Shown here: positions 1-64,000 of the stretch, piece after piece
Layout of the letters: every line of letters starts with the position of its first letter
Position numbering within the stretch: the first letter of the stretch is position 1
Made by a program: the position numbers and the translations under genes
DNA from: Alphaproteobacteria bacterium
Lineage (GTDB): Bacteria; Pseudomonadota; Alphaproteobacteria; CAAHEQ01; UBA3637
Direction of reading: 5' to 3'
NCBI GenBank assembly: GCA_045660045.1
Contig: JAZRDB010000014.1
Location: forward strand, 55,571 to 119,570
Length of the DNA: 64,000 bases
Notes under the pieces: generated by a model
The model's input: the letters and a program-made list of their open reading frames with translations, nothing else
The model's database searches: none
What the model was told of the DNA's origin: nothing

Positions 1-239
1 TTGGGCGGCGAAAAACGACAAACACGACCACCTTCTTGATCTACAGCAATCAAGACATCATCTCGACCTATTACCTCTTTTACCGAACGAATCAAGGATT
101 TGACTTGTCTTTTATCCCGAACATTACGTTTAAATAGTGTAACACCCAGCGGATTTGCCTTTTCTAACAAGCGTTTTTCACCATCTGTTAGTTCCAAACC
201 GGAAACAGAAAGCATTCCCGCCATCACGTGTTTCGTCAT
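1..239 (-). CDS. nagZ: beta-N-acetylhexosaminidase (NagZ-like), first 79 codons only; gene runs off the left edge
   Basis: Not in the ORF track because no stop lies in the window. Manual reverse translation from ATG 239-237 gives MTKHVMAGMLSVSGLELTDGEKRLLEKANPLGVTLFKRNVRDKRQVKSLIRSVKEVIGRDDVLIAVDQEGGRVCRF. This carries the GH3/NagZ hallmarks LF.RN and DQEGGRV.R. An AAGGAG SD lies 8 nt upstream. Confidence 0.6.
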   Translation of the reverse strand, partial: MTKHVMAGMLSVSGLELTDGEKRLLEKANPLGVTLFKRNVRDKRQVKSLIRSVKEVIGRDDVLIAVDQEGGRVCRFSPP

Positions 240-288
240 TTCAAATTCTCCTTTATTCGCAAGGTATCATAAAGCGAGACCTTTTTCA

Positions 289-328
289 ACAAAAAAAATC
301 TCCATTGGAACCACAGCTCCAATGGAGA
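289..328 (-). terminator. rho-independent terminator of hup
   Basis: Perfect 11-bp stem (299-309 TCTCCATTGGA / 318-328 TCCAATGGAGA) with an 8-nt loop. On the minus strand it is followed by T8 (plus-strand A8 at 291-298). It lies 20 nt past the hup stop. Confidence 0.8.
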
Positions 329-348
329 AATAAAAGGCAACTGTTAAA

Positions 349-618
349 TTACACAGCGTCCTTTAAAGCTTTACCAGCTTTGACTTTCCCAACCTTGCGA
401 GCAGCAATCTTAATTGTTTTGCCTGTAGCAGGGTTACGACCATTACGAGCAGCACGTTTTGCAACTGTAAATGTCACAAAACCTGTCAATTGGACTGTGT
501 CGCCTTTTTTCACGGCTTTTGTCACAACAGCTTGAGCAGCGGCCACGACGGCAGCAGCAGCAGCTTTGGACACTTTTGCTTCTTTAGCAACAGCTTCAAC
601 GAATTCTGTTTTATTCAT
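349..618 (-). CDS. hup: DNA-binding protein HU
   Basis: 89 aa, MNKTEFVEAVAKEA.... HU/IHF length and beta-arm signature (RNGRNPATGKTIKI). GGAG SD upstream of ATG 618. Confidence 0.9.
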   Translation of the reverse strand: MNKTEFVEAVAKEAKVSKAAAAAVVAAAQAVVTKAVKKGDTVQLTGFVTFTVAKRAARNGRNPATGKTIKIAARKVGKVKAGKALKDAV

Positions 619-869
619 TTTTATTTCTCCTTATATCTTGATTAATCAACAGCCACTTTTGTGTCTGTAATGCCATTCTATGCAGAATTAAGAAACCTTG
701 TCAACAAAAAAAATGCATTTTTGCTTAAAAAATCGCACTTTTTTTCATTTTTTTTGTAAAATACCCCCTATTTTACTGTTTTTTAACAAAAAGAAGTTCA
801 AATTTCCCTTGAAAACACTATCTTTCCGTCCATCCGATTCGTTTTTTCTTTAAATAATGCCTTTAAATA

Positions 870-898
870 TTGACATTTCCCCTTATTTTTGATATAAT
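870..898 (+). promoter_or_regulatory. sigma70-type promoter, perfect consensus TTGACA-17-TATAAT
   Basis: TTGACA at 870-875, exact 17-nt spacer, TATAAT at 893-898. It lies 21 nt upstream of ATG 919, with an AAGGA SD in between. Confidence 0.7.
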
Positions 899-918
899 TT
901 CACACACAAGGAATTCAG

Positions 919-1659
919 ATGTCGAACCATATAAAACAATATCAAGTTGCCGCTTATGAATGTGATCGCGAAAGTCGTTTATCCACAGCGACAATATTTA
1001 ATTGGTTACAAGATTCCATGGATAAATTCAGCCAAGCGCACCATGTCGGTCCTGATTTTTGTCAATCACACGGACTCACATATATGCTCAAGGCCTATGA
1101 TGTCAAGTTAAATCAACTCCCAAAGCGCAACGATTTGGTTCAAATGGACACACAATTGTGCGCTTTTGGACCTAGCAGCCTGTTTGTGTCCCAAAATCTG
1201 TATGATCAAGATCATAAAAAGATTCTGTTATCTGCTGTCAGCCACGTTGTCTTAATTGATTTAATAAAAAAACGCCCTGCTCGCGTCAAAGATTATATAC
1301 CATTGTACCTATTTGATCATCTTGGACAAGCACCAACTTTTACACCGCTATTGCCTCTAGATCATGTATGTTCATCCCGAACGCAAGAAATTACCCCAGA
1401 TTATATTGACTTCAATCAACACGTCAATAATACTCATTATATAACCTTTGCCGAGCGTACCATGGATCCTATTTTCTTAAAAAAAGCACGTTTAGAACGC
1501 ATTCGCGTTGCCTATAAACGGTCCGCCCAAATGGGGGACACATTGCAGGTTGACACAAAAATTGCCCCAGGATTTACCGATCATCAAATCTCATCCAGCA
1601 TAGATCCAAAAACTGTTTTTGCAAGGGTCCGTTTTTCATGGGCACCAAGGAACAGATAA
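919..1659 (+). CDS. acyl-ACP thioesterase family protein
   Basis: 246 aa. The N-terminal hot-dog half has Y.V..YE.D.......IFNWLQD. The C-terminal half has the D.N.HVNN..Y motif typical of the FatA/B-like Acyl-ACP_TE family. Confidence 0.65.
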   Translation: MSNHIKQYQVAAYECDRESRLSTATIFNWLQDSMDKFSQAHHVGPDFCQSHGLTYMLKAYDVKLNQLPKRNDLVQMDTQLCAFGPSSLFVSQNLYDQDHKKILLSAVSHVVLIDLIKKRPARVKDYIPLYLFDHLGQAPTFTPLLPLDHVCSSRTQEITPDYIDFNQHVNNTHYITFAERTMDPIFLKKARLERIRVAYKRSAQMGDTLQVDTKIAPGFTDHQISSSIDPKTVFARVRFSWAPRNR

Positions 1660-2400
1660 TTATTGATAAATATACCGCTTAATACTGTTGTAACCAGAAT
1701 CATGTGTTGCATTTGGCACAATAGATACCGTATTGCGGGGTGCCGCTTGTTCTACTAAATAAGGTGGCACGACGTGATCATCTCCCCCCGCAAAATGGAT
1801 CTGTGGCACATTGGGGATGGAACGCATTTCTAATGAATCAACCAACGGACGTACTTTATGATGCGCTGTCCAGGCGCTGTGATTTAAAACGCCAGCAATT
1901 GTAATCCATTTACGAATCCTTAGATTTGCATTACGACCAATCATCAATCCAGAAATCATTGCTCCACCGGAATACCCTACCAAAATCACTGGCTTACTGC
2001 CTGCAATTTGATTAACGGCGGACGACATAGAGTCGACAACAGCTTTAGAAAAACGTCCCGTTGTCCAGGCAAAATTGGAATAAGAACATTGCTCATCCTC
2101 CACAAACTGACAAGGACGCGCCAAATAAACGACATTTGGATTTGGATCGTTAAAAGCTAAATCACGCATAAAACGCCCTTTTGGAGTCGGATTTGATGTT
2201 GGTTGACCATTGTGATTAAAAGAATATCCATCGCCTTCAATATAAATTCGAATCGGAGCACCAGGATTCGTCATTTTTTGCCATGAAGCCAACAAATACG
2301 GCTTTGTTTCAATTTCCTGATACTCAAACTCTGACGGCGCTTCCATCTTGGTCGCGCAAGCTGTTACAGCAAACAAAAATAAAGTAATCAATTTCTTCAT
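1660..2400 (-). CDS. alpha/beta-hydrolase, probable lipoprotein
   Basis: Start moved from 2475 to ATG 2400 (MKKLITLFLFAVTAC, a signal peptide with a lipobox-like Cys). G-Y-S-G-G nucleophile elbow (VGYSGGAMISG). Its stop codon directly abuts the stop of the convergent gene at 1659/1660. Confidence 0.6.
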   Translation of the reverse strand: MKKLITLFLFAVTACATKMEAPSEFEYQEIETKPYLLASWQKMTNPGAPIRIYIEGDGYSFNHNGQPTSNPTPKGRFMRDLAFNDPNPNVVYLARPCQFVEDEQCSYSNFAWTTGRFSKAVVDSMSSAVNQIAGSKPVILVGYSGGAMISGLMIGRNANLRIRKWITIAGVLNHSAWTAHHKVRPLVDSLEMRSIPNVPQIHFAGGDDHVVPPYLVEQAAPRNTVSIVPNATHDSGYNSIKRYIYQ

Positions 2401-2481
2401 ACGCCCAGAATAACAAATCTTTTTGATGTTTGCAACAAAAAAGCCCCACCTTTTGGATAGGGCTTTATTTGCCACAAGAAA

Positions 2482-3441
2482 TTAGAAGTTATACTTCACT
2501 TTCAGCATACCTGTATGGCTTTGGAAATCTTTACGGAATCCACCATGATAATCGGCAGACAAATCCCAAGCGCCAACACTCATGGTCAACCCTGCCCCAG
2601 CCTCCACGCCAAAGCGGTGCAAACGTTTACCATTCACTTGATAATCACCACCACCGATCACATATACATTAGCTTCGGATCCATCACTGATGAAATCATA
2701 GGTAATCGCCAAATTGGCATGTGGCGTAAAGGTGGCTTTGTCCGCATTAAATGCCTTTAGATAACGCACACCAGCCACACCGGTCAACAAATCGTTCTTG
2801 TCAGATTTGATGCGTTGTGCACCATCTGTGTAAGATTCTTGATCAAGCAACAAGTAACGGAGTCCCGCTTCTGGCGCAAAACCCGTAGCAAATTCATAAC
2901 CACTTATCAATTGAGCCGCATACGAATTCACATGATATTTTGCCTTCATCTTGATACCCATTGGCTCTTTTTCTTCTTCATACTTGCTATAGCCATAGCT
3001 CATCAACCAATTGGCATACCAGTTGCTTGGTTGATATTGGCCATACTAAATCACATTGTGTCCATCCACATCTATGTCGCGATGACCTGTATCAGCAGAT
3101 GTATCTGTGTAGGCATAACCAAAACCAACAGTCATGGCATCACTTAACTTACCATCCACACCCATCACAATACCGCGTGTATTGGCCGTAAAGCCCTCGC
3201 TAGAGGATGTTTCATCTTGTTTAGAGTGGTTATAAAAACCTTGCACCCATACACCACCGCCTTGGAATGTATCACCACCTGCAACGCCCATCGGCGCCAT
3301 ACGAGCGGTCGACAAACCAGCCAACGCTGGCATAGCAAAAACAACACCCATCAACAAAGCCATATTCAACAATGCGCACTTTTTCAAAACCTTTCCATAT
3401 CTATGGAATAATTCCATCAAAGTTGTTTTTGAATATTTCAT
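2482..3441 (-). pseudogene. passenger-less autotransporter-type beta-barrel OMP interrupted by one in-frame TAG
   Basis: ORFs 3046..3441 and 2482..3006 are in the same frame. They are separated only by TAG (3046-3048) plus 13 sense codons (...DVDGHNVI*YGQYQPSNWYANWLMSYGY...). The joined product has a signal peptide (VFAMPALA), then GVWVQGFY... beta-strand periodicity, and ends ...GMLKVKYNF with the terminal Phe typical of OMPs. Confidence 0.7.
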
Positions 3442-3628
3442 ATTACAATCCTTTCGCTAAATCGTTACCAATCAAGAAAAGCTATACAAGCTCTCAGCAA
3501 CAAACATTATAACTTGTTTTCCGAAGTAAGGAAAAGGAATAGCTCCCTTTTCTGAGCACCATTTTAGTACTTCCTTTTTCCCATGTCAAACATTTTAATA
3601 ATATTTTACGCATAAAATAAGACAAAAC

Positions 3629-3657
3629 TGGACAATTTCTTGTTTTTATGATATAAT
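3629..3657 (+). promoter_or_regulatory. sigma70-type promoter TGGACA-17-TATAAT
   Basis: TGGACA at 3629-3634, 17-nt spacer, TATAAT at 3652-3657. The predicted +1 (~3664) lies downstream of the TTG at 3662, which favours ATG 3689 as the start. Confidence 0.6.
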
Positions 3658-3688
3658 ATCATTGTTATTTTACCCAAGGAAAACAAAC

Positions 3689-4096
3689 ATGGGAAAAACC
3701 GTATTTGAGCAGATAAAAAAGCAAAATGGTGAACACTTTGCAAAGACAATTCGGACCTTTGACAATGGCATTTTTGATATACCTAGAATTGTTGATGTAG
3801 TGAAATACGCCGGCCGTGAAGCTGAGCCTATTTTAAATTACCTCGTTTCTCTAAAGAAAATTCATATTGATACAACTTCTGAGTATAAGGACCCCATCCA
3901 ATTATTAGATGAAGCAGGTTATAATGCCTACTATGTTCATAATTTAAATGAGCAAAATGCAATTATGCCTTATTTTGCCCCAGGTGAACAATTATGTACT
4001 TTTTACGATCAAACACGCTTTCAAAAATTCCATATTATTAATGCTGTTAAAAAAAATGTACATGCAATCCTAGATAAACAATTCCAAAATTCATAA
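3689..4096 (+). CDS. hypothetical protein (possibly the 5' part of a gene broken by a nonsense codon)
   Basis: ATG 3689 (MGKTVFEQIKKQNGEHF...) follows an AAGGA SD. No family recognised. 57 further sense codons follow the TAA in frame, up to a second stop at 4268-4270. Confidence 0.5.
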   Translation: MGKTVFEQIKKQNGEHFAKTIRTFDNGIFDIPRIVDVVKYAGREAEPILNYLVSLKKIHIDTTSEYKDPIQLLDEAGYNAYYVHNLNEQNAIMPYFAPGEQLCTFYDQTRFQKFHIINAVKKNVHAILDKQFQNS

Positions 4097-4275
4097 CACA
4101 TATCCATCTTAACTCTTTCTGTACAAGATAATGAATACCAATTTGTGAATGATAAATTTCTTTCAAACAGTAATATCGCTGCGATATTCATTGACATCAA
4201 CGCCCATCAGAAAAACTCGCTGGACAAGAAGTTTTTATTGACCGTGAAGATCTTGCATGGAACAGAATAAAAAAC

Positions 4276-4304
4276 TTGCGCTCAACAAAAAAATCTTCTA
4301 CAAT
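4276..4304 (+). promoter_or_regulatory. sigma70-type promoter TTGCGC-17-TACAAT
   Basis: TTGCGC at 4276-4281, 17-nt spacer, TACAAT at 4299-4304. Upstream of the deaminase gene. Confidence 0.55.
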
Positions 4305-4341
4305 TTAATCATTAAAGGCCAAATATCAGAAAGGTTTTTTT

Positions 4342-4896
4342 ATGAATACAATAAATGATTGCGTCAATGCTAACGAAAAAATAAATATGCAAAAGTTAAA
4401 AATTGCTCACAAAATTATCACAGAATTGCAACAAGAATTAAAAACGTATATTGCCAAAGGGGCTGGACCTTTTCTCGCGGCCATTTACGACGAAAACTAC
4501 AATTTAATTTCAAAGGAAGCAAACAGTGTTGTTTTAAATTCTTGCAGTCATAATCATGCTGAAATGAATGCAATCTCGGTGGCGGAAAGCAAATTGGGAA
4601 CTTACGATTTATCAAAATATAATTTGAAATTATATGTAACGGCTGAACCATGCATTATGTGTTTGGGCGGTATTTTATGGTCTGGCATTAAAGAAATTTA
4701 TTTTGGTGTTCCATCTAATCGTGTGGAAAAAATTACCGGCTTTGATGAAGGCTTTAAACCAGATTGGTTTAATGAATTCAAAAAGCGCGGCATTATCGTT
4801 TATGGAAATATTGCATCCGCTGAAGGTGAAAAAGTTTTAAAACAGTACATCAAACATGGCAATCCCATTTACAAGCCCTACAAAGTCAAGAGTTGA
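4342..4896 (+). CDS. nucleoside/nucleotide deaminase (CMP/dCMP-deaminase zinc-binding family)
   Basis: 184 aa. Zinc-site motifs H-A-E (SHNHAEMNAI) and P-C-x-x-C (AEPCIMCLGGI) at the canonical spacing. Confidence 0.8.
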   Translation: MNTINDCVNANEKINMQKLKIAHKIITELQQELKTYIAKGAGPFLAAIYDENYNLISKEANSVVLNSCSHNHAEMNAISVAESKLGTYDLSKYNLKLYVTAEPCIMCLGGILWSGIKEIYFGVPSNRVEKITGFDEGFKPDWFNEFKKRGIIVYGNIASAEGEKVLKQYIKHGNPIYKPYKVKS

Positions 4897-4912
4897 AGCA
4901 ACTTTCAAACCT

Positions 4913-4988
4913 TGGCTGGGGTGGCTGGATTCGAACCAACGAAATGGCGGAATCAGAATCCGCTGCCTTACCACTTGGCGACACCCCA
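4913..4988 (-). tRNA. tRNA-Gln (anticodon CUG), CCA encoded
   Basis: Minus-strand sequence is TGGGGTGTCGCCAAGTGGTAAGGCAGCGGATTCTGATTCCGCCATTTCGTTGGTTCGAATCCAGCCACCCCAGCCA. It has a 7-bp acceptor stem, anticodon loop TTCTGAT and a GTTCGAATC T-loop. It closely resembles E. coli tRNA-Gln. Confidence 0.9.
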
Positions 4989-5019
4989 AAAAGCAAGGAC
5001 GGAACAATTTGCTCCGTCC
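4989..5019 (-). terminator. rho-independent terminator of rpmE
   Basis: 7-bp GC-rich stem (GGACGGA 4997-5003 / TCCGTCC 5013-5019) with a 9-nt loop. The minus-strand tail is TTGCTTTTT, which ends directly at the tRNA-Gln 5' end. Confidence 0.7.
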
Positions 5020-5039
5020 CAACTCCAATAATCTCTAAC

Positions 5040-5267
5040 CTACGAAGCCTTCTTGGTAAAACCAGCAAACTTCTTGTTAAACTTGGACAATTGACCACCA
5101 GTATCAATCAAACGATACACACCCGTCCATGCTGGATGAGAGGCAGGATCGATATCCAAACGAATTGTATCGCCTTCTTTGCCCATTGTAGAGCGTGTTT
5201 CAAATGTTGTCCCATCTGTCATCACAACTGTGATTTTGTGGTAATCGGGATGAATATTGTTTTTCAT
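5040..5267 (-). CDS. rpmE: 50S ribosomal protein L31
   Basis: 75 aa. [27 protein letters not shown]...[13 protein letters not shown] is the L31 signature. AGGAG SD. Confidence 0.9.
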
Positions 5268-5337
5268 TTTCTTCTCCTAAATCAAATAAACTGTGTAATA
5301 GTTATACACTATTTTACATCAAAAAGCAAGAACTTTT

Positions 5338-6237
5338 TTATTTCATTAAACTTTTTTCCATCTTGGGCAACAAAACCCCGTGCAAATACGGATTTGCAGC
5401 CAACATCGTATGCGTTTTAATCATGGATGCCAAATCGGTATGGCCTCCAAAATCCGTTACCTTACCACCAGCTTCCTGGATTAACAAATATCCAGCAGCG
5501 ACATCCCACTTGTGAAATTTAAACTCAATTTGGGCATCAATTTGACCTGATGCCACCATGGCCATAGACAAAGCTGCGCTACCAAAATACCGAGCGGAAG
5601 AAAATTCTTCTGCCACATTTTTCAAACCTTTTCTTGTGCGTTCTGCAGAATAACCATTGGTGGCCAACAAACAGCTTCCCAATTTACGCCGCCCCGACAC
5701 ACGTAGGCGCACATTTCCAGCCGGAGTCATTAAGAATGCACCTTTCCCTTTTTCAGCATAATAGAGCTCGTTTGTTACAGGGTTAAAAATAACCCCAATA
5801 ACGACATTTTCTCCCTTCATCAGTGCCAAAGAAATGCAAAACAATGGAATCGCATGAATAAAGTTATTTGTCCCATCAATCGGATCCATGATAAAACAAT
5901 AATCACAACCAGGTGCAGCAGAACGATCACCACATTCTTCGGATAAAAAACCATACTCTGGACGTGCTTCATGCAGCATTTCCATCAATTTCTTTTCAGA
6001 ATACAAATCTGCATTGGACACAAAATCTCCCGGTCCTTTTTCACTGATTTGCAGATTAGAGACTTCACGAAAATCATGAACAATATTTTGACCCACACGA
6101 CGTACCACATTTACCATCACATTCAATGTTGGCGACAAAGCGGCAATCATTTTTTCTTCTCGTGTTTCTGGCCTTTTGGAACGCAAGGTCTTGGTTCTTG
6201 GTGTAATCTTTTGTTTTGCAATCACTGGCATAGCCAT
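5338..6237 (-). CDS. suhB: inositol monophosphatase family protein (SuhB-like)
   Basis: Motifs ...FLSEE..., MDPIDGTNNF and WDVAAG. The true start may be the internal Met at 6150 (MIAALSPTLNVM...), because the first 29 codons are a basic extension with no family signal. Confidence 0.75.
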   Translation of the reverse strand: MAMPVIAKQKITPRTKTLRSKRPETREEKMIAALSPTLNVMVNVVRRVGQNIVHDFREVSNLQISEKGPGDFVSNADLYSEKKLMEMLHEARPEYGFLSEECGDRSAAPGCDYCFIMDPIDGTNNFIHAIPLFCISLALMKGENVVIGVIFNPVTNELYYAEKGKGAFLMTPAGNVRLRVSGRRKLGSCLLATNGYSAERTRKGLKNVAEEFSSARYFGSAALSMAMVASGQIDAQIEFKFHKWDVAAGYLLIQEAGGKVTDFGGHTDLASMIKTHTMLAANPYLHGVLLPKMEKSLMK

Positions 6238-6442
6238 CTTCCTCTCATTTGGGTCTTATTCACTAAATTACAGCACTCCCCCTTGTGCTTTCTGAAGACG
6301 ATTATATCAGATTTCAACACCAATTGCAAGGGGCATTTTCTCTTTTACTTGCATAAAAACAGTTAAAATATGGTTAAATTTGATCAGCATTTGGGATGAT
6401 TACTGTTGAATTCTCAACCTTTTTTTAGGGAGACAAATAAGT

Positions 6443-6847
6443 ATGAACTTTAAAAAAAGTATATGAACTTGTCGATTCATTTTCAATCAGTTTTGTATGT
6501 GCATAAATGACACGATTCTTTTGGACACATCTAATTTGGTTGTAACACTTGGCGATCAGGGTATGTTGCTTTCAAACCAAGATGGCATTATTTATCGGCC
6601 AACAATCAAAAAATCTGTATCAGACATATCGGGTGCTGGCGACACCACTCTCGCTGTACTAGGCGCCACCCTTGGATCATGCGCCTCATTGGAAAACGCC
6701 ATGGATTTAGCCAACATTGGTGCTGGAGTTGTTATTGAAAAAGAAGGAACCGCCACCCTATCTTCACACGAATTAAAAACATCTATCAGAAATATGTTTA
6801 ACAACGAACCTACAATGTTTTGGGTTAAAACATCTGAATCCAGATAA
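6443..6847 (+). pseudogene. remnant of a PfkB-family heptose-7-phosphate kinase (HldE/RfaE domain I)
   Basis: ORF 6497..6847 encodes only the C-terminal ~110 aa of a ribokinase-fold sugar kinase (VVTLGDQGMLL...DISGAGDTTLAVLGATL...ANIGAGVVIEKEGTATLSSHEL). An SD plus ATG at 6443 opens MNFKKSI, then an in-frame TGA (6464-6466). The ~200 N-terminal residues of the fold are missing. Confidence 0.6.
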
Positions 6848-6849
6848 CA

Positions 6850-7908
6850 TCAACACTTTTTATTGTGTTCTGTTTTCAATTGACCGCAAGCGGCCATAAT
6901 ATCTTCCCCTCGGGTGCGACGAATTGGAGCCGCAAACCATTTATCTTCCAAAAACTTGGCAAAGCGATGAATTTGATTGTTGCTACTGGGTTCGAAAGGA
7001 CATCCAGCCCAAGGATGAAAAGGAATCAAGTTAAATTTTACCTCTAACCCTTTTACCAACTCTGTCAATTCCTTGGCATGTTCCAAGCTGTCATTCACAT
7101 CTTTCAACAACACATAGGCCATTGTGATAAAGTGGCGACGCTCACAACGTTTTTGATATTCCTTACAGGCAGCCATCAATTCTTCCAACGGGAATTTACG
7201 GTTAATCGGCATCAGCTTGTTGCGCAATTCATTATTCGGTGCATGCAAACTAATTGCTAATTTAACACCAAGATCCGCTAATTCTGGAATCTTATCAGCG
7301 CGGCCAGCGGTCGAAACAGTAATCTTGCGTTTAGAAATCGCCATTCCATCACCATCATTCAAAATAGCAATGGCTGTTTTTACATTATCAAAGTTGTAGA
7401 GGGGTTCCCCCATACCCATAAAAACAACGTTGGAAAGCAACCTATTTTCATCCGTCTTTGTGGGCCACTCATGAAGGGCATCTCGAGCCGCCATCACTTG
7501 CCCCACTATCTCAGCAGCAGTTAAATTGCGCATTAATTTTTGGGTACCCGTATTACAAAATTTACATCCTTGCGCACACCCCACTTGTGTGGAAACACAC
7601 ACCGCACCGCAATCTTCCTCGGGGATAAAAACGGATTCAATCTCTGCCCCATCTTTAAAGCGCATCAACCATTTGCGTGTCCCATCTGTGGAAATTTGTT
7701 CCAAGATTATTTCGGGATGTGTAACGGTATAGTTTTGCTTTAACTCCTCACGAAAATCCTTTGATAAACTTGACATTTTATCAAAATCAGTTTCGCCTTT
7801 ATTATAGATCCATTGCCATAGCTGCTTTGCGCGGAAAGATTTTTGCCCAATGCTTTCCAGTTCTTTTTTTAAGTCTTCAAGTGATAATCCAACAAGCTCT
7901 TTTTTCAT
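6850..7908 (-). CDS. rlmN: 23S rRNA/tRNA m2A methyltransferase RlmN (radical SAM)
   Basis: 352 aa. N-terminus ...FRAKQLWQWIY, radical-SAM cluster CxxxCxFC (GCAQGCKFCNTG), C-terminal ...GEDIMAACGQL. Confidence 0.9.
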   Translation of the reverse strand: MKKELVGLSLEDLKKELESIGQKSFRAKQLWQWIYNKGETDFDKMSSLSKDFREELKQNYTVTHPEIILEQISTDGTRKWLMRFKDGAEIESVFIPEEDCGAVCVSTQVGCAQGCKFCNTGTQKLMRNLTAAEIVGQVMAARDALHEWPTKTDENRLLSNVVFMGMGEPLYNFDNVKTAIAILNDGDGMAISKRKITVSTAGRADKIPELADLGVKLAISLHAPNNELRNKLMPINRKFPLEELMAACKEYQKRCERRHFITMAYVLLKDVNDSLEHAKELTELVKGLEVKFNLIPFHPWAGCPFEPSSNNQIHRFAKFLEDKWFAAPIRRTRGEDIMAACGQLKTEHNKKC

Positions 7909-8408
7909 TCGCGACCACAGGCTTTATTGATCGCCTCATAAGCTTTCGAAAAGCCCTTTAAAGAAAAGGTATCTGTTGTTTTTGTGCCGCGAGCGGAAGT
8001 ACCGATCAAGGTTGCATTACTGCCTTTTTTCATCTCATTCACCAATTTTTCATCCGTTGCTGCATCTGGGGCCCAGGCCGTATCTTCATGACGTTTCAGA
8101 CCAATCGATTTATTTTTATCAATTGTAATTTCTGGTTTACTTGTGGACTTATATGTATAACCCGCCACCACATTGACCACGTTAAAAGTTTTGTTATTTG
8201 GACGATGTGTCACTATCAAGAACACATCATCACGGCGTGCGTATTTCCCTTGAGATTTTGTCGGCTGTGATGCCATATAGCACACATGATCCGTACCATC
8301 GTCATAGCTGTAAGCAGACCAATTATCAAAGCTGCCTAACACTTCAATATTTGAGGCAGACGTCACACAAGACATCATCATCCCTGCCAATAATGCATAT
8401 TTTTTCAT
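7905..8408 (-). CDS. periplasmic protein, IalB-like (invasion-associated locus B family)
   Basis: 167 aa with a signal peptide. W...Y....VCYM near the N-terminus and ...FSLKGFSKAYEAINKACG at the C-terminus resemble IalB-family proteins. ATGA overlap with rlmN. Confidence 0.5.
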   Translation of the reverse strand: MKKYALLAGMMMSCVTSASNIEVLGSFDNWSAYSYDDGTDHVCYMASQPTKSQGKYARRDDVFLIVTHRPNNKTFNVVNVVAGYTYKSTSKPEITIDKNKSIGLKRHEDTAWAPDAATDEKLVNEMKKGSNATLIGTSARGTKTTDTFSLKGFSKAYEAINKACGRE

Positions 8409-8464
8409 TTTGAATCCTCCTTAAAAACTCTCTGATATCACTGTAACAAAAGAGGCAACAAAAA

Positions 8465-9247
8465 TCAAATATTTTTTGCACCACATCTTTCTGCTTCCTG
8501 ACGACGATATTCATAGGCCTGACAAACACCCTTATGATCTCCTTCTGCTGAGTTTTTTGCGGCTTCACATCGCCCTTTCAAAATTTGAGCTTTTTTGATA
8601 ACTGTAGAACAATCGTCACCCTTAGCATTTCCAGTATTTCTTTCCTTTTCACGATCTTTATCGCATTGTTCGGCCTCTTTACGACGATATTCATAGTCCT
8701 TACAAATACCTTTGACATCTCCTTCTGCGGAAGCTTTGGCTTTGTCGCATCTGGCCTTCAATTGAACCATTCTTTGTTTCACTTCAGAACAAGAAAGCCC
8801 CTTAGCATTTCCCGAACACTTACACTGTCCACCGGGTCCTTTCACACACACCTGTCCTTCTACTTTTGGACATGTTTCCCCAACAATTGTTGTAGAAGTA
8901 GCTCCCCCTGAACCGCTACTAGCCGGTCTTGGTCCAGCCAAAGATGTTGTACATTCTGCCGATTTTGCCACAGCACAATAGCTGCTTCCCTCCGCACAAG
9001 CGGCGCCATCATCATATCCTCTTTCAGCAGCTTCTTTTGCTCGTTGCGCTGCATCACACATCCGCTTGGCACACTTGCACTTATTGTACGTAACACTCTG
9101 ATCTTCCGCACACCACCCTTGAGCACTTTGACAGTTCCACGATGCCTTTACACGTAATTCATGATCTGACATATTTTTTGCATCTCCACCAGCAGATACT
9201 TCACAAGCCATACACAACACACCAACCATTAACAAGTATTTAAGCAT
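8465..9247 (-). CDS. secreted cysteine-rich repeat protein (no family recognised)
   Basis: 260 aa. Signal peptide MLKYLLMVGVLCMACEVSA and more than 20 Cys. The C-terminal half is two copies of a ~50-aa 4-Cys module. Confidence 0.7.
   Translation of the reverse strand: MLKYLLMVGVLCMACEVSAGGDAKNMSDHELRVKASWNCQSAQGWCAEDQSVTYNKCKCAKRMCDAAQRAKEAAERGYDDGAACAEGSSYCAVAKSAECTTSLAGPRPASSGSGGATSTTIVGETCPKVEGQVCVKGPGGQCKCSGNAKGLSCSEVKQRMVQLKARCDKAKASAEGDVKGICKDYEYRRKEAEQCDKDREKERNTGNAKGDDCSTVIKKAQILKGRCEAAKNSAEGDHKGVCQAYEYRRQEAERCGAKNI
8483..8812 (-). repeat. intragenic tandem duplication (2 x ~150 nt with a 30-nt linker) encoding the 4-Cys module
   Basis: Copy 1 is aa 146-195, GNAKGLSCSEVKQRMVQLKARCDKAKASAEGDVKGICKDYEYRRKEAEQC (8663-8812). 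Copy 2 is aa 206-255, GNAKGDDCSTVIKKAQILKGRCEAAKNSAEGDHKGVCQAYEYRRQEAERC (8483-8632). Cys spacing is identical in both. Confidence 0.8.
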
Positions 9248-9333
9248 ATTTCATCCTTTCATCAATATACGAAAAAACACCAACACAATTTCAGTTTATA
9301 TAACTCCTGTGATAATTGCAACAAAAAAATTAC

Positions 9334-9362
9334 TTGCTTTTTATTTTCAAATTACCTACAAT
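9334..9362 (+). promoter_or_regulatory. sigma70-type promoter TTGCTT-17-TACAAT for parC
   Basis: TTGCTT at 9334-9339, 17-nt spacer, TACAAT at 9357-9362. The -10 element ends 6 nt before ATG 9369. Confidence 0.5.
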
Positions 9363-9368
9363 GACCGC

Positions 9369-11585
9369 ATGACAGAACAACAAATGCCAAAAATTCAGGA
9401 ACAACAACTGGCGAACGCTTTGTCCGAACGGTATTTGGCGTACGCGCTTTCCACCATTGTGGCACGTTCTTTACCAGATGTACGGGACGGATTAAAGCCT
9501 GTTCATCGTCGGCTTTTATGGGCCATGCGTCAGCTCAAATTAGATCCCGATAAAGGTTTTAAAAAATGTGCTCGTGTGGTCGGTGACGTGATTGGTAAAT
9601 ATCACCCCCATGGTGACAGTTCCGTTTATGATGCAATGGTTCGTTTAGCACAAGATTTTGCTGTACGCTATCCACTTGTGGATGGGCAAGGAAACTTTGG
9701 CAATATTGATGGAGATGGTGCCGCCGCCATGCGTTATACAGAAGCACGCATGACTCCCGTGGCTTTGGCCTTGATGGAAGGGCTGGATGACAATGCCGTC
9801 GATTTTGATCCGACCTATGATGGCGAAGACGAGGAACCTGTTGTGATGCCTGCGGCTTTTCCGAACTTGCTCGCAAATGGGTCCAATGGTATTGCCGTCG
9901 GTATGGCAACAAATATTCCACCGCATAATGTGGGCGAAGTTTGCGATGCTGCTCTGTACTTATTAAAACATCCTGATGCTTCCACAGAGCGTTTGATTGA
10001 TTTCGTGCTGGGACCAGATTTTCCAACTGGTGGCGTTTTGGTGGAAGACAAAGCCAACATTGTAAAAGTTTATACTGAAGGTCGTGGTGCTTTACGAATT
10101 CGCGCAAAATGGGAACGTGAAGACTTGGGACACGGACAATATCAAATTGTGATTACCGAAATTCCTTATGGAGTGGTCAAGTCCGATTTGATTATGAAAA
10201 TTGCCAAGTTGCTATCCGAAAAGAAATTGCCATTACTCGCCGATATTCGTGATGAATCATCCGACACAGTGCGTATTGTATTGGAACCAAAATCACGCCT
10301 CGTAATTCCGGAACAATTGATGGAACATTTGTTTAAAAACAGTGATTTACAAGTCAATTTTAATCTAAATATGAATGTTCTTACCGCCAACCATACGCCC
10401 AAAGTGATGAGTTTGGCCGAGGTAATTGGCTGTTGGCTTGCCCACCGCGAAGAAGTTTTGATTCGCCGTAGCACTTTCCGCTTGGAAAAAATTGCCCATC
10501 GGATGGAAATTTTACAGGGTTTTTTGACCACCTATTTGAATTTGGATCGCGTCATTGAAATCATCCGTAACGAAGATGATCCGAAGCCATTGATGATGCA
10601 AGAATTCAACTTGACCGACATCCAAACAGAAGCCATTTTGAATATGAAATTGCGCTCTCTGCGCAAATTGGAAGAACAACAACTTCGCAACGAGTTTGAA
10701 GAATTAGCTTTGGAGAAAGCTGGCCTTGAGAACTTGCTTGCTGATGAAGGATTACGCAAATCCAAATTAGCTGAAGAAATCAAACAAATTCAAAAAGATT
10801 TTGGCGTCAAAACGGAACTTGGCAAACGCCGCACACAAATTGCAGGCGCCGTGGCCGAGGTGGAAATGTCTATTGAAACTTTGATTGAAAAAGAAGCTAT
10901 TACGGTTATCTTGTCCAAACAAGGCTGGATCCGTGCATTGAAGGGAAATGCCACAACTGAAGATTTGAAATTCAAGGAAGGTGATTCTTTGGCGTTCAGC
11001 GTCAACACCTACACCACCGATCATATTATGTTGTTTGCAACAAACGGGCGCTTCTATTCGATTTTAGGAAATAATATTACTGGTGGCCGCGGTTTTGGTG
11101 AGCCAATCCGTTTAAGTATAGATTTACCAGAAGATGCTGACATTGTTGAAATGTTTGTGTTTAAGCCTGACCAAAAATTGCTGGTGGCCAGCCAATCTGG
11201 TAAAGGCTTTATCGTTGATTCCAACAACATTATCGCTCAAACACGTGCAGGTAAAATTATTTTGAACTTGGCTGATAAAGACAAAGCATATCTTTGTCGT
11301 GAGGCCAATGGCGATTCCGTCGCCGTTATTGGAAACAATCGAAAATTATTGGTCTTTAAAGCTGCCGAAATTCCAACAATGACACGTGGTAGCGGTGTTA
11401 TGTTACAACGTTACAATGGTGCAAAATTATCCGATGTGAAGTTCTTTAATTGGACGGAAGGCCTGCCCTATCCATCTGGAAACGGTATTCATATTGAACC
11501 AGACATGACCATGTGGCTTGGCAAACGTGCCGCAGTCGGTCACTTCCCTCCAGTTGGTTTTCCAAGAAACAATAAATTCAAATAA
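9369..11585 (+). CDS. parC: DNA topoisomerase IV subunit A
   Basis: Start moved to ATG 9369 (MTEQQMPKIQ...). RSLPDVRDGLKPVHRRLLWAM, GKYHPHGD, and the active-site region AAMRYTEARM. Its length of ~738 aa and short C-terminal domain fit ParC rather than GyrA. Confidence 0.85.
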   Translation: MTEQQMPKIQEQQLANALSERYLAYALSTIVARSLPDVRDGLKPVHRRLLWAMRQLKLDPDKGFKKCARVVGDVIGKYHPHGDSSVYDAMVRLAQDFAVRYPLVDGQGNFGNIDGDGAAAMRYTEARMTPVALALMEGLDDNAVDFDPTYDGEDEEPVVMPAAFPNLLANGSNGIAVGMATNIPPHNVGEVCDAALYLLKHPDASTERLIDFVLGPDFPTGGVLVEDKANIVKVYTEGRGALRIRAKWEREDLGHGQYQIVITEIPYGVVKSDLIMKIAKLLSEKKLPLLADIRDESSDTVRIVLEPKSRLVIPEQLMEHLFKNSDLQVNFNLNMNVLTANHTPKVMSLAEVIGCWLAHREEVLIRRSTFRLEKIAHRMEILQGFLTTYLNLDRVIEIIRNEDDPKPLMMQEFNLTDIQTEAILNMKLRSLRKLEEQQLRNEFEELALEKAGLENLLADEGLRKSKLAEEIKQIQKDFGVKTELGKRRTQIAGAVAEVEMSIETLIEKEAITVILSKQGWIRALKGNATTEDLKFKEGDSLAFSVNTYTTDHIMLFATNGRFYSILGNNITGGRGFGEPIRLSIDLPEDADIVEMFVFKPDQKLLVASQSGKGFIVDSNNIIAQTRAGKIILNLADKDKAYLCREANGDSVAVIGNNRKLLVFKAAEIPTMTRGSGVMLQRYNGAKLSDVKFFNWTEGLPYPSGNGIHIEPDMTMWLGKRAAVGHFPPVGFPRNNKFK

Positions 11586-11618
11586 TGAAATATTTTGAGA
11601 AAATACAAAAAAAATCTC

Positions 11619-11647
11619 TTGAAATCCATCAAAAAAAATGCTAGAAT
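11619..11647 (+). promoter_or_regulatory. sigma70-type promoter TTGAAA-17-TAGAAT for ppdK
   Basis: TTGAAA at 11619-11624, 17-nt spacer containing A8, TAGAAT at 11642-11647. Confidence 0.55.
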
Positions 11648-11729
11648 GCTCGCCATCAAAAAAAGAGGATTTTCCACTTTAAAAGATGAAGAGTGGTTTT
11701 TTTATTTATAGAAGAAGGAAAAAATAAAA

Positions 11730-14393
11730 ATGACAAAATGGGTATATACATTTGGTGACGGCAAGGCGGAAGGCAATGCCGGCATGCGTAATTTATTGGG
11801 TGGTAAAGGTGCCAACCTGGCTGAAATGTCCAGCATTGGATGTCCTGTTCCCCCTGGTTTTACCATTACAACGGAAGCTTGTACATACTATTATGAAAAC
11901 AACAAGTCTTATTCCGAAGAATTAAAGGAACAAGTAAAGGCTGGCTTAGCTCATGTGGAAGCTTTGATGGGTCGCAAATTCGGTGATCCTGAAAATCCAT
12001 TATTATTCTCCGTCCGTTCTGGCGCTCGTGTTTCTATGCCAGGCATGATGGACACAATTTTGAACCTTGGTTTAAACGATCAAACAGTTGAAGGTTTGGC
12101 CAAAGCATCCAACAATCCGAAGTTTGCTTATGACTCCTATCGTCGTTTCATCCAAATGTATTCTGATACTGCGATGGGTGTTGATATCCATAAATTTGAA
12201 GCTGTTTTGGATCGCGTCCGCGAAGAAAATGGCTACAAGCACGATAACGAAATGACTGTTGAACAATTGAAAGAAGTCATTGAAGAATACAAAAAGATTG
12301 GTATTGCCGAAGGCAAACCAGTTCCACAAGATGTGAATGAACAATTGTGGGGTGCTATCGGCGCCGTGTTCGGTTCTTGGATGACAGAACGTGCTGTGTT
12401 CTATCGCAAGCTCAACAACATCCCTGGCGATTGGGGTACAGCTGTGAACGTGCAATGCATGGTGTTTGGTAACTCCGGAGACAATTCTGCAACCGGTGTG
12501 TGCTTCAGCCGTGACGCCGCCACAGGTGAAAACTACTTCTATGGTGAATATTTGAAGAATGCTCAAGGCGAAGACGTGGTGGCTGGTATTCGTACACCAC
12601 AACAAATTTCCCGTATCGGAAATGAACGTCGTCATTTGGATTTGCCTTGCATGGAAGACGAATTCCCAGATGTGTACAAACAATTGTGTGATATTCGTAC
12701 CAAATTGGAACAACACTATAAAGACATGCAAGATATGGAATTTACTGTTCAAGATGGTAAATTGTTTATGTTGCAAACCCGTAACGGTAAGCGTACAGGC
12801 TTAGCCGCTTTAAAGGTTGCTGTGGATATGGTGCATGAAGGCTTGATTACAAAAGAAGAAGCCGTCACCCGTGTTGAACCAGGCCATTTAGATCAATTGT
12901 TGCACCCAATGTTTGACAAATCTGCCAAACGTGATGTGATTGCAACAGGACTTCCAGCTTCTCCTGGTGCCGCCGTTGGACAAATCGTGTTCAGCGCAGC
13001 CGATGCTGAAGCTCAAGCCGCTGAAGGCAAGAAAGTTGTCTTGGTGCGCGTTGAAACATCCCCAGAAGACATTGCTGGTATGCATGTGTCTCAAGGTGTG
13101 TTGACCGCTCGTGGTGGTATGACATCTCACGCCGCCGTGGTTGCTCGTGGTATGGGTATTCCTTGCGTGTCCGGTGTGGCCGATTTACGCATTGACTATG
13201 CTGCTCAAACATTGACAGCTGGTAATATCACATTAAAGGCTGGCGACATGATCTCCATTGATGGTACAACCGGTCAAGTGATGGCGGGCGAATTACCACT
13301 CGTCAAACCAGAAATGGCTGGCGACTTTGGCGAATTCATGGGCTGGGTTGATGAAATACGCACATTGAAAGTTCGTGCCAACGCCGAAACACCACTTGAT
13401 GCTCAAACAGCCAAAGACTTTGGTGCCGAAGGTATTGGTCTTTGCCGTACAGAACACATGTTCTTTGATCCAAGCCGTATCAACCACATGCGTGAAATGA
13501 TTTTGGCAAAAGACGAAGCTGGCCGTCGTCAAGCTTTGGATAAATTGTTGCCGTTCCAACGCGAAGACTTTGTGGCTTTGTTCAAGATCATGGACGGTCT
13601 GCCTGTAACAGTTCGTTTGTTGGATCCACCTTTGCATGAATTCTTGCCGAACAAGAAGGAAGAACAAGAAGCATTGGCCAAACAAATGGGCGTGACAGTT
13701 GAAGAAATCGTGGCTCGCACGAATTCTTTACACGAAGCCAACCCAATGTTGGGCTTGCGTGGATGCCGTTTGGCTGTGGTCTATCCAGAAATTTGTGAAA
13801 TGCAAACACGTGCTATCATCGAGGCCGCTATTGAGGTCTCCGATGCTGGCGTGAAAGTATTGCCAGAAATCGAAGTTCCGTTGATTTCTTCCAGAAAAGA
13901 ATTGGAAATCTGCAAAAAGATTATCGACGAAACAGCCGAAAAAGTGTTTGCTGAAAAAGGCAAAAAGGTGGAATACACAGTTGGTACAATGATTGAATTG
14001 CCACGTGCCGCCTTGTTGGCTGACGAAATTGCAGAACTCGCCGACTTCTTTGAATTCGGAACAAACGACCTCACCCAAACAACATTGGGTATGAGCCGTG
14101 ATGACGCCGGCGCCTTCTTACCACAATACGTGGCGAAAGGTATCTATGAACGTGATCCGTTCCAATCCTTGGATGGTCATGGCGTGGGTAAATTGATTGC
14201 AATGGCCTGCCAAGCTGGTAAATCCACAAATCCAAACATCTATTTGAGCATTTGTGGTGAACATGGTGGTGATGCCGACTCCATCAAGTATTTGAATCAA
14301 TACTTGAACGGTGTGTCTTGCTCGCCATATCGTGTGCCATTGGCAAGATTGGCTGCCGCTCAGGCCGCCGTTGCCGCCAAAAAGGCAAACTAA
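11730..14393 (+). CDS. ppdK: pyruvate, phosphate dikinase
   Basis: 887 aa. MTKWVYTFGDG...GGKGANLAEM, phospho-His region GGMTSHAAVVARGMG, and the C-terminal PEP-utilising motif GLCRTEHMF...FFEFGTNDLTQ. Confidence 0.95.
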   Translation: MTKWVYTFGDGKAEGNAGMRNLLGGKGANLAEMSSIGCPVPPGFTITTEACTYYYENNKSYSEELKEQVKAGLAHVEALMGRKFGDPENPLLFSVRSGARVSMPGMMDTILNLGLNDQTVEGLAKASNNPKFAYDSYRRFIQMYSDTAMGVDIHKFEAVLDRVREENGYKHDNEMTVEQLKEVIEEYKKIGIAEGKPVPQDVNEQLWGAIGAVFGSWMTERAVFYRKLNNIPGDWGTAVNVQCMVFGNSGDNSATGVCFSRDAATGENYFYGEYLKNAQGEDVVAGIRTPQQISRIGNERRHLDLPCMEDEFPDVYKQLCDIRTKLEQHYKDMQDMEFTVQDGKLFMLQTRNGKRTGLAALKVAVDMVHEGLITKEEAVTRVEPGHLDQLLHPMFDKSAKRDVIATGLPASPGAAVGQIVFSAADAEAQAAEGKKVVLVRVETSPEDIAGMHVSQGVLTARGGMTSHAAVVARGMGIPCVSGVADLRIDYAAQTLTAGNITLKAGDMISIDGTTGQVMAGELPLVKPEMAGDFGEFMGWVDEIRTLKVRANAETPLDAQTAKDFGAEGIGLCRTEHMFFDPSRINHMREMILAKDEAGRRQALDKLLPFQREDFVALFKIMDGLPVTVRLLDPPLHEFLPNKKEEQEALAKQMGVTVEEIVARTNSLHEANPMLGLRGCRLAVVYPEICEMQTRAIIEAAIEVSDAGVKVLPEIEVPLISSRKELEICKKIIDETAEKVFAEKGKKVEYTVGTMIELPRAALLADEIAELADFFEFGTNDLTQTTLGMSRDDAGAFLPQYVAKGIYERDPFQSLDGHGVGKLIAMACQAGKSTNPNIYLSICGEHGGDADSIKYLNQYLNGVSCSPYRVPLARLAAAQAAVAAKKAN

Positions 14394-14416
14394 TCAATCC
14401 GATTAGAACCAATAAA

Positions 14417-14446
14417 CCCCGAGTAAAATGCTCGGGGTTTTATTTT
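14417..14446. terminator. bidirectional rho-independent terminator (ppdK / convergent small gene)
   Basis: CCCCGAG (14417-14423) / CTCGGGG (14431-14437) with a 7-nt loop. T-run TTTTATTTT on the plus side and an A-rich tract (AATAAA) on the other side. Confidence 0.8.
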
Positions 14447-14457
14447 ACTTAATTTTT

Positions 14458-14760
14458 TCAACGTTCGTTTTGTTTATCGTTATTCATACCCAAAGCATTA
14501 CCTGTACTTTCGGCCACTTTTTGAATATTCTCTTTTGCCAATTCTCGTCCAACCTGTCGCACAGTATTACGGCTGACAAGCGAACGAAAAATGTCTTTCA
14601 TAGAACGATGAAAATGATGCATCTGGGTCAACATAGAATGCCCTGCAAACAACAACCCACCCACAATCAACAGGCCAAAAAGCAAACCCGTGTTTCCATT
14701 ATCTTTTGCCTCTTGTTGCTTTAAACGATTTTCAACGACTTTGCGCGATAAACAACTCAT
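14458..14760 (-). CDS. small single-pass membrane protein (hypothetical)
   Basis: 100 aa with one TM segment (GLLFGLLIVGGLLFAG) and charged flanks. Its ATG overlaps the stop of the upstream CDF gene (ATGA at 14757-14760). Confidence 0.5.
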   Translation of the reverse strand: MSCLSRKVVENRLKQQEAKDNGNTGLLFGLLIVGGLLFAGHSMLTQMHHFHRSMKDIFRSLVSRNTVRQVGRELAKENIQKVAESTGNALGMNNDKQNER

Positions 14761-15656
14761 TTTTTTCCTTCCTTTTGTTTTGTTTCATCAAATGGCTCCG
14801 CGTGAATTATGATTTCCATGTGCGGATATTTTTTCAAAATCGCATTTTCAATGGCATCCAGTTGCGTATGAGCTTTATCTAAACTTACTTTTCCATCAAA
14901 TTGCACATTAAACTGCACAAATTGTTTGTTACCCCCTTCCCGCGTCCGCAGGGATGATACATTTTTTACCAATGGAACCGATAAAGCTAAACGACGTACA
15001 TCATTTCTAACTTCTGGATCTAATTCTTTATCCATTAGCATGGCGCATGCCTCCTGCATCACGTTCCAAACTGTACAAAAAAGATAAATAGCCACACAAA
15101 TACCAAATGCACCATCCAACCATAACCAACCAAGATATTTCGTTCCCAACAACGAAAGCAAAACGCCCAAATTCATCAAACTATCACCTGCATAATGCGC
15201 CCGATCCGCTTTTATGGACAACGCACGTGTTTGCCGAATGACATAGTTTTGAAATACTACCAAAACAACAGTCAAAACAATGGAAACGATGGATACAACA
15301 ACACCAAAATCTATCCGCTCTATCATTTCAGATCGAATAATGTGTAAAATAGATTCAATCATCAACAAGACAGCCGACACAGAGATAATAAATGCTTGCA
15401 ACAAACAACCAATGCCTTGCGCCTTTCCGTGACCAAAACGATGAGCATTATCGGCAGGTTGAATTGCCTGATGTACGGCAACCATATTAATTAAAGACGT
15501 GATGAAGTCTTGGACCGAATCAAACAGGCTGGACAAAATCGCCACAGATCCTGTTGCCACAAAGGCAATTCCTTTGAGAATCAACAAAAATGTCGTTACG
15601 GATATTGATCCGACGCTTGCCAAAATCATCAATCTGTTTTGTCTTATTTCACTCAT
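14757..15656 (-). CDS. cation diffusion facilitator (CDF) family metal efflux transporter
   Basis: 299 aa with six TM segments. TM2 has the ...SLFDSVQD... (DxxxD-type) motif, TM5 has ...HYAGDSLMN..., and there is a C-terminal cytoplasmic domain. Confidence 0.8.
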   Translation of the reverse strand: MSEIRQNRLMILASVGSISVTTFLLILKGIAFVATGSVAILSSLFDSVQDFITSLINMVAVHQAIQPADNAHRFGHGKAQGIGCLLQAFIISVSAVLLMIESILHIIRSEMIERIDFGVVVSIVSIVLTVVLVVFQNYVIRQTRALSIKADRAHYAGDSLMNLGVLLSLLGTKYLGWLWLDGAFGICVAIYLFCTVWNVMQEACAMLMDKELDPEVRNDVRRLALSVPLVKNVSSLRTREGGNKQFVQFNVQFDGKVSLDKAHTQLDAIENAILKKYPHMEIIIHAEPFDETKQKEGKK

Positions 15657-15750
15657 AGTAAGGAATTATATCATTTTTTTTCATTTTTGCCATAGCTTTT
15701 TTAAAAAAACGTTCTATATTATATAATAGTATGTTGTAAGGAGCTTTAAA

Positions 15751-16683
15751 ATGGCAAATTTATACGATTTATTGGGTGTTTCCAAAGGCGCTAGTGACAG
15801 CGAAATCAAAAAGGCCTATCATAAAATGGCCAAAACGTTACATCCAGACGTGAATCCTGACGCCAAAGCTCAAGAAAAATTCAAGTCTGTTTCAAAGGCG
15901 TATGAGATTTTGTCCGACAAATCAAAGCGGGCACGTTATGACGCCGGCGAAATCGATGACAATGGCAACCCGACACCATTTGGAGCTGGCACCTACGACC
16001 GTGGTGGATCCGGCTTTGGCGGCTTTGGTGGTGCAAGGACCTATCGTCAAGGAAATACAACCTATACCAATATCAACCCAGAAGACTTGGCTGCCATGTT
16101 TGGAGGCATGGGCGGCATGGGCGGCGGCGGTGGCTTTGACTTTGCCGATTTATTTGGCATGGGATCACGTGGCGCCAGAACACGTGCTTACCCGCAATCT
16201 CAAGATGTTCAGTATGACTTAACCATTCCTTTTAATTTAGCTGCTACAGGTGGTGAAACAACCATCAGCTTGGATGGTAAACAAATTAAAATGCGTGTTC
16301 CTGCCGGAGTTGAAGAAGATGGCACTTTACGTCTACGCGGTCAAGGACATAATGGGGGAGATGCTTTGATTAAAGTACACATTCAACCAAGTTCTTTATT
16401 CACACGCCAAGGCAATAATTTAATTGTTAAAGTCCCCATTACCTTAAAAGAGGCAATTGTTGGCACAACTGTCACACTCCCTTTACCAAGTGGTACTGTT
16501 GCAATCAAAGTCCCCCCTTATACAGATGCGGATAAAACATTGCGCTTAAAGGGAAAAGGCATCGGAGGCAAAGGTGATTGCATGGTTCACTTTAATATCG
16601 TTCTCCCGCCTAAAACCAACAAAGAACTAACAAATTTTGCTGAAAATTGGTCAGACCCAACTGGCAACCCAAGAAAATTTTAA
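15751..16683 (+). CDS. cbpA: J-domain co-chaperone lacking the zinc finger (CbpA-like)
   Basis: J domain YDLLGVSKGASDSEIKKAYHKMAKTLHPDVNP, a Gly/Phe/Met-rich linker and a DnaJ C-terminal domain. There is no CxxCxGxG repeat. Confidence 0.75.
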   Translation: MANLYDLLGVSKGASDSEIKKAYHKMAKTLHPDVNPDAKAQEKFKSVSKAYEILSDKSKRARYDAGEIDDNGNPTPFGAGTYDRGGSGFGGFGGARTYRQGNTTYTNINPEDLAAMFGGMGGMGGGGGFDFADLFGMGSRGARTRAYPQSQDVQYDLTIPFNLAATGGETTISLDGKQIKMRVPAGVEEDGTLRLRGQGHNGGDALIKVHIQPSSLFTRQGNNLIVKVPITLKEAIVGTTVTLPLPSGTVAIKVPPYTDADKTLRLKGKGIGGKGDCMVHFNIVLPPKTNKELTNFAENWSDPTGNPRKF

Positions 16684-16693
16684 GAAGCAGACC

Positions 16694-17188
16694 CTATCCG
16701 TTTTGCTTACTTTCAGCGGTATAAGAGACCGTCACTTTCTTATCCTCAGGGCTCAATGATTTGCTCTCTTTGGATTTATTTTCTTTATCATCTTTGGCTT
16801 TATAGCCCCGTCCTTTATTGGCCAAATTAGCAAAAATTTCATTGTCCATGCCCTTGCCATTATCAAAAGAATTTTTTTTCTTTTTGTCGGATGCCTTAAC
16901 AATATCCATTAATGTATTATATTCTTCATCCGTATAATCATCCACCAAGTTAACCGCCGTCTTAACACCACGTCCCTGTAATCCTTCAAACAAAATTTTC
17001 GTCCCGTCAAACCCCAAATTAGAATGGTGCAAATGAAGGGATGTTAGCATCTTATTATGACGCAAAGCATCACGCAATGCCTTTGCTCCATCAATGCCGA
17101 TATTCCCATAATCCAGATTTAAAGTGGTCAAAGTTGGATCGTTTTCTTCCAAGCGAATACATAATTCTTGCAATTCTCGTTGTATCAT
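16694..17188 (-). CDS. RNI-type (ribonuclease-inhibitor-like) leucine-rich-repeat protein with a Lys-rich disordered tail
   Basis: Start moved to ATG 17188, which has an AAGGAG SD; the longer start would lie upstream of the likely promoter. Repeats LTTLNLDYGNIGIDGAKALRDALRHNKM / LTSLHLHHSNLGFDGTKILFEGLQ follow the 28-aa LRR_RI pattern. The tail is KKKKNSFDNGKG...KDDKENKSKESK. Confidence 0.65.
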   Translation of the reverse strand: MIQRELQELCIRLEENDPTLTTLNLDYGNIGIDGAKALRDALRHNKMLTSLHLHHSNLGFDGTKILFEGLQGRGVKTAVNLVDDYTDEEYNTLMDIVKASDKKKKNSFDNGKGMDNEIFANLANKGRGYKAKDDKENKSKESKSLSPEDKKVTVSYTAESKQNG

Positions 17189-17267
17189 ACAAACTCCTTC
17201 TTTTAAAGCATTTTTACCAAACAAAAAAACGATTGTCAAATCTTTTTCAAAAAAAATAAAAAAAAGT

Positions 17268-17296
17268 GTTGCAATTCAAAAAAAAACTGTTTAGAC
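17268..17296 (+). promoter_or_regulatory. sigma70-type promoter TTGCAA-17-TAGACT, with A9 in the spacer
   Basis: TTGCAA at 17268-17273, 17-nt spacer TTCAAAAAAAAACTGTT, TAGACT at 17291-17296. The predicted +1 (~17303) lies downstream of the track start at 17298, which favours ATG 17340. Confidence 0.55.
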
Positions 17297-17339
17297 TGTG
17301 TTTGATAGGGATTATTCTAACCCAAAAAAGGAGAGACAA

Positions 17340-17924
17340 ATGAAAAAGGCATTAGTTATTTTCGGGGCTTTGGCATTATCGGCCTGTACTATGGGCTACG
17401 AAACGAATATAGATAAAGCGACAGCCAAACGCGAAGCCAATATTGACGCACGTCATCAAGTCAGTGGATGCACCTTTGTGCGTGATCATGACGCTTATAA
17501 AACCTGCTTGATGAACACCTACAACATGAATTCACCGGCAACGTATACAACACAAAATATGCAAGATGGTCGTCCAGTTGCCGTTATCAGCCAGGGCGCC
17601 AAATCGGGCACAAGTGCTTGTGGCTTGAAACCAATTCCAGCGCCAGCTGAATATGAATGGGCCGCTCCGACAACTATTTCACAAACAAATTCTGTGGAAA
17701 CCGTATGCCAAAAGAAATTTGAACCACAACAAACCGTGATTCAAACTGTTGAGGAGACTATTCCTCCGCCAACACCCGAGGTTATTTTTGTACAACCAGA
17801 ACCGGCTCCAGTTGCTCCAGCACCACAACCAGTCCAACAAGTATGGGTAGCCCCTCAACCTGTTGAACCTGTTTGTCCTTGTGCGGATCCCAATGATCCA
17901 TGTCCACAATGCTATGATAAATAA
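17340..17924 (+). CDS. Pro/Gln-rich lipoprotein with C-terminal CPCxDPNDPCxxCYxK motif (paralog 1)
   Basis: ATG 17340 follows an AGGAGAG SD. Lipobox MKKALVIFGALALSAC. Pro-rich segment PPPTPEVIFVQPEPAPVAPAPQPVQQ. The protein ends CPCADPNDPCPQCYDK. Confidence 0.7.
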   Translation: MKKALVIFGALALSACTMGYETNIDKATAKREANIDARHQVSGCTFVRDHDAYKTCLMNTYNMNSPATYTTQNMQDGRPVAVISQGAKSGTSACGLKPIPAPAEYEWAAPTTISQTNSVETVCQKKFEPQQTVIQTVEETIPPPTPEVIFVQPEPAPVAPAPQPVQQVWVAPQPVEPVCPCADPNDPCPQCYDK

Positions 17925-17946
17925 CTTTTAACGAAAGGAAAAAAAC

Positions 17947-18261
17947 ATGAAGAAAGTATTATCCGTTTTAGCTTTAGGTTTATTAGCTGCTGCTTGCGTA
18001 CCACATGACCCAGATGTGGATGACAGCTTTATTCAAACAGATACATATTGGGAACCAGTGAAAGCAGAAGCGCCAGCTCCAAAGCCCGTCTATGTACAAC
18101 CCGCTCCACAACAAGTTCAGGTTCAACCTGTTGTTGTTCAGGCTCAACCACAGCCAACATGGTGGCAACAAAACAAACAAAAGCATGTTGTCAAGGTTGT
18201 AACACCAACATGTCCATGTAAAGATCCAAACGATCCTTGCACACATTGTTATCAAAAATAA
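17947..18261 (+). CDS. Pro/Gln-rich lipoprotein with C-terminal CPCxDPNDPCxxCYxK motif (paralog 2)
   Basis: Lipobox MKKVLSVLALGLLAAAC. Segment APAPKPVYVQPAPQQVQVQPVVVQAQPQP. The protein ends CPCKDPNDPCTHCYQK. Confidence 0.7.
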   Translation: MKKVLSVLALGLLAAACVPHDPDVDDSFIQTDTYWEPVKAEAPAPKPVYVQPAPQQVQVQPVVVQAQPQPTWWQQNKQKHVVKVVTPTCPCKDPNDPCTHCYQK

Positions 18262-18270
18262 GGAGAATAA

Positions 18271-18765
18271 ATGATGAAGAAACTGCTTGTTTTAACAGCT
18301 TCCACATTGTTATTGGCTGCCTGTTCCAGCACACAAGATGGCGCTGAATTGTATGGCGACGTCAATGGGGGATGGCAAGATAACGTTGATGTAACAAATT
18401 TGACAGCGACTGCTTTAACAAAGAAACTGCAAAAAACAGGTGCTGATGTTGTGTATTTCAGTTTCAATGACTCTGGCTTAGATGCCGAAGCAAAGGCAAC
18501 ATTACGTACACAAGCCGAATGGTTAAAAGAAAATCCAAAAGCTTTGATTGTAATCGAAGGCCGTTGCGACGAACGTGGTACACGCGAATACAATTTGGCT
18601 TTGGGGGATCAACGTGCCAATTCTGCGCGCAGTTATTTGATTGCTCAGGGCATTGCAGCTGATCGCATTCGGACCATCTCCTATGGCAAGGATAAGCCCG
18701 TTGTTTTAGGCTCAGATGAAGAAGCTTGGGCTAAAAACAGAAATGCAACAACAGTTGCTTATTAA
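18271..18765 (+). CDS. pal: peptidoglycan-associated lipoprotein Pal
   Basis: Lipobox LLLAAC. OmpA-like domain VYFSFNDSGLDAEAKATLRTQAEWLKENP...IEGRCDERGTREYNLALGDQRANSARSYL. Confidence 0.9.
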   Translation: MMKKLLVLTASTLLLAACSSTQDGAELYGDVNGGWQDNVDVTNLTATALTKKLQKTGADVVYFSFNDSGLDAEAKATLRTQAEWLKENPKALIVIEGRCDERGTREYNLALGDQRANSARSYLIAQGIAADRIRTISYGKDKPVVLGSDEEAWAKNRNATTVAY

Positions 18766-18785
18766 AAAATACTTGTAAAGTTTTT

Positions 18786-18820
18786 ACCTTCCTTGTATAA
18801 TGCAAGGAAGGTTTTTATTT
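18786..18820 (+). terminator. rho-independent terminator/attenuator between pal and cpoB
   Basis: 10-bp stem ACCTTCCTTG (18786-18795) / CAAGGAAGGT (18803-18812) with a 7-nt loop, followed by TTTTTATTT. Confidence 0.7.
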
Positions 18821-18833
18821 GAAAGGGAGAAAT

Positions 18834-19562
18834 ATGAAAAAATATTTGCTTTTATCTATAGCTCTTTTTATAACACCATTGATGGCTCAAGATTTAATTG
18901 TTGAAGAAATCCCGTTGGAAGCCCCTGCTTCCACAGAAAAAATCGCTACACCAATCGATACAAAAATGGCTCCTATTTCTCATGGCGATGGGACATTAGA
19001 TGACCTATACACTTTGGTGGAAGAACATAAAAAAGCCGTGCGTGATTTAACTGAACGTTTAGAGCAAACTGAATTTAAATTGAAACAAACAGAAGAAAAA
19101 TTGGAACGCACCACACAAGATTTGGCTTTTCGTGTGGCAGAATTGGAACAAAAGCCTGCCATCATTATTGATAAAACATCCGATAAAGACCGTTATGAAT
19201 ATGCATATGGCCTTTTACAAAAAAATGATTATAAAAGCGCCGAAGAACAATTTTTAAGTTTCATTAAGGATTTTGAAAAATCTGATTTAAAACCAAATGC
19301 TATTTATTGGTTGGGTGAAACGTACTATGTGCAACAGCAATTTGAGAAAGCTGTTGGCCAATTTGCTGACGTTTTCACAAATTATCCCAAATCCAACAAA
19401 GCCGCAGACGCCCTATTAAAAATGGGACTTTCAATGGTTTCTTTGAAAAAAATTCCAGAAGCTTGCACTGCCTTTATTGCTTTACCAAACGAATTTCCCA
19501 AAGCTGATGAAAAATTGAAACAACGCGCCAAAGAAGAGGCACAAAAGAACAAATGTTCGTAA
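18834..19562 (+). CDS. cpoB: cell division coordinator CpoB (YbgF), TPR protein
   Basis: ATG 18834 follows a GGGAGA SD. Signal peptide, coiled-coil region, then a TPR region ...AIYWLGETYYVQQQFEKAVGQFADVFTNYPKSNKAADALLKMG. Sits at the canonical position after pal. Confidence 0.8.
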   Translation: MKKYLLLSIALFITPLMAQDLIVEEIPLEAPASTEKIATPIDTKMAPISHGDGTLDDLYTLVEEHKKAVRDLTERLEQTEFKLKQTEEKLERTTQDLAFRVAELEQKPAIIIDKTSDKDRYEYAYGLLQKNDYKSAEEQFLSFIKDFEKSDLKPNAIYWLGETYYVQQQFEKAVGQFADVFTNYPKSNKAADALLKMGLSMVSLKKIPEACTAFIALPNEFPKADEKLKQRAKEEAQKNKCS

Positions 19563-20785
19563 TTCCACATAATATTCTTACTTTTTTAAATCAACTTCCT
19601 CTTTCAAAAGGCCCCATTATTGTGGGTGTTTCTGGCGGAGCAGACAGCCTTTATTTAACTTATTTATTAAATGTCTGGTGTAAAAAAAATAAACGAACCC
19701 TTTTTGCCGTAACGGTTAACCATGGATTAAGACCAGAAGCTGAAACAGAGGCCAATTGGGTACACAAGCAACTGAATCTAAAAAAAATTGATCATGCCAT
19801 TTTAACGTGGAACGGGCCCAAACCCAAAACGCATATTGAAGAGCGTGCCCGCAAAAAAAGGTATGAACTTTTGCTAGATTTTTGCCGCCAACATAAAGCT
19901 GCAGCCCTGTTTTTAGCCCATCATCAACAAGATCAATCTGAAACTTTTTGGACGCGTTTAGCACACAGCAGCGGGCTGGATGGCCTTGGCTGTATGGCGC
20001 AAGTTTCAAAACGCGGCGATATAATGATTATTCGCCCTCTTTTGAAAATGCCTAAGACAGAAATCGTGCAAGCTATGAGGAAAAACCACTTAAAATGGGT
20101 CGAAGACCCCATGAATCAAGATTGCACCTATGAACGCGTCGGGTGGCGTAAGAAACAATCAGAACTAGATAAAATGGGACTGAACGCCAAAGTAATTGAA
20201 AAGACAACAGATCGCCTGCAACGCGCCAAAAATGCCCTTAATTTTTACACGGAACAATTCTTGAAGATGCATCTAAAAAAATCTCCGCTTGGCTTTGTAC
20301 AAATGGACGAAAACACATTCACCAACTTGCCTGAGGAAATTCGTATCCGTGTGGTTATTCAAATTTTAAAGATGTTTAATAATTCGGATAAAATTATTCC
20401 TTTAGAAAGCGCGGAAAACATTGCCTTACAAAGGCCTAAACACGCCACATTATCGGGGTGTCAATGGGTGATCAGCCATCATCAAATTTTTGTAGCACCC
20501 GAATTAAAAAATCTTGTTAAACGCCTGATTGAAGCAAATCAATGGACTAGCTGGGGATCGGCACAGGTATGGACAAACAAAGCCTTTATGGCCGAGGCAA
20601 AAGCACCAACACCACGTCTTAAAAACATTCCCTATCTTGTTCAACGGACGTTCTTAACCGTACCCAAAGAATATAAAACCCAAGTTTACAGTGAAAAAGA
20701 ACTTGAAAAAAAAGTAAAATTGGACTATAAAAACAAGGCACCAATCGTGATTTTAAAAACAAAAAACACAAAGGAGAAAGCATGA
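19553..20785 (+). CDS. tilS: tRNA(Ile)-lysidine synthase
   Basis: PP-loop [10 protein letters not shown], followed by ...VNHGLRPEA... and ...[11 protein letters not shown].... Shows the alphaproteobacterial cpoB-tilS-ftsH order. Confidence 0.85.
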
Positions 20786-22650
20786 ACAAACCAAAAGGAT
20801 TAGGCAGCAGTTTATTGATATGGGTGGCTTTATTTGCCGCCGTTTTTGCTATCTCCCAATTCACTTATTCGCCAGAAGAATTGAAAAAGACGGATGACAT
20901 TCCCTACTCTGAATTCGTTGAAAAAGTAAAAGGTGGTGACGTATATGCCGTCAAAATGCAAGGGCAAGAGGTATTTGGCACTCGCAAAGACGCCTCAAAA
21001 TTCAAGACATATGTTCCAAACAATGCCCAAATTGTTGAATTGTTAGAAAAGAACAAAGTGACCATCAGCGCCGAGCCAGAAGACACATCAGAGGGGTGGT
21101 TTAGCGCTTTGGTCGGTTGGTTGCCGATGTTGTTCTTTTTATTCTTCTGGATCATCATGATGCGCCAAATGGCCGCCAGCAATGGCAAAGCCTTGAGTTT
21201 TGGCAAATCCAAAGCACGGCTTTTGACAGGAAAAGATAGTGTTACTTTTAAAGACGTTGCCGGCATTGAAGAAGCAAAACAAGAGCTTCAAGAGATTGTG
21301 GAATTTTTAAAAGCTCCAATGAAGTTCCAACGCTTGGGCGGTAAAATCCCCAAAGGCGTGTTGTTGGTTGGCCCTCCAGGAACTGGTAAAACATTGCTTG
21401 CCAAGGCAATTGCAGGAGAAGCGGGCGTGCCATTTTACTCTATTTCCGGCTCAGATTTCGTAGAAATGTTCGTGGGCGTAGGTGCATCACGTGTTCGCGA
21501 TATGTTTGAACAAGCCAAAAAAACATGCCCTTGTATCGTGTTTATGGACGAAATTGATGCGGTTGGCCGTCATCGTGGCGCAGGCTTGGGTGGCGGTAAT
21601 GACGAACGCGAACAAACATTGAACCAATTGTTGGTGGAGATGGATGGTTTTGAAACGAATAGCGGTATCATCTTGATGGCCGCCACAAACCGTCCGGATG
21701 TGTTGGATCCCGCCCTTTTGCGCCCTGGTCGTTTTGACCGTCAAGTGGTTGTGAATAACCCTGATGTCAAGGGTCGTGAAGATATTTTAAAGGTCCATGT
21801 GCGCAAAGTACCGTTGGCACCCAATGTCCGCCTTGATATCTTGGCACGCGGCACGCCGGGCTTTTCTGGCGCAGATTTGGCTAATTTAGTGAATGAAGCC
21901 GCCTTGCTGGCCGCCCGTCGCAATAAAACGATGGTTACTATGGGCGATTTTGAAGATGCAAAAGATAAAGTTATGATGGGTACAGAACGCCGTAGCTTGA
22001 TTATGGACGAAAAGGAAAAGCGCATGACCGCCTATCATGAAGCGGGACATGCGATCGTGTCGCTGCATCTACCCGAATCAGATCCGTTGCACAAAGTGAC
22101 GATTATTCCACGCGGACGTGCTTTGGGCGTCACAATGCAATTACCCGAAAAGGATAAATATTCACAAAGCAAAACCTATTTGCAAAGCCGTTTGTCTATT
22201 TTGTTCGCCGGTCGTGTGGCGGAAGAAATGATTTTAGGCAAAGAGAAAGTATCCACAGGAGCCAGCAATGACATCCAAGTGGCCACCACTATCGCACGCC
22301 GTATGGTGACTGAATGGGGCATGAGTCCGCTGGGCCCAATTGCCTTTGAAGAACCCGAAAGTGACGTGTTCTTGGGTTACAGTATCGCCAAACGTAAAAA
22401 CATGGCCGATAATACCGCTTTACAGGTGGATAAAGCCATCAGCACGTTGGTCCAAAATGCCTATCGCCGTACGCAAAACATCTTGCGCCAATATAAAAAG
22501 GAATTAGATATCTTGGCCAAAGGATTGATTGAATATGAAACTTTGTCTGGTGACGAGGTACATGACCTTTTAAAAGGTAAAAAAATTCGCGAGGACGAAA
22601 AGAAAATATCTTTAAAGAAACCTCGTCCAACGGTCCCAGACGTGAAATAA
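20782..22650 (+). CDS. ftsH: ATP-dependent zinc metalloprotease FtsH
   Basis: Walker A GPPGTGKT, second region of homology, and zinc site HEAGHA. ATGA overlap with tilS. Confidence 0.95.
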
Positions 22651-22663
22651 CATCAAAAGCAAA

Positions 22664-22690
22664 ACCCCGACATCACGCCGGGGTTTTTAT
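22664..22690. terminator. bidirectional terminator (ftsH / convergent pilin-like operon)
   Basis: ACCCCG (22664-22669) / CGGGGT (22679-22684) hairpin. TTTTTATT on the plus side and AAAAGCAAAA on the other side. Confidence 0.7.
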
Positions 22691-22704
22691 TGCACGAACG
22701 CCTA

Positions 22705-24477
22705 TTATGGTGATGGAGCAGTACATGCCCCCCCAGCACTCCAGCTGCACCCCATATTAACACACACACTTTCCACCTTAATTCGTTCACATGCAACACC
22801 CATCGTGCGTGTCTTTGTTGGGCTGTTGTCCGTTCCATCGGGTGTACCATCACTGTTCCAGTCAATATTATTCGGATCAAACACACAATAGGTTTGAAGA
22901 ATAACACGTACATATTCATTTGTTGTCGGCGTGCTGAGGTTACCGCTTACATCACGATATCCCATTTTGATTGCAAAATCCTTTCTATTACTCGTTGTCT
23001 CTATCCCTTGAGACATATCAGAGCTTGTTGTACTATCCGACAATTCCACCCATAAACGATGCGACCCATACGATGGAACTGTAACATTATGCGAATGGCC
23101 ACTTTCTGAAGTGGTAGATATAGTAGTAGTACTAGAACTATGAACAAAATTGACACCAAACTGTGTTGGGATCACTGCCACAGCTGCTTTATATCCAGTT
23201 GGACAAGTGACAGAAGCACTCAACGTGCATTCACTTCCCAAACCAGGCCCTGGTCCGAGATCACAACTATACACCTGTTGTCCCTTTAAAATATAATTCG
23301 GTAAGATGTCCGACAAGCTGGCGCCACCGCGGCTCATCAACTTGATATCGTTCATGACCGATGTATATTTCGGGTCCAACACATAATTAACTTTATTGGG
23401 GCTGCCGACACTTCCAGGATTTTGAGGATCTTCTACTTCATCTTTTTCAAACACAATCATCCCATCTTTATCAAAACGCATGGCAGATTTTCCCGCATCA
23501 GCACCATCCCATTCACGTCCAACGGTTAAATCATTCAACACATGCACCGCCCCCGTGGCTTTGTGTGACGCGCCAGTTCCCGTATCCGCTTCCACGAAAA
23601 ACGCCGGGAAGCAATAATTGTTTCCCGCCGCATGAATCGTATCATTTCGTAATGTTGCAAATCCATCCGCATCCACACTGGTCGTTCTTGGCGAGGTGAT
23701 TTGATAACAATCGCTTGTGGCACCGGCTGTAAACACGCCATAAGCTGTTGAATCCTGCATAGCCACATTCCAATGCTCTGGCAACCCTAATTTCAAATCT
23801 GGAATATCAATTTCGGGTTGGAACACATCCGTTCCCGTAATCGCCACATACGTTGGTCTAGACTCATCTTCAATCAAACCATCGACAGGCAAATTCCATG
23901 TGCCAACTGCACCAGCAATAAGATCTTCCGTAATTAACGGATCATACGCACCACCATCGACACCAATCAACATCGCAACACGCGCTGCACGCCGAAAATT
24001 CCATGATTCATCCGAGGGCAAAGTAACCTCTGGATTAGGAATAACAACCCCATAATATGTCAAGATACCGGGCTCTCTGTTTCCACGACGATATCCCACT
24101 AATTTCAAGATATAATTGTCCTTCAAAATGGCACCTCTATCTATCGCACCACCTTCTTCATCTGAAAAATAACCTTCTGGCAAAAAGTCTTTAATTGCAT
24201 CAATCTCGGCATCGGTCACATCACATATATTGGTGGCATCCAAAGCTGGATCAACAGGGCAAGTGACGCCCAAACGGGTAGATTCTGCTTGAATCCAAGC
24301 CGCAAAGGCATCTTTCACAACACGAATTTCTGAGGCCATTTGAATATTGTGCAATTCTTGGTTACGAACATACATTTGGCGGAACAACATGGCCCCCATC
24401 AACCCCATAAGGCTGAGCACAGCCACCACTTCCAGCATAATTGCACCAGATTCAGATATTAAAGTTTTTCTTTTCAT
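22705..24477 (-). CDS. large (590 aa) protein with a prepilin-type (class III) N-terminus; remainder unrecognised
   Basis: GAGGAGG SD. The N-terminus is MKRKTLISESG|AIMLEVVAVLSLMGLMGAMLF: a basic leader, Gly (24445-24447), Glu at +5 (24430-24432), then a ~20-residue hydrophobic helix. Also has an Asp-rich loop DWNSDGTPDGTDNS and a Cys-rich C-terminus. Confidence 0.6.
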   Translation of the reverse strand: MKRKTLISESGAIMLEVVAVLSLMGLMGAMLFRQMYVRNQELHNIQMASEIRVVKDAFAAWIQAESTRLGVTCPVDPALDATNICDVTDAEIDAIKDFLPEGYFSDEEGGAIDRGAILKDNYILKLVGYRRGNREPGILTYYGVVIPNPEVTLPSDESWNFRRAARVAMLIGVDGGAYDPLITEDLIAGAVGTWNLPVDGLIEDESRPTYVAITGTDVFQPEIDIPDLKLGLPEHWNVAMQDSTAYGVFTAGATSDCYQITSPRTTSVDADGFATLRNDTIHAAGNNYCFPAFFVEADTGTGASHKATGAVHVLNDLTVGREWDGADAGKSAMRFDKDGMIVFEKDEVEDPQNPGSVGSPNKVNYVLDPKYTSVMNDIKLMSRGGASLSDILPNYILKGQQVYSCDLGPGPGLGSECTLSASVTCPTGYKAAVAVIPTQFGVNFVHSSSTTTISTTSESGHSHNVTVPSYGSHRLWVELSDSTTSSDMSQGIETTSNRKDFAIKMGYRDVSGNLSTPTTNEYVRVILQTYCVFDPNNIDWNSDGTPDGTDNSPTKTRTMGVACERIKVESVCVNMGCSWSAGGACTAPSP

Positions 24478-24498
24478 ATTACCTCCTCGCTATTCGAC

Positions 24499-26199
24499 CT
24501 ATTTCCATACTTTTTGAATACCATATCGCATACTGTCAACTTTAAAATTCTTCACGATTTCTTTTTCTGATAACGCCTTATTATAATAACGAACGTTGCC
24601 AATACCAACCTGATTACGTCCTAAAACAACCTTAATATTGTTTGCAATAGCATCGATTCCATCTTTATCTTCAACCACCTTTGTTCCGTCTAAATATAAA
24701 GACATTTTGCCACTTTTACGCACAATTGTCCAAGAATGCGGCACCCCCATCACATCAATTGCGTTTCCATCGTCGTTCTCAATGGTATAGCCTTTAAAAT
24801 TAACACCTTCAATCTCCCCAGGATAAAACACAACTTGATGATCATTATAATACAATCCATAGGCTCCTTCAAGCGTAACAGTACCAGAAACATCATTTGA
24901 TGATCCAATAATCCAACCATTAACAGGAGACGAATTACCAAAATGCGTAATCACAATTAAGGTAAAATCACTTGTACCATGATTAAACGGCATTTGAATA
25001 CCTTCTTCTACATCTGGATCAGCAGCATATACCGAACTGTAACGACCATTATATCCCCAAGTCACACCCGCAATTTCTGTTCCCATTGGTTTGGTGGCAT
25101 ACCATGTCTGTCCCGATCCTGTGCTGCGTTTTTTTGCTCCCACAACTTTATTATCAATACCATCAAAATGAAACGTTGGCTCAGAAATGGCGTCATACGG
25201 ATCTTTTATCTCGTTCATACAAAAGAAAACGCCCGATAAGCTTTTACCTTTTCTACCGCCACCACCAGAGCATTCCACCGATACAACCTTTTCCAAAAAG
25301 GATTCCATTCCCTGGGGCAATAAACGCATACAACGGCTTCCGTTATGTATGCAATAACGCGACTCATCCGATGCACCACTACTCATACTGCCAGACATTC
25401 CCTCTATACGACCACCAGATTTCTTTTTATAATACCCATCTGTTGTGGTACAAACATCTGCCGCTTGAGAAATAATCCCACAATTATAGGCTGCATGCGT
25501 TCTGTTAGCCATTGCACGACGCCACAATTCATACCGAAGTGCCTTGGGTTGCCTAGCTTTATCCCACCAATCTGGATCATCCTTATTATCCGAATACGTT
25601 ACCACATACGGGCGCACATCATTGGCAAATTTGACCCCAACTTGTGTTTGACCTGAAGAACAAAGCGTTCCAACAGTAGGGAAAACAATACTTGCACCAT
25701 CCTTACATACATACTGATAGCACGGAACCAAGTTATTAGTCGCATTCAAACACACCAACGCGGACAAATAACTTCCCTGACTATACCCATCTTTAAACGC
25801 CAAATAGCTCATAGAATCCTGTGCTGGATCAAGGCTAACGCCCGACCTCAATGTCCAACGTTCAATAGAAAAATTGGAATCAAATGAGGATGAAATGGGT
25901 GTTTGCAACGATATAAAATCTTCCATTTCCGCCGGGATCGACCAAGCACTAGCAGCTGATTCAGCAGAGCTACTGATTGTACTATCCTTTAGGTTTTCTA
26001 TATAAGAGTTATTGAAATAAATTCGACCCAACCATTGATTTAAATAATCACGAGCGGCTTGATGTTGATTAATAAAACCAACGATATAACCTTCTGCAGA
26101 CCTTGTATCCACATCCCGACGCAATTGCACTGGCGCTGGATCCATCATATAGATCAACAGACTGGCTAACAATGTCAAAAACGAGACCAAATAAAACAT
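24499..26199 (-). CDS. membrane-anchored protein (566 aa) with a C-terminal LamG/concanavalin-like domain
   Basis: GGGAG SD. N-terminal hydrophobic anchor MFYLVSFLTLLASLLIYMM. The last ~165 aa (about 24520-25017) follow the LamG pattern ...HSWTIVRKSGKMSLYLDGTKVV...VVLGRNQ..IGNVRYYNKALSEKEI. Confidence 0.6.
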   Translation of the reverse strand: MFYLVSFLTLLASLLIYMMDPAPVQLRRDVDTRSAEGYIVGFINQHQAARDYLNQWLGRIYFNNSYIENLKDSTISSSAESAASAWSIPAEMEDFISLQTPISSSFDSNFSIERWTLRSGVSLDPAQDSMSYLAFKDGYSQGSYLSALVCLNATNNLVPCYQYVCKDGASIVFPTVGTLCSSGQTQVGVKFANDVRPYVVTYSDNKDDPDWWDKARQPKALRYELWRRAMANRTHAAYNCGIISQAADVCTTTDGYYKKKSGGRIEGMSGSMSSGASDESRYCIHNGSRCMRLLPQGMESFLEKVVSVECSGGGGRKGKSLSGVFFCMNEIKDPYDAISEPTFHFDGIDNKVVGAKKRSTGSGQTWYATKPMGTEIAGVTWGYNGRYSSVYAADPDVEEGIQMPFNHGTSDFTLIVITHFGNSSPVNGWIIGSSNDVSGTVTLEGAYGLYYNDHQVVFYPGEIEGVNFKGYTIENDDGNAIDVMGVPHSWTIVRKSGKMSLYLDGTKVVEDKDGIDAIANNIKVVLGRNQVGIGNVRYYNKALSEKEIVKNFKVDSMRYGIQKVWK

Positions 26200-26218
26200 T
26201 TACACTCCCTTTGTTCCC

Positions 26219-26247
26219 ATTGTAAAGAGATTTAAAATTTTTCGCAA
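26219..26247 (-). promoter_or_regulatory. sigma70-type promoter TTGCGA-17-TACAAT for the LamG/pilin-like operon
   Basis: On the minus strand: TTGCGA (26247-26242), 17-nt spacer, TACAAT (26224-26219). The predicted +1 is ~13 nt upstream of ATG 26199. Confidence 0.6.
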
Positions 26248-26258
26248 GCGTTTTTTTA

Positions 26259-27002
26259 TTATTTTTTCTGACTTAGAGCAGCCAAAACATTATACAGCGT
26301 TTTCAATTCTGCATTTGTCAATCTATCACGTTCAAAAATGTTATGTAAATTTCGTTGCATTCGCTCTTGTTTTTCTGGCATTGCATAATAGCCTGCCCCC
26401 ATCAAAGATTCATCCAATCGTTTTAAAAACACGGACAATTCCTTTTTTGTAGCAGGCTTACCTGCTCCCATGGCAAGCTTTTCTTTATCTTGAAAATGTC
26501 GTGTCCACCAATGATATCCCATAATCAAAACTGCCTGTGACAAATTCAACGAACTATGAGCAGGATTTAATGGAATTTGAACCAACGCATCAGACAATGC
26601 TAAATCTAAATTTTCCAAACCCGTCCTTTCGGGTCCAAAGATCCAAGCGACTTTTTCCTTCTGTTTTAAAGCGCTTTCTGTCTTTTGACTTGCCACAACA
26701 GGCCCCATAAACGGCTTCGTCATATCACGGTCACGTGCTGTTGTTGCAAACACCATGTGAATATCCATCAAAGCTTCTTCCAACGAATTAAAAACTGTCG
26801 CATTTTCCAAAACGGTCGCGGCTCCAGACGATGCAGAAATCGCCTTTTGACCTCTCCAATCTTGTCGCGGATTAACCAAACGAAGTTGTGATAAACCACA
26901 ATTCATCATGGCACGCGCAACCATTCCCATATTTTCCGCCAATTGCGACCGAACCAACACAATAATTGGACCCCCTTGATTTACCAAAGGAACCTTTTTC
27001 AT
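26259..27002 (-). CDS. trmJ: tRNA (cytidine/uridine-2'-O)-methyltransferase TrmJ (SpoU class)
   Basis: IIVLVRSQLAENMGMVARAMMNCGL..LRLVNPR aligns with the E. coli TrmJ N-terminus. SPOUT motifs FGPERTGL and SLNLSQAV. Confidence 0.8.
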   Translation of the reverse strand: MKKVPLVNQGGPIIVLVRSQLAENMGMVARAMMNCGLSQLRLVNPRQDWRGQKAISASSGAATVLENATVFNSLEEALMDIHMVFATTARDRDMTKPFMGPVVASQKTESALKQKEKVAWIFGPERTGLENLDLALSDALVQIPLNPAHSSLNLSQAVLIMGYHWWTRHFQDKEKLAMGAGKPATKKELSVFLKRLDESLMGAGYYAMPEKQERMQRNLHNIFERDRLTNAELKTLYNVLAALSQKK

Positions 27003-27805
27003 CTGGTACGCTGTCCTGAACGAGTGGAGCGAACCTTTTCCTGAATCGGCATTGTTGTTTTTTGCTGATTAGCACCTTGATCCTCTTGTTGCTTTTTAGC
27101 CTCAGCATTACCAGCAGCATTCTTCTTTTTACGGGCTTCTTGTTCTTGATACAGCTTACGATTTGCTTCGGCTTTTTTCAAAGCATCCTCCCAACCTCTC
27201 GGTAAACGGCGTGTATCAATACCACTTTTTTTAATTTCCTCCACAGTCATCGGCATTTGAATTGGAGCTGACTTTTGTCCTAAATGCTGATGTCCAATTT
27301 CCTCCACCTGCATTAACGCATTTTGATGCATAGCCACCAACTCATCTTTGGAAGCACGAACTTCTTCAAAAGATCCTAGCAATTCTGGTGTATTCAGGCC
27401 CGCTAATTTTACCGATGGATCTTCTGTGACAGGAGAAGAAACATAGTCATCCACTATCTCTTCAGACCCCATTTTACGACGATCTATGTCAAAATTAACA
27501 TGCTCACTCTTACCCCCAGTTATTTGTTGCATCAAGCGCTCTGGATCATCCTGCATCAAGCGGCTCATATTTTCAACAGCGTTTACATTGTCCATTGTCA
27601 CAACATTATTATAGCGTTGTAAATCTGAGACAAAATCTGCCCCCGCACTATTAGGTAACGTTTTTGCTTTAACCATCATCTTCATTTTTGTGACATTGGG
27701 ACGTATTACGCTCGTTGTACGAACACCGCTCACATCACTAGGTGTCACAGCTGCAAAAGAAACGGGCGAAACACCTAATAATAATAACAAAGCAATCTTT
27801 TTCAT
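26999..27805 (-). CDS. secreted hypothetical protein with a Lys/Gln-rich tail
   Basis: 268 aa. Signal peptide MKKIALLLLLGVSPVSFA. No family recognised. ATGA overlap with trmJ. Confidence 0.5.
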   Translation of the reverse strand: MKKIALLLLLGVSPVSFAAVTPSDVSGVRTTSVIRPNVTKMKMMVKAKTLPNSAGADFVSDLQRYNNVVTMDNVNAVENMSRLMQDDPERLMQQITGGKSEHVNFDIDRRKMGSEEIVDDYVSSPVTEDPSVKLAGLNTPELLGSFEEVRASKDELVAMHQNALMQVEEIGHQHLGQKSAPIQMPMTVEEIKKSGIDTRRLPRGWEDALKKAEANRKLYQEQEARKKKNAAGNAEAKKQQEDQGANQQKTTMPIQEKVRSTRSGQRTR

Positions 27806-27824
27806 ATTCTCCCCCCTTTTATAA

Positions 27825-28601
27825 TCAACTGGTTTTCTTTTTCAATTTCAAAAAAATATATACACATGCTGGAATAGACACAAGGTAAGCGACACCCAAC
27901 AAACTTAAGATCATCCATGGTGACGCCACCAAACCAGCGATAAACCCCAAGAACACAAGTCCCAACACGGAACGCATCGTCTTACTAGGATGCAAATGTT
28001 TTAAGCAAATAGTTGGAATGCGACTTGCCATCATCACGCCGGCAAAAATTACGAAGAAATTTGCAAATACAGGGCAGCGGAAGAATTCAACTTCTCCTCT
28101 AAACGCCAACCATAAAATAAGTGGATACAATGCCAATCCTGCACCAGCAGGCGCTGGAACGCCCATAAAAAAATGCTCCCAATACTTTGGCTGTTTTTCA
28201 TCCAACATACTGTTGAATCGTGCCAATCGTGATGCACAACAAACCGCCAAAAACAAAACAACAGCCCAATAAACACCAACAGCATCTGGTCGATAAGCAA
28301 TATCTTTCAATGCTTCTACACGCATTGTGGTATCCATCGTCCAATTATACATCAAAAACCCAGGGGCCACACCAAAGCTTACAAAATCGGACAAAGAATC
28401 CAATTCAGCCCCAAAACGACTTGAAACACCTAAGGCTCGAGCCACTTTTCCATCCATGAAATCGAAAAAGCCAGCCAAAAAAATAAAGACAACGGCCATT
28501 TGCCAATTGCCCCATAAAGCCATATGCATGGATGACACGCCGAAGGCCAAAGCCATCATGGTCACTGCATTTGGAAACAAAGGTTTAATTACTTCTGTCA
28601 T
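27825..28601 (-). CDS. pssA: CDP-diacylglycerol--serine O-phosphatidyltransferase
   Basis: CDP-alcohol phosphatidyltransferase motif DFMDGKVARALGVSSRFGAELDSLSD. Multi-TM protein adjacent to psd. Confidence 0.85.
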   Translation of the reverse strand: MTEVIKPLFPNAVTMMALAFGVSSMHMALWGNWQMAVVFIFLAGFFDFMDGKVARALGVSSRFGAELDSLSDFVSFGVAPGFLMYNWTMDTTMRVEALKDIAYRPDAVGVYWAVVLFLAVCCASRLARFNSMLDEKQPKYWEHFFMGVPAPAGAGLALYPLILWLAFRGEVEFFRCPVFANFFVIFAGVMMASRIPTICLKHLHPSKTMRSVLGLVFLGFIAGLVASPWMILSLLGVAYLVSIPACVYIFLKLKKKTS

Positions 28602-29311
28602 TTATGTTTTTCCTTCATCTCTGCCAAAATTGTTTCACCAGCCACGGCCACCTGCCCCAACAACACCTTTGGAACAACGTCCTTTGGCAAAAATACATCC
28701 AAACGAGACCCAAAACGAATCATACCAAAAATTTCACCTGCCTTCAATTTATCCCCTATCTTTAAAGGGCAATAAATCCGGCGAGCTACCAAACCAGCAA
28801 TCTGAATAAAACCAATTTTTTCACCGTTTGTAGCCTTCATTCCAATCAATTGACGTTCATTATCTTCGCTATCCTTATCTGCAACGGAAACAAACTTACC
28901 TGGAATATATTCCAAATGTGTTACCTCGCCTGTTACAGGAGCACGATTGACATGCACAGAAAATACACTCATAAAAATACTGATACGAATCAGTTTTTCA
29001 TTTCCCAATCCCAAAGCCTTCGGCGGTACCATTTCCTTGATATTGCTAACAATACCATCTGCGGGAGAAATAATCAAATTATCACCTTGAGGTGTAAAAC
29101 GATCGGGATTTCTGAAAAAGTAGTACGAGAAAATAAGCATAGGAATGCCAATATACCAAACACCATTCCACAACAGCCCCAACACCCAAAAGAACACCAG
29201 CATCCATACCAGAATTTTTACACCCTCTTGATGGATGCGCGGTAACAAATAACGTTGCCATGACAAATCAACGGCTTTTACTTGTTCGGACGTGGGCAAT
29301 TTATAAGTCAT
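28598..29311 (-). CDS. psd: phosphatidylserine decarboxylase (short alphaproteobacterial type)
   Basis: 237 aa with N-terminal TM segments. Self-cleavage region ...FGMIRFGSRLDVFLP. ATGA overlap with pssA. Confidence 0.85.
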   Translation of the reverse strand: MTYKLPTSEQVKAVDLSWQRYLLPRIHQEGVKILVWMLVFFWVLGLLWNGVWYIGIPMLIFSYYFFRNPDRFTPQGDNLIISPADGIVSNIKEMVPPKALGLGNEKLIRISIFMSVFSVHVNRAPVTGEVTHLEYIPGKFVSVADKDSEDNERQLIGMKATNGEKIGFIQIAGLVARRIYCPLKIGDKLKAGEIFGMIRFGSRLDVFLPKDVVPKVLLGQVAVAGETILAEMKEKHK

Positions 29312-29326
29312 TTTCTCTCCTTAAAA

Positions 29327-29632
29327 TTAGTCTTCAAAATCATACAATGTGTCAAAACGAGCGGCGTACAACACATCTTTCACTTTGCCTTTTGCCCCCT
29401 TAATAGACAAAGCCACTTCCTTAGCCGCCGCTTCATCATGAGCAATTACCAACATACCCAAAGCAGCAGAATCCAAGAAGTCACAATCCGCAAAATTAAA
29501 CACCATTTTTTTGTTGTAACCTGTTTTAATCATAGATACAACTTCAAAAAAGGTATCATGGTCCCGAAAGGTAAATGAACCATTCAATTGAACTTCGACA
29601 CCATTTTTCAGATTGACTGTTTTATAATTCAT
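29327..29632 (-). CDS. STAS-domain protein (anti-sigma-factor antagonist, RsbV/SpoIIAA-like)
   Basis: 101 aa. The pattern ...LNGSFTFRDHDTFFEVV...MVFNFADCDFLDSAALGMLV matches the STAS fold, with the conserved D-S-x-x-L-G segment. Confidence 0.75.
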   Translation of the reverse strand: MNYKTVNLKNGVEVQLNGSFTFRDHDTFFEVVSMIKTGYNKKMVFNFADCDFLDSAALGMLVIAHDEAAAKEVALSIKGAKGKVKDVLYAARFDTLYDFED

Positions 29633-29665
29633 GTTTTTCTCCCATTTTTCGTGTTTATCAAAACG

Positions 29666-30418
29666 CTATACCTTCAGCTTACCCGCTTTTTTCCCATCCG
29701 TCAAGCACTTTTTTTTAGAAAAAACAAAATAAATTGGCTGACGCCCCGCTTGAATTCCCTTTTGTTCGTACCGCGTCGAAATCCAATCCTTTGGCGCTTT
29801 ATGCAAGTCTTTATTTTTTAAAGAAAATTTTTTAAAAATCTTCATTTGCTCTTGGACCCAATCTGCATATCCCACAACATCCGTTGCGACAAACAACTGT
29901 CCTTTGGGTGACAACAAACGGTATAGTTCTGGCAAATTATTCTGGTTAATAAAACGCCTCTCCGCATGGCGTGCCTTTGGCCAAGGATCAGGATAAAGCA
30001 CAAAAATTCGACCAAACACACCATCTGGCAAATATGGAAACACAAGTCGAATATCATCTGGCCAAACACGCACATTATCTGTACGTCCTTCTTCCAAATC
30101 CGTCTCTTGTCGCGGAAAACGATGAGACCCATTTAAATGCGCCAACAAAGAAGAAACACCATTTAAAAATGGTTCTGCGCCAATAAAACCGACATCTGGA
30201 TACATCTTGGCCAATTCCGCCACGTGTTCACCACCACCAAAACCAATTTCCAACCAAACTTCTTTTGTTTTAAAGGGAAATACTTTAGATGGAATCAATT
30301 TTCCTTTTTCCGGTAAAGTCAGTTTAATTTTCGGCAACAATTCGTTCATTAAACGTTCACGCGAAGATCCAATCGCCTTTCCTTTACGACGCCCAAAAAA
30401 ACGCAACATATTTTCCAT
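29666..30418 (-). CDS. trmB: tRNA (guanine46-N7)-methyltransferase
   Basis: LEIGFGGGEH SAM motif, then ...YPDPWPKARHAERRF.... Confidence 0.85.
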   Translation of the reverse strand: MENMLRFFGRRKGKAIGSSRERLMNELLPKIKLTLPEKGKLIPSKVFPFKTKEVWLEIGFGGGEHVAELAKMYPDVGFIGAEPFLNGVSSLLAHLNGSHRFPRQETDLEEGRTDNVRVWPDDIRLVFPYLPDGVFGRIFVLYPDPWPKARHAERRFINQNNLPELYRLLSPKGQLFVATDVVGYADWVQEQMKIFKKFSLKNKDLHKAPKDWISTRYEQKGIQAGRQPIYFVFSKKKCLTDGKKAGKLKV

Positions 30419-30419
30419 T

Positions 30420-32882
30420 TTATTTTCCTATCGTTGGATCCACATGCCAAATTCCATCGGCATATTCTCTGACCGTCCGATCAATCGAAAAATACCCAGA
30501 TCGTGCTGTATTCAACAACGACTTCTTAGCCCAAACTTTTCGATTTTTAAAGTCACGTCCAATTGTATCTTGAATGGCCACATATGAAGCAAAATCTGCC
30601 AACAATAAATAATAGTCTTGAAACATAATGTTTTGGAAAATTTCCATGAACAAATTTTTGTCTTCATTTGGTGTCCAAGTTCCATTTACAAAACTATCCA
30701 TAACTCGTTTAATACGGGGATCATTGTTATAAAAATCCCACGGATGATGTGAATTATTCTTATGACGTTCTTGCACTTCTTCCGATGTCAAACCGAACAA
30801 ATAAAAGTTCTCTTTACCCACAGCATTTAAAATTTCAACATTTGCGCCATCCAATGTGCCAACCGTCAATGCTCCATTCATTGTTAATTTCATATTACCA
30901 GTTCCAGATGCCTCAAAACCAGCTGTAGAAATTTGCTCACTGATATCCGCAGCCGGCATAACAATTTCCGCCACCGACACCCTGTAATCTGGGATATAAA
31001 CAACCTTGATTTGGTCTTTGACACGTTTATCGTTATTGATAACCTTCGCAACATTATTAATTAACTTGATAACCAATTTAGCAAATTTATAACCAGAGGC
31101 CGCTTTACCAGAAAAAACATACACTCGAGGACACGGCAACTTCTCACCATCTTCAACAATTGAAAAGTATTGATGTATAATGTGCATCACATTCAGCAAT
31201 TGACGTTTATATTCATGAATTCGTTTGACCTGGCAGTCAAACAACGCTTTAGGATCAACTTTTAATCCCAACACATCCTCAATATACGAAGCCAAACGCT
31301 GTTTCTTTTTAAATTGGATATCATTTACCTCTTTTAACGCTTCATCATCCTTCACCAATTTTTCCAGTTTTTTCAACTCTTCTAGATGTTTAACCCAATT
31401 ATCTCCTACATGTTTAGTAATAAAGGCAGAAAGTTCTGGATCGGCCAGCAACAACCAACGTCGCGGAGTCACTCCGTTTGTTTTATTGTTAAATTTATCC
31501 GGCCACATTTCATAAAAATCGGGCATTAAATTGTGCTTTAAAAGCTCGGTGTGTATCTTTGCCACACCATTCACAGAAAATGCACCCACAACGGCTAAAT
31601 TTGCCATACGAACTTGCTTCTCATTACCTTCTTCAATTAAACTCATACGGAATAATTTTCCATCATCCCCAGGATAACGATTTCTGACTTCGCGCATCAG
31701 CCACTCATTAATTTCGTAAATAATCAACAAATGACGCGGCAAATACTTTTCAAACAATGCAACAGGCCATTTTTCCAATGCTTCTGGTAACAACGTATGA
31801 TTTGTATAGGCCATACAACGACATGTGATATCAAAGGCTTTATCCCAATCCAATTGATAAACATCCAATAAAATGCGCATCAATTCCACAATTGCCAATG
31901 TCGGATGTGTATCATTTAACTGCAACACCACTTTGTTGGGCAATTCTTCAAGAGACGAATTTTCCTCGTTAAAACGGCGCAAAATATCTTGCAACACACA
32001 AGACACAAAGAAATATTGTTGTACCAGGCGTAATTCCTTGCCTTCTTCCACTTCGTCTGAAGGGTATAGCACCTTGGAAATTGTTTCTACTTTTATATTT
32101 TCTTCAACAGCGGCAACATAACCTCCCTTATTGAATAATTCTATATCCAATACGTTACCAGATTTTGCAGTATAAAGACGCAGATAGTTGACAGTCTCTC
32201 CATCATATCCTACAATCGGCATATCCGACGGCACGCCCAAGATTTGCGTCGTATCCACCCATCTGGGCAAACGCACTCCATCTTTTTCCTCGTACACAAT
32301 GCGTCCACGCATTTTTACCAAACAGGCCCTATCTGCTCGTTCAATTTGCCAAGGGGATTGCGTCTCCAACCAAGAATCTGCACGCTCTCTTTGATATCCA
32401 TTTTCAAAATATTGTTTAAACAGGCCAAATTGATAATTGATACCATAACCATACGCAGGATATCCCAACGTTGCAAGCGAGTCCAAAATACACGCAGCTA
32501 AACGTCCCAAACCACCATTACCAAGCGCGGGATCACATTCTTCATCCAACAGGCTTTCCAAAGGAATCGGATTATCCAAATGGATTTCTTTTAACAAATC
32601 CATAATTTTAAAATTAATCAAATTATTGGAAAGAAGCCGACCCAATAAATATTCCATTGACAAATAATACACCCGTTTTTTGGCTTTTTTCTTGTGACGT
32701 GCAGCCGTTTTAAACATTTGATCAATACACAAATCCCTAACTGCCATAGAAAGAGCAGACAACAAATGGCTTTTATGCGCTTCACAAACACGTTTTGAAA
32801 GCGAATATTTAATATGCCACTCTATTCGATCTTGCAATTCTTTTGCTGTAATTTTTTTGCTTTTTGACGCTGTTTGTGTCAT
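30420..32882 (-). CDS. glgP: glycogen/maltodextrin phosphorylase
   Basis: 820 aa. GLGNGGLGRLAAC and the PLP-Lys site EASGTGNMKLTMNGALTVGTLDGANVE. Confidence 0.95.
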   Translation of the reverse strand: MTQTASKSKKITAKELQDRIEWHIKYSLSKRVCEAHKSHLLSALSMAVRDLCIDQMFKTAARHKKKAKKRVYYLSMEYLLGRLLSNNLINFKIMDLLKEIHLDNPIPLESLLDEECDPALGNGGLGRLAACILDSLATLGYPAYGYGINYQFGLFKQYFENGYQRERADSWLETQSPWQIERADRACLVKMRGRIVYEEKDGVRLPRWVDTTQILGVPSDMPIVGYDGETVNYLRLYTAKSGNVLDIELFNKGGYVAAVEENIKVETISKVLYPSDEVEEGKELRLVQQYFFVSCVLQDILRRFNEENSSLEELPNKVVLQLNDTHPTLAIVELMRILLDVYQLDWDKAFDITCRCMAYTNHTLLPEALEKWPVALFEKYLPRHLLIIYEINEWLMREVRNRYPGDDGKLFRMSLIEEGNEKQVRMANLAVVGAFSVNGVAKIHTELLKHNLMPDFYEMWPDKFNNKTNGVTPRRWLLLADPELSAFITKHVGDNWVKHLEELKKLEKLVKDDEALKEVNDIQFKKKQRLASYIEDVLGLKVDPKALFDCQVKRIHEYKRQLLNVMHIIHQYFSIVEDGEKLPCPRVYVFSGKAASGYKFAKLVIKLINNVAKVINNDKRVKDQIKVVYIPDYRVSVAEIVMPAADISEQISTAGFEASGTGNMKLTMNGALTVGTLDGANVEILNAVGKENFYLFGLTSEEVQERHKNNSHHPWDFYNNDPRIKRVMDSFVNGTWTPNEDKNLFMEIFQNIMFQDYYLLLADFASYVAIQDTIGRDFKNRKVWAKKSLLNTARSGYFSIDRTVREYADGIWHVDPTIGK

Positions 32883-32942
32883 ACCCTCTCCCCTTAAAGC
32901 ACAACATATCCAATTTTATTGAGAATTGCAACTATTTTCTTT

Positions 32943-33965
32943 TTATTTTTTATCATTTTCAAGATCCTGCAGTTCAGATCTTGCTTGTTTTTGTGTTTTT
33001 TGAATGCGCCGATACACTGCCACATTTTGTTCATGATCCTTGTAAGTTTTGGAAAAAGTGTGCCCCCCCTTACCATCTGCCACAAAATACAAATCCTCCG
33101 TCTTATCTGGATGCAATACCGCTTTTAACGCTGCATACCCAGGATTGCTAATCGGTCCCATCGGCAACCCCGCCACCACATAGGTATTATATCCATTTTC
33201 CGTGCGTAAATCTTTATAAGTCAAAGGACGCTTTAAATCCCCCGTCCCATTGGTCAACGCAAAAATAACAGTTGGATCCGATTGTAATTTCATGCCTTTT
33301 CTCAAACGATTGTGAAATACAGAGGCAATATGCCCTCGTTCGGCATCGCGCGCAGTTTCTTTTTCCACCATTGAGGCCATAATGACCGCCTCTTGTGGAT
33401 GCTTAAATGACAATGTTTTATCTCGCGTTTTCCACAACTCATCAATTGCGCGTTGCATTCCGTTTTGCATACGTTGCAACAAATCCATTTTGGTATCACC
33501 ATAAGAATAATAATACGTATCCGGCATCAACGTCCCATTTTTGGGTTCTTTTTCCACTGTCCCCATTAAACCATATTTACCATTCATTAGTGCAATAATT
33601 TGGTGCGAAGTCAAACCTTCTGGTACGACCAAACGTCGAATATACGTATTACCACTGGTTAAAATTGAAAGGACTGTTTTGGCACTGGCTCGTTCCGGAA
33701 TAGAATATTCTCCCGCTTTGATATTCAAAGCCGCTCCGCTGGCGCGCGCCCCAATTTCAAACACCGATGGACTTGAAATAATGCCAGCTCGATAAAGCTG
33801 TTTCGCAATTTTTCGCAAAGAACGCCCCGCCTCAATCACAATTTCTGTTTGTTCAACAAGTGGTCCTTCTTCCACAAATTGACGATACGTGGAAAGTACG
33901 CTGCCTCCCATCACACCAACAACTAAAAACAAAATCAAAAAATAAATAAAAACACGATGACGCAT
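32943..33965 (-). CDS. mltG: endolytic murein transglycosylase MltG (YceG family)
   Basis: N-terminal TM segment. ...ASMVEKE... and YNTYVVAGLPMGPISNPG motifs. Confidence 0.85.
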   Translation of the reverse strand: MRHRVFIYFLILFLVVGVMGGSVLSTYRQFVEEGPLVEQTEIVIEAGRSLRKIAKQLYRAGIISSPSVFEIGARASGAALNIKAGEYSIPERASAKTVLSILTSGNTYIRRLVVPEGLTSHQIIALMNGKYGLMGTVEKEPKNGTLMPDTYYYSYGDTKMDLLQRMQNGMQRAIDELWKTRDKTLSFKHPQEAVIMASMVEKETARDAERGHIASVFHNRLRKGMKLQSDPTVIFALTNGTGDLKRPLTYKDLRTENGYNTYVVAGLPMGPISNPGYAALKAVLHPDKTEDLYFVADGKGGHTFSKTYKDHEQNVAVYRRIQKTQKQARSELQDLENDKK

Positions 33966-33966
33966 T

Positions 33967-35208
33967 TTATACTTTCTTGAAAATTAAACATGCATTTGTG
34001 CCCCCAAACCCAAATGAATTTGAAAGCACCGCATTTAAATTCTTTTCTTGAGCTGTATGAGGCACCAAATTAAAGCCTTTTGTTTCTTCTTCTGGATCAT
34101 CCAAGTTCAGTGTCGGTGGCATAACATTGTTGTTCAATGCAAGCAAGCTGAAAACAGATTCGACAGAACCAGCTCCACCCAACAAATGTCCTGTCATAGA
34201 CTTTGTAGATGACATAGCAGTTTTATCCATTCCGAACACTTCTTTTACCGCTCTAAATTCAGTGATATCACCAGCGGGCGTAGAAGTGCCATGAGCATTG
34301 ATATAATCGATATCTTCTGGATTCATCTGAGCTTGTTTTAAGGCCATTCTCATGGCTCTTTCTGCCCCCGTTCCACCTGGCGCAGTAATATGATAGGCAT
34401 CTCCTGACAAGCCATAACCCGCAATTTCGCCATAAATTTTGGCACCACGTGCTTTTGCATGTTCATATTCTTCCAAAACAAGAGCACCAGCCCCTTCGCC
34501 CATCACAAAACCATCACGGGCTTTATCCCACGGACGAGACGCTTTTTCTGGTTCATCATTGCGAGTAGAAAGGGCTCTCAGCTGTGCAAATCCAGCCAAA
34601 CATTCTAGCAATAAGGCTGCTTCCGAACTGCCTGCCAACATCATATCAGCATAGCCTTCTCTGATTAAACGCATCGCATCACCCACAGCATGATTTCCCG
34701 TTGCACATGCGGTCGAACACGCCTGATTCGGCCCCGCCAAACCATAACGAACTGAAATCATCCCCGCCGTTTGATTGATTAAAATGGAGGGAATAAAGAA
34801 AGGTGAAATACGCATCACATTCTGCTCCGTTAAATGACATCCCGCACGAAAACTTTCTGCTCCACCTTGCCCCGATCCAAAAATAACACCAAACATGGCT
34901 TTTTCTTCTTCTGTTTCTGGTTTATAGCCACAATCAGCCATTGCTTGATCTGCGGCTGCTAATCCCAACAAATTCACGCGATCAAAATGGCGTTGTTCCT
35001 TCACGCTTGCAACTTTATTTAAATCTAGCTGACCAGGCTCCGTTCCCTCTGGTATTTCGGCATCAATATGTACCGGAATAGAACTTGGGTCAAATCGGGA
35101 AATGGCCTTAATTCCCGAACGCCCATTTGATAAAGCATCCCAGTTTGCCTTTACACCACATCCAAGTGGTGAAACAATTCCTAACCCAGTCACAACAACA
35201 CGTCGCAT
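33967..35208 (-). CDS. fabF: 3-oxoacyl-ACP synthase II
   Basis: Active-site Cys context ACSTACATG, His motifs INAHGTSTP and ...KSMTGHLLGGAG, C-terminal SNSFGFGGTN. Confidence 0.95.
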   Translation of the reverse strand: MRRVVVTGLGIVSPLGCGVKANWDALSNGRSGIKAISRFDPSSIPVHIDAEIPEGTEPGQLDLNKVASVKEQRHFDRVNLLGLAAADQAMADCGYKPETEEEKAMFGVIFGSGQGGAESFRAGCHLTEQNVMRISPFFIPSILINQTAGMISVRYGLAGPNQACSTACATGNHAVGDAMRLIREGYADMMLAGSSEAALLLECLAGFAQLRALSTRNDEPEKASRPWDKARDGFVMGEGAGALVLEEYEHAKARGAKIYGEIAGYGLSGDAYHITAPGGTGAERAMRMALKQAQMNPEDIDYINAHGTSTPAGDITEFRAVKEVFGMDKTAMSSTKSMTGHLLGGAGSVESVFSLLALNNNVMPPTLNLDDPEEETKGFNLVPHTAQEKNLNAVLSNSFGFGGTNACLIFKKV

Positions 35209-35299
35209 TTACTTGTCCTTTATTTAGAAAAGACGCTTCAAGGTCAGCCAATAAGCACAATCTTAAAACGTCTTTATAAAACTAAAAAAACAGTCCTAA

Positions 35300-35542
35300 C
35301 TAGGCCTGTTGTTTTTCAATGAAGTCAATAGCATCTTTGACCGTGCGAATTTTTTCAGCCGCATCATCTGGAATAGAACAGCCAAATTCTTCTTCAAAAG
35401 CCATGACTAATTCCACAGTATCCAAACTGTCGGCGCCCAGATCATCAATGAAGCTGGCATTATCTTGCACTTTAGCGGCATCAACGCCCAAGTGATCCAC
35501 AATAATTTTTTTCACGCGTTCAGCAATTGTATTTTCTGTCAT
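35300..35542 (-). CDS. acpP: acyl carrier protein
   Basis: 80 aa with the phosphopantetheine site [20 protein letters not shown]. Confidence 0.95.
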
Positions 35543-35632
35543 TTTCTTTCCTTTTGTTTAGTTAATCAATCCCTTTTCGGATGAAAACATATCTACACTA
35601 GCACAAAATTTTGGCTGATGCAAGTATTTTTT

Positions 35633-36376
35633 TTAAAGCATCAACATTCCACCGTTTACATTGATGGTCTGTCCCGTAATATACGAGGACTCATCAGATG
35701 CTAAAAACGCCACCACATTGGCAATATCTTGCGGTTGTCCCATACGCTTCATGGGTACACGATCTAACATTGCTTTTTTCACTTCTTCTGGCAAATTCGC
35801 TGTCATAGGAGTTTCAATAAAACCCGGAGCAATACAGTTAGCCGTCACACCACGTCCAGCCAATTCATTGGCAATAGACTTACTCATCGCAATCAAGCCA
35901 CCCTTACTGGCCGCATAATTCGCTTGTCCTGCGTTACCAATAACCCCCACGATAGAGGCCATAGAAATAATCCGTCCAAAACGGCGTTTCATCATACCCA
36001 CCATGGCGGCACGGGCCAATCTAAATCCTGCTGTTAAATTGACCGCCAAAACGGCATCCCATTGTTCATCGGACATCCGCATTGCCAAAGTATCACGATT
36101 GATACCGGCATTATTGACCAAAATATCAATTTTTCCCATGTCTTTTTCGGCATCTTCTACCAACTTTTTGGTGGCTTCGCCATTGGAAATGTTGGCTTCA
36201 TAAACAAACACGCGATCACCCAATTCAGCCGCGAACGCCTTTAAAGTGTCCAAATTCATATCAGTCAAAGCCACTGTGGCGCCTTGTGCATGCAAAGTTT
36301 TAGCAATCGCACGACCAATACCGCCCGTTGCCCCTGTAATTAAAGCTGTTTTACCCGTCAAATCAAACATAGTCAC
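35633..36376 (-). CDS. fabG: 3-oxoacyl-ACP reductase
   Basis: SDR motifs [12 protein letters not shown] and YAASK. Sits in the fabG-acpP-fabF order. Confidence 0.9.
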
Positions 36377-36468
36377 TCCTTTGTTATGCGCATATTATAC
36401 CACACAACAAAAACAAAAGGCAACAAAAAAAATCCCACGCTTAAAACCGAATCAAAATTTCAAAAAGA

Positions 36469-37122
36469 TTATTTGTTATCAACTTTTTCTTGCACATCTT
36501 CACGCAAGAATTGTTCAATCGCCGGCAAGATACGCTTCACCATCACAGCAACACCTTTTCCAGTTGGATGAATACCATCTTTCAAAAAATACTCTTCCGA
36601 TGCGTGCGACCCATCTTCTTTCCACAGGCCATCCATAAAAAACGGGTAAAGCAATAATTCGTTTTCTGTTGCCAAATCTACATACATTTGACGCATCCCA
36701 TCACGATATTCTTGCGGCTCACTTACAGAAGCCTCCATACCAACTAGCAACACAGGAATTTTTTCATTTTGAAATGTTTCAATTAACTTTTGCAAATTCT
36801 TTTGTGTTTTTTCAAGAGGAAAATGTTGAAACATATCGTTGCTACCCAGTTGTAAAATCACGCCATTTGGTTTGCGCGCCAAAGCACTTTTTGTCCGGTG
36901 CAACGCACCTTCCGTTGTTTCACCACTTTTACTGTGATTTAATACTTGAACATCATGTCCTTTTTGTTTCAAAGCAGCATTCAATTGTGCCCAAAATGAA
37001 TCTTTTGCCTCTATGTTGTGTCCAACACTCAAACTATCACCCAGAACAAGCAATTTAACAGGCGTGGCCACCGCTGAAACACTCATCATCACCCCTCCCA
37101 ACAATAAAACTATTTTTTTCAT
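36469..37122 (-). CDS. SGNH/GDSL hydrolase (TesA-like arylesterase/thioesterase), periplasmic
   Basis: Signal peptide. Block I VLGDSLSVG, block II SGET, block III GSND, block V DGIHPT. Confidence 0.8.
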   Translation of the reverse strand: MKKIVLLLGGVMMSVSAVATPVKLLVLGDSLSVGHNIEAKDSFWAQLNAALKQKGHDVQVLNHSKSGETTEGALHRTKSALARKPNGVILQLGSNDMFQHFPLEKTQKNLQKLIETFQNEKIPVLLVGMEASVSEPQEYRDGMRQMYVDLATENELLLYPFFMDGLWKEDGSHASEEYFLKDGIHPTGKGVAVMVKRILPAIEQFLREDVQEKVDNK

Positions 37123-37133
37123 TTTTTACTCCT

Positions 37134-38351
37134 TTACTGATATCTTAATGCCTCAATTGGATCTAATTTCATGGCTTTTCTGGCTGGCATAATACCAGAT
37201 ACAACCCCCACAAAAATGGCCACAGATGCCGAAATCACAACACTCCACATGGAAATCGGCACTTGTTTTTCAAGTATGTGCCCTGCAATTTGTGATAAAA
37301 CAACACCCAAAACCATACCAACAAAGCTGCCCATAAAAGAAATGATAATGGATTCTGCTAAAAATTGAAACATAATCCAGCGGTTCGGCGCCCCCAAAGC
37401 TTTACGCGTACCAATCTCTCGTGTACGTTCGGTCACAGACACAAGCATCATATTCATAATACCAATAGATCCAACCACCAAAGAAATCGACGCAATGGCC
37501 GATAACAACAGCGACAAGATAAATCCAACGTTTTGCACTTTTTCCACCATCTCCGTCATCAAATGCATTGAAAAATCATTTGGCGCCCCTTCTTTTAAAT
37601 AGTGGCGCGATCTCAACAAATACTCAATCCTTTTTGACACCGATTCCATCTTGTCTTCTTCCGTCACCTTCACAAAAGCCATATCCGCATATTGTGGACG
37701 ATTAGATCCACGCAAGCGTTGTCGCAATGTAGTGGCTGGCATCATAATGATATTGTCTTGATCCTGTCCCATCAAGTTATCACCTTTTGCTTTTAAAGTG
37801 CCGATCACCGTAAAAGGTTGTCCTTTTAAACGCAACACTTTGCCAATTGGATTTTGAAGACCAAACAATTCATCCACAATCGTTTGCCCAATAATAATAT
37901 AAGGCTTACCAGATTTTACATCTTTTTCTGTAAAGGCTACACCCGTATCAATTTCCCAGTTTCCAACCGTCAAATAATCTGGATTTGTACCATACACACT
38001 GACACCATAGTTGCTGGATCCATACACAGCCTGAACCGCCGTATTCACCACATAAGAGGCCGTTTCAACATCTTTTAATGTCTTCAATGCTTCCACATCT
38101 TTAAAGGTGATACTGGGTCGACCGCGTCCACCACGCACGCCCCCGCTGACCGTTTCTGCTGGGGCCAAAATGATCAAGTTGGTACCCATTGAATCAAATG
38201 TTTTGGTAATTTCATTGCTAACAGTTTGCCCAGCAGCCACCATCAACACCACCGACGCCACACCAATGACGATTCCCAACATTGTCAAAAATGTTCTGAG
38301 TTTGTAGGCTGAAATAGAAATCCACGCTTCGCGTAAAATTTGATAAATCAT
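37134..38351 (-). CDS. MacB-type ABC transporter permease (FtsX fold with a periplasmic domain)
   Basis: 405 aa. TM1, then a ~220-aa periplasmic domain, then three C-terminal TM segments with ...RTREIGTRKALGA.... Confidence 0.8.
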   Translation of the reverse strand: MIYQILREAWISISAYKLRTFLTMLGIVIGVASVVLMVAAGQTVSNEITKTFDSMGTNLIILAPAETVSGGVRGGRGRPSITFKDVEALKTLKDVETASYVVNTAVQAVYGSSNYGVSVYGTNPDYLTVGNWEIDTGVAFTEKDVKSGKPYIIIGQTIVDELFGLQNPIGKVLRLKGQPFTVIGTLKAKGDNLMGQDQDNIIMMPATTLRQRLRGSNRPQYADMAFVKVTEEDKMESVSKRIEYLLRSRHYLKEGAPNDFSMHLMTEMVEKVQNVGFILSLLLSAIASISLVVGSIGIMNMMLVSVTERTREIGTRKALGAPNRWIMFQFLAESIIISFMGSFVGMVLGVVLSQIAGHILEKQVPISMWSVVISASVAIFVGVVSGIMPARKAMKLDPIEALRYQ

Positions 38352-39058
38352 GCGCGATACTCCTTTCGTGGACCATCATACTCCACTTGACCATCTGAAA
38401 TTTTGATCATTCGTTTGGCATAATCGGCCACATCATCTTCGTGTGTTACAAGTACGATTGTAATGCCTTGTTTATTCAATTCTGTGAACAAATTCATAAT
38501 TTCGTCCGACGTTGTGGAATCCAAGTTTCCCGTCGGTTCATCCGCAAAAATAATCTTAGGATTATTAATCAAAGCTCTTGCAATCGCCACACGTTGTTGC
38601 ATACCACCGGAAATCTGGCTTGGTGGACGATCTCCATAGCCTTCCAACCCAACAACTTTCAACATTTCAAGCGCACGATCACGACGCTCTTTTTCACTAA
38701 CCCCTTGATATATAAGTGGCATAGAAACATTATCCACAATAGTACGCTTCATCATCAAATTAAAGTTTTGAAACACAAAACCAATTTTTTGGCCCCGAAT
38801 CACCGCCAATTCTTGATCAGTTCTTGTAGCCACTGGTTCGCCTGCCAAATAATACTCACCACTTGTCGGCCGATCCAAACATCCCAAAGTATTCATCAAT
38901 GTCGATTTACCCGAACCAGAATGTCCCATAATCGCCACAAATTCACCTTCATAAATTTTGAAATTAATATGTTTCAATACAACTTGGCTTGCCCCACCAT
39001 CCATATAGTAGGTTTTACATAAATCTTTTACCTCTATCACAACAGGTTTTTCGCTCAT
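38348..39058 (-). CDS. ABC transporter ATP-binding protein (MacB/LolD class)
   Basis: Walker [10 protein letters not shown], signature [15 protein letters not shown], Walker [17 protein letters not shown] overlaps on both sides. Confidence 0.9.
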
Positions 39059-40182
39059 TTATGTCCACGCCGTTTTCCGCTTGAAGCCTCTAAAATAACT
39101 TGTTCTCCTTCTTGCAAACCCGCTTTAATTTCAATGTTTGCCATATCAGAAATACCCTTAGTTACCACGATTGGATGAAGGCGACCATTTTTGAATTGAT
39201 AGACAACATCTTCATTTTTCAGCATATCTGGATTTGGTACTTCATCCGTTGTTTTACGCAACGCGGCCGATGGTTTGAATTGCAAGACCATTGCCGGCAA
39301 CAACAACACATCTTCCGCACGTTCTACCTCAATGGAAACACTGGCCGTCATACCTGGCAATAATTTCCGTGACGAGTTATCCACTTCAATCACAACCGTG
39401 TACATCACTACATTGGATTCTTCTTTTGGCGACAAACGAATTTGTTGCACAACCCCATCAAACTTATCATTTGGATAAGCATCCACCGTAAAGCTTACCG
39501 TTTTACCAGCTTTAATCACACCAATATCGGCCTCTGCAATATTTGCTTCAATTTGCATTTTGGTTAAATCTTCAGCAATCATAAACAATGTTGGAGTGGA
39601 AAGGCTGGCCGCCACAGTTTGCCCCTGCTCTACCTCTTTAGAAATTACAGTGCCAGAAACTGGTGATGTAATCGTTGCATAGCCATAATTACGTTCGGCC
39701 TTATTATAATCTGCTTGCGAACTTAAAACACTGGCCTTTGCTGTTTCCAAATCAATTTCCGCCTCTTCCAAATTTGCTTTTGAAATCAGCTTTTCCTTGT
39801 ATAATTTATTCAACCGTTCATAGTTCAATTCTGAAATTTTTTTCTTGGCTGTTGCTAAATCTAACCGAGCTTTTGCATCATTCAAATTTTCTTGCAAAAC
39901 AGAGGTATCCAAACGCGCTAAAACTTGGTCTTCCTTTACCTCATCATTGTAATCCACCAATACTTCCTCAATAATACCCGATACCTGCGTTCCCACAGAC
40001 ACTTGATTAATAGGCTGAATTTTACCAGAGGCCGTCACAACATAGGCCACGGATCCTTTTTTTACCGTTGCCATATCAAAATCTTTAGCGGAAAAAGATT
40101 CCTTATCCTTTGGTTTCATCAAATACCAACCAACCGCAATCACCGCTAAAGCCAAAACGCCAAGCACCACACCTTTTTTCAT
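39055..40182 (-). CDS. HlyD/MacA-family periplasmic adaptor
   Basis: N-terminal anchor, coiled-coil hairpin, lipoyl and beta-barrel segments (...ITSPVSGTVISKEVEQGQTV...). Confidence 0.8.
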   Translation of the reverse strand: MKKGVVLGVLALAVIAVGWYLMKPKDKESFSAKDFDMATVKKGSVAYVVTASGKIQPINQVSVGTQVSGIIEEVLVDYNDEVKEDQVLARLDTSVLQENLNDAKARLDLATAKKKISELNYERLNKLYKEKLISKANLEEAEIDLETAKASVLSSQADYNKAERNYGYATITSPVSGTVISKEVEQGQTVAASLSTPTLFMIAEDLTKMQIEANIAEADIGVIKAGKTVSFTVDAYPNDKFDGVVQQIRLSPKEESNVVMYTVVIEVDNSSRKLLPGMTASVSIEVERAEDVLLLPAMVLQFKPSAALRKTTDEVPNPDMLKNEDVVYQFKNGRLHPIVVTKGISDMANIEIKAGLQEGEQVILEASSGKRRGHK

Positions 40183-41523
40183 CTAAAACCTCCCAATGGC
40201 TCGATATAAATTCGCCTTGCTAATCAACACAGAATAAAATGCATTGACTAATCCTTGACGTGCATCCGACATTTGCGACGTCGCCGTCAATAAGTTTAAA
40301 ATATCTCCTTTACCCACTTCATATGACTTCATTGCCACACGTTCATTTTCTTTTGCCGAATCAAGCACGGCCTTGGAAATTTTGTATGCTTCTGTCGCTG
40401 TTTGGTAATCTTGATAAGCCGCCCAAACCTCGTTACGAATACTGTTTTGTGTCTCTTGCAGACCATATTGCGCTTGGCGATATTGATATTCCGCAGCCGC
40501 CACTTTGTACGTATCGTTAAATCCTGTGAACAAAGGCACACTTAAACGAAGTCCTGCCGATGTAGAAAGTTGGTACGGATTCGATTGGCGCCATGTATCA
40601 CCATAACCCGCACTGCCCGAAGCTGTCAAGCTAGGCAACGTTGTGGAACGCACCGCCGAAATATTTTCTTTCGCAGCAACCACACTACTTTCCTTGCTTT
40701 TTAACTCTGGTCGTTGTTCCAATGCCAATTCCATCATCTGTTCAACACCATCTGATGTTTCCAACTTTGTAATATCTTTATCTTTTGGCGGTGTCATTAA
40801 ATTAAAGGATGTATCTGGCGATAAATTCAATAATGTGGCCAAATTACCTTGAGCCTGTTTAACAGAGTTTTCAGCCTTAACGGTGTTCAATTTTGATTGT
40901 TCATAGCTTGTTTTAGCTAATAATTTATCGCTTAAAGCCACTAGCCCCAAATCATAACGTCTCTTAGATTCTTCGTACGCTTTCTTATATGATTTTTCAC
41001 TGTCTTTTGCACTGGACAACACTTCCTTCGCGCCCAACAATCTCAAATAAGCATTATTGATGGACAAAATTGTTTCTTGTAATTGCGCATTGTAATTAAA
41101 TTGGGCCGAACTTAGATAAGCCTTCATCTTTTCTAAACGAGCGCTACGTCCACCAAAATCAAACAGTAGCCAATCCAAGCCAATATTTCCAGAGTACGGA
41201 TATCGTTTATCATATTTCCCCTTTTCATATTTACTGCCCGATATGGACGCTGATCCAGACGCCGTTACACTGGGCAGATATTCGGATTTTGATTGTCCAA
41301 CTTGTGCCTCACTGGCCTTGACCGTCATATACTCACGATTAAGCGCCGGATTTGTGCAAATGCCCATCTGGATAAGCTCTGGCAACCCAATCTCTTCCTT
41401 ATCCAAAGATTTATCAACACAATTTTCTGGCGCCTTCAATTTATATACAGAAAATGGATCCAATTTTGCCTGTGCCACACAAGCAAACCCCATCACAAAA
41501 ATCACACTGACCAGCTGTTTCAT
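40183..41523 (-). CDS. TolC-family outer membrane efflux protein
   Basis: 446 aa with a signal peptide. It has the duplicated OEP repeat structure (LP.L.A....) and long helical segments. It is the first gene of the efflux operon. Confidence 0.8.
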   Translation of the reverse strand: MKQLVSVIFVMGFACVAQAKLDPFSVYKLKAPENCVDKSLDKEEIGLPELIQMGICTNPALNREYMTVKASEAQVGQSKSEYLPSVTASGSASISGSKYEKGKYDKRYPYSGNIGLDWLLFDFGGRSARLEKMKAYLSSAQFNYNAQLQETILSINNAYLRLLGAKEVLSSAKDSEKSYKKAYEESKRRYDLGLVALSDKLLAKTSYEQSKLNTVKAENSVKQAQGNLATLLNLSPDTSFNLMTPPKDKDITKLETSDGVEQMMELALEQRPELKSKESSVVAAKENISAVRSTTLPSLTASGSAGYGDTWRQSNPYQLSTSAGLRLSVPLFTGFNDTYKVAAAEYQYRQAQYGLQETQNSIRNEVWAAYQDYQTATEAYKISKAVLDSAKENERVAMKSYEVGKGDILNLLTATSQMSDARQGLVNAFYSVLISKANLYRAIGRF

Positions 41524-41563
41524 ACTGTCTCCTTTGATTCAAAGGTAAATCATTAAAAAAAAC

Positions 41564-41592
41564 TTGTCAAGTGAAAAATTATCTTGTAAAAT
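41564..41592 (+). promoter_or_regulatory. sigma70-type promoter TTGTCA-17-TAAAAT
   Basis: TTGTCA at 41564-41569, 17-nt spacer, TAAAAT at 41587-41592. The palindromic -35 region (ACTTGTCAAGT) also reads TTGACA on the minus strand, toward the tolC-like operon. Confidence 0.55.
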
Positions 41593-41616
41593 GCCAAAAT
41601 AAAACAAGGAGAAAGC

Positions 41617-42018
41617 ATGGAAAAAACGTTACAAGATTTGACGCGGCAATTATTGGCCCTTTCTAAAAGCGCTGCCGAAGACAAAGTGTTACCTCAGGAA
41701 ATGCAATTAATTCAAGAAAAAGCATTTAAAGTTCAAGAAGAAATGATGGAACTTTTGACCGAACAAGAAGCCACCACGTCTGACATCCGCGAAGTACAAA
41801 ACATTTTTCAAATTCGGGAAGATGTGTGGGATATCATGAATAACCTTGCCATTCGTGAAGCTGAGGTCAAAGCAAAATTTGGTATTAAAGGTGAAAGTCC
41901 CAAGACAGAACATACCTGTTGTCATCACCATCATCATGATGGCGAGTGTTGCTGCGGACATCATCATGAAGAAAAGACATGCTGTAAAAAGGAGAAGAAG
42001 ACATGCCACAAAAAATAA
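41617..42018 (+). CDS. small coiled-coil protein with a His/Cys-rich C-terminal tail (hypothetical)
   Basis: 133 aa with a GGAGAAAG SD. The tail is HTCCHHHHHDGECCCGHHHEEKTCCKKEKKTCHKK (41911-42015). The 3' end overlaps xseB by 16 nt. Confidence 0.6.
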   Translation: MEKTLQDLTRQLLALSKSAAEDKVLPQEMQLIQEKAFKVQEEMMELLTEQEATTSDIREVQNIFQIREDVWDIMNNLAIREAEVKAKFGIKGESPKTEHTCCHHHHHDGECCCGHHHEEKTCCKKEKKTCHKK

Positions 42019-42233
42019 CATTTGAACAAGCCATGGCTGAATTGGACGAAATTGTGCGTAAATTAGAAAACGGACAAATTCCATTGGAAGAAGCTGTCAA
42101 AACGTATGAAAAAGGCATGGAGCTCAAAAAGATTTGTGAAGAAAAATTAAAAAGTGCCGAAATGAAAATTGAAAAATTGACGTTACAAGATGACAAACCA
42201 ACCGGAACGGAGGCATTGGATGAACAACTTTAA
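42003..42233 (+). CDS. xseB: exodeoxyribonuclease VII small subunit
   Basis: 76 aa. FEQAMAELDEIVRKLENGQIPLEEAVKTYEKGMEL is the XseB signature. Confidence 0.9.
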   Translation: MPQKITFEQAMAELDEIVRKLENGQIPLEEAVKTYEKGMELKKICEEKLKSAEMKIEKLTLQDDKPTGTEALDEQL

Positions 42234-43107
42234 GGACCAATTGAAAGAAGCTCGTGCGATCGTTGATCAGAATTTGGAAAAATGGCTACCCCTACCCGAT
42301 AATTTAAGTGCTCGCGTCGTTGAGGCCATGCGTTATGCCACCATCGGCGGCGGTAAAGCATTCCGTGCCTTTTTGATTTTAACAACAGCCAAAATGTTTG
42401 ATTTATCCCAACAAAATGCCATCAATATTGCCACAGCATTGGAAATGATTCATGCCTATTCATTAATTCATGATGACTTGCCTTCAATGGATAATGATAC
42501 CATGCGCCGTGGCAAACCCACCGTTCATATTCAATTTGATGAAGCCACAGCGATTTTGGCGGGTGATGCTCTGCTCACCAATGCCTTTGAAGTTTTGGCA
42601 GATGAAAACACTCATCCAGACGGCAATATCCGTGCAAAACTTGTTAAAATGTTGGCTCATCTTGCAGGAAAAGACGGTATGGTTGGCGGTCAGATGATTG
42701 ACCTGATCGGCGAAAAACAAACTTTAAATCTTGAACAAATTGAAATGCTACAAGATAAAAAAACTGGTGCTTTGTTGATGTTTGCCTCAATCGCCAGTGC
42801 TATTGCAGCAAATGCACCTGAAGAACAATTAAACGCTCTTAAAACCTATGCAAAATGTATTGGCTTAATGTTCCAAATTACCGACGACATCTTGGATATT
42901 GTAGGCGACAGCGCCACCGTTGGCAAGACATTGGGCAAGGACAAAACCGAAACAAAATCTACATTTGTATCCGTCTTGGGATTGGAAGCAGCCCGTAAAA
43001 AGGCCCAAGATTTGGGTATTCAAGCCGGGCAAGCTCTTGCTATCTTTGGTGATAAAGCTGATGCCCTACGAGAGGCCGCGCGCTTTATTTTGGAAAGGAA
43101 TTATTAA
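42220..43107 (+). CDS. ispA: (2E,6E)-farnesyl diphosphate synthase
   Basis: Start set at ATG 42220 (MNNFKDQL...). FARM motif LIHDDLPSMDNDTMRRG and SARM motif FQITDDILD. Shows xseB-ispA synteny. Confidence 0.85.
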   Translation: MNNFKDQLKEARAIVDQNLEKWLPLPDNLSARVVEAMRYATIGGGKAFRAFLILTTAKMFDLSQQNAINIATALEMIHAYSLIHDDLPSMDNDTMRRGKPTVHIQFDEATAILAGDALLTNAFEVLADENTHPDGNIRAKLVKMLAHLAGKDGMVGGQMIDLIGEKQTLNLEQIEMLQDKKTGALLMFASIASAIAANAPEEQLNALKTYAKCIGLMFQITDDILDIVGDSATVGKTLGKDKTETKSTFVSVLGLEAARKKAQDLGIQAGQALAIFGDKADALREAARFILERNY

Positions 43108-43748
43108 TGCAAAAACTAATGAGTTCAACACAGTTGGAAAGTTTTTGTGCGGCTTTATTAAAGGCCTATCCAAACCCCAAGTGTGAACTCAAGTGGACAA
43201 ATCCATGGGAGCTGATTGTGGCCATTATTTTATCCGCTCAAAGCACCGACAAAAATGTGAATGCCAACACCCCAGCCTTATTCGCTGTTGCAAACACACC
43301 AGAGGCCATGTTAAAAATGGGCTATAACAAAGTGCATTCTTACTTGACATCCATCAACTATCATAACAACAAAGCAAAATCTATTATGAATTTAGCACAA
43401 GTCATCGTTGATAAATTTGGCGGCCAAATGCCAAAGAATTTCGACACATTAACGACCCTACCTGGTATTGGCAACAAAACTGCCAGTGTTTTTTTAAATG
43501 TGGCCTATCATGCTCCCAGAATTGGTGTTGATACACACGTGTTTCGCCTGTGTCACCGTTTGGGAATTGCCTTTGCAAAAACACCAGATGAATTACAAAA
43601 AAAACTGGAACAAATTGTGCCCGAAAAATACAAACCTGATTTTGCACTTGCATTAGTTTTGCTGGGGCGCTATACTTGCACTGCACGCAAGGTAAATTGT
43701 GCAGAATGTCCAATGTATAATGTTTGCATATCTGAGGAGAAAAAATAA
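43107..43748 (+). CDS. nth: endonuclease III
   Basis: HhH-GPD motif LPGIGNKTA...VDTHV. 4Fe-4S cluster C-x6-C-x2-C-x5-C (CTARKVNCAECPMYNVC). TAATG overlap with ispA. Confidence 0.9.
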   Translation: MQKLMSSTQLESFCAALLKAYPNPKCELKWTNPWELIVAIILSAQSTDKNVNANTPALFAVANTPEAMLKMGYNKVHSYLTSINYHNNKAKSIMNLAQVIVDKFGGQMPKNFDTLTTLPGIGNKTASVFLNVAYHAPRIGVDTHVFRLCHRLGIAFAKTPDELQKKLEQIVPEKYKPDFALALVLLGRYTCTARKVNCAECPMYNVCISEEKK

Positions 43749-45322
43749 TGTTCAAAAAAGGGGGAGTTTTTTTAAGCATCTTACTTTGTGCAACAATGGT
43801 TTTTGCCCAAGATAAAACGGCCGAAATGTTTCGGACAGATAATCCCAATCTGATGAATTTAAACGAAGCCAAACAATACACGGGATCTCCGCTGGTTTAT
43901 ATTCAAGGTGTCAAAGCGCCAGAAACAGCCAATAATGATATGGAAGAATTGCAATTAAAATTATTTGGCACAAAAGATGTCCGCAGTGTAACAAAGGATA
44001 CCTTAACCCTTTCTGATGCAGCCATTGAAGCCCCCGAAAATCAAGAACAAAACTTGACTTTTCGAACACCTTTTAACAAAACAATCCAATCAGGTTTTAT
44101 TCCTCATGTTGCCAACTTTATGACTATGATTCAAATTTTAAATCAACGTCAATTAACGGTCAGTGAAAATGTTGTTTTGGTTAATACCAAAGAAGATGAA
44201 TATTGGACACGAACCATCACGCTGCCAACAAATACGACTGCACAAATAACAAGCTATCTTCAAAATGGACAACAATACCCAGTAGCATCAGATGTCCATA
44301 AAAACACTTTAACATTCACAAGTCCACAACCCTTGCAATTAGGCCCAAATCAAATGGTATTAAAATACAATATTGAAAATCCATTTCATAATAACCAATT
44401 TAATTTTCAATTGATGAGTGCCGATTTTTCATGGCCTATTGAAAAATTGGACACACTGATTTCATTTCCCAAACCCTTAGCCATTGATGACAGCAAATTG
44501 TTATTTGGCACTAACAAAGTGGAAATACCTGATATCTACACGCAACAATCCGACAAAGAGGCGAATGTTACTATCAGTGTTCAGCGTGTTATTCCTCCAA
44601 GGGCTGAGATTGAATTACAGATGAAATTTGAAGCATCTAATTTACCGCCAAAGGAAAATCTGCACACGGGCACCTTTATTTTATGGATTCTTGTCCTTGT
44701 TCTCAGCTTATATTGGATTCTTTCTGGATGGTGGGAAAAGCACCGTCTAAATCGAACTCATTTGCCCAAAATAAAATATCCTCGCACAATTGCTACATTG
44801 GCACATCAAATGGACACGCATTTAAACCAAACAAAGTGGCAACAATTAATTGACTTTGGACAAAAAAATAATTGGCCATTAGCAAAATTATTGGTCGAGC
44901 AATCAGCAACCGAAAAGCATCCTAAATGGACAAAATTCAAAGCAAAACTTTCAACCATTTTATCGCTTATGCTAGAATCCATTCTGGGCACAGGTTTGTT
45001 GTTTATTGGCGCGATAATTACTTTGTCATTAGCACAAGAAACAGTAAATATTCAAACATATGTTTATCTCTTCCTGTTCTGTATTTTAGGAATTACAGTG
45101 TTATACCTGATGGCATTCAAACCCGCACGCAAAATTTATTGGCAAAAGAAGTTGAAACAACTTTCGGAACCAATTATTTTAACGGGTCTTACAAATGCAC
45201 AAGTGCGCCAAATTTATCCCCTGTTTATTCTCACTCAAAAAAATGAAGATTGGCGCAAAGAATTAATTAAAACAAATCCCAAAGTTGCCCAAGAAACACA
45301 TCTTTACAAGGAGGACAAATGA
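43748..45322 (+). CDS. hypothetical membrane protein (signal peptide, ~290-aa external domain, 3-4 TM segments)
   Basis: 524 aa. MFKKGGVFLSILLCATMVFA. TM segments at FILWILVLVLSLYWIL, LLFIGAIITLSL and YVYLFLFCILGITVLYLMAF. The architecture recalls DUF2207-like proteins, but the family is not established. TAATG overlap with nth. Confidence 0.5.
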   Translation: MFKKGGVFLSILLCATMVFAQDKTAEMFRTDNPNLMNLNEAKQYTGSPLVYIQGVKAPETANNDMEELQLKLFGTKDVRSVTKDTLTLSDAAIEAPENQEQNLTFRTPFNKTIQSGFIPHVANFMTMIQILNQRQLTVSENVVLVNTKEDEYWTRTITLPTNTTAQITSYLQNGQQYPVASDVHKNTLTFTSPQPLQLGPNQMVLKYNIENPFHNNQFNFQLMSADFSWPIEKLDTLISFPKPLAIDDSKLLFGTNKVEIPDIYTQQSDKEANVTISVQRVIPPRAEIELQMKFEASNLPPKENLHTGTFILWILVLVLSLYWILSGWWEKHRLNRTHLPKIKYPRTIATLAHQMDTHLNQTKWQQLIDFGQKNNWPLAKLLVEQSATEKHPKWTKFKAKLSTILSLMLESILGTGLLFIGAIITLSLAQETVNIQTYVYLFLFCILGITVLYLMAFKPARKIYWQKKLKQLSEPIILTGLTNAQVRQIYPLFILTQKNEDWRKELIKTNPKVAQETHLYKEDK

Positions 45323-45795
45323 AAGTACTATTTCTCGCACTCGGTTTATGTCTTGTCACACCGGTCTTGGCTCAAACACAAGAGCCGCAAGAAGAAATGG
45401 TTGATTTAATGTTCGTAAATTACAAGAATAGATTGGAGTTACTGCAGATCCAAGATCAATTATTACAATCTTTATTGAATGTACCCTTTGATAAACGTGT
45501 TTATGTTTATCCCGCTTTGTTTGAATCACACCATATCCCCAAAAAAATTGTTACACATCCCCAGATTTTGATTTGGAAAGGAAAAAAACCAACAAAAATT
45601 GCCCCACAGTTACAAGAATACGCGCGTGAGCATTTGGATTATATGCCTGCCATGTACTATCCTTTGTTAGATCCTGATGCTTGGCCTAAACAGCCCGATA
45701 AAGAAGATTGGCATAATGTGGCTGGCCTTCTGAATGGTACAATCGTGAATCCAAGTGAAGTTAATGCCAACGCTGTGTTAAATGAGACAAAATAA
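45319..45795 (+). CDS. secreted hypothetical protein
   Basis: 158 aa. Signal peptide MKVLFLALGLCLVTPVLA. ATGA overlap with the upstream gene. Confidence 0.5.
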   Translation: MKVLFLALGLCLVTPVLAQTQEPQEEMVDLMFVNYKNRLELLQIQDQLLQSLLNVPFDKRVYVYPALFESHHIPKKIVTHPQILIWKGKKPTKIAPQLQEYAREHLDYMPAMYYPLLDPDAWPKQPDKEDWHNVAGLLNGTIVNPSEVNANAVLNETK

Positions 45796-45824
45796 TTGAC
45801 TTTTATAATAAAAATCGTTATAAT
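45796..45824 (+). promoter_or_regulatory. sigma70-type promoter TTGACT-17-TATAAT for gcrA
   Basis: TTGACT at 45796-45801, 17-nt spacer, TATAAT at 45819-45824. AAGGAGA SD before ATG 45855. Confidence 0.65.
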
Positions 45825-45854
45825 AGGGTCAATCTGTGACAAAAGGAGAAAAAC

Positions 45855-46235
45855 ATGGTTTGGACCGACGATAAAATCAAGAACTTGAAAAAATTATGGT
45901 TAAAAGGTGCTACAACGGCCGAGATTGCCAAAAAATTGGGATTATCTAAGAACTCCATCATTGGCAAAGTGCACCGCTTAAATTTAGAAACAAGACCTTC
46001 TCCCATTAAAAAAGTTGCGCCCGTCAAAAAGGCAAAACCAACACCAAAAAAAGTTGAACGTATTGGCATTATGGAATTAAAAATCAACACATGTCGTTGG
46101 CCCATTGGAGACCCGACGGATGAAGATTTTCATTTTTGTGGAAAAAACACTGTGATGGGCAAACCTTATTGCGCCGAACATTGCGCCATGGCTTACGCTG
46201 GCTCATCCAAAGAAACAGCCGCCGATGATGAATGA
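45855..46235 (+). CDS. gcrA: cell-cycle transcriptional regulator GcrA
   Basis: MVWTDDKIKNLKKLWLKGATTAEIAKKLG...SKNSIIGKVHRLNL plus C-terminal CRWPIGDP...FHFCG...PYCAEHCAMAY. This is an alphaproteobacterial marker. Confidence 0.9.
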   Translation: MVWTDDKIKNLKKLWLKGATTAEIAKKLGLSKNSIIGKVHRLNLETRPSPIKKVAPVKKAKPTPKKVERIGIMELKINTCRWPIGDPTDEDFHFCGKNTVMGKPYCAEHCAMAYAGSSKETAADDE

Positions 46236-48894
46236 CCCCAACAAAAACACTCTTTGTTTAGTTGATGGATCGGGATACATTTTCCGGGCTTTTTACGCAT
46301 TACCCCCCATGAATCGACCCGACGGCAAACCAGTCAATGCTGTCTATGGTTTTACCAATATGATGATGAATTTGATTCAAGATAATCCTTGTGCACACAT
46401 GGTGGTGATCTTTGATGCAAAGCGCCAAAATTTTCGTAATGATATTTATCCTGAGTACAAAGCTAACCGTCGCGAAACACCGGAAGAATTAATTCCACAA
46501 TTTCCCCTTATTCGACAGGCCTGTGACGCCTTAAATGTCCCCTGGTTGGAAATGGAAGGATATGAGGCCGATGATTTAATTGCCGCCTATGCCGATTTAG
46601 CTTCAAAGCAAGGTTGGAAAACGACAGTTATTTCAGCCGACAAAGACTTAATGCAATTGATGACAGATTCTGTTTCTTTGTATGATCCAATGAAAAAGAA
46701 AATGCTGACCACCGCTGACGTACAAAATAAATTTGGTGTCACACCAGATAAAGTGGTAGATGTCCAATCTTTGATGGGCGACAGCACGGATAACATCCCC
46801 GGCGCCAATGGTATTGGTCCCAAAACAGCGGCCGAATTGATTCAAAAGTTTGGTTCGCTTCACAATCTATTAGATCATTTAGATGAAATTCCGCAAGAAA
46901 AACGTCGCGAAGGCTTAATCCGCGACAAAGAACAAATCCTGATTTCCGAAAAATTGGTGACACTTGATAAAAACGCCCCCGTCAATCAAGATTTTTCAAA
47001 ATTTCAAACAAAGCCTTATGACACCACACAATTAACGCAATTTTTATTACAAAATGGTTTTCAAAGCTTAATTAAAAAAGTCAAAACAGCTCCGGTTAAA
47101 CAAACACGGGAAGAAACAATTACAGCCCCAAAAACGATTGATTATAAAACAATTCAATCACAAAAATCTTTGGCCGAATGGTTGAAACAGGTGAAGACAA
47201 AGTTGGCGCTGATGATTCAAACAAACATAAAAGATAAATCTTGTTTGGAAGGATTGGCTTTGGCTGCCGATCAAGGAATTGCTTGCTATATTCCACTAGC
47301 TGCCACAACAGAACAGACTGTTGCCACTGATTTATTTGCGGCGGCAGAAAAGAAAATAAATATTGAAGATCTTTTATCTCCCCTAAAACCTTATTTGGAG
47401 GATAAAACCATCCTAAAAATCGGGCACACCATTAAAAATGATTGGCATGCTCTGAAAAAGATCTTTGGTTCTTTTGATCTAACACCATTGGCAGATATTG
47501 AATTGATGAGTTATAATTTGGATGGCACAAAGCATGATCATACCTTGGAAAAGCTGGTTCAAATTCATTTGAATACGACTCTATCCAATGACCAGACTGA
47601 AAATTATATGGCCGAGCGCGCCGATATGATTTTACGACTTTATCTTGTGTTATTAAACAAAATCAAGCAAGAAAAAGCTTTTGAAATTTACCAAGATATT
47701 GATGCACCACTGATTCCAATTCTTTATCATATGGAAGACGCCGGTATTTTAGTGGATCGAACCAACTTAAAGGAATTGGAAGATCGCTTTACCAAGCGCC
47801 TTGATCAATTGACACAAGAAATTCACGCCGAAGCGGGTGAAGAATTCAATATCAATTCTCCTGCACAACTGGGCATCATTTTATATGAAAAGCGTGGCCT
47901 TTCCGGTGGTAAACGGGGAGCTAATGGCCATTGGATAACTGATGTAAAAGCTTTGGAAAATCTGGCCGAACAAGGGGATGCATTGGCCAAATTAGTCTTA
48001 CAATATCGATCCATCGCCAAATTAAAATCCACCTATGTTGATACCTTGATTGAACGGGCTAATAAAGATCCGCGCATTCATACCAATTTTTCTTTGACGG
48101 CAACCAATACGGGGCGCCTTGCAAGTTCCGATCCAAACTTACAAAACATTCCCATTCGCACGGACGAAGGCAAAGAAATCCGCCGTGTCTTTATTGCCAA
48201 ACCTGGTTATAAATTGCTTTCCGCTGACTATTCTCAAATTGAATTACGCCTGATGGCAGAAGTTGCAAATGTTACTAAGCTAAAACAATCTTTTATGAAT
48301 AACGAAGATATTCACGCCCGCACTGCCAGTCAAGTGTTACATATTCCACTTGAACAAATTACCCCAGATCAACGCCGTCGCGCGAAAGCCATCAACTTTG
48401 GTATTATCTATGGCATTTCTCCCTTCGGTTTGGCCGCAAACTTAGGCATTTCCAGAACAGAAGCCAAAGATTACATTGATACCTATTTCGCTGAATATCC
48501 CGAAATCAAACAATATATGACAAACACACAACAATTTGCTGAGGCAAATGGTTATGTCGCCACGCCTTTTGGGCGCAAAGTTTATATTACGGGGTTGAAC
48601 AATCGGGCAACAAAATCTTTTGCCTTGCGGGCGGCCATCAATGCCCCAATTCAAGGCGGTGCAGCCGACATCATTAAAATGGCCATGATCCGTGTAGACA
48701 AAGCGTTGAAGCAATCTAAATTAGATGCTACCTTGCTTTTACAGGTACATGATGAATTGGTGTTAGAAGTGGCCGATAAAGATGTAGAAGCAACAACAAA
48801 ATTGGTTAAATCCGCCATGGAACAAGTGATCGGTCTTTCCTTACCATTGGTGGCGGAAGTCGGCATTGGTGATAATTGGAAGGACGCTCATTAA
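46225..48894 (+). CDS. polA: DNA polymerase I (5' nuclease + degenerate 3'-5' exo + polymerase domains)
   Basis: 889 aa. 5'-nuclease LVDGSGYIFRAFYALP. Polymerase motifs A (LSADYSQIELR), B (RRRAKAINFGIIYG) and C (QVHDELV). Confidence 0.95.
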   Translation: MMNDPNKNTLCLVDGSGYIFRAFYALPPMNRPDGKPVNAVYGFTNMMMNLIQDNPCAHMVVIFDAKRQNFRNDIYPEYKANRRETPEELIPQFPLIRQACDALNVPWLEMEGYEADDLIAAYADLASKQGWKTTVISADKDLMQLMTDSVSLYDPMKKKMLTTADVQNKFGVTPDKVVDVQSLMGDSTDNIPGANGIGPKTAAELIQKFGSLHNLLDHLDEIPQEKRREGLIRDKEQILISEKLVTLDKNAPVNQDFSKFQTKPYDTTQLTQFLLQNGFQSLIKKVKTAPVKQTREETITAPKTIDYKTIQSQKSLAEWLKQVKTKLALMIQTNIKDKSCLEGLALAADQGIACYIPLAATTEQTVATDLFAAAEKKINIEDLLSPLKPYLEDKTILKIGHTIKNDWHALKKIFGSFDLTPLADIELMSYNLDGTKHDHTLEKLVQIHLNTTLSNDQTENYMAERADMILRLYLVLLNKIKQEKAFEIYQDIDAPLIPILYHMEDAGILVDRTNLKELEDRFTKRLDQLTQEIHAEAGEEFNINSPAQLGIILYEKRGLSGGKRGANGHWITDVKALENLAEQGDALAKLVLQYRSIAKLKSTYVDTLIERANKDPRIHTNFSLTATNTGRLASSDPNLQNIPIRTDEGKEIRRVFIAKPGYKLLSADYSQIELRLMAEVANVTKLKQSFMNNEDIHARTASQVLHIPLEQITPDQRRRAKAINFGIIYGISPFGLAANLGISRTEAKDYIDTYFAEYPEIKQYMTNTQQFAEANGYVATPFGRKVYITGLNNRATKSFALRAAINAPIQGGAADIIKMAMIRVDKALKQSKLDATLLLQVHDELVLEVADKDVEATTKLVKSAMEQVIGLSLPLVAEVGIGDNWKDAH

Positions 48895-49677
48895 ATGCGT
48901 TTAGATATCGCTCTTGTTCAACAAAAATTAATTAATACACGCACAAAAGCAAAGGCCGCTATTGAAGCCGGACTTGTATTTTATAAAAACAAAATCGTCA
49001 CAAAACCAAGTCAAGATATTTCTAGCCCAGAAGAATTGAAAATTCGTGGCACCTTATGTCCTTATGTATCACGGGGCGGTTTAAAATTGGAAAAAGCACT
49101 CCAAGAATTTAAAATCAACTTGAAAGATAAAACAGTATTGGATATTGGTTCCTCCACCGGTGGTTTTACTGATTGTGCCTTGCAACACGGTGCAAAACAA
49201 GTGGTTGCTGTGGATGTTGGTAAAGATCAATTGGCTTCAAGTCTGCGCAACAACCCCACTGTTATTGTTTACGAACAAACAGATTTTCGAACAATAGACA
49301 CAAGTAAAATTGCGGATTGCACCATTGCTGTCTCGGATGTGTCATTTATTTCTATCACAAAAATGATTCCAAAATTAAAAGAAATATCTAATCTGACCGA
49401 TTTGATTTGCCTGATTAAACCACAATTTGAATGTGGTAAAGAAATGGCTGACAAATACCATGGGGTTATTAAAGATAAAAAAGTGCATCAAGATGTTTTA
49501 ACAAAAGTGATTACTACCTTTCAAGAAAATGGATTTTCACTTCAAAATCTTACTTTTTCTCCTATCCAAGGTGGCAGCGGAAATATTGAATACTTGGCCC
49601 ATTTCACAACAAATCCTCCATCAAAAAAATTTCACATAAATCAAGTGGTTCAAGACGCGTTTAACCTTGTCAAATAA
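48895..49677 (+). CDS. tlyA: TlyA-family rRNA (cytidine-2'-O)-methyltransferase
   Basis: S4 domain MRLDIALVQQKLINTRTKAKAAIEAG. FtsJ-like SRGGLKLEKAL...LDIGSSTGGFTD. Confidence 0.85.
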   Translation: MRLDIALVQQKLINTRTKAKAAIEAGLVFYKNKIVTKPSQDISSPEELKIRGTLCPYVSRGGLKLEKALQEFKINLKDKTVLDIGSSTGGFTDCALQHGAKQVVAVDVGKDQLASSLRNNPTVIVYEQTDFRTIDTSKIADCTIAVSDVSFISITKMIPKLKEISNLTDLICLIKPQFECGKEMADKYHGVIKDKKVHQDVLTKVITTFQENGFSLQNLTFSPIQGGSGNIEYLAHFTTNPPSKKFHINQVVQDAFNLVK

Positions 49678-49681
49678 GCCC

Positions 49682-49710
49682 CTTGCCTTTTATTTAAAAT
49701 TGTGCTAGGA
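49682..49710 (+). promoter_or_regulatory. candidate sigma70-type promoter TTGCCT-17-TAGGAT
   Basis: TTGCCT at 49682-49687, 17-nt spacer, TAGGAT at 49705-49710. AAGGAG SD before ATG 49734. Confidence 0.4.
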
Positions 49711-49733
49711 TACCCATCAACAAAGGAGTTTGT

Positions 49734-50699
49734 ATGACTGATTTTTCAAAAGTATCTGTAATTGGCTGTGGCCGCTGGGGTGGTTTTTTGGGGTGGTATT
49801 GTGCAACATACAAAAAATCGGATGTCTTATTTTTGGGTGTTCCTGGAGATCCTGCCTATGAATCGTTGATTAAAACAGGCAACAATGGATACTGTCAAAT
49901 GCCCGAAAATGTGTCTTACACAACCGACATGGCCGAAGTTTTGAAAAATAAGTTCATTATTATATCCATTGGATGCCAAGCCTTTCGTGGATTATGCAAA
50001 CAAATGGCCGCCTATGATTTAAAGGGTAAAAAGTTTTTGTTGGCCATGAAGGGATTGGAATCTTCAACGGGTAAACGTATGACTCAAATTTTTGCCGAAG
50101 AAATTCCTGAGCAAGATGTTCAAGTTGCCGTTTTGGGCGGACCAGGACATCCCCAAGATTATTTAAAAGGCATTCCCAGTTGTGTGGTGGTCAGTTCCGC
50201 CTCTGATGAAGCTAAGTATGAAATTGCCGATTACATGAACAGCAACTTAATTCGTTCATACTATGGGACCGATTTGATTGGAAACGAAGTTGCTGCTGCA
50301 TTGAAAAACGTTGTGGGCGTGATGGCTGGCATTTTGGATGGGATGGGCTGGACAGCCTTAAAAGGATCCTTAATGGCCCGCGGTCCTGTTGAAGTTGGCC
50401 GCATTATCGAATATTTCGGCGGACAACCCAAAACCGCTTATGGTTTAGCACACTTGGGGGATTACGAAGCAACATTATTCTCACCTCACAGCCATAATCG
50501 CGCTTATGGTGAAGCGTGGGCAAAAGGCGAAAAGTTTGAAAAACTGGCCGAGGGTGTCCCAACATTGCAGGCTGTTTATGACCTGCGCGACAAGATTGAA
50601 ATTCCACTTTGCACCGCTCTTTATCACGTTATTTACGAGAATGCAGACCCCAAGAAAGAAATAGAGCGTTTATTCCAGCGTCCTGTGAAATCCGAATAA
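49734..50699 (+). CDS. gpsA: NAD(P)H-dependent glycerol-3-phosphate dehydrogenase family protein
   Basis: Rossmann motif VIGCGRWGG. ...AMKGLES... and NEVAAALKNVVGVMAGILDG match GpsA blocks. The N-terminus is diverged. Confidence 0.7.
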   Translation: MTDFSKVSVIGCGRWGGFLGWYCATYKKSDVLFLGVPGDPAYESLIKTGNNGYCQMPENVSYTTDMAEVLKNKFIIISIGCQAFRGLCKQMAAYDLKGKKFLLAMKGLESSTGKRMTQIFAEEIPEQDVQVAVLGGPGHPQDYLKGIPSCVVVSSASDEAKYEIADYMNSNLIRSYYGTDLIGNEVAAALKNVVGVMAGILDGMGWTALKGSLMARGPVEVGRIIEYFGGQPKTAYGLAHLGDYEATLFSPHSHNRAYGEAWAKGEKFEKLAEGVPTLQAVYDLRDKIEIPLCTALYHVIYENADPKKEIERLFQRPVKSE

Positions 50700-50707
50700 T
50701 TTTTATC

Positions 50708-50736
50708 TTGACTTTCACCCCCTTTTTTCGTAAAAT
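50708..50736 (+). promoter_or_regulatory. sigma70-type promoter TTGACT-17-TAAAAT for SRP RNA
   Basis: TTGACT at 50708-50713, 17-nt spacer, TAAAAT at 50731-50736. The predicted +1 (~50743) coincides with the first base of the SRP RNA terminal helix. Confidence 0.65.
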
Positions 50737-50740
50737 AAAG

Positions 50741-50834
50741 GCTGGAAGGGCGTGGACGTTGTCCTTAGGACAGCGGGTCAGGTTCGGAAGAAAGCAGCCC
50801 AGCCTTTGTTTCACGGGTCATGCCTTTCCACCTA
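50741..50834 (+). ncRNA. ffs: signal recognition particle RNA (4.5S, small type)
   Basis: GGTCAGGTTCGGAAGAAAGCAGCC (50776-50799) matches the conserved domain IV of E. coli 4.5S (GGUCAGGUCCGGAAGGAAGCAGCC). It differs only by one compensatory pair change beside the GGAA tetraloop. A 13-bp terminal helix pairs 50743-50755 with 50818-50830. Ends are approximate. Confidence 0.85.
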
Positions 50835-50853
50835 ACATAAAAAAGGATAACGG

Positions 50854-52515
50854 ATGGCCACCAATTCACAAGTTCTTGCACGCAAATATCGCCCTCAGGT
50901 TTTTAATGATCTGATTGGTCAAGAAGCACTTGTTCGCACTATCACAAATGCCATTAAACAAAATCGTTTGGCTCAAGCCTATATTTTGACCGGTATACGA
51001 GGCGTAGGCAAAACAACTTCTGCCCGTATTATTGCTAAAGGGTTAAACTGTATTGGGGAAGATGGCAAGGGTGGCATGACCCCCAACCCATGTGGTAAAT
51101 GCAAACATTGCCAAGATATTGCAAATGATTCCCATATCGACGTGATTGAAATTGATGCCGCCAGCAACACGGGCGTTGATAATGTACGCGAAATTATTGA
51201 AGGCGCTAAATACAATCCCGTTTCTGCCCGTTATAAAATCTATATCATTGACGAAGTCCATATGTTATCCAAAGCGGCCTTTAATGCCCTTTTAAAGACA
51301 TTGGAAGAACCGCCAGAACGCGTTAAATTTATCTTTGCCACAACGGAAATTCGAAAAGTTCCTTTGACGATCTTATCTCGTTGCCAACGCTTTGATTTAA
51401 AGCGCATTGAAACAGAAACGTTGACTAAATATCTGGCTGATATTTGTAAAAAGGAAAAGAAAAAATTTGCCGAAGAAGCGCTTTATTTAATTGCTAAAGC
51501 GGGTGATGGTTCTGTACGTGATTCCTTGTCCTTGTTGGATCAAGCAATGACACAGCTGCCCGATAATCCATCCGTAGATGATGTCCGTCAAATGTTGGGT
51601 GTTGCCGATAAAAGTGCCCTGTTAGATTTGTATCAAGCCATATTAAAAGCAGACATGCCAAAGGCTTTTGATCTGTTGAATCAGCAATATCAAGCTGGTG
51701 CCGATGCATTAAATTTAGTTCAGGATATGATGGATTTAACCTATAAACTCACTTGTTTAAAAGTTGTTCCCCAATCTACCACATTGGAAGGATTCACACA
51801 AAACGAGCAAAAAGCCTTGAAAGACATGGCTACTTCTGCCACGATGCACACATTAACTGCAAATTGGCAACTTCTCATCAAAGGCGTACAAGAGGTACGT
51901 TCATCTGACAAACCTTTCCAAGCCACAGAAATGCTGATGATTCGCATGGCCTACATGTCTGATATTTCAAGCCCAGAACAATTGTTAAATGAAGTAAAAA
52001 AAAACAATGACACGGCGCCCGCTTTAAATGTACAATCAACCATCGTTAAAGAAAATACTGATGCGCCCGCATCTGAAAATAATCAAGACAAAAAAATTGA
52101 AAGACCAAAACCCAGCTTTCAAAACATCCAAGAAATTGTGAATTTAGCACGTTCTAAAGGGGAACGAATTTTGGCTTTTAATTTGGAAAATTTTGTTCGA
52201 CCAATTGAAATTAAAGAAACAACTATCGTTTGTGTTTTAGCCCCCAACACGCCCAGTAATTTTTCTGCCAACTTAACCAAGTTTTTACGCGATCAAACGG
52301 GCACACAATGGTTGTTAAAAGTTGAAAAAACCGGTGGCAATCCATCCATTAAAGAACAAAAAGAAAATGCAAAACAACAATTAATTGGAAATGTTGAAAA
52401 AGATCCCGCAGTTGCCGAAATAGAAAAATTATTTGCCGGCGCAAAAATTGAAAAAATAAAGCCTTTAACACCAACCTCAGATTTACAAGATGAAGCATCC
52501 GAAGAAGATGCATAA
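50854..52515 (+). CDS. dnaX: DNA polymerase III subunits tau/gamma
   Basis: ARKYRPQVFNDLIGQE, Walker A GIRGVGKTT, Zn module CGKCKHC, and SRC motif (LSRCQRF). An A9 run lies at 51996-52004, after domain III. Confidence 0.95.
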   Translation: MATNSQVLARKYRPQVFNDLIGQEALVRTITNAIKQNRLAQAYILTGIRGVGKTTSARIIAKGLNCIGEDGKGGMTPNPCGKCKHCQDIANDSHIDVIEIDAASNTGVDNVREIIEGAKYNPVSARYKIYIIDEVHMLSKAAFNALLKTLEEPPERVKFIFATTEIRKVPLTILSRCQRFDLKRIETETLTKYLADICKKEKKKFAEEALYLIAKAGDGSVRDSLSLLDQAMTQLPDNPSVDDVRQMLGVADKSALLDLYQAILKADMPKAFDLLNQQYQAGADALNLVQDMMDLTYKLTCLKVVPQSTTLEGFTQNEQKALKDMATSATMHTLTANWQLLIKGVQEVRSSDKPFQATEMLMIRMAYMSDISSPEQLLNEVKKNNDTAPALNVQSTIVKENTDAPASENNQDKKIERPKPSFQNIQEIVNLARSKGERILAFNLENFVRPIEIKETTIVCVLAPNTPSNFSANLTKFLRDQTGTQWLLKVEKTGGNPSIKEQKENAKQQLIGNVEKDPAVAEIEKLFAGAKIEKIKPLTPTSDLQDEASEEDA

Positions 52516-52522
52516 AAATCAC

Positions 52523-52551
52523 TTGCAATTTAATTATACTCTTGTTAAAAT
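52523..52551 (+). promoter_or_regulatory. sigma70-type promoter TTGCAA-17-TAAAAT
   Basis: TTGCAA at 52523-52528, 17-nt spacer, TAAAAT at 52546-52551. AAGGAAG SD before ATG 52575. Confidence 0.55.
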
Positions 52552-52574
52552 AAAGCATCTAACAAAGGAAGAAT

Positions 52575-54347
52575 ATGTTTAAAAAAATAAAACAGATGAA
52601 TTTTGTGGTGAATTACAGACGCATGTGGCCGTTTGTTCGCCCCTTTTGGTTCCGTGCTTTGCTCAGCTTAACAATCACAATTCCAATTGGGTCTTTGGAC
52701 GCCGTCATTGCTCTGTCATTAAAACCATTTATGGATACTGTAGTGATTGAACAAAACGGGGCCACTCCATGGAATCTTCCCTTGTATGTTATTCCAATTT
52801 TGATTATTGGTTTTACAATCATTCAATCGATTTTGGAATATGCTGCTGCTTACTTAAATGCTTGGACGGGTGGACAAATTTCCCGCGAATTACGTCGCAA
52901 AATGTACCACAAATTGATGCAAATGGATCAATCATTTTTTGATGCCCGTACATCTGGTGATTTATCACAACGATTTAATGCGGATCCCGCAACCGCATGT
53001 TCTGGCCTGTTGTCTAATTTAAAAACCTTTACAACGCGAATTTTCTCGTCCATTACATTAATTTGCGTTTTATTCTATACCTCTTGGCAATTGGCCATCA
53101 TCGCCATTGTTGTTTTAGGGGGGGCTCTGTATCCATTAGCGGGCATTCGCCGCCGTATTAAAGACATTGTAAAAAAATCTGTCGAGGTGGGTGCAGCTGG
53201 CTTTACAGTCTTTAATGAAACACATGCTGGATCTAAAACAATTGCCTCGTACAATTTACAAGAACACAAACGCCAACAATTCAATGACATTTTAAGGCAA
53301 AGCTTTAAACTCAGCATTAAGAATACTCAACGAACCGCTTGGTTATCCCCAATGATGCACATTGTGATCTCAATCGGTATAGCGGGCGCCATCTGGTATG
53401 GTTCTTATTTGATTACATCCAAACAAATGTCAGCTGGTGATTTTGTTGCCTTTATGACATCCATGTTAATGCTTTATACCCCCATCAAGAATATCGGCAA
53501 AAACTTTACTCAGGTGCAACAATCATTTATGGCGATTGAACGTGTCTTTGAGATGTTGAACTATGATATTCCGGTAAAGGACAAAAAGGATGCCGTTGAA
53601 ATGAAACGTATCAAAAACGATATCACTTTCCATGATGTCTCGTTTGAATACAAACCAGATACGCCCGTGCTAAAACATATCAATTTAACAATTCCAAAAG
53701 GCAAAACGGTCGCCTTTGTTGGCAACTCTGGTGGTGGCAAAAGTACACTTGTCAGTCTTATTCCCCGCTTTTATGATGTGAAGGAAGGGTCTATTACTAT
53801 TGATGGCACAGATCTTCGAAATTTCACTCTCCATTCCCTAAGACAAAATATTGGTATTGTGTTTCAGGATAATTTTCTATTCTCCGGCACCATTCGTGAC
53901 AATATTTTGTTGGGTAAATTCGACGCCACGGAAAATGAAATCAAACAAGCAGTTAAATCCGCATGTTTGGAAGAATTTATTGACGAACTGGAACATGGTT
54001 TAGACACCAATATTGGTGAACGTGGCACCCTGCTTTCTGGTGGCCAAAAACAACGTGTTGCAATCGCTCGTGCCTTTTTGAAAAACGCACCTATTGTGAT
54101 TTTGGACGAAGCTACATCTGCTTTGGACAACAAATCCGAAGGTATTGTTCAACAGGCGATTGACAATTTGATGAAAGACAGAACTGTTTTGGTGATTGCC
54201 CATCGTTTATCTACCATCCAAAATGCCGACAAAATCGTTGTGATCAATGAGGGGGAACTTATTGAGGAAGGCACGCATGATACATTGTTAGCCCAAAATG
54301 GCGCCTATGCTACCCTTTACAACGCACAGTTCAAACACAAGAAATAA
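52575..54347 (+). CDS. ABC exporter, fused permease/ATPase (MsbA-like)
   Basis: 590 aa with six N-terminal TM segments. Walker A GNSGGGKST, signature [14 protein letters not shown], Walker B IVILDEATSALD. Confidence 0.85.
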   Translation: MFKKIKQMNFVVNYRRMWPFVRPFWFRALLSLTITIPIGSLDAVIALSLKPFMDTVVIEQNGATPWNLPLYVIPILIIGFTIIQSILEYAAAYLNAWTGGQISRELRRKMYHKLMQMDQSFFDARTSGDLSQRFNADPATACSGLLSNLKTFTTRIFSSITLICVLFYTSWQLAIIAIVVLGGALYPLAGIRRRIKDIVKKSVEVGAAGFTVFNETHAGSKTIASYNLQEHKRQQFNDILRQSFKLSIKNTQRTAWLSPMMHIVISIGIAGAIWYGSYLITSKQMSAGDFVAFMTSMLMLYTPIKNIGKNFTQVQQSFMAIERVFEMLNYDIPVKDKKDAVEMKRIKNDITFHDVSFEYKPDTPVLKHINLTIPKGKTVAFVGNSGGGKSTLVSLIPRFYDVKEGSITIDGTDLRNFTLHSLRQNIGIVFQDNFLFSGTIRDNILLGKFDATENEIKQAVKSACLEEFIDELEHGLDTNIGERGTLLSGGQKQRVAIARAFLKNAPIVILDEATSALDNKSEGIVQQAIDNLMKDRTVLVIAHRLSTIQNADKIVVINEGELIEEGTHDTLLAQNGAYATLYNAQFKHKK

Positions 54348-54372
54348 AAAAAACAAATTGATAAAGTAAACA

Positions 54373-54406
54373 AATGCCCCTTCTCCAAAGGGGCATTCAT
54401 TTTTTC
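54373..54406 (+). terminator. rho-independent terminator
   Basis: 10-bp stem AATGCCCCTT (54373-54382) / AAGGGGCATT (54388-54397) with a 5-nt loop, followed by CATTTTTTC. Confidence 0.8.
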
Positions 54407-54433
54407 TCACATTTAGCAAGCATTAAAAAAATA

Positions 54434-54462
54434 TTGAAAAAGGTATAAAAAAAAGTTATGCT
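54434..54462 (+). promoter_or_regulatory. sigma70-type promoter TTGAAA-17-TATGCT
   Basis: TTGAAA at 54434-54439, 17-nt spacer, TATGCT at 54457-54462. AAGGGG SD before ATG 54481. Confidence 0.5.
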
Positions 54463-54480
54463 TGAAAAAAAAGGGGAAAA

Positions 54481-56370
54481 ATGCTGAACAGTATTAAATC
54501 AAAAATTATAGGGTTAACGCTTGCCTTGCTTATCGTGCTGGGGCTGATTGTGACTGGCACTGCAATTATCGCTTTTTATCGCGACAAAGAGTTTGTTATT
54601 GAAAGCAATAATGCAGCCATCACGGCTTTTGAAGGCCAAATGAACACAGAAATTGCAGAATTGGAAAAAAATGCTCTAGACTTGGCTGTCATGGGTGAAA
54701 TTTATTATCACACTGGCAAAAATCAAGATATTGGTGAATTTTCCACAAGACAGATATTAAAAAATTATCCAAATTCCATGGGCAATGGTATTTATTTCAA
54801 ACCCTACAAAATATCCGAAAATCAAAAAATCTTTTGCATCCACGCTGTTTGGAACAGCAACAGACAAATTGATCTCCTTCCATCTTGTACATCTAATCTT
54901 TTTGATTATTTTAAACAAAAGTGGTATCCAGAGATTTTAACGGGGCTTCAAACAGGACGTAATGTATCGTGGGCTCGCCCCTATCGAAGCACACAACTGG
55001 GTAATTTGATGACAACGGTGGGTGCTAGCATTTATGATCAAAAAAAAGATCTAGTCGGCATATCAACAGTTGATTGGGACATGGATGCCATTTTAAAGTC
55101 CATCTTAAAAATCAAACCAACACCAGGCAGTTTTGTTTTATTTGCAGATCAAACAAATGATTACATTATCGCCACCACTGAACCGGGAATTGATAACACC
55201 TCTGTTTTTGGAAAAACACTACAAACATTAGATTGGTATTCAGACGACTTAAAAGAAGGATCGACTTTTACTTACAAAGGAATGCCCTATATTCCTTATA
55301 TTAAACAACTCAATAATGGCTTTTGCTTGATTGTCAATGTCCCTTTACTTGAATTATTTGGCGCGGCAATACATCATTTAATCATTCTATTAAGCGTGCT
55401 TTTAATCAGCACTTTGATTATTGTAGGTGTTTTGTATCTGCTCTTGAAACGCAACATCAATCAACCAATTACTAAACTGACGGATATTGCCGAAAAAATC
55501 AGTCATGGCGATTTGGAAAAAACAATCCGTTTGGATAAACCATCTGAACTGGCGCAGTTAGCCAAAGCATTTAACAAAATGAAAACAGACATCAAAACCC
55601 ATTTAACGCAATTAGCCAAAATTTCCAACGAAAAAGAACGAATGGAATCCGAATTGGCCATTGCCAAAACGATTCAGGCCTCCGCCCTGCCCACAGATTT
55701 CCCCAAAAACAAAAATTTTGAATTGGTTGCTTCCATGACACCAGCACGCGAGGTGGGCGGTGATTTTTATGACTTTTTTCCTGTGGATGAAACTCATTAC
55801 GCCTTTGTGATGGCTGATGTATCAGGAAAAGGGATTACCGCGGCTTTATATATGATGTCGGCGAAAACAGCCATCAAAAATATGTTACAAACCGGCTACG
55901 CTTTACCAGATGCTATTTCAAAAGCCAATAAAACACTTTGCGACAACCATGCACGCGGCATGTTTGTGACAGCCTTTATAGGCATTTTAGATCTCACCTC
56001 TGGCAATGTGGAATATATTAATGCGGGCCATTGCCCACCATTGAAAAAAACAAAAAATGGATACGATTATGTGAATGTTATACGCAACTTGGTCTTAGGG
56101 ATCACGCCAAATTATAAATATGAGGCTGGACAATTTGCTTTAAAAAATAAAGACCGGTTATTCCTTTACACAGATGGTGTCACGGAAGCACAAACCAAGC
56201 AAGAAAAATTGTTTGGTTCAGATCGTTTGAAAAAAGCATTGAATCAAAAGACCTTATCATTGACGGACACCCCAGCCCATGTACGCACACATATTGAACG
56301 CTTTGTAAAAGGGGCCCCACAATCGGATGATATCACCATGATGGTGTTGGAATTTCATAAAAAGAAATAA
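54481..56370 (+). CDS. membrane sensor PP2C-type Ser/Thr phosphatase (periplasmic Cache-like domain, HAMP, SpoIIE/RsbU domain)
   Basis: 629 aa. TM1, a ~270-aa external domain and TM2. HAMP region (...PITKLTDIAEKISHGDLEKTIRL...ELAQLAKAFNKM). PP2C motifs REVGGDFYDF, ADVSGKG, YTDGVTEA and DDITMMV. Confidence 0.8.
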   Translation: MLNSIKSKIIGLTLALLIVLGLIVTGTAIIAFYRDKEFVIESNNAAITAFEGQMNTEIAELEKNALDLAVMGEIYYHTGKNQDIGEFSTRQILKNYPNSMGNGIYFKPYKISENQKIFCIHAVWNSNRQIDLLPSCTSNLFDYFKQKWYPEILTGLQTGRNVSWARPYRSTQLGNLMTTVGASIYDQKKDLVGISTVDWDMDAILKSILKIKPTPGSFVLFADQTNDYIIATTEPGIDNTSVFGKTLQTLDWYSDDLKEGSTFTYKGMPYIPYIKQLNNGFCLIVNVPLLELFGAAIHHLIILLSVLLISTLIIVGVLYLLLKRNINQPITKLTDIAEKISHGDLEKTIRLDKPSELAQLAKAFNKMKTDIKTHLTQLAKISNEKERMESELAIAKTIQASALPTDFPKNKNFELVASMTPAREVGGDFYDFFPVDETHYAFVMADVSGKGITAALYMMSAKTAIKNMLQTGYALPDAISKANKTLCDNHARGMFVTAFIGILDLTSGNVEYINAGHCPPLKKTKNGYDYVNVIRNLVLGITPNYKYEAGQFALKNKDRLFLYTDGVTEAQTKQEKLFGSDRLKKALNQKTLSLTDTPAHVRTHIERFVKGAPQSDDITMMVLEFHKKK

Positions 56371-56510
56371 CCATATACCTATACGTCTCCACCCTTAGAT
56401 CTTAACCACCATTCATTTTCCCACAAAACATTCCAATGAATGATGATTTTATTGGTACATCATATCCCTCTGGACATGAGGCAAGCAGTGATACACCGTC
56501 TTAACCCTTA

Positions 56511-57599
56511 TTATTCTTTTTCGTTGTAACCGAACATACGATTAAGCTGTGTTTTGACTCTATAAAATTCTACAGACTTGGGGAACTCCTCCAAAGTTCG
56601 TGCTCCTGTATAAGTCATAGCGCTACGCAATCCACCTTCTAAATTTTGGATAGCAGAAGCTACATTGCCTTTGAACGGAACTTCGAATACAGTACCTTCA
56701 GATGCACGATAGTATGGCAAACCATCGTAATGTTGTTTTTGAGCAAAGGAAGATGACATACCATAGAACAATTTGTATTTTCGTTCTTCTATAATATCTT
56801 TGCCATTTGTATCAACAAATCCTGTTCTTATATAACGCGAGATCAGGTCTCCAGCAGCCTCCGAATAACCAGCCAAATACCCACCCATCATTACAAAATC
56901 AGCATTAGCTCCAATGGCTTTTACATAATCTGCAGGCTTTTGAATACCACCATCAGAACAAACCATTGCTCCCTGTCCTTTTGCCGCAGCAGCACAATCC
57001 ATGACCGCCGATAGTTGGGGTCTGCCAATACCAGTTTGAGTGCGTGTCCGACAAACGGCAGAACTACCTATGCCAACTTTTACAATATCCGCACCATTTT
57101 TGATCAGCTCTGTGGTTTTTTCAGGGGTTACAATATTACCAGCCATAATAACTGCTTTGGGGAACAAAGTACGCAATCTGTTTAAATGTTGAACAAAACC
57201 TCTAATATATCCATTCGGGGCGTCTAGACAAATATTGTTGCATAGGCGTGTTTCCATCACTTGTTTCAACTTGTCAAAATCATCTTTTCTTAAGCCAGTA
57301 CCAATAAAAATATAATCATTTGTACCAAAATTTTTTTTATTTTGATTCAAAAACTGAATCAGTTCTTCGGCTGTGTAATGCTTATGCAATGCGCAAAACA
57401 TTTGATGTTTTTGTAATTCCCGCGCCATTTCAAATGTCCCCGTTGTCGCCATATTCGCAGCAATAGCAGGATTCCCTTCAATAACTTTATCCGTCCATTT
57501 GAATTTATATGTTTTGGTAATAATGGCATCTCGTCTTGATTCAACATTTGAATCTTTGGGCTTAATCATTACATCATCAAAATCTAATTGTTCATTCAT
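56511..57599 (-). CDS. guaC: GMP reductase
   Basis: FDDVMIKPK...IAANMATTGTFEMA...ALHKHY and VGIGSSAVCRTRTQTGIGRPQLSAVMDCA align with E. coli GuaC blocks. There is no CBS insert, so it is not IMPDH. Confidence 0.8.
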   Translation of the reverse strand: MNEQLDFDDVMIKPKDSNVESRRDAIITKTYKFKWTDKVIEGNPAIAANMATTGTFEMARELQKHQMFCALHKHYTAEELIQFLNQNKKNFGTNDYIFIGTGLRKDDFDKLKQVMETRLCNNICLDAPNGYIRGFVQHLNRLRTLFPKAVIMAGNIVTPEKTTELIKNGADIVKVGIGSSAVCRTRTQTGIGRPQLSAVMDCAAAAKGQGAMVCSDGGIQKPADYVKAIGANADFVMMGGYLAGYSEAAGDLISRYIRTGFVDTNGKDIIEERKYKLFYGMSSSFAQKQHYDGLPYYRASEGTVFEVPFKGNVASAIQNLEGGLRSAMTYTGARTLEEFPKSVEFYRVKTQLNRMFGYNEKE

Positions 57600-57763
57600 A
57601 CTAATTCCTTTTTACAACTCATGAAAAAAATAGAGTGACATTTTACAACATCCAGCGTCTTTTGTCAATAATTATTATCGTCCACACATAAAGCGCCGTT
57701 TGATTATATAAAAACATAAGTACTAATATGTAAAACACACCAAACTTAAGGCTATTTTTCTGC

Positions 57764-57792
57764 TTGATTTTTCATAAATTTTTATATAGCAT
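57764..57792 (+). promoter_or_regulatory. candidate promoter TTGATT-17-TAGCAT for the glycosyl-modification cluster
   Basis: TTGATT at 57764-57769, 17-nt spacer, TAGCAT at 57787-57792. The -10 element is weaker than at the other promoters. Confidence 0.4.
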
Positions 57793-57820
57793 AATTTCAG
57801 TTGACAGATAACTGGAAAAG

Positions 57821-59269
57821 ATGATGAAATCACTGCAAAAAAAATATATCCTTTTTTTCTTACTAAGCACCCTTATTTGGAGCATTGTTCCGATATTGCG
57901 TCACAGTTTACCTTTAGACACCCAAGAAGCAATTGTCTGGGGCAAGTACTGTCTATGGGGCACCACAAAACATCCCCCTTTATCTGGGTGGATTGCTTGG
58001 GGATTTTACAACCTAATCGGAAAAACAGATTTCCTTTTTTATATACTTAGCCATTTATGTGTACTTGTTGGGCTTTTGGGAATATATAAGCTCGCGAAAT
58101 GCTTCCTCCCTCCTCTATCCGCTTTGATGGCAACCGCATTTCAATTGGGAATTATTTTTTACACTTATGCAGCCGTTGAATTTAATGTCAATGTTGTCTC
58201 ATTAGCACTGTGGCCATGGACAGCATACTTCTTTTGGAAAGCCTATCAAAAAAACAAACTGAAAAACTGGCTATTACTTGGCGTATTTATGGCACTCAAC
58301 ATTTTAAATAAATATGTGGGATCTGTCTTGGGAATTACTTTATTTATCTTTGTTTTAGCAACCCCCAAAGGACGTGCTTTATTTAAAAACCCAAAAACGT
58401 ATTTAGCCGCTATCATATGTATTCTGTTATTACTCCCCCACCTGATGTGGTTATATGATAATAATTTTGAAATGTTAAATTACATTAACTCACGCAACAA
58501 TGTTGGAAAAATCAAATCAATTGTCAGGCATATTATTTATCCTGCTAAATTTCTATTGGCACAAATTTTATTTGCACTACCTTCTATTTTGACATTTATA
58601 TTGTTTGCACGAAAGTCAAACAAAACACATCTTTTAAAAAATAAAGACAGAAATCTATTTTTATTATGTCTCGGAATTATCCCAACCGCTTTTTGGTTAA
58701 TTTCGGCATTCATTTCGGGAAATGCCCTCAAAGACATGTGGAATTTTCCAAGCTTATTCGCATGGGGTATCATAGCCTTCTATTTTTTTCCACACTCATG
58801 GACCTCAACCACCTGTCAAAAATACGGGAAAATTATGTTGGGATGGAGTTTAATTTTTGCTGGCGTGTATGTTGCTCAATGTTTAATAAGTCCAAGTGAA
58901 AGGTTCCACTCTAATTGCAAACAAATAGTATCGGACTTACAAGAAAAATGGGAAACCTCAATGCCTTATGTTCCTTTAGAATACGTTGGCGGCAACATAT
59001 GGTTTTCAAATATGATGGCGTTGTACGGTTCTGCCAAGCCAATAATTTGGATGAAAACAGAATCTAATCCTTGGTTCTCCGCCTCTGATTTTCATCAAAA
59101 GCGCGCGCTTGTGGTGGCCGAAACAGTGCCTGAATATCAAAAATTCCAAGAATTATACAAAGGCAAAATAACCGAACCAAACATCATTGAAATGACTTAC
59201 ACAAGCCCTATCGGAAAACAACGGACAAGAAAACTGATTTGGGGCATTTATTCAGGAGGTGCAAAATGA
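57821..59269 (+). CDS. GT39/ArnT-like (GT-C fold) polyprenyl-phosphate-sugar-dependent glycosyltransferase
   Basis: 482 aa with ~11 TM segments. The first periplasmic loop, LPLDTQEAIVWGKY...TKHPPLSGW, matches the ArnT/PMT_2 D-x-x-E-A...hPPL signature. Confidence 0.7.
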   Translation: MMKSLQKKYILFFLLSTLIWSIVPILRHSLPLDTQEAIVWGKYCLWGTTKHPPLSGWIAWGFYNLIGKTDFLFYILSHLCVLVGLLGIYKLAKCFLPPLSALMATAFQLGIIFYTYAAVEFNVNVVSLALWPWTAYFFWKAYQKNKLKNWLLLGVFMALNILNKYVGSVLGITLFIFVLATPKGRALFKNPKTYLAAIICILLLLPHLMWLYDNNFEMLNYINSRNNVGKIKSIVRHIIYPAKFLLAQILFALPSILTFILFARKSNKTHLLKNKDRNLFLLCLGIIPTAFWLISAFISGNALKDMWNFPSLFAWGIIAFYFFPHSWTSTTCQKYGKIMLGWSLIFAGVYVAQCLISPSERFHSNCKQIVSDLQEKWETSMPYVPLEYVGGNIWFSNMMALYGSAKPIIWMKTESNPWFSASDFHQKRALVVAETVPEYQKFQELYKGKITEPNIIEMTYTSPIGKQRTRKLIWGIYSGGAK

Positions 59270-60213
59270 AAAACAAACTTATTAGTATTGTTATTTCAGC
59301 TTACAATGAAGAACAAAATATTGCTAAACTTTACCAAGAAATTACCAAAGCAACATCAACATTGGCAAATGTTCAATTTGAATTTTTATTTGTAGACGAT
59401 GGCTCCACCGATAAAACAAAGGAAAATATTTTACATCTTCAAAAAAAAGATAAGCGTGTCAAGATTGTCCAATTAAAGCGCAACTTTGGACATGAAATTG
59501 CCATGACGGCCGGCATGGATTACGCCAAAGGGGATGCCGTCATTTTCATGGATGCTGATTTACAACACCCACCACAATACATTCCAGAAATGGTCAAATT
59601 GTGGTTAAGTGGAAAAGCAATTGTTTTGACAAAACGCATTGAGAACAAAGACACTTCTCGTTTTTATAAGTTTTGCGCTAAAACATTTTATTATGTTTTA
59701 AACAAAGTTTCTTCTACAAAAATAATGGAAAGCGCTCCCGATTTTCGCTTGCTCGACAGGAAGTATGTTGATTTTCTTAAAGGATTTAATGAACAAGATC
59801 GTCTTTTTCGTGGGCTCTTAAGCTGGATCATGCCAAACGATAATGTGGCTTTAATCGAATTTACTGCCCCCCCACGTTTTGCAGGAAAATCAAAATACAC
59901 CTTTTTAAAATCCTCTCAATTAGCAATCAACAGCATATTACAATTTTCGGTCTTGCCTTTGCGATTAGCGACTTATTTAGGGCTCATCACTGCCTTTTTG
60001 GCTGTTCTTTTGGGAATTTATGTTTTTGCAGAACATTTCTTTTTAAACAAGCCAACGCCCGGATATGCCACCATTATGGTAACGGTTATTTTCTTGGGCG
60101 CTGTCCAGTTAATATGCCTTGGAATCTTGGGCGAATATATTGGCAAGATTCATATGGAAGTAAAGAAACGTCCTTTATATATGGCCGACTTTGTGGAGCG
60201 AAAAGATGACTAA
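59266..60213 (+). CDS. GT2 polyprenyl-phosphate glycosyltransferase (ArnC/GtrB/DPM1-like)
   Basis: Start at ATG 59266 (ATGA overlap). ISIVISAYNEE, FVDDGSTD, FMDADLQHPP (DxD). Two C-terminal TM segments. Confidence 0.8.
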   Translation: MKNKLISIVISAYNEEQNIAKLYQEITKATSTLANVQFEFLFVDDGSTDKTKENILHLQKKDKRVKIVQLKRNFGHEIAMTAGMDYAKGDAVIFMDADLQHPPQYIPEMVKLWLSGKAIVLTKRIENKDTSRFYKFCAKTFYYVLNKVSSTKIMESAPDFRLLDRKYVDFLKGFNEQDRLFRGLLSWIMPNDNVALIEFTAPPRFAGKSKYTFLKSSQLAINSILQFSVLPLRLATYLGLITAFLAVLLGIYVFAEHFFLNKPTPGYATIMVTVIFLGAVQLICLGILGEYIGKIHMEVKKRPLYMADFVERKDD

Positions 60214-61027
60214 AATCATATTCAATGCAGATGATTTTGGTATCAGTCCTGGTGTCAATCAAGCCATATTTAAAGCACACACTAAGGGTGTTTTGAACAG
60301 TGCAAGCTTAATGATTAACCAACAATTTGTAGGTGAAGCCGTTACTCTGGCCAAACAAATGCCCAATTTAACCATGGGATTGCATATCAATTTAACCAAT
60401 GGCACCACAGCCATGGATCCTTGTACCATACCTTTGCTTGTTGGAAAAGATGGAAAATTTAAAAATGGTTTCGTAAAACTTTTCCTTTCGTCTTTTTTAC
60501 ATCCAAAAAAATTGCGGCAACAATCTTATCTTGAAATAAAAGCCCAAATTGAAAAATATCTAAAAACAGGGCTAACTTTAGACCACTTGGACAGCCACCG
60601 TCATGTACACATGATTCCCGCAATATTCAAAGCCGTAAAACAGTTGCAATCAGAATACCATGTCCCACGCATTCGTGTCATGAACGAAAATTTATTCAAT
60701 ACAATTCGTCAAAACAAAGGGCTCTCTTATCTATTTGATGGAGGCATCATTAAATATTTTTTATTGCGTTTTCTATCTCTTTGGAACCATCACAACGAAC
60801 AAACCTATTTTTATACCATACTATACACTTGCAAACTTTCGACGGCACAGTTTCAACATATAAAAATTCCAGACAAATACCATGCTGTTGAAATTATGAT
60901 TCATCCTGGAATGCCCGAGCTGGATTCGGGAAAGGATTATGTTTGGGATAACAATATTTTATCACCATATCGCACACAAGAATTAGAACTTTTATTGGAT
61001 AAAAACATACTAAAGGGGATTCAATGA
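60206..61027 (+). CDS. YdjC/ChbG-family carbohydrate deacetylase
   Basis: Start at ATG 60206. IIFNADDFGISPGVNQAIFKAHTKGVLNSASLM plus LDSHRHVH are YdjC-family metal-site motifs. Confidence 0.75.
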   Translation: MTKIIFNADDFGISPGVNQAIFKAHTKGVLNSASLMINQQFVGEAVTLAKQMPNLTMGLHINLTNGTTAMDPCTIPLLVGKDGKFKNGFVKLFLSSFLHPKKLRQQSYLEIKAQIEKYLKTGLTLDHLDSHRHVHMIPAIFKAVKQLQSEYHVPRIRVMNENLFNTIRQNKGLSYLFDGGIIKYFLLRFLSLWNHHNEQTYFYTILYTCKLSTAQFQHIKIPDKYHAVEIMIHPGMPELDSGKDYVWDNNILSPYRTQELELLLDKNILKGIQ

Positions 61028-61539
61028 AACAGCTTTATTTTTGGGCAGAAAAGATATGGTTTTGCTTGCCACAAAAACTCAGATTTTTGTTGACGGGTGG
61101 TTTCAATACAGTCTTTGCTTATCTTGTCTTAAATCTTTTAGATTATTTATTCACCCTTCTGTTCCAAACAGTGATGCCCAAAGTCGTCATCGTTAACTTG
61201 TCTTTACTCATCCAATATATTCTAACTATTAATGTATCTTTTTTAACCATGCGCTACTATGTCTTTCAAAGCCAGGGCAACTGGGTACAGGAGTGGTTAA
61301 AAGCATGGAGTGTATATATTTTCTTGTACCTCATTAACGCTCCAATTTTAACATTTATGATTGCTGTATTGGGATGGTCCACATGGTTAGCACAAGGCGT
61401 CTATTTAATCTTTTCAACAATTATTACATTCTTATTGCATAAATATTATTCTTTCCGCAAACATCCTTCCTCATCTCAAAATCAGAGTCCAGACAATGAC
61501 AAAAACAAGTTAAAACACCTTACCATTGACACCGAATGA
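61024..61539 (+). CDS. GtrA-family small membrane protein (putative lipid-linked sugar translocase)
   Basis: 171 aa with four TM segments. N-terminal LRFLLTGGFNTVFAYLV is GtrA-like. ATGA overlap. Confidence 0.7.
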   Translation: MKQLYFWAEKIWFCLPQKLRFLLTGGFNTVFAYLVLNLLDYLFTLLFQTVMPKVVIVNLSLLIQYILTINVSFLTMRYYVFQSQGNWVQEWLKAWSVYIFLYLINAPILTFMIAVLGWSTWLAQGVYLIFSTIITFLLHKYYSFRKHPSSSQNQSPDNDKNKLKHLTIDTE

Positions 61540-61658
61540 CATAGTTGATACCGCGCAAATCAATAAGCCAAACATTTCGCAAAAGTTGGCAGTGGAAAAT
61601 TGTTTGCAAAAAAATCTTTTTTATTATAGAATATGCACGAAATGGAAAGAATTTTAAT

Positions 61659-62225
61659 ATGAAGGAATTATACGGAAAATTAAAGGAATACAAATCATTT
61701 AATGAAGAAGAAGCTCAAAATGTAAAATCTTTTTTACAATTCTTGGATGCTTTTGGTGATAATGTTTGGACACGCGATAATATGGTCGGACATATTTCTT
61801 CTTCTGCCTGGGTAGTCAATCCCGAAAAAACAAAAGTCTTAATGGCTTATCACAGGATTTATGACAGCTTTGCTTGGTTAGGCGGGCATGCTGACGGAGA
61901 TAAGGATTTGCTTCATGTTGCCTTAAAAGAAACAATGGAAGAAAGCGGCATCACAAACGTCAAACCTATTTTGAACGATTTTATCGACGTCGTTGGAATG
62001 TTTGTTAAACCTCATATTAAACGTGGCATACATATTCCTTCACACATTCATTATAATGTGACTTACTTATTGGAAGCTCCAGAAAATCAAGATTTATATA
62101 TTGCCGAAGCTGAAAATTCTGCCGTCAAATGGATTAATTTACAAGATGTTATGAATTCTGTTACAGAAGAACACATGAAGCCAGTCTATCATCGACTGAT
62201 TGAAAAAACAATTCGTCTGCGATAA
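61659..62225 (+). CDS. NUDIX hydrolase
   Basis: Start set at ATG 61659 (MKELYGKL...). NUDIX box GGHADGDKDLLHVALKETMEESGI. Confidence 0.7.
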   Translation: MKELYGKLKEYKSFNEEEAQNVKSFLQFLDAFGDNVWTRDNMVGHISSSAWVVNPEKTKVLMAYHRIYDSFAWLGGHADGDKDLLHVALKETMEESGITNVKPILNDFIDVVGMFVKPHIKRGIHIPSHIHYNVTYLLEAPENQDLYIAEAENSAVKWINLQDVMNSVTEEHMKPVYHRLIEKTIRLR

Positions 62226-62321
62226 ATTCTAATTCAGGACGTTAACATCTTAAATTAACTTTTTCCCAAAAAATTCCTTATAAGACACCTTTAGTCGCAA
62301 ATCAATATAATTTTAAACAGC

Positions 62322-63992
62322 CTAAATCCATATAATTAAACGATTGTATCCCCCCGAAAGAGTATATTCTTTTTTGGGGATGTCTTTTAATGCTCGATCA
62401 AATTCATAGGTGGTAATTTGATAGTGTCTTCCTGTATCACGTAATATAATTTGTGTTCCTTCTTTTTTCTGTGTAATGGTGCATTCCAAAGCAATTTTTT
62501 TAGAATTTTTATTATGGTTTTTAATTGTTTTTAAAATGAACACAAATTTCTGGTTAGAACCCTTATCTAAATAGGATTTAAGCTTTTCTGATAATTCATA
62601 AATTTCAGGATCATTCAACTGAATATTAAATAAATGCTGATGTGCCAAAACTTTTTTATCTAACAAAAAGGGGAAAGTATTTTGTGGATATTTTTTTAAG
62701 CATCCTATATAAATACTTATTACCCCCAGAATGCCAGATAATAAAAATCCCCACCAAATGCCATTGATACCAAATATTATGCCCAATAAAATAGGCGAGA
62801 TAACAGGTAAGATCAATTGCGTTATTGTTAAAAGAACCAAGGCAAAGGAAAACCTCAACAAATAAACATAATAGGTGGTTAATACAGATGAAAGCGTGAA
62901 GAATAATCCTGCCAAGGAAACAATCCTTAAAGCTGTCGCTGTTGGTTGAATTAAATCCGTTTTCAAATTAAACCAGGTCGGGATTTGTTCAGCAAAAATC
63001 ATAACACCCATGATAATAAATAATTGTTCAATAAAGGCCCCCTTGATCACTAAATACATAAAAGAACGTAACCCTTGATGATTCCTTTCCCCGTTATATG
63101 TACAAACCAAAGGCATAGTGACTTCATCAAAGGCGTCGTTGCAGCTGAAAATAAAAGCCCAAAAATTAAAAACAATTGCCAATATAATTAAAGCATCGTT
63201 ACCAAAAAAATTCAAAGCAAATAAATTCAAAGCAAACAATAATAATCCACCATATAAACTTTCAACAGCATCCCCCAACCCCAACTTAAAAACAGTCAAA
63301 ATTGATTTTAAATTCAAATAAGGTTTCCAATGCAATGTATGCCGTTTTGTTTTAAAATGAAACAGATAAACTAAATCCCCTAAACAAGTTGCAATAACGG
63401 CACCTAAACTGAGCCCAGCCGTTCCCATATATTTGCACAAAATAAAAGACAATAAAATACTGACAAAAATATGGGAAAAGGAAGCCATCAAACATATTTT
63501 TTCATTCCCTCTATTCATCACAAATTCATATAAAAATGACGCAAACATTAACGGAACAGGTAAAAAAGCCAAATAGCTATAATAATCACTCGCATATTTA
63601 AGGATATTAGGTGTTCCATCAAATAAGGATAAGAAAAAAGATTTTCCAACCATAAATATCAATGTGGTTAAAAATCCCATTATTAAAATCAATAGGATGC
63701 TTTGGGACATTAACTGAGAGGCTTTATCAATAGATATCTTTTTATTTTCCGTATCCCCTAGAGCGGTTGAAATTAAAATATTAGAACCAACAGCCATCAT
63801 AAAGGACAGACAGAGCATTATTGTAAAAAGAGGCGTAATTAAAGTAATCCCTGCTATCGCCTCTTGTCCAATTAACTGACCGCCAATTATTGTATCGGCA
63901 ACATAACGAATGTACTCTACAATTAAACCCATTCCAGCAATGGTAAATAGTGATAGGAAACGTTTACTAGAAAATGTTTTGGCCAGCTCCAT
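62322..63992 (-). CDS. MATE-like polytopic transporter with a ~120-aa C-terminal soluble extension
   Basis: 556 aa with ~12 TM segments. It has MATE-like blocks (...GQLIGQEAIAGITLITPLF...MAVGSNILISTALG... and ASDYYSYLAFLPVPLMF). The C-terminal 62325-62693 is hydrophilic. Confidence 0.55.
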   Translation of the reverse strand: MELAKTFSSKRFLSLFTIAGMGLIVEYIRYVADTIIGGQLIGQEAIAGITLITPLFTIMLCLSFMMAVGSNILISTALGDTENKKISIDKASQLMSQSILLILIMGFLTTLIFMVGKSFFLSLFDGTPNILKYASDYYSYLAFLPVPLMFASFLYEFVMNRGNEKICLMASFSHIFVSILLSFILCKYMGTAGLSLGAVIATCLGDLVYLFHFKTKRHTLHWKPYLNLKSILTVFKLGLGDAVESLYGGLLLFALNLFALNFFGNDALIILAIVFNFWAFIFSCNDAFDEVTMPLVCTYNGERNHQGLRSFMYLVIKGAFIEQLFIIMGVMIFAEQIPTWFNLKTDLIQPTATALRIVSLAGLFFTLSSVLTTYYVYLLRFSFALVLLTITQLILPVISPILLGIIFGINGIWWGFLLSGILGVISIYIGCLKKYPQNTFPFLLDKKVLAHQHLFNIQLNDPEIYELSEKLKSYLDKGSNQKFVFILKTIKNHNKNSKKIALECTITQKKEGTQIILRDTGRHYQITTYEFDRALKDIPKKEYTLSGGYNRLIIWI

Positions 63993-64000
63993 CTATGGAA

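Follow-up and report, generated by a model that had tools for sequence, protein, structure and literature searches.

Few envelope modules of Gram-negative bacteria are as well conserved as the Tol-Pal cluster, whose set of genes (ybgC, tolQRAB, pal and cpoB) is considered settled. Model organisms are not known to have a gene between tolB and pal, and text searches gave no description of one. The window, a 64,000-nucleotide stretch of DNA from an uncultured alphaproteobacterium, carries two consecutive small lipoprotein genes directly 5′ of pal, and the question was what these genes are, where else they occur and what their products may do beside Pal. The pair belongs to a previously undescribed lipoprotein family, referred to here as X, which belongs to the tol-pal cluster of nearly every member of one bacterial order, is specific to that order and probably contributes to holding outer membrane and wall together.

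The gene pair and its context

The coordinates and sequences originally given for both genes were all borne out (Table 1), as were the two lipoboxes, the Pro/Gln/Val-rich segments, the common CPCxDPNDPCxxCYxK terminus and the site directly 5′ of pal. X-long, X-short and pal each possess their own Shine-Dalgarno sequence, namely GGAGAG (17330-17335) for the long gene, AAAGGA (17934-17939) for the short gene, and AGGAG, overlapping the stop codon of the short gene, for pal. The spacers measure 22 nt between the long and short genes and 9 nt between the short gene and pal, and no terminator was found in either gap. Two weak 5-bp terminator-like sites fall inside coding sequences, at 18118 (18118-18130, within the short gene) and at 18613, and the first strong site on the + strand downstream of 17340 is the 12-bp hairpin that starts at 18786. 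This layout fits the predicted co-expression with pal, and the three genes putatively form one transcription unit. The genes cpoB, tilS and ftsH that follow represent the conserved downstream portion of the alphaproteobacterial tol-pal cluster. LRR and ankyrin-like genes also lie nearby in this host-associated organism.

Table 1 Features of the X-pal locus (positions in the window)
Feature	Position	Strand	Basis
Long X paralogue, 194 aa	ATG 17340..TAA 17924	+	ORF and sequence; orthologues share MKKAL start
Long copy, signal peptide with lipobox LALSAC; Cys16 predicted lipidation site, Thr at +2	17340..17387	+	
Long copy, N-terminal domain, residues 17-85	17388..17594	+	AlphaFold2; alignment of 104 sequences
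Long copy, Pro/Val/Gln/Ala/Thr/Glu-rich spacer, residues 86-178	17595..17873	+	Composition; model
Long copy, C-terminal knot CPCADPNDPCPQCYDK-COOH	17874..17921	+	Alignment of 104 sequences
Short X paralogue, 104 aa, without N-domain	ATG 17947..TAA 18261	+	ORF and sequence
Short copy, TWW motif and basic strand TWWQQNKQKHVVKVVTPT, residues 71-88	18157..18210	+	Alignment
Short copy, C-terminal knot CPCKDPNDPCTHCYQK-COOH	18211..18258	+	
pal	18271..18765	+	TIGR02802, 138 bits (cut-off 125); PF00691 OmpA, E 3.6e-22
Intrinsic-terminator-like hairpin 3′ of pal, 12-bp stem and T-run	18786..18822	+	
cpoB/ybgF	18834..19562	+	TIGR02795, 117 bits (cut-off 90)
tilS	19553-20785	+	Synteny; after cpoB
ftsH	20782-22650	+	Synteny; after tilS

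When the long and short proteins were compared with each other, the sole BLASTP match was found to be the last 20 residues (70% identity, E = 4e-8 for that pair comparison). The two genes are true paralogues, as proposed, and their homology reaches further than the 16-residue tail to which it had been confined, since the short copy also keeps the CVxHDxD mature start and the TWW motif. The short copy is thus an internally deleted duplicate of X. A pattern search of the rest of the genome returned only these two copies of CPCxDPNDPCxxCYxK and none elsewhere in the 0.91-Mb assembly, which is 89% complete.

Novelty and distribution of the family

The original prediction held that the terminal motif comes from no described family, and the database searches agree. 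More specifically, a Pfam scan of both proteins gave nothing significant (one chance-level match to HMG_CoA_synt_N, E = 0.23), neither protein matched NCBIfam, and scanning 104 homologues against Pfam revealed no consistent family. PDB sequence profiles from both alignments gave 0 matches at E <= 10, the best Foldseek match of the model among PDB structures had E = 1.3, with none below 1, and a full-text literature search for 'DPNDPC' found nothing. The OmpA-like domain PF00691 gave no match at E <= 1 in either X protein, compared with 3.6e-22 for the neighbouring pal.

A total of 158 homologues were collected, every one of them unnamed or annotated as 'hypothetical protein', and no more than 50 representative clusters of the family turned up among 1.84 billion proteins. 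Its occurrence is limited to a single order of uncultured Alphaproteobacteria from gut and rumen. Two types could be distinguished by their C-termini, a knot type present in 63 of the 80 genomes of the order and an LPxEEK type present in 15; one or the other occurs in 77/80. The family was found in none of 397 genomes sampled from other families of the class.

Synteny and duplication

In relatives, one X gene is located between tolB and pal in the arrangement ybgC-tolQRAB-X-pal-cpoB-tilS-ftsH. The tolB-X-pal order is shared by knot-type loci (L012 and L014-L019) and LPxEEK-type loci (L031, L032 and L034), and pal is the next gene 3′ of X in all loci that reach past X (21 plus the window), with a small ORF between the two in L019. 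In one group of genera (L014-L019) the X-pal gap measures 300-575 nt and, in L019, holds an ankyrin-like ORF, so that tight coupling of X and pal is not universal. Within the genus of the window, tolQRAB is located away from X-pal and the upstream neighbour of X switches at least six times while pal remains beside it; on breakage of the cluster, X stayed with pal and not with tolB. The pair had been said to occupy the slot where tolB usually sits, a claim that does not hold: the check for tolQRAB elsewhere found these genes intact on another contig, and the ancestral site of X is between tolB and pal. Replacement of tolB by X was likewise ruled out because tolB is intact on that contig (C12).

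The X gene is duplicated in one subclade, and the order holds six tandem-bearing genomes. The tandem loci are compatible with a single origin on the Pal tree (one change, support 64/89). After the duplication the long copy retained the N-domain, while the short copy dropped it and retained the TWW motif. Three genomes outside the genus that gave two matches (G008, G018 and G044) are not tandems, their single ORFs having been matched in two pieces, and neither is G019, which appears to be frameshifted near the tail.

Modules of the X proteins

The predicted lipidation site of the long copy, Cys16, is kept in at least 90% of the 104 homologues. Regarding the machinery for sorting and wall synthesis, the source genome encodes LolA and three PBPs; LspA was not found in the source assembly (89% complete) and is present in 15 of 20 congeners. 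Seven positions of the N-domain are invariant (R31, G43, C44, C56, T60, P66 and G77). An AlphaFold2 model built from 104 sequences folds this domain into two helices (24-42 and 50-64) and a hairpin (69-73/79-83), with block pLDDT values of 66-88. The homology of this domain with the N-domain of proteins that have the LPxEEK tail is supported by hhalign (probability 97.4%, E 1.4e-11). In the spacer that follows, P18, V12, Q11 and A10 were counted among 94 residues; AlphaFold2 predicts no helix or other secondary structure there, and both its length and its sequence differ widely between homologues. The spacer of the long copy also contains two extra Cys residues (C100 and C137) and a single-Trp remnant of the TWW motif (QVW). 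Overall confidence of the model is moderate (mean pLDDT 68.8, with 59-78 for the knot blocks); an earlier model from 18 sequences was poor (pLDDT 56.9).

The short copy carries the lipobox LLAAAC and has the mature N-terminus CVPHDPD. Among its 34 homologues, L13, A16, C17, H20, W72, W73, H80, K83 and the entire knot are invariant. The TWW motif is found in 35/35 short copies and in 80/104 long or ancestral copies (115/139 in total), and in ancestral single genes it takes the form TWWxxYQxNKP immediately before the knot. Mature X-long contains 8 Cys and mature X-short 4.

Selection on the C-terminal tail

The pattern CxCx6CxxCxxK-COOH fits all 139 knot sequences (35 short-type and 104 long-type), with C179, P180, C181, P184, N185, P187, C188, C191 and K194 of the long copy invariant in 104 sequences. 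Judged from the sequences, this conservation is far beyond chance. The two 48-nt motifs of the window differ in 10 of 16 codons, 6 of these synonymously, and synonymous codons are scrambled over 24 knots. In the knot, 1395 synonymous and 711 non-synonymous codon differences were counted, versus 402 synonymous and 3547 non-synonymous in the 16 codons 5′ of it. The peptide is thus under purifying selection, in line with what had been argued from the window's two copies.

The four Cys are invariant in the 139 knot sequences. In six genera the N-domain is joined instead to a tail without Cys, ...LPxE(E/D)K, in a protein encoded in the same slot. This alternative tail still ends in Lys, and the terminal Lys (104/104 long, 35/35 short and 5/5 LPxEEK-type proteins, 144/144 in total) is therefore the most conserved feature and the only tail feature common to both types. 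An invariant Lys that outlasts the Cys motif did not figure in the original prediction. The idea that a C-terminal [DE]-K mimics the gamma-D-Glu-mDAP stem end for Pal binding was dropped on the reasoning that the free D-centre of mDAP would have no counterpart in a C-terminal Lys.

Disulfides or a metal site

Both a metal knuckle and a disulfide-locked plug had been suggested for the four Cys of the knot. Predicted exported proteins of the source genome have even Cys counts in 34 cases and odd counts in 20, versus 273 even and 320 odd for cytoplasmic proteins (Fisher p = 0.02), and all nine exported proteins with at least 12 Cys have even counts. This bias favours disulfides over a metal site, and the four Cys most likely form two disulfides. 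A DsbA-like protein with a signal peptide and a CPHC motif is present, but DsbB and VKOR are both missing throughout the 80 genomes of the order, which leaves the oxidation pathway incomplete as far as known parts go. That gap, the invariance of the four Cys and the probably anaerobic life of gut and rumen organisms would suit a protein that, in a periplasm that does not oxidise its Cys, binds a metal such as Zn or Cu and serves as a knuckle, sensor or chaperone. We consider such a role quite improbable, given that the organism appears to make disulfides, with all of its very Cys-rich secreted proteins even in count. Moreover, the CxC-x6-CxxC spacing differs from the paired CxxC of a classical zinc ribbon or knuckle. 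Lastly, the same protein in the same slot bears a Cys-free tail in six genera, which implies that metal binding is not the core function of the family.

Proposed role of X

Our proposal, which is tentative and may well prove wrong, is that the X proteins are lipoproteins of the outer-membrane type and serve the Pal module as a tether or adaptor that is not covalently bound. X would be anchored by lipid at Cys+1; its placement in the outer membrane is predicted from the E. coli +2 rule, which may not hold in this clade. The long, unstructured Pro/Gln/Val-rich spacer would then push a tiny rigid head into the periplasm, this head consisting of the four invariant Cys in CxC-x6-CxxC and the end [VYF]-[DEQ]-Lys-COOH. 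Together with the preceding TWW motif, the head may dock non-covalently onto the Pal/peptidoglycan layer, with Pal itself, peptidoglycan or TolB as candidate partners. In the subclade of the window, duplication of the ancestral gene divided the modules between the copies, the long copy providing anchor, N-domain, spacer and head, and the short copy anchor, spacer, TWW motif and head. X would thereby give the Pal module a further tether or adaptor in bacteria that have no Lpp and mostly no L,D-transpeptidases.

The invariant Lys invites comparison with Lpp, in which case its epsilon-amine would be cross-linked to the peptidoglycan stem peptide and the Pro-rich spacer would stand in place of the Lpp coiled coil. 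The antepenultimate Tyr of the window's proteins (CYDK and CYQK) recalls the ...YRK end of Lpp. In Lpp and OutB, one C-terminal Lys is both required and enough for attachment (PMC12274547), the redox-active LppB of Salmonella has a Cys beside its terminal Lys (-RICK; 10.1101/2025.11.13.688167), and Lpp is restricted to some Gammaproteobacteria (10.1101/2021.05.31.446380). The only known catalysts of this reaction, the YkuD L,D-transpeptidases (PF03734), nevertheless gave 0 matches in the source genome by HMM, as did a scan for the active-site motif (assembly 89% complete). They occur in 12/80 genomes of the order and are missing from 68/80, including all six tandem-bearing genomes, while X or its variant is present in 77/80. 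The window proteins matched neither LPP (PF04728), a trimeric coiled coil, nor, with significance, any other Pfam family, 104 homologues gave no consistent Pfam family, and no similarity to Lpp was seen in sequence or as a predicted coiled coil. Attachment by YkuD enzymes therefore appears poorly supported on genomic grounds, and we regard an Lpp-like tether of this kind as unlikely. A reading of similarly low probability is that X is an alphaproteobacterial counterpart of Braun's lipoprotein whose Lys is joined covalently by a non-YkuD enzyme, such as a PBP or an unknown transpeptidase, with the knot or LPxEEK as the recognition box. If true, this would represent a second, independently evolved covalent tether between outer membrane and wall, embedded in the tol-pal operon.

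X could also be a regulator and not a tether. The disordered segment from TWW to the head might form an endogenous epitope for TolB or TolA that competes with Pal, in the way that the Trp-containing TolB boxes of colicins do, or X might reach through peptidoglycan pores as an Lpo-like 'fishing line' to activate the single class A PBP with CpoB. The location of the gene precisely between tolB and pal, upstream of cpoB, would suit this, as would the one match of class A PBP size (794 aa), the Trp-rich motif kept in 115 of 139 sequences, and the likeness of X to LpoB and LpoP, which combine a lipid anchor, a long disordered linker and a small head. Any likeness of TWW to colicin TolB boxes is putative, however, and searches of Pfam, NCBIfam and PDB sequences and a fold search gave no homology to LpoA, LpoB, LpoP or any TolB or TolA ligand. 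The long copy of the window has moreover lost TWW and is still conserved, and X followed pal rather than tolB on cluster breakage; we thus hold a regulatory role to be doubtful. Alternatively, X might face the host as a surface-exposed lipoprotein that acts, for instance, as an adhesin or binds host proteins via its C-terminal Lys, its adjacency to pal being a historical accident. Surface proteins typically have Pro-rich spacers that evolve fast, as X does, and the organism is host-associated with LRR and ankyrin-like genes nearby, but X is a near-universal single-copy core gene with invariant termini, always in the same place within a housekeeping cluster, and in this it differs from variable surface antigens. 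A surface-export signal is not known from this clade, and this last explanation seems very improbable.

Relation to known envelope lipoproteins

X resembles the Lpp-box proteins (Lpp, Dickeya OutB and Salmonella LppB) in being small, in having a lipobox, a terminal Lys and an aromatic or hydrophobic residue at -3, and in being encoded in an envelope-tethering context; LppB shares with it a Cys near the terminal Lys. It differs from Lpp in lacking homology and a coiled coil, its spacer being disordered and of variable length, and in occurring where YkuD is mostly missing, whereas Lpp is gammaproteobacterial. With Pal it shares the cluster, a lipid anchor and a flexible linker, and with ybgC and cpoB/ybgF the conserved synteny of a tol-pal accessory gene; in contrast to Pal, it has no OmpA-like domain, and it is restricted to one order. 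LpoB, LpoA and LpoP, which are functionally linked to CpoB and TolA in E. coli, are outer-membrane lipoproteins of particular clades whose long disordered linkers cross the periplasm, as is proposed for X. They show no homology to X, which has its folded domain beside the anchor and only a 16-residue head at the far end.

A search of the literature on Tol-Pal and Alphaproteobacteria brought up DalA, and this as no more than an analogue. DalA (RSP_1200) of Rhodobacterales is a divisome-associated outer-membrane lipoprotein that co-precipitates with Pal and peptidoglycan enzymes (PMC10470522). Likened here by description, it is, as X is proposed to be, an alphaproteobacterial, lineage-restricted outer-membrane lipoprotein that fills the gap left by missing Lpp and Lpo. 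Unlike X, it is encoded outside the tol-pal cluster (RSP_1200 being far from pal, RSP_0668) and works with L,D-transpeptidases, which are missing in most of the order of X.

Implications

An entire order of Alphaproteobacteria from gut and rumen, with genomes of 0.9-2 Mb, retains an additional and unrelated lipoprotein in the slot between tolB and pal. As a side question, the order seems to secrete proteins rich in disulfides although DsbB and VKOR are both missing. Other Alphaproteobacteria staple outer-membrane proteins to the wall by means of L,D-transpeptidases. As the order lacks Lpp and, for the most part, L,D-transpeptidases, X makes a good candidate for the tether or adaptor that these bacteria are missing, and the natural split into a copy with only the N-domain and a copy with only TWW offers a ready-made dissection of its modules.

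Gene pair and pal locus

The window encodes two paralogous lipoproteins of an uncharacterised family, here called X, immediately upstream of pal. The region reads as originally noted: both copies contain Pro/Gln/Val-rich stretches and end in the shared motif CPCxDPNDPCxxCYxK (the knot), and the intergenic gaps measure 22 nt between the long and short copies and 9 nt between the short copy and pal. A separate Shine-Dalgarno sequence precedes each gene, that of pal overlapping the stop codon of the short X gene. In BLASTP the two proteins aligned over their C-terminal 20 residues alone (70% identity, E 4e-8), and no third copy of the motif was found in the 0.91-Mb, 89%-complete assembly. In the window, cpoB is followed by tilS and then ftsH, and the hairpin ahead of cpoB is the sole strong terminator-like site on the plus strand downstream of 17340.

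Features of the X locus and of related loci (window positions unless a contig or locus is named; G000, the window's own genome; C6, C7 and C12, its contigs; L-numbers, loci)
Feature	Position	Details
X long gene	17340-17924	194 aa; N-terminal start MKKALVIFGALALSAC
X short gene	17947-18261	104 aa; N-terminal start MKKVLSVLALGLLAAAC
Long-copy knot	17874-17921	C-terminal end CPCADPNDPCPQCYDK
Short-copy knot	18211-18258	C-terminal end CPCKDPNDPCTHCYQK
pal	18271-18765	above NCBIfam cut-off
Terminator-like hairpin	18786-18812	12-bp stem and T-run; between pal and cpoB
Promoter-like TTGTAA-17-TATAAT	18773-18801	overlaps the hairpin
cpoB	18834-19562	above NCBIfam cut-off
Leucine-rich-repeat protein	16694-17239 (-)	divergent, upstream of X pair; no signal peptide; weak PF13516 match, E 8e-4
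ruvA-ruvB-ybgC-tolQ-tolR-tolA-tolB	G000:C12:5864-11201 (L022 864-6201)	intact
Tandem paralogous genes	G000:C12:13094-15242 (L022 8094-10242)	351 and 319 aa (DLVYLWCDGSDPNF...); ~2 kb downstream of tolB
ORF between X and pal	L019 6190-6555	121 aa; ankyrin-repeat-like (GETPLHLA...KNGAN)
Mosaic knot	L011 6130-6177	single-copy gene
Cys-rich secreted proteins (examples)	G000:C6:18737-21655; C7:7371-9977; window 8465-9247	predicted

The X genes had been proposed to occupy the slot where tolB usually sits. A search for tolQRAB elsewhere in the genome showed otherwise: the cluster lies on a separate contig, with no pal after tolB, and since tolB and tolQ are intact there, the X genes are no replacement for tolB. 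More distant relatives (L012, L014-L019) carry a single X between tolB and pal, in the order ybgC-tolQRAB-X-pal-cpoB-tilS-ftsH; within the L014-L019 group X and pal are 300-575 nt apart, one locus having a small ankyrin-like ORF between them. In the window's genus a break separates tolB from X, leaving pal-cpoB-tilS-ftsH detached from ruvA-...-tolB. There the gene after X is pal in every case, and the upstream neighbour varies by species in at least six arrangements (leucine-rich-repeat protein, DnaJ-like protein, kinase-like ORF, pilin-like genes, 252-aa Cys-rich protein or 226-aa ORF). L003 and L007 have the leucine-rich-repeat gene at the corresponding position; other relatives do not.

Membership and distribution of the family

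Neither X protein matched Pfam or NCBIfam, and a Pfam scan of 104 members, PDB sequence profiles, Foldseek and a full-text literature search for the motif were all negative, which bears out the claim that the motif belongs to no described family. A word-indexed search with the short protein returned 34 relatives, all unnamed, with the lipobox Cys, H20, W72, W73, H80, K83 and the whole knot invariant; a second such search gave 158 proteins with no name or as "hypothetical protein", and an X profile found only 50 clusters among 1.84 billion representative proteins. The family, its knot and its tol-pal position are thus undescribed across the protein family, structure and literature resources searched; the type of protein, a clade-specific envelope lipoprotein accompanying Pal, is already familiar.

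Scanning one genome per species yielded 17 X loci, five with the same tandem pair and 12 with a single gene of ~175-235 aa; 16 are titled uncultured Alphaproteobacteria MAGs and one (L016) Lactobacillales, the named sources being goat abomasum, rumen, sheep rectum, roe-deer caecum and buffalo caecum. All the modules come together in the single gene, which encodes a lipobox, the small N-terminal domain seen in the long copy, a spacer that varies, a TWWxxYQxNKP (TWW) motif and the knot. Invariant in 104 long or ancestral sequences are R31, G43, C44, C56, T60, P66, G77, C179, P180, C181, P184, N185, P187, C188, C191 and K194. All 139 knot-bearing sequences end in CxCx6CxxCxxK, with V, Y or F at position -3 and mostly D, E or Q at -2. 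An AlphaFold2 model of X (104 sequences, mean pLDDT 68.8) predicted a signal helix, helices at 24-42 and 50-64 and a hairpin at 69-73/79-83, with no regular structure past residue 84; C44 and C56 flank the second helix of the modelled N-terminal domain. In three metagenome proteins (P0073, P0077, P0083) the tail with TWW and knot follows N-termini of unrelated type (SDR-like, AbiEi-like); contig chimerism or truncation of the gene call is the probable cause.

The order was sampled as 80 species genomes of a single family (16 genera, 0.7-2.0 Mb). The knot-type profile matched 63 of these and had no match among 397 genomes sampled from the class's other families. In genera without a knot match a lipoprotein still lies between tolB and pal (L031, L032, L034), while in L033 it adjoins pal, with no tolB within the stretch fetched. 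This LPxEEK type shares a homologous N-terminal domain with X (hhalign 97.4%, E 1.4e-11) and has a Cys-free tail, ...E(K/V)xLPxE(E/D)K-COOH. It occurs in 15/80 genomes, exactly the genera without the knot plus one overlap, and forms one clade on the Pal tree (99/100); the two types together cover 77/80. As both tails end in Lys, the terminal Lys is the only feature of the tail shared across the order.

Duplication and selection on the knot

True tandem pairs are restricted to 6/21 genomes of the window's genus, its own included, and are compatible with a single origin on the Pal tree (one change, support 64/89). The short copy retains the mature N-terminus CVPHDPD (cf. CVAHDTD in L012), the TWW motif and the knot, without the N-terminal domain; the long copy retains that domain and the knot, with TWW reduced to a single-Trp remnant. 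Judged from sequence, the split looks like module partitioning after duplication. The L011 knot combines CTHC, as in short copies, with YDK, as in long copies, a pattern suggesting that recombination between tandem knots has secondarily removed the short copy.

Conservation acts on the knot peptide, not on the DNA, in line with the selection originally proposed. The window's two motifs differ in 10/16 codons, six synonymously, and a comparison of 24 knots showed the full set of four Pro and two Cys codons in use at each invariant position. Codon differences in the knot were 1395 synonymous and 711 non-synonymous, against 402 and 3547 in the 16 codons upstream.

Nature and proposed role of the C-terminal head

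The four Cys had been read as either a metal knuckle or a disulfide plug. Two disulfides giving a rigid head are favoured over a metal site by the bias of predicted exported proteins towards even Cys counts (even:odd 34:20 vs 273:320 for cytoplasmic proteins; Fisher p = 0.02), by a secreted DsbA-like protein with CPHC, by the eight and four Cys of the mature long and short copies, and by the replaceability of the knot by a Cys-free tail within the family. Nine predicted secreted proteins with 12-106 Cys all have even counts. Yet only DsbA-like thioredoxin-fold proteins were found, and DsbB and VKOR are absent from 80/80 genomes of the order.

X could also be a covalent analogue of Lpp, its invariant C-terminal Lys being joined to the wall by an unknown enzyme. 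Such a Lys on a lipoprotein adjoining pal speaks for this. L,D-transpeptidases require, and need only, a single terminal Lys for attachment (PMC12274547), and Salmonella LppB has a redox-active Cys beside its terminal Lys (10.1101/2025.11.13.688167). However, YkuD is absent from the window's genome and from 68/80 genomes of the order, so the known Lpp-attachment chemistry is unavailable. Other rival roles are that of a TolB/TolA decoy or Lpo-like PBP activator and that of a surface protein. Of the lipoprotein and wall machinery, LolA and three PBPs are present in the genome; LspA was not found in the 89%-complete assembly, and 15/20 congeners, the other tandem-bearing genomes among them, have LspA.

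The most economical explanation is that X is a Pal-associated outer-membrane lipoprotein with a tether or adaptor role, whose partner and effect we infer. Anchored in the outer membrane and acting together with Pal, X would use its flexible spacer to bring a small disulfide-stapled, Lys-terminated head, ancestrally along with the Trp-rich motif, within reach of a partner in the Pal/peptidoglycan/TolB layer. In a lineage without Lpp (10.1101/2021.05.31.446380) and mostly without L,D-transpeptidases, X would thereby supply extra non-covalent links between outer membrane and wall, or adapt Pal.

Follow-up and report, generated by a model that had tools for sequence, protein, structure and literature searches.

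A PilV-like prepilin and its leaderless lectin-fold partner, a probable tip or initiation module of a type IVb pilus in uncultured gut Alphaproteobacteria

Results

Two adjacent minus-strand genes, designated geneA and geneB, represent a known kind of system, the type IVb pilus, in an unannotated form. Profile comparisons indicate that geneB encodes a type IVb minor pilin that belongs, as a remote and fast-evolving member, to the PilV (Shufflon_N) lineage, and the pair probably constitutes the tip or initiation module of an R64/PAPI-1 'PilL-N-O-P-Q-R' type IVb pilus, the machinery of which would be encoded elsewhere in the genome. An earlier sequence-only reading had also suggested a tip-adhesin or minor-pilin module; geneB, whose central region that reading did not recognise, is not of an unknown type, since the profile homology places it in a lineage characterised in IncI plasmids.

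Organisation of the locus

The window (the whole 64-kb stretch of DNA analysed) contains the following features of the locus:
22705..24477, minus strand: geneB, 590-aa PilV-like type IVb prepilin (putative large minor pilin)
24499..26199, minus strand: geneA, 566-aa leaderless, Glu5-less, membrane-anchored partner protein
24478..24498, minus strand: 21-nt geneA-geneB junction with a GAGGAGG Shine-Dalgarno site for geneB, from sequence reading
26219..26247, minus strand: promoter-like TTGCGA-17-TACAAT in the trmJ-geneA spacer, from position only
22661..22687, minus strand: intrinsic terminator hairpin common to the convergent ftsH, 12-bp stem with six GC pairs, then a T-run

Both open reading frames, the GAGGAGG site, the GGGAG Shine-Dalgarno site preceding geneA and the 21-nt junction are as the sequence-only reading described them, and the terminator that it had placed between ftsH and geneB was also found (AAAACCCCGGCGTGATGTCGGGGTTTT, 22687..22661). 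An in-frame TAA immediately 5' of the geneA ATG makes an N-terminal extension of geneA impossible. The motif described as a near-consensus promoter is present at 26247..26219, but it scores only 9/12 in the promoter scan, and promoter-like sites are not enriched in the stretch (13 against 10.1 ± 3.0 in shuffles); it is therefore a plausible geneA promoter by position only.

The gene order of locus L008 is exactly that of the window (PssA-u268-TrmJ-geneA-geneB-FtsH-TilS), and the 14–35 kb part of the window is syntenic with the annotated locus L001. The neighbours in L001 are 98% (FtsH), 95% (PssA), 89% (TrmJ) and 85% (TilS) identical to those in the window, while the identity is 53% for geneA and 57% for geneB; such fast divergence is as expected for exposed adhesins.

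Prepilin signal and domain architecture of geneB

The following parts of geneB were delineated:
24382..24477, minus strand: class III signal, residues 1–32, with leader MKRKTLISESG, Glu at +5 and hydrophobic alpha-1N
23833..24477, minus strand: pilin-like N-terminal domain, residues 1–215, homologous to the PilV constant region
23290..23385, minus strand: residues 365–396, the most conserved motif outside alpha-1 (YVLDPKYTSVMNDIKLMSRGGASLSDILPNYILK), with invariant or near-invariant columns
22873..23295, minus strand: C-terminal beta-sandwich, residues ~395–535, from conservation and AF2
22708..22791, minus strand: Cys-rich tail, residues 563–590, a C-x-G-C-x-W-type knot, lineage-variable accessory module

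The translation of geneB opens with MKRKTLISESG followed by AIMLEVVAVLSLMGLMGAMLF. G11 and E16 are invariant in all 32 aligned members, even though the overall identity in the family is 25–30%, and the first ~55 residues, comprising the whole alpha-1 helix, are the best-conserved part of the family. The complete homologues (~70 species-level loci) all begin with a short, basic leader, after which come G[AST]xxxE and a hydrophobic stretch, and the geneB signal is in register with the signals of E. coli GspG, GspH, GspI, GspJ and PpdD (hhalign P 3.3e-4). The invariance of Gly-1/Glu+5 and the conservation of alpha-1 support the earlier suggestion that the N-terminus behaves as a class III (prepilin) signal, and a prepilin peptidase would be expected to cleave geneB after Gly11.

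The comparison with prepilin HMMs, proposed in the sequence-only reading, gave no significant match. At curated thresholds, geneB matches no prepilin or PilV model, PF04917 and the NCBI PilV model included, and the matches in the geneB family to N_methyl (E 0.11, three of the 32 members), GspG (0.0044) and ComGE (0.0019) are sub-threshold. The PDB sequences matched by the geneB family profile include no pilin, and the Foldseek search with the whole geneB model found nothing significant. The prepilin assignment is supported instead by sequence conservation, by the profile-profile homology to PilV and by linkage in the genome.

AF2 modelling of geneB predicted a continuous helix (residues 6–64) and, after it, a region rich in strands that also holds short helices (pLDDT mostly 84–93); residues 1–215 include RAARVAMLIGVDGG. 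The motif at residues 365–396, where pLDDT is below 50, is retained in giant relatives of geneB, and in the hhalign alignment it pairs with YYLQPGATSNLNNL...RLGDLLPRYVLQ of Bosea PilV. The beta-sandwich is bounded by the invariant Cys425 (CPxGY) and Cys531 (YCVFD), and the CPxGY segment aligns with the C-terminus of Bosea PilV. By eye, the terminal Cys motifs are also alike (TYCVF in geneB, TYCYY in Bosea PilV), outside the range aligned by hhalign. The leader, the Asp-rich loop DWNSDGTPDGTDNS (a putative Ca site) and the Cys-rich tail quoted in the sequence-only reading are all present in the translation, but neither the loop nor the tail is a family-wide feature: the former is conserved in the four closest homologues only, and the latter, found in most aligned homologues and sometimes duplicated, is missing from the most distant ones.

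Relationship of geneB to PilV and other large minor pilins

A comparison of the geneB profile with PilV of Bosea sp. RAC05 yielded an hhalign probability of 95.4% (E 1.8e-8, 366 columns), the alignment spanning the G/E signal, RAARVA-LIG-DGG, the LDPxYTS...LSDILPNY motif and CPxGY; a PilV-like protein of Methylorubrum was matched with a probability of 94.7% (E 5.7e-8). Bosea PilV genuinely belongs to Shufflon_N, scoring 43.6 bits against PF04917 (gathering score 27.5), and its similarity to IncI-complex PilV (BLASTP 2e-17) covers the region that matches geneB residues 1–215. Giant geneB relatives are matched directly by these PilVs (tblastn, E down to 4e-13). Compared directly, geneB and canonical IncI-complex PilV match in alpha-1 only (probability 11%, E 0.0026), and the relation thus runs through alphaproteobacterial intermediates.

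PilV of IncI/R64-type plasmids and PAPI-1-type islands (PF04917) shares with geneB a short leader ending in Gly, Glu at +5, a long alpha-1, a homologous N-terminal constant domain (RAARVA-LIG-DGG...G-W block), a length of 450–650 aa and a variable C-terminus, and in the L080 lineage geneB stands after the platform gene, as in the Bosea and Methylorubrum clusters. The differences are the residue at +1, which is Ala, Ser or Thr in the geneB family and not Phe or Leu, the lack of a shufflon, the status of geneB as a chromosomal core gene usually detached from the machinery, and the existence of giant variants of 1000–2100 aa. The C-terminal beta-sandwich and the LDPxYTS...LSDILPNY motif are common only to geneB and alphaproteobacterial PilVs.

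Type IVb pili are initiated by a single large minor pilin (PMC5207764). TcpB/CofB of V. cholerae and ETEC resemble geneB in being the one large multi-domain minor pilin of their type IVb system (420–520 aa), with Glu5, beta-rich C-terminal domains, a presumed location at the tip and a presumed role in priming assembly (PMC5207764, PMC6048534). In contrast to geneB, they have no leaderless partner; no sequence or structural match between them and geneB was obtained in the PDB profile search or with Foldseek, and the relatives carry machinery of the PilLNOPQR (R64/PAPI-1) kind instead of Tcp/Cof.

Distribution and pairing of the two genes

The word index gives 93 homologues of geneB, and a search of 1.84 billion proteins gives 591 representative clusters; the giant homologues reach 1000–2100 aa. 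The gene is single-copy and core, being present in every genome sampled, and the clade, composed of uncultured Alphaproteobacteria, is confined to animal guts. The co-occurrence that the sequence-only reading had set as a check was borne out: the genes are paired across ~70 species, and a geneA-like gene adjoins geneB in most complete loci. BLAST finds it directly upstream in ~40 of 77 loci; most of the remaining ones, giant forms and other genomic contexts included, have an upstream ORF with a leaderless hydrophobic N-terminus, and in L068 and L075 the geneA-like gene lies downstream of geneB.

Pilus machinery in relatives

The window is devoid of pilus machinery, as the sequence-only reading had claimed: Pfam searches of 35–64 kb and 1–9 kb revealed only housekeeping genes, the 14–35 kb part is syntenic with the annotated L001, tblastn with the clade's TcpQ, secretin, PilO, PilP, ATPase and platform proteins gave no match in the 64 kb, and the window contains no second class-III-signal-like ORF. 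The description of the pair as an 'orphan' holds locally but not for the clade, which has a type IVb cluster adjacent to the pair or elsewhere in the same genome. In relatives, this conserved cluster encodes a TcpQ-domain protein, PilN-type secretin (TIGR02520, E 1.6e-83), PAP_PilO, PilP (TIGR03021, 39.5 bits against a cutoff of 34.65), T2SSE ATPase and T2SSF platform protein, with a gene order identical to that of the Bosea and IncI-complex clusters. It directly adjoins the pair and is convergent with it in L080 and L055/L081, and lies ~11 kb away on one contig in L051/L082; the pair and the machinery are on different contigs in MAG RGIG7351 (L031, L083) and MAG GCA_045605805.1 (L008, L088). 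The source genome presumably encodes the machinery as well, outside the 64-kb window.

The machinery cluster itself contains no canonical small pilin gene, which, together with the single-copy, core status of geneB, might suggest that a short pseudopilus-like or thick filament, acting as a secretion piston or for surface display, is built mainly or entirely from geneB, which would then not be a rare tip subunit. We consider this very unlikely, since a separate prepilin family (ESG followed by RSMVEMLGVLAIIGVLS...), scattered in the relatives' genomes and including a 147-aa form with two C-terminal Cys located 8 kb from the pair in L007, offers a better candidate for the major pilin, the PilV homologues are minor pilins, and, judging from established T4P structure, a subunit of 55–60 kDa or 100–200 kDa whose C-terminal domains are bulky cannot be packed into the core of a helical filament in the way of known major pilins.

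A trbC/virB2-like gene is located divergently beside the machinery cluster in L081, L083, L088 and L089, and is followed by VirB3-like and VirB4 genes in L081. According to annotations, the closest characterised family, PilV, is a conjugative thin-pilus adhesin, so the module could serve cell-to-cell mating or T4SS-linked contact, like R64 PilV in recipient recognition in liquid mating, instead of host adhesion. This is rather unlikely: the pair and the cluster reside among core housekeeping genes in conserved synteny with no recognisable mobile element, the 3' end of geneB has no shufflon-like inverted repeats, and the restriction of the clade to animal guts and the lectin fold of geneA also argue against it.

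Neither the flanks nor tblastn searches with GspO or IncI-complex PilU revealed a prepilin peptidase (A24). This, the sub-threshold prepilin HMM matches and the position of the pair among cell-envelope and housekeeping genes would accord with two envelope proteins that have ordinary signal anchors and take no part in a pilus, in which the G/E pattern is a coincidence in a conserved transmembrane helix. Such a coincidence appears extremely improbable, given the 366-column homology to PilV, the direct tblastn link between the giant forms and PilV, the physical adjacency of the pair to the T4bP cluster in L080/L055, its position, which matches that of pilV plus partner where the Bosea and Methylorubrum clusters end, and the Gly-1/Glu+5 invariance in so divergent a family.

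Anchor helix and lectin fold of geneA

Two parts of geneA were delineated:
26032..26199, minus strand: N-terminal helices, residues 1–56, from conservation and AF2 secondary structure
24520..25002, minus strand: ConA-like/LamG lectin jelly roll, residues ~400–560, from a sub-threshold Pfam match and Foldseek

The anchor of geneA agrees with its earlier description: a leaderless hydrophobic helix starts from Met1 (aa 2–19), with neither Gly nor Glu5, and is followed by a DPAP kink (aa 20–23) and an amphipathic helix (aa 24–56) with a conserved NQHQAARDY motif. The AF2 model (pTM 0.67) resembles a processed pilin in its architecture, with the hydrophobic helix, the Pro kink and the amphipathic helix leading into a beta domain; no homology of geneA to pilins or to geneB was detected. 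The C-terminal LamG/ConA jelly roll recognised in the sequence-only reading was recovered by Foldseek, with matches to the trans-sialidase lectin-like domain (1ms9, E 1.8e-8, probability 1.00), the BoNT Hc lectin-like domain and PilC, a minor pilin of S. sanguinis that carries a lectin (7oa7, E 5e-7); the Laminin_G_3 match itself (E 1.6e-4, 22.3 bits) is under the gathering score of 27.6. Alignments of the family show many conserved cysteines. The fold suggests a lectin function, and incorporation of geneA into the pilus is conjectural.

On Bosea sp. RAC05 pBSY19_1 and on the Methylorubrum extorquens AM1 megaplasmid, the gene immediately preceding pilV encodes a leaderless 'hypothetical protein' of ~195 aa. 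These proteins resemble geneA in their hydrophobic helix from Met1, in an amphipathic helix with a Q-H-x-A-A-like motif, and in the placement and orientation of their genes with respect to the PilV-like gene, and their N-termini align start-to-start with those of short geneA forms (hhalign E 4.6e-5, probability 69%, 55 columns). They are, however, much shorter, have no lectin domain, are similar over ~55 residues only and are themselves uncharacterised; geneA would be a fast-evolving and very remote relative of this small PilV partner. The IncI-complex cluster examined has no geneA counterpart, and pilS-pilT-pilU precede pilV there.

In the S. sanguinis tip complex PilA/PilB/PilC (PMC9934059), as in the pair, the components are operon-encoded, one member has no Glu5, one bears a ConA-like lectin module, and tip location and glycan binding are proposed. 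Unlike geneA, PilC has a canonical class III signal, and there is no sequence homology between them; as 7oa7 comprises only the non-pilin part of PilC, the structural match extends no further, and the S. sanguinis pilus is type IVa-like and belongs to a monoderm.

It is possible, if not the probable case, that geneB is a PilV-like pilin and geneA stays outside the filament as an inner-membrane-anchored periplasmic chaperone or docking factor, stabilising or priming geneB, with LamG binding a periplasmic or envelope glycan or geneB itself. The lack of leader, Gly, Glu5 and detectable pilin homology is consistent with this, as is the precedent of PilA, which stabilises PilC in S. sanguinis (PMC9934059). 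Short geneA forms (220–380 aa) have no lectin domain and are still paired with a geneB homologue, which places the core function in the N-terminal ~340 aa. On the other side, the jelly roll and the conserved cysteines suggest an exposed binding module, the modelled architecture mimics a processed pilin, and a Glu5-less subunit is expected at the very tip (PMC9934059, PMC5207764).

Proposed role of the pair

As a tip or initiation module, the pair would function as follows. The N-terminal helix of geneB would insert into the inner membrane, the prepilin peptidase would cut the protein after Gly11, and geneB would join the filament by way of Glu5 and the conserved alpha-1 helix, leaving its Cys-rich tail and the fast-evolving beta domains of its C-terminal part exposed at the pilus end. 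The putative obligate partner, geneA, opening with a pilin-like hydrophobic helix, needs no peptidase, as it has no leader, Gly or Glu5. Glu5-less subunits are known to cap tip complexes, and modular pilins bear lectin modules (PMC9934059). Both incorporation into the pilus and tip location appear likely for geneB; more tentatively, geneA may cap or dock onto geneB and display its ConA/LamG lectin module for glycan binding.

Organisation of the operon and its surroundings

Two minus-strand ORFs lie exactly where the sequence-only reading had placed them: that of geneA, which encodes the upstream, leaderless, membrane-anchored protein, and that of geneB, which encodes the downstream PilV-like prepilin. 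The Shine–Dalgarno sites it described (GGGAG ahead of geneA and GAGGAGG ahead of geneB), the 21-nt spacer between the genes and the terminator hairpin were found as well, and an in-frame TAA directly 5′ of the geneA ATG leaves no possible start further upstream. The proposed promoter, TTGCGA-17-TACAAT, does exist, but its score of 9/12 is indistinguishable from chance by consensus scan, and promoter-like sites show no excess in the stretch (13 found, 10.1 ± 3.0 in shuffled sequence); only its intergenic position speaks for a promoter. The features of the operon and of its surroundings, the latter named beside the pair by synteny with the annotated locus L001 of a relative, are as follows.

24499..26199, minus strand: geneA, ORF of 566 aa
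22705..24477, minus strand: geneB, ORF of 590 aa
26247..26219: promoter-like TTGCGA-17-TACAAT
22687..22661: terminator hairpin, 12-bp stem and T-run, between geneB and the convergent ftsH
One side of the pair: tol-pal/ybgF-tilS-ftsH
Other side of the pair: trmJ, pssA, psd, trmB, glgP, mltG, fabF
Farther out: FabG, MacB/HlyD/TolC exporter, IspA, Nth, GcrA, DnaX, MsbA-like exporter, SpoIIE-type phosphatase, glycosyltransferases
Left end of the window: thioesterase, deaminase, IalB, split autotransporter β-domain

Outside the pair, the genes of the window are housekeeping genes. No second class-III-signal-like ORF occurs in the 64 kb, and the clade's own pilus machinery proteins, used as tblastn queries, gave zero matches there; the claimed absence of pilus machinery from the 64 kb is borne out by both gene content and tblastn, and the descriptive part of the sequence-only reading is confirmed.

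Some other ORFs of the window were noted. An autotransporter β-domain (PF03797) with no visible passenger domain extends over two neighbouring minus-strand ORFs (2482-3006 and 3046-3441), probably the result of a frameshift or of gene decay. A 260-aa secreted Cys-rich protein (8465-9247, minus strand) contains an internal duplication of ~70 aa (GNAKG..CS.V...K.RC..AK.SAEGD.KG.C..YEYRR.EAE.C) and has no Pfam match. A 133-aa protein (41617-42018, plus strand), ending in a Cys/His-rich tail (HTCCHHHHHDGECCCGHHHEEKTCCKKEKKTCHKK), has no Pfam match at E ≤ 1e-5 in a concatenated scan and may be a metal-binding protein. A 268-aa signal-peptide protein encoded between pssA and trmJ (26999-27805, minus strand) has no Pfam match; its position is kept in relatives, and its sequence changes rapidly (identity 68% in L001 and 26-52% in the others).

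The prepilin signal and predicted structure of geneB

The N-terminus of geneB (MKRKTLISESG/AIMLE, the slash marking the end of the leader) consists of a short, mostly basic leader with Gly at −1 and Glu at +5, and both residues, G11 and E16, are invariant (32/32 aligned members). The class III signal recognised earlier in the window protein holds throughout the family: a short basic leader, G[AST]xxxE and a hydrophobic run recur in every complete homologue, from ~70 species-level loci, and the pattern extends to relatives 1000-2141 aa long, in which a repeat-rich insert occupies the centre. A word-index search found 93 homologues, and an exhaustive profile search of 1.84 billion proteins found 591 representative clusters (50% identity), 475 of them at E ≤ 1e-10. 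The best-conserved part is the first ~55 residues (SGAIMLEV.AVL.LMG.MG.MLFRQ.Y.RNQEL.N.QMASE.R..K.AF), the remainder of the proteins being 28-60% identical. The giant relatives, found at L056-L077 (e.g., L068:6995-13420 and L075:7640-10981), carry a long, β-helix-like insert of this repeat-rich kind; they retain the signal, the N-domain and the C-terminal motifs, and each has a short geneA-like neighbour.

AlphaFold 2 modelling, with medium-confidence models of both geneA and geneB (mean pLDDT 68-69), predicts for geneB a continuous helix at residues 6-64, then a strand-rich region including short helices (strands 82-213), and a C-terminal β-sandwich at 395-533; over residues 11-210, pLDDT is mostly 84-93, in what is a model and not a solved structure. 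The model has the class III architecture, with ~20 hydrophobic residues running into a ~50-residue α1, the long N-terminal pilin helix, on a β-sheet. The most conserved family motif outside α1 (aa 365-396, window 23290-23385) is modelled with pLDDT <50, and may hint at an interface or interaction surface beyond the reach of a monomer model. The Asp-rich loop, previously taken for a possible Ca site, is kept in only four close homologues and is therefore not treated as a functional feature.

The window protein gave zero matches to Pfam and NCBIfam (N_methyl PF07963 and TIGR02532 included), and a significant match to prepilin N-terminal HMMs, the check proposed by the sequence-only reading, was reached neither by this protein nor by the 32 members; sub-threshold matches among the 32 are all to pilin-type models, namely GspG (8/32, best E 0.0044), ComGE (7/32, 0.0019) and N_methyl (3/32, 0.11). 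The clade's small pilins likewise stay below threshold (TIGR02532, 11.6 bits vs 16.3), so that prepilin models seem biased toward Phe/Met at +1. Comparison of the geneB signal with E. coli GspG/H/I/J/PpdD by hhalign put 25 columns in register with P 3.3e-4, but with a probability of 38%. The family profile found no pilin among PDB sequences, giving chance matches only (Cas12h, YqeY), and a Foldseek search of the PDB with the whole model gave nothing significant (best E 0.05); weak matches to H-type lectins (E 0.12-0.2) are reminiscent of CofB.

Relationship of geneB to PilV

A tblastn search of plasmids with the clade's PilO led to pBSY19_1 of Bosea sp. RAC05, where genes for TcpQ, secretin, PilO2, a hypothetical protein, ATPase and platform follow the same order as in the clade, and are continued by genes for a PilT-like ATPase, a 199-aa hypothetical protein and an annotated PilV, the tip-adhesin minor pilin of type IVb thin pili. 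The hhalign comparison relates the geneB profile to this PilV (probability 95.4%, E 1.8e-8, 366 columns), in register through the G/E signal, the RAARVA-LIG-DGG...G-W block and CPxGY; the most conserved geneB motif, YxLDPxYTSVMNDIKL...RLSDILPNYILK, pairs with YYLQPGATSNLNNL...RLGDLLPRYVLQ of the Bosea protein. Bosea PilV genuinely belongs to the Shufflon_N family (PF04917, 43.6 bits) and matches the constant region of an IncI-complex plasmid PilV (BLASTP 2e-17). A PilV-like protein of the Methylorubrum extorquens AM1 megaplasmid also aligns with geneB (hhalign, 94.7%, E 5.7e-8), and both alphaproteobacterial PilVs match the giant geneB relatives directly by tblastn, with E down to 4e-13. With IncI-complex PilV itself, only α1 aligns (E 0.0026, probability 11%); the alphaproteobacterial intermediates are therefore the only route from geneB to the PilV lineage, of which it is a remote member. 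The PF04917 and NCBIfam PilV models gave no match at E ≤ 10 with the window protein or at E ≤ 1 with the 32 members, and tblastn of geneB against 72,556 plasmids gave none. Searches for a shufflon at the pair revealed only short chance-level repeats in 22000-26600, with no recombinase nearby; many PilV genes likewise have no shufflon.

Membership of geneB in the PilV lineage, with an invariant class III signal, is established. The alternative that geneA and geneB are both ordinary signal anchors, weighed with the sub-threshold HMM scores on one side and the invariant signal and the PilV alignments on the other, is now unlikely.

Type IVb pilus machinery in the clade

A tblastn search with E. 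coli GspE/HofB over all fetched loci found L055, where Pfam and NCBIfam searches identified a machinery cluster that converges on a geneB fragment at the end of the contig and encodes the following proteins.

TcpQ-domain protein
PilN-type type IVb secretin (TIGR02520, E 1.6e-83)
PAP_PilO
PilP-family protein (TIGR03021, 39.5 bits vs a cutoff of 34.65)
T2SSE ATPase
T2SSF platform protein

The best 120 of the 7919 scored relatives of the L055 ATPase are 63-100% identical to it, and all named ones among these 120 come from uncultured Alphaproteobacteria; the same seven-gene cluster was present in every ATPase context examined. In L080 and L055/L081, geneB lies at the distal end of the cluster, beside the platform gene, the L080 cluster being directly followed by a convergent operon in which the geneA-like gene encodes 269 aa and the geneB-like gene 477 aa; in L051/L082, the pair is ~11 kb from the cluster on one contig. 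In the window and most loci, the pair is detached. The MAG RGIG7351 has the pair on JAFYRI010000007 and the cluster on JAFYRI010000003, and GCA_045605805.1 has them on JAZUQR010000021 (L008) and JAZUQR010000027 (L088), respectively. The gene order of L008 is exactly that of the window (PssA-u268-TrmJ-geneA-geneB-FtsH-TilS), with FtsH 86% identical. A genome can therefore have an “orphan” pair at precisely this site and still carry the machinery elsewhere. The earlier description of the pair as an orphan holds for the window itself, but not for the genomes of these relatives, since the machinery is found elsewhere in the syntenic GCA_045605805.1 and in RGIG7351 and adjoins the pair in L080. It is established that the clade has type IVb machinery of the PilL/N/O/P/Q/R type, which some genomes carry in physical linkage with the pair.

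A second prepilin-like family, scattered in related MAGs at the loci below and absent from the window, has the N-terminus ESG/RSMVEMLGVLAIIGVLS... (ESG/RSMVEMLGVLAIIGVLSVGGI.GY..AM.K.KANE).

L007:19527-19970, minus strand: 147-aa form, two Cys at the C-terminus, located 8 kb from the pair
L010:1718-2851: member of the family
L082:1-988: member of the family
L018, L028, L031, L034, L039, L049, L051: further members

The proteins range from 147 aa to ~1000 aa, many have Cys-rich modules, and their scores with prepilin models are sub-threshold only. This family is the likely source of the major pilin, the 147-aa form being a candidate. That geneB could itself be the major subunit is unlikely because the protein is large, small pilins exist and its homology is to a minor pilin.

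A trbC/virB2-like gene lies divergent beside the type IVb cluster in four contexts (L081:120-3490, L083:3409-3795, L088:3031-3369 and L089:2640-2999), with a two-component system just past it in three of them and VirB3-like and VirB4 genes after it in L081; this suggests a conserved T4SS–T4bP neighbourhood. PilV, the closest characterised relative of geneB, serves in recipient recognition in conjugation, and this role, together with the trbC-like neighbours, makes T4SS-linked cell–cell contact, instead of host adhesion, a real alternative for the role of the pair.

The leaderless partner geneA

A geneA-like gene stands beside nearly every geneB-like gene, including the giant forms and unrelated genomic contexts, as the proposed co-occurrence of the two genes implies; most often it immediately precedes the geneB-like gene, and in L068 and L075 it follows it. 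The N-termini of the family comprise a hydrophobic helix from Met1 (MFYLVSFLTLL.SLLIYMM), a nearly invariant Pro-containing kink (DPAP), an amphipathic helix with an NQHQAARDY motif and a Cys-containing β-rich domain. The class III signal is absent from geneA: there is no leader and no Gly, and the family has V, S, G, L or M at position 5, never Glu. Comparison with E. coli pseudopilins by hhalign was not significant, and paralogy of geneA and geneB was ruled out (E 0.091, probability 0.6%). Having no detectable homology to either, geneA is described as pilin-like in architecture only and is not classed among the pilins.

A ConA-like jelly roll makes up the C-terminal ~160 residues of geneA, where the model has pLDDT 75-93. 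The match to Laminin_G_3 (PF13385; residues 446-548, E 1.6e-4) is sub-threshold, at 22.3 bits vs the gathering cutoff of 27.6; elsewhere in the family, the homologue P0100 has PF13385 in precomputed data and L036 scores 20.9 bits. The LamG/concanavalin assignment of the sequence-only reading is upheld by Foldseek, which found the lectin-like domain of T. cruzi trans-sialidase (E 1.8e-8, prob 1.00; rmsd 3.7 Å over 165 columns) and 357 PDB matches at E ≤ 0.001, BoNT Hc among them. Foldseek also matched PilC, a lectin-bearing minor pilin of S. sanguinis (E 5e-7); the PilC crystal is without the pilin moiety (PMC9934059), so the match carries no information on whether geneA has a pilin fold. In short forms (220-380 aa), the lectin domain is missing and the N-terminal core of ~340 residues is kept, which makes the lectin an add-on module. 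geneA is established as a constant partner of geneB, with a lectin fold.

A leaderless protein of ~195 aa is also encoded directly upstream of pilV in Bosea sp. RAC05 pBSY19_1 (L085:15404-16003) and in the M. extorquens AM1 megaplasmid (L087:8321-8896). The gene is a “hypothetical protein” in the Bosea record and unannotated in Methylorubrum, and both hosts are cultivable; the IncI-complex cluster (L086), in contrast, has no such leaderless gene. The Bosea/Methylorubrum protein aligns start-to-start with the geneA short forms (hhalign, E 4.6e-5, probability 69%, 55 columns), and the long forms gave no significant alignment with the Bosea 199-aa protein (E 0.027). The putative homology of geneA to these partners rests on the 55 columns and synteny.

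Distribution and rate of change

The pair family occurs only in uncultured Alphaproteobacteria of gut and rumen; the 71 genome loci all come from goat, yak, sheep, deer, buffalo, rabbit, horse or human samples. A literature search on pili in this clade (RF32) found nothing relevant. Between L001 and the window, geneA is 53% and geneB 57% identical, and TilS, TrmJ, PssA and FtsH are 85-98% identical; such much faster evolution of the pair than of its neighbours fits exposed binding proteins. Two records titled “uncultured Lactobacillales bacterium” bear these alphaproteobacterial loci, CAYPVK010000006.1 (L024) with a geneA/geneB pair and CAZXTR010000011.1 (L055) with the geneB fragment beside the type IVb cluster; the label is probably wrong.

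Proposed role and implications

An A24 peptidase would cleave geneB after Gly11; neither Pfam annotation nor tblastn searches with GspO and IncI-complex PilU revealed a gene for such an enzyme in ~1.4 Mb of clade flanks. The cleaved protein would join the pilus via α1 and Glu5 and take a tip location like that of PilV. Besides PilV, a model for this location is offered by TcpB and CofB, single large minor pilins that prime type IVb pili (PMC5207764). Glu5 is absent from GspK and PilA, which are capping subunits (PMC9934059); geneA, too, is without it and resembles an already processed pilin. The protein might cap geneB and display the lectin module, or stay membrane-bound, with a docking or stabilising function.

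A further reading, tentative and as a whole improbable, combines several steps. The geneA-type proteins might be unrecognised “born-processed” pilin-like subunits, leaderless and Glu5-less with an α1N-like helix from Met1, that bypass prepilin peptidase and, at the tip of alphaproteobacterial type IVb pili, cap PilV-type minor pilins and carry binding modules that can be swapped (LamG here); the uncultured gut clade would have fixed a once-conjugative pilus in its core genome as the main host- or partner-attachment organelle, and geneB would have expanded into repeat-rich variants of 1000-2100 aa.

The kind of system, a type IVb pilus minor-pilin module, is already known. What is new is an unannotated, highly diverged variant that is chromosomal and core and usually detached from the machinery, together with its unstudied leaderless partner, swappable modules and giant paralogues. 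No Pfam or NCBIfam model covers the geneA or geneB family, and a function class, the type IVb pilus tip module, is now assigned to these two “hypothetical” families, which are core genes of an uncultured alphaproteobacterial clade in ruminant, rabbit, horse and human guts. For annotation, current prepilin models miss pilins with Ala, Ser, Thr or Arg at +1. Evidently, thin-pilus genes of the conjugative-plasmid type (PilL-V) can become fixed in the chromosome, with the adhesin genes separated from those for the machinery. A conserved, unstudied leaderless partner of PilV is flagged in the cultivable Bosea and Methylorubrum, and if this partner enters the pilus, the rules for incorporation into type IV filaments would be extended.
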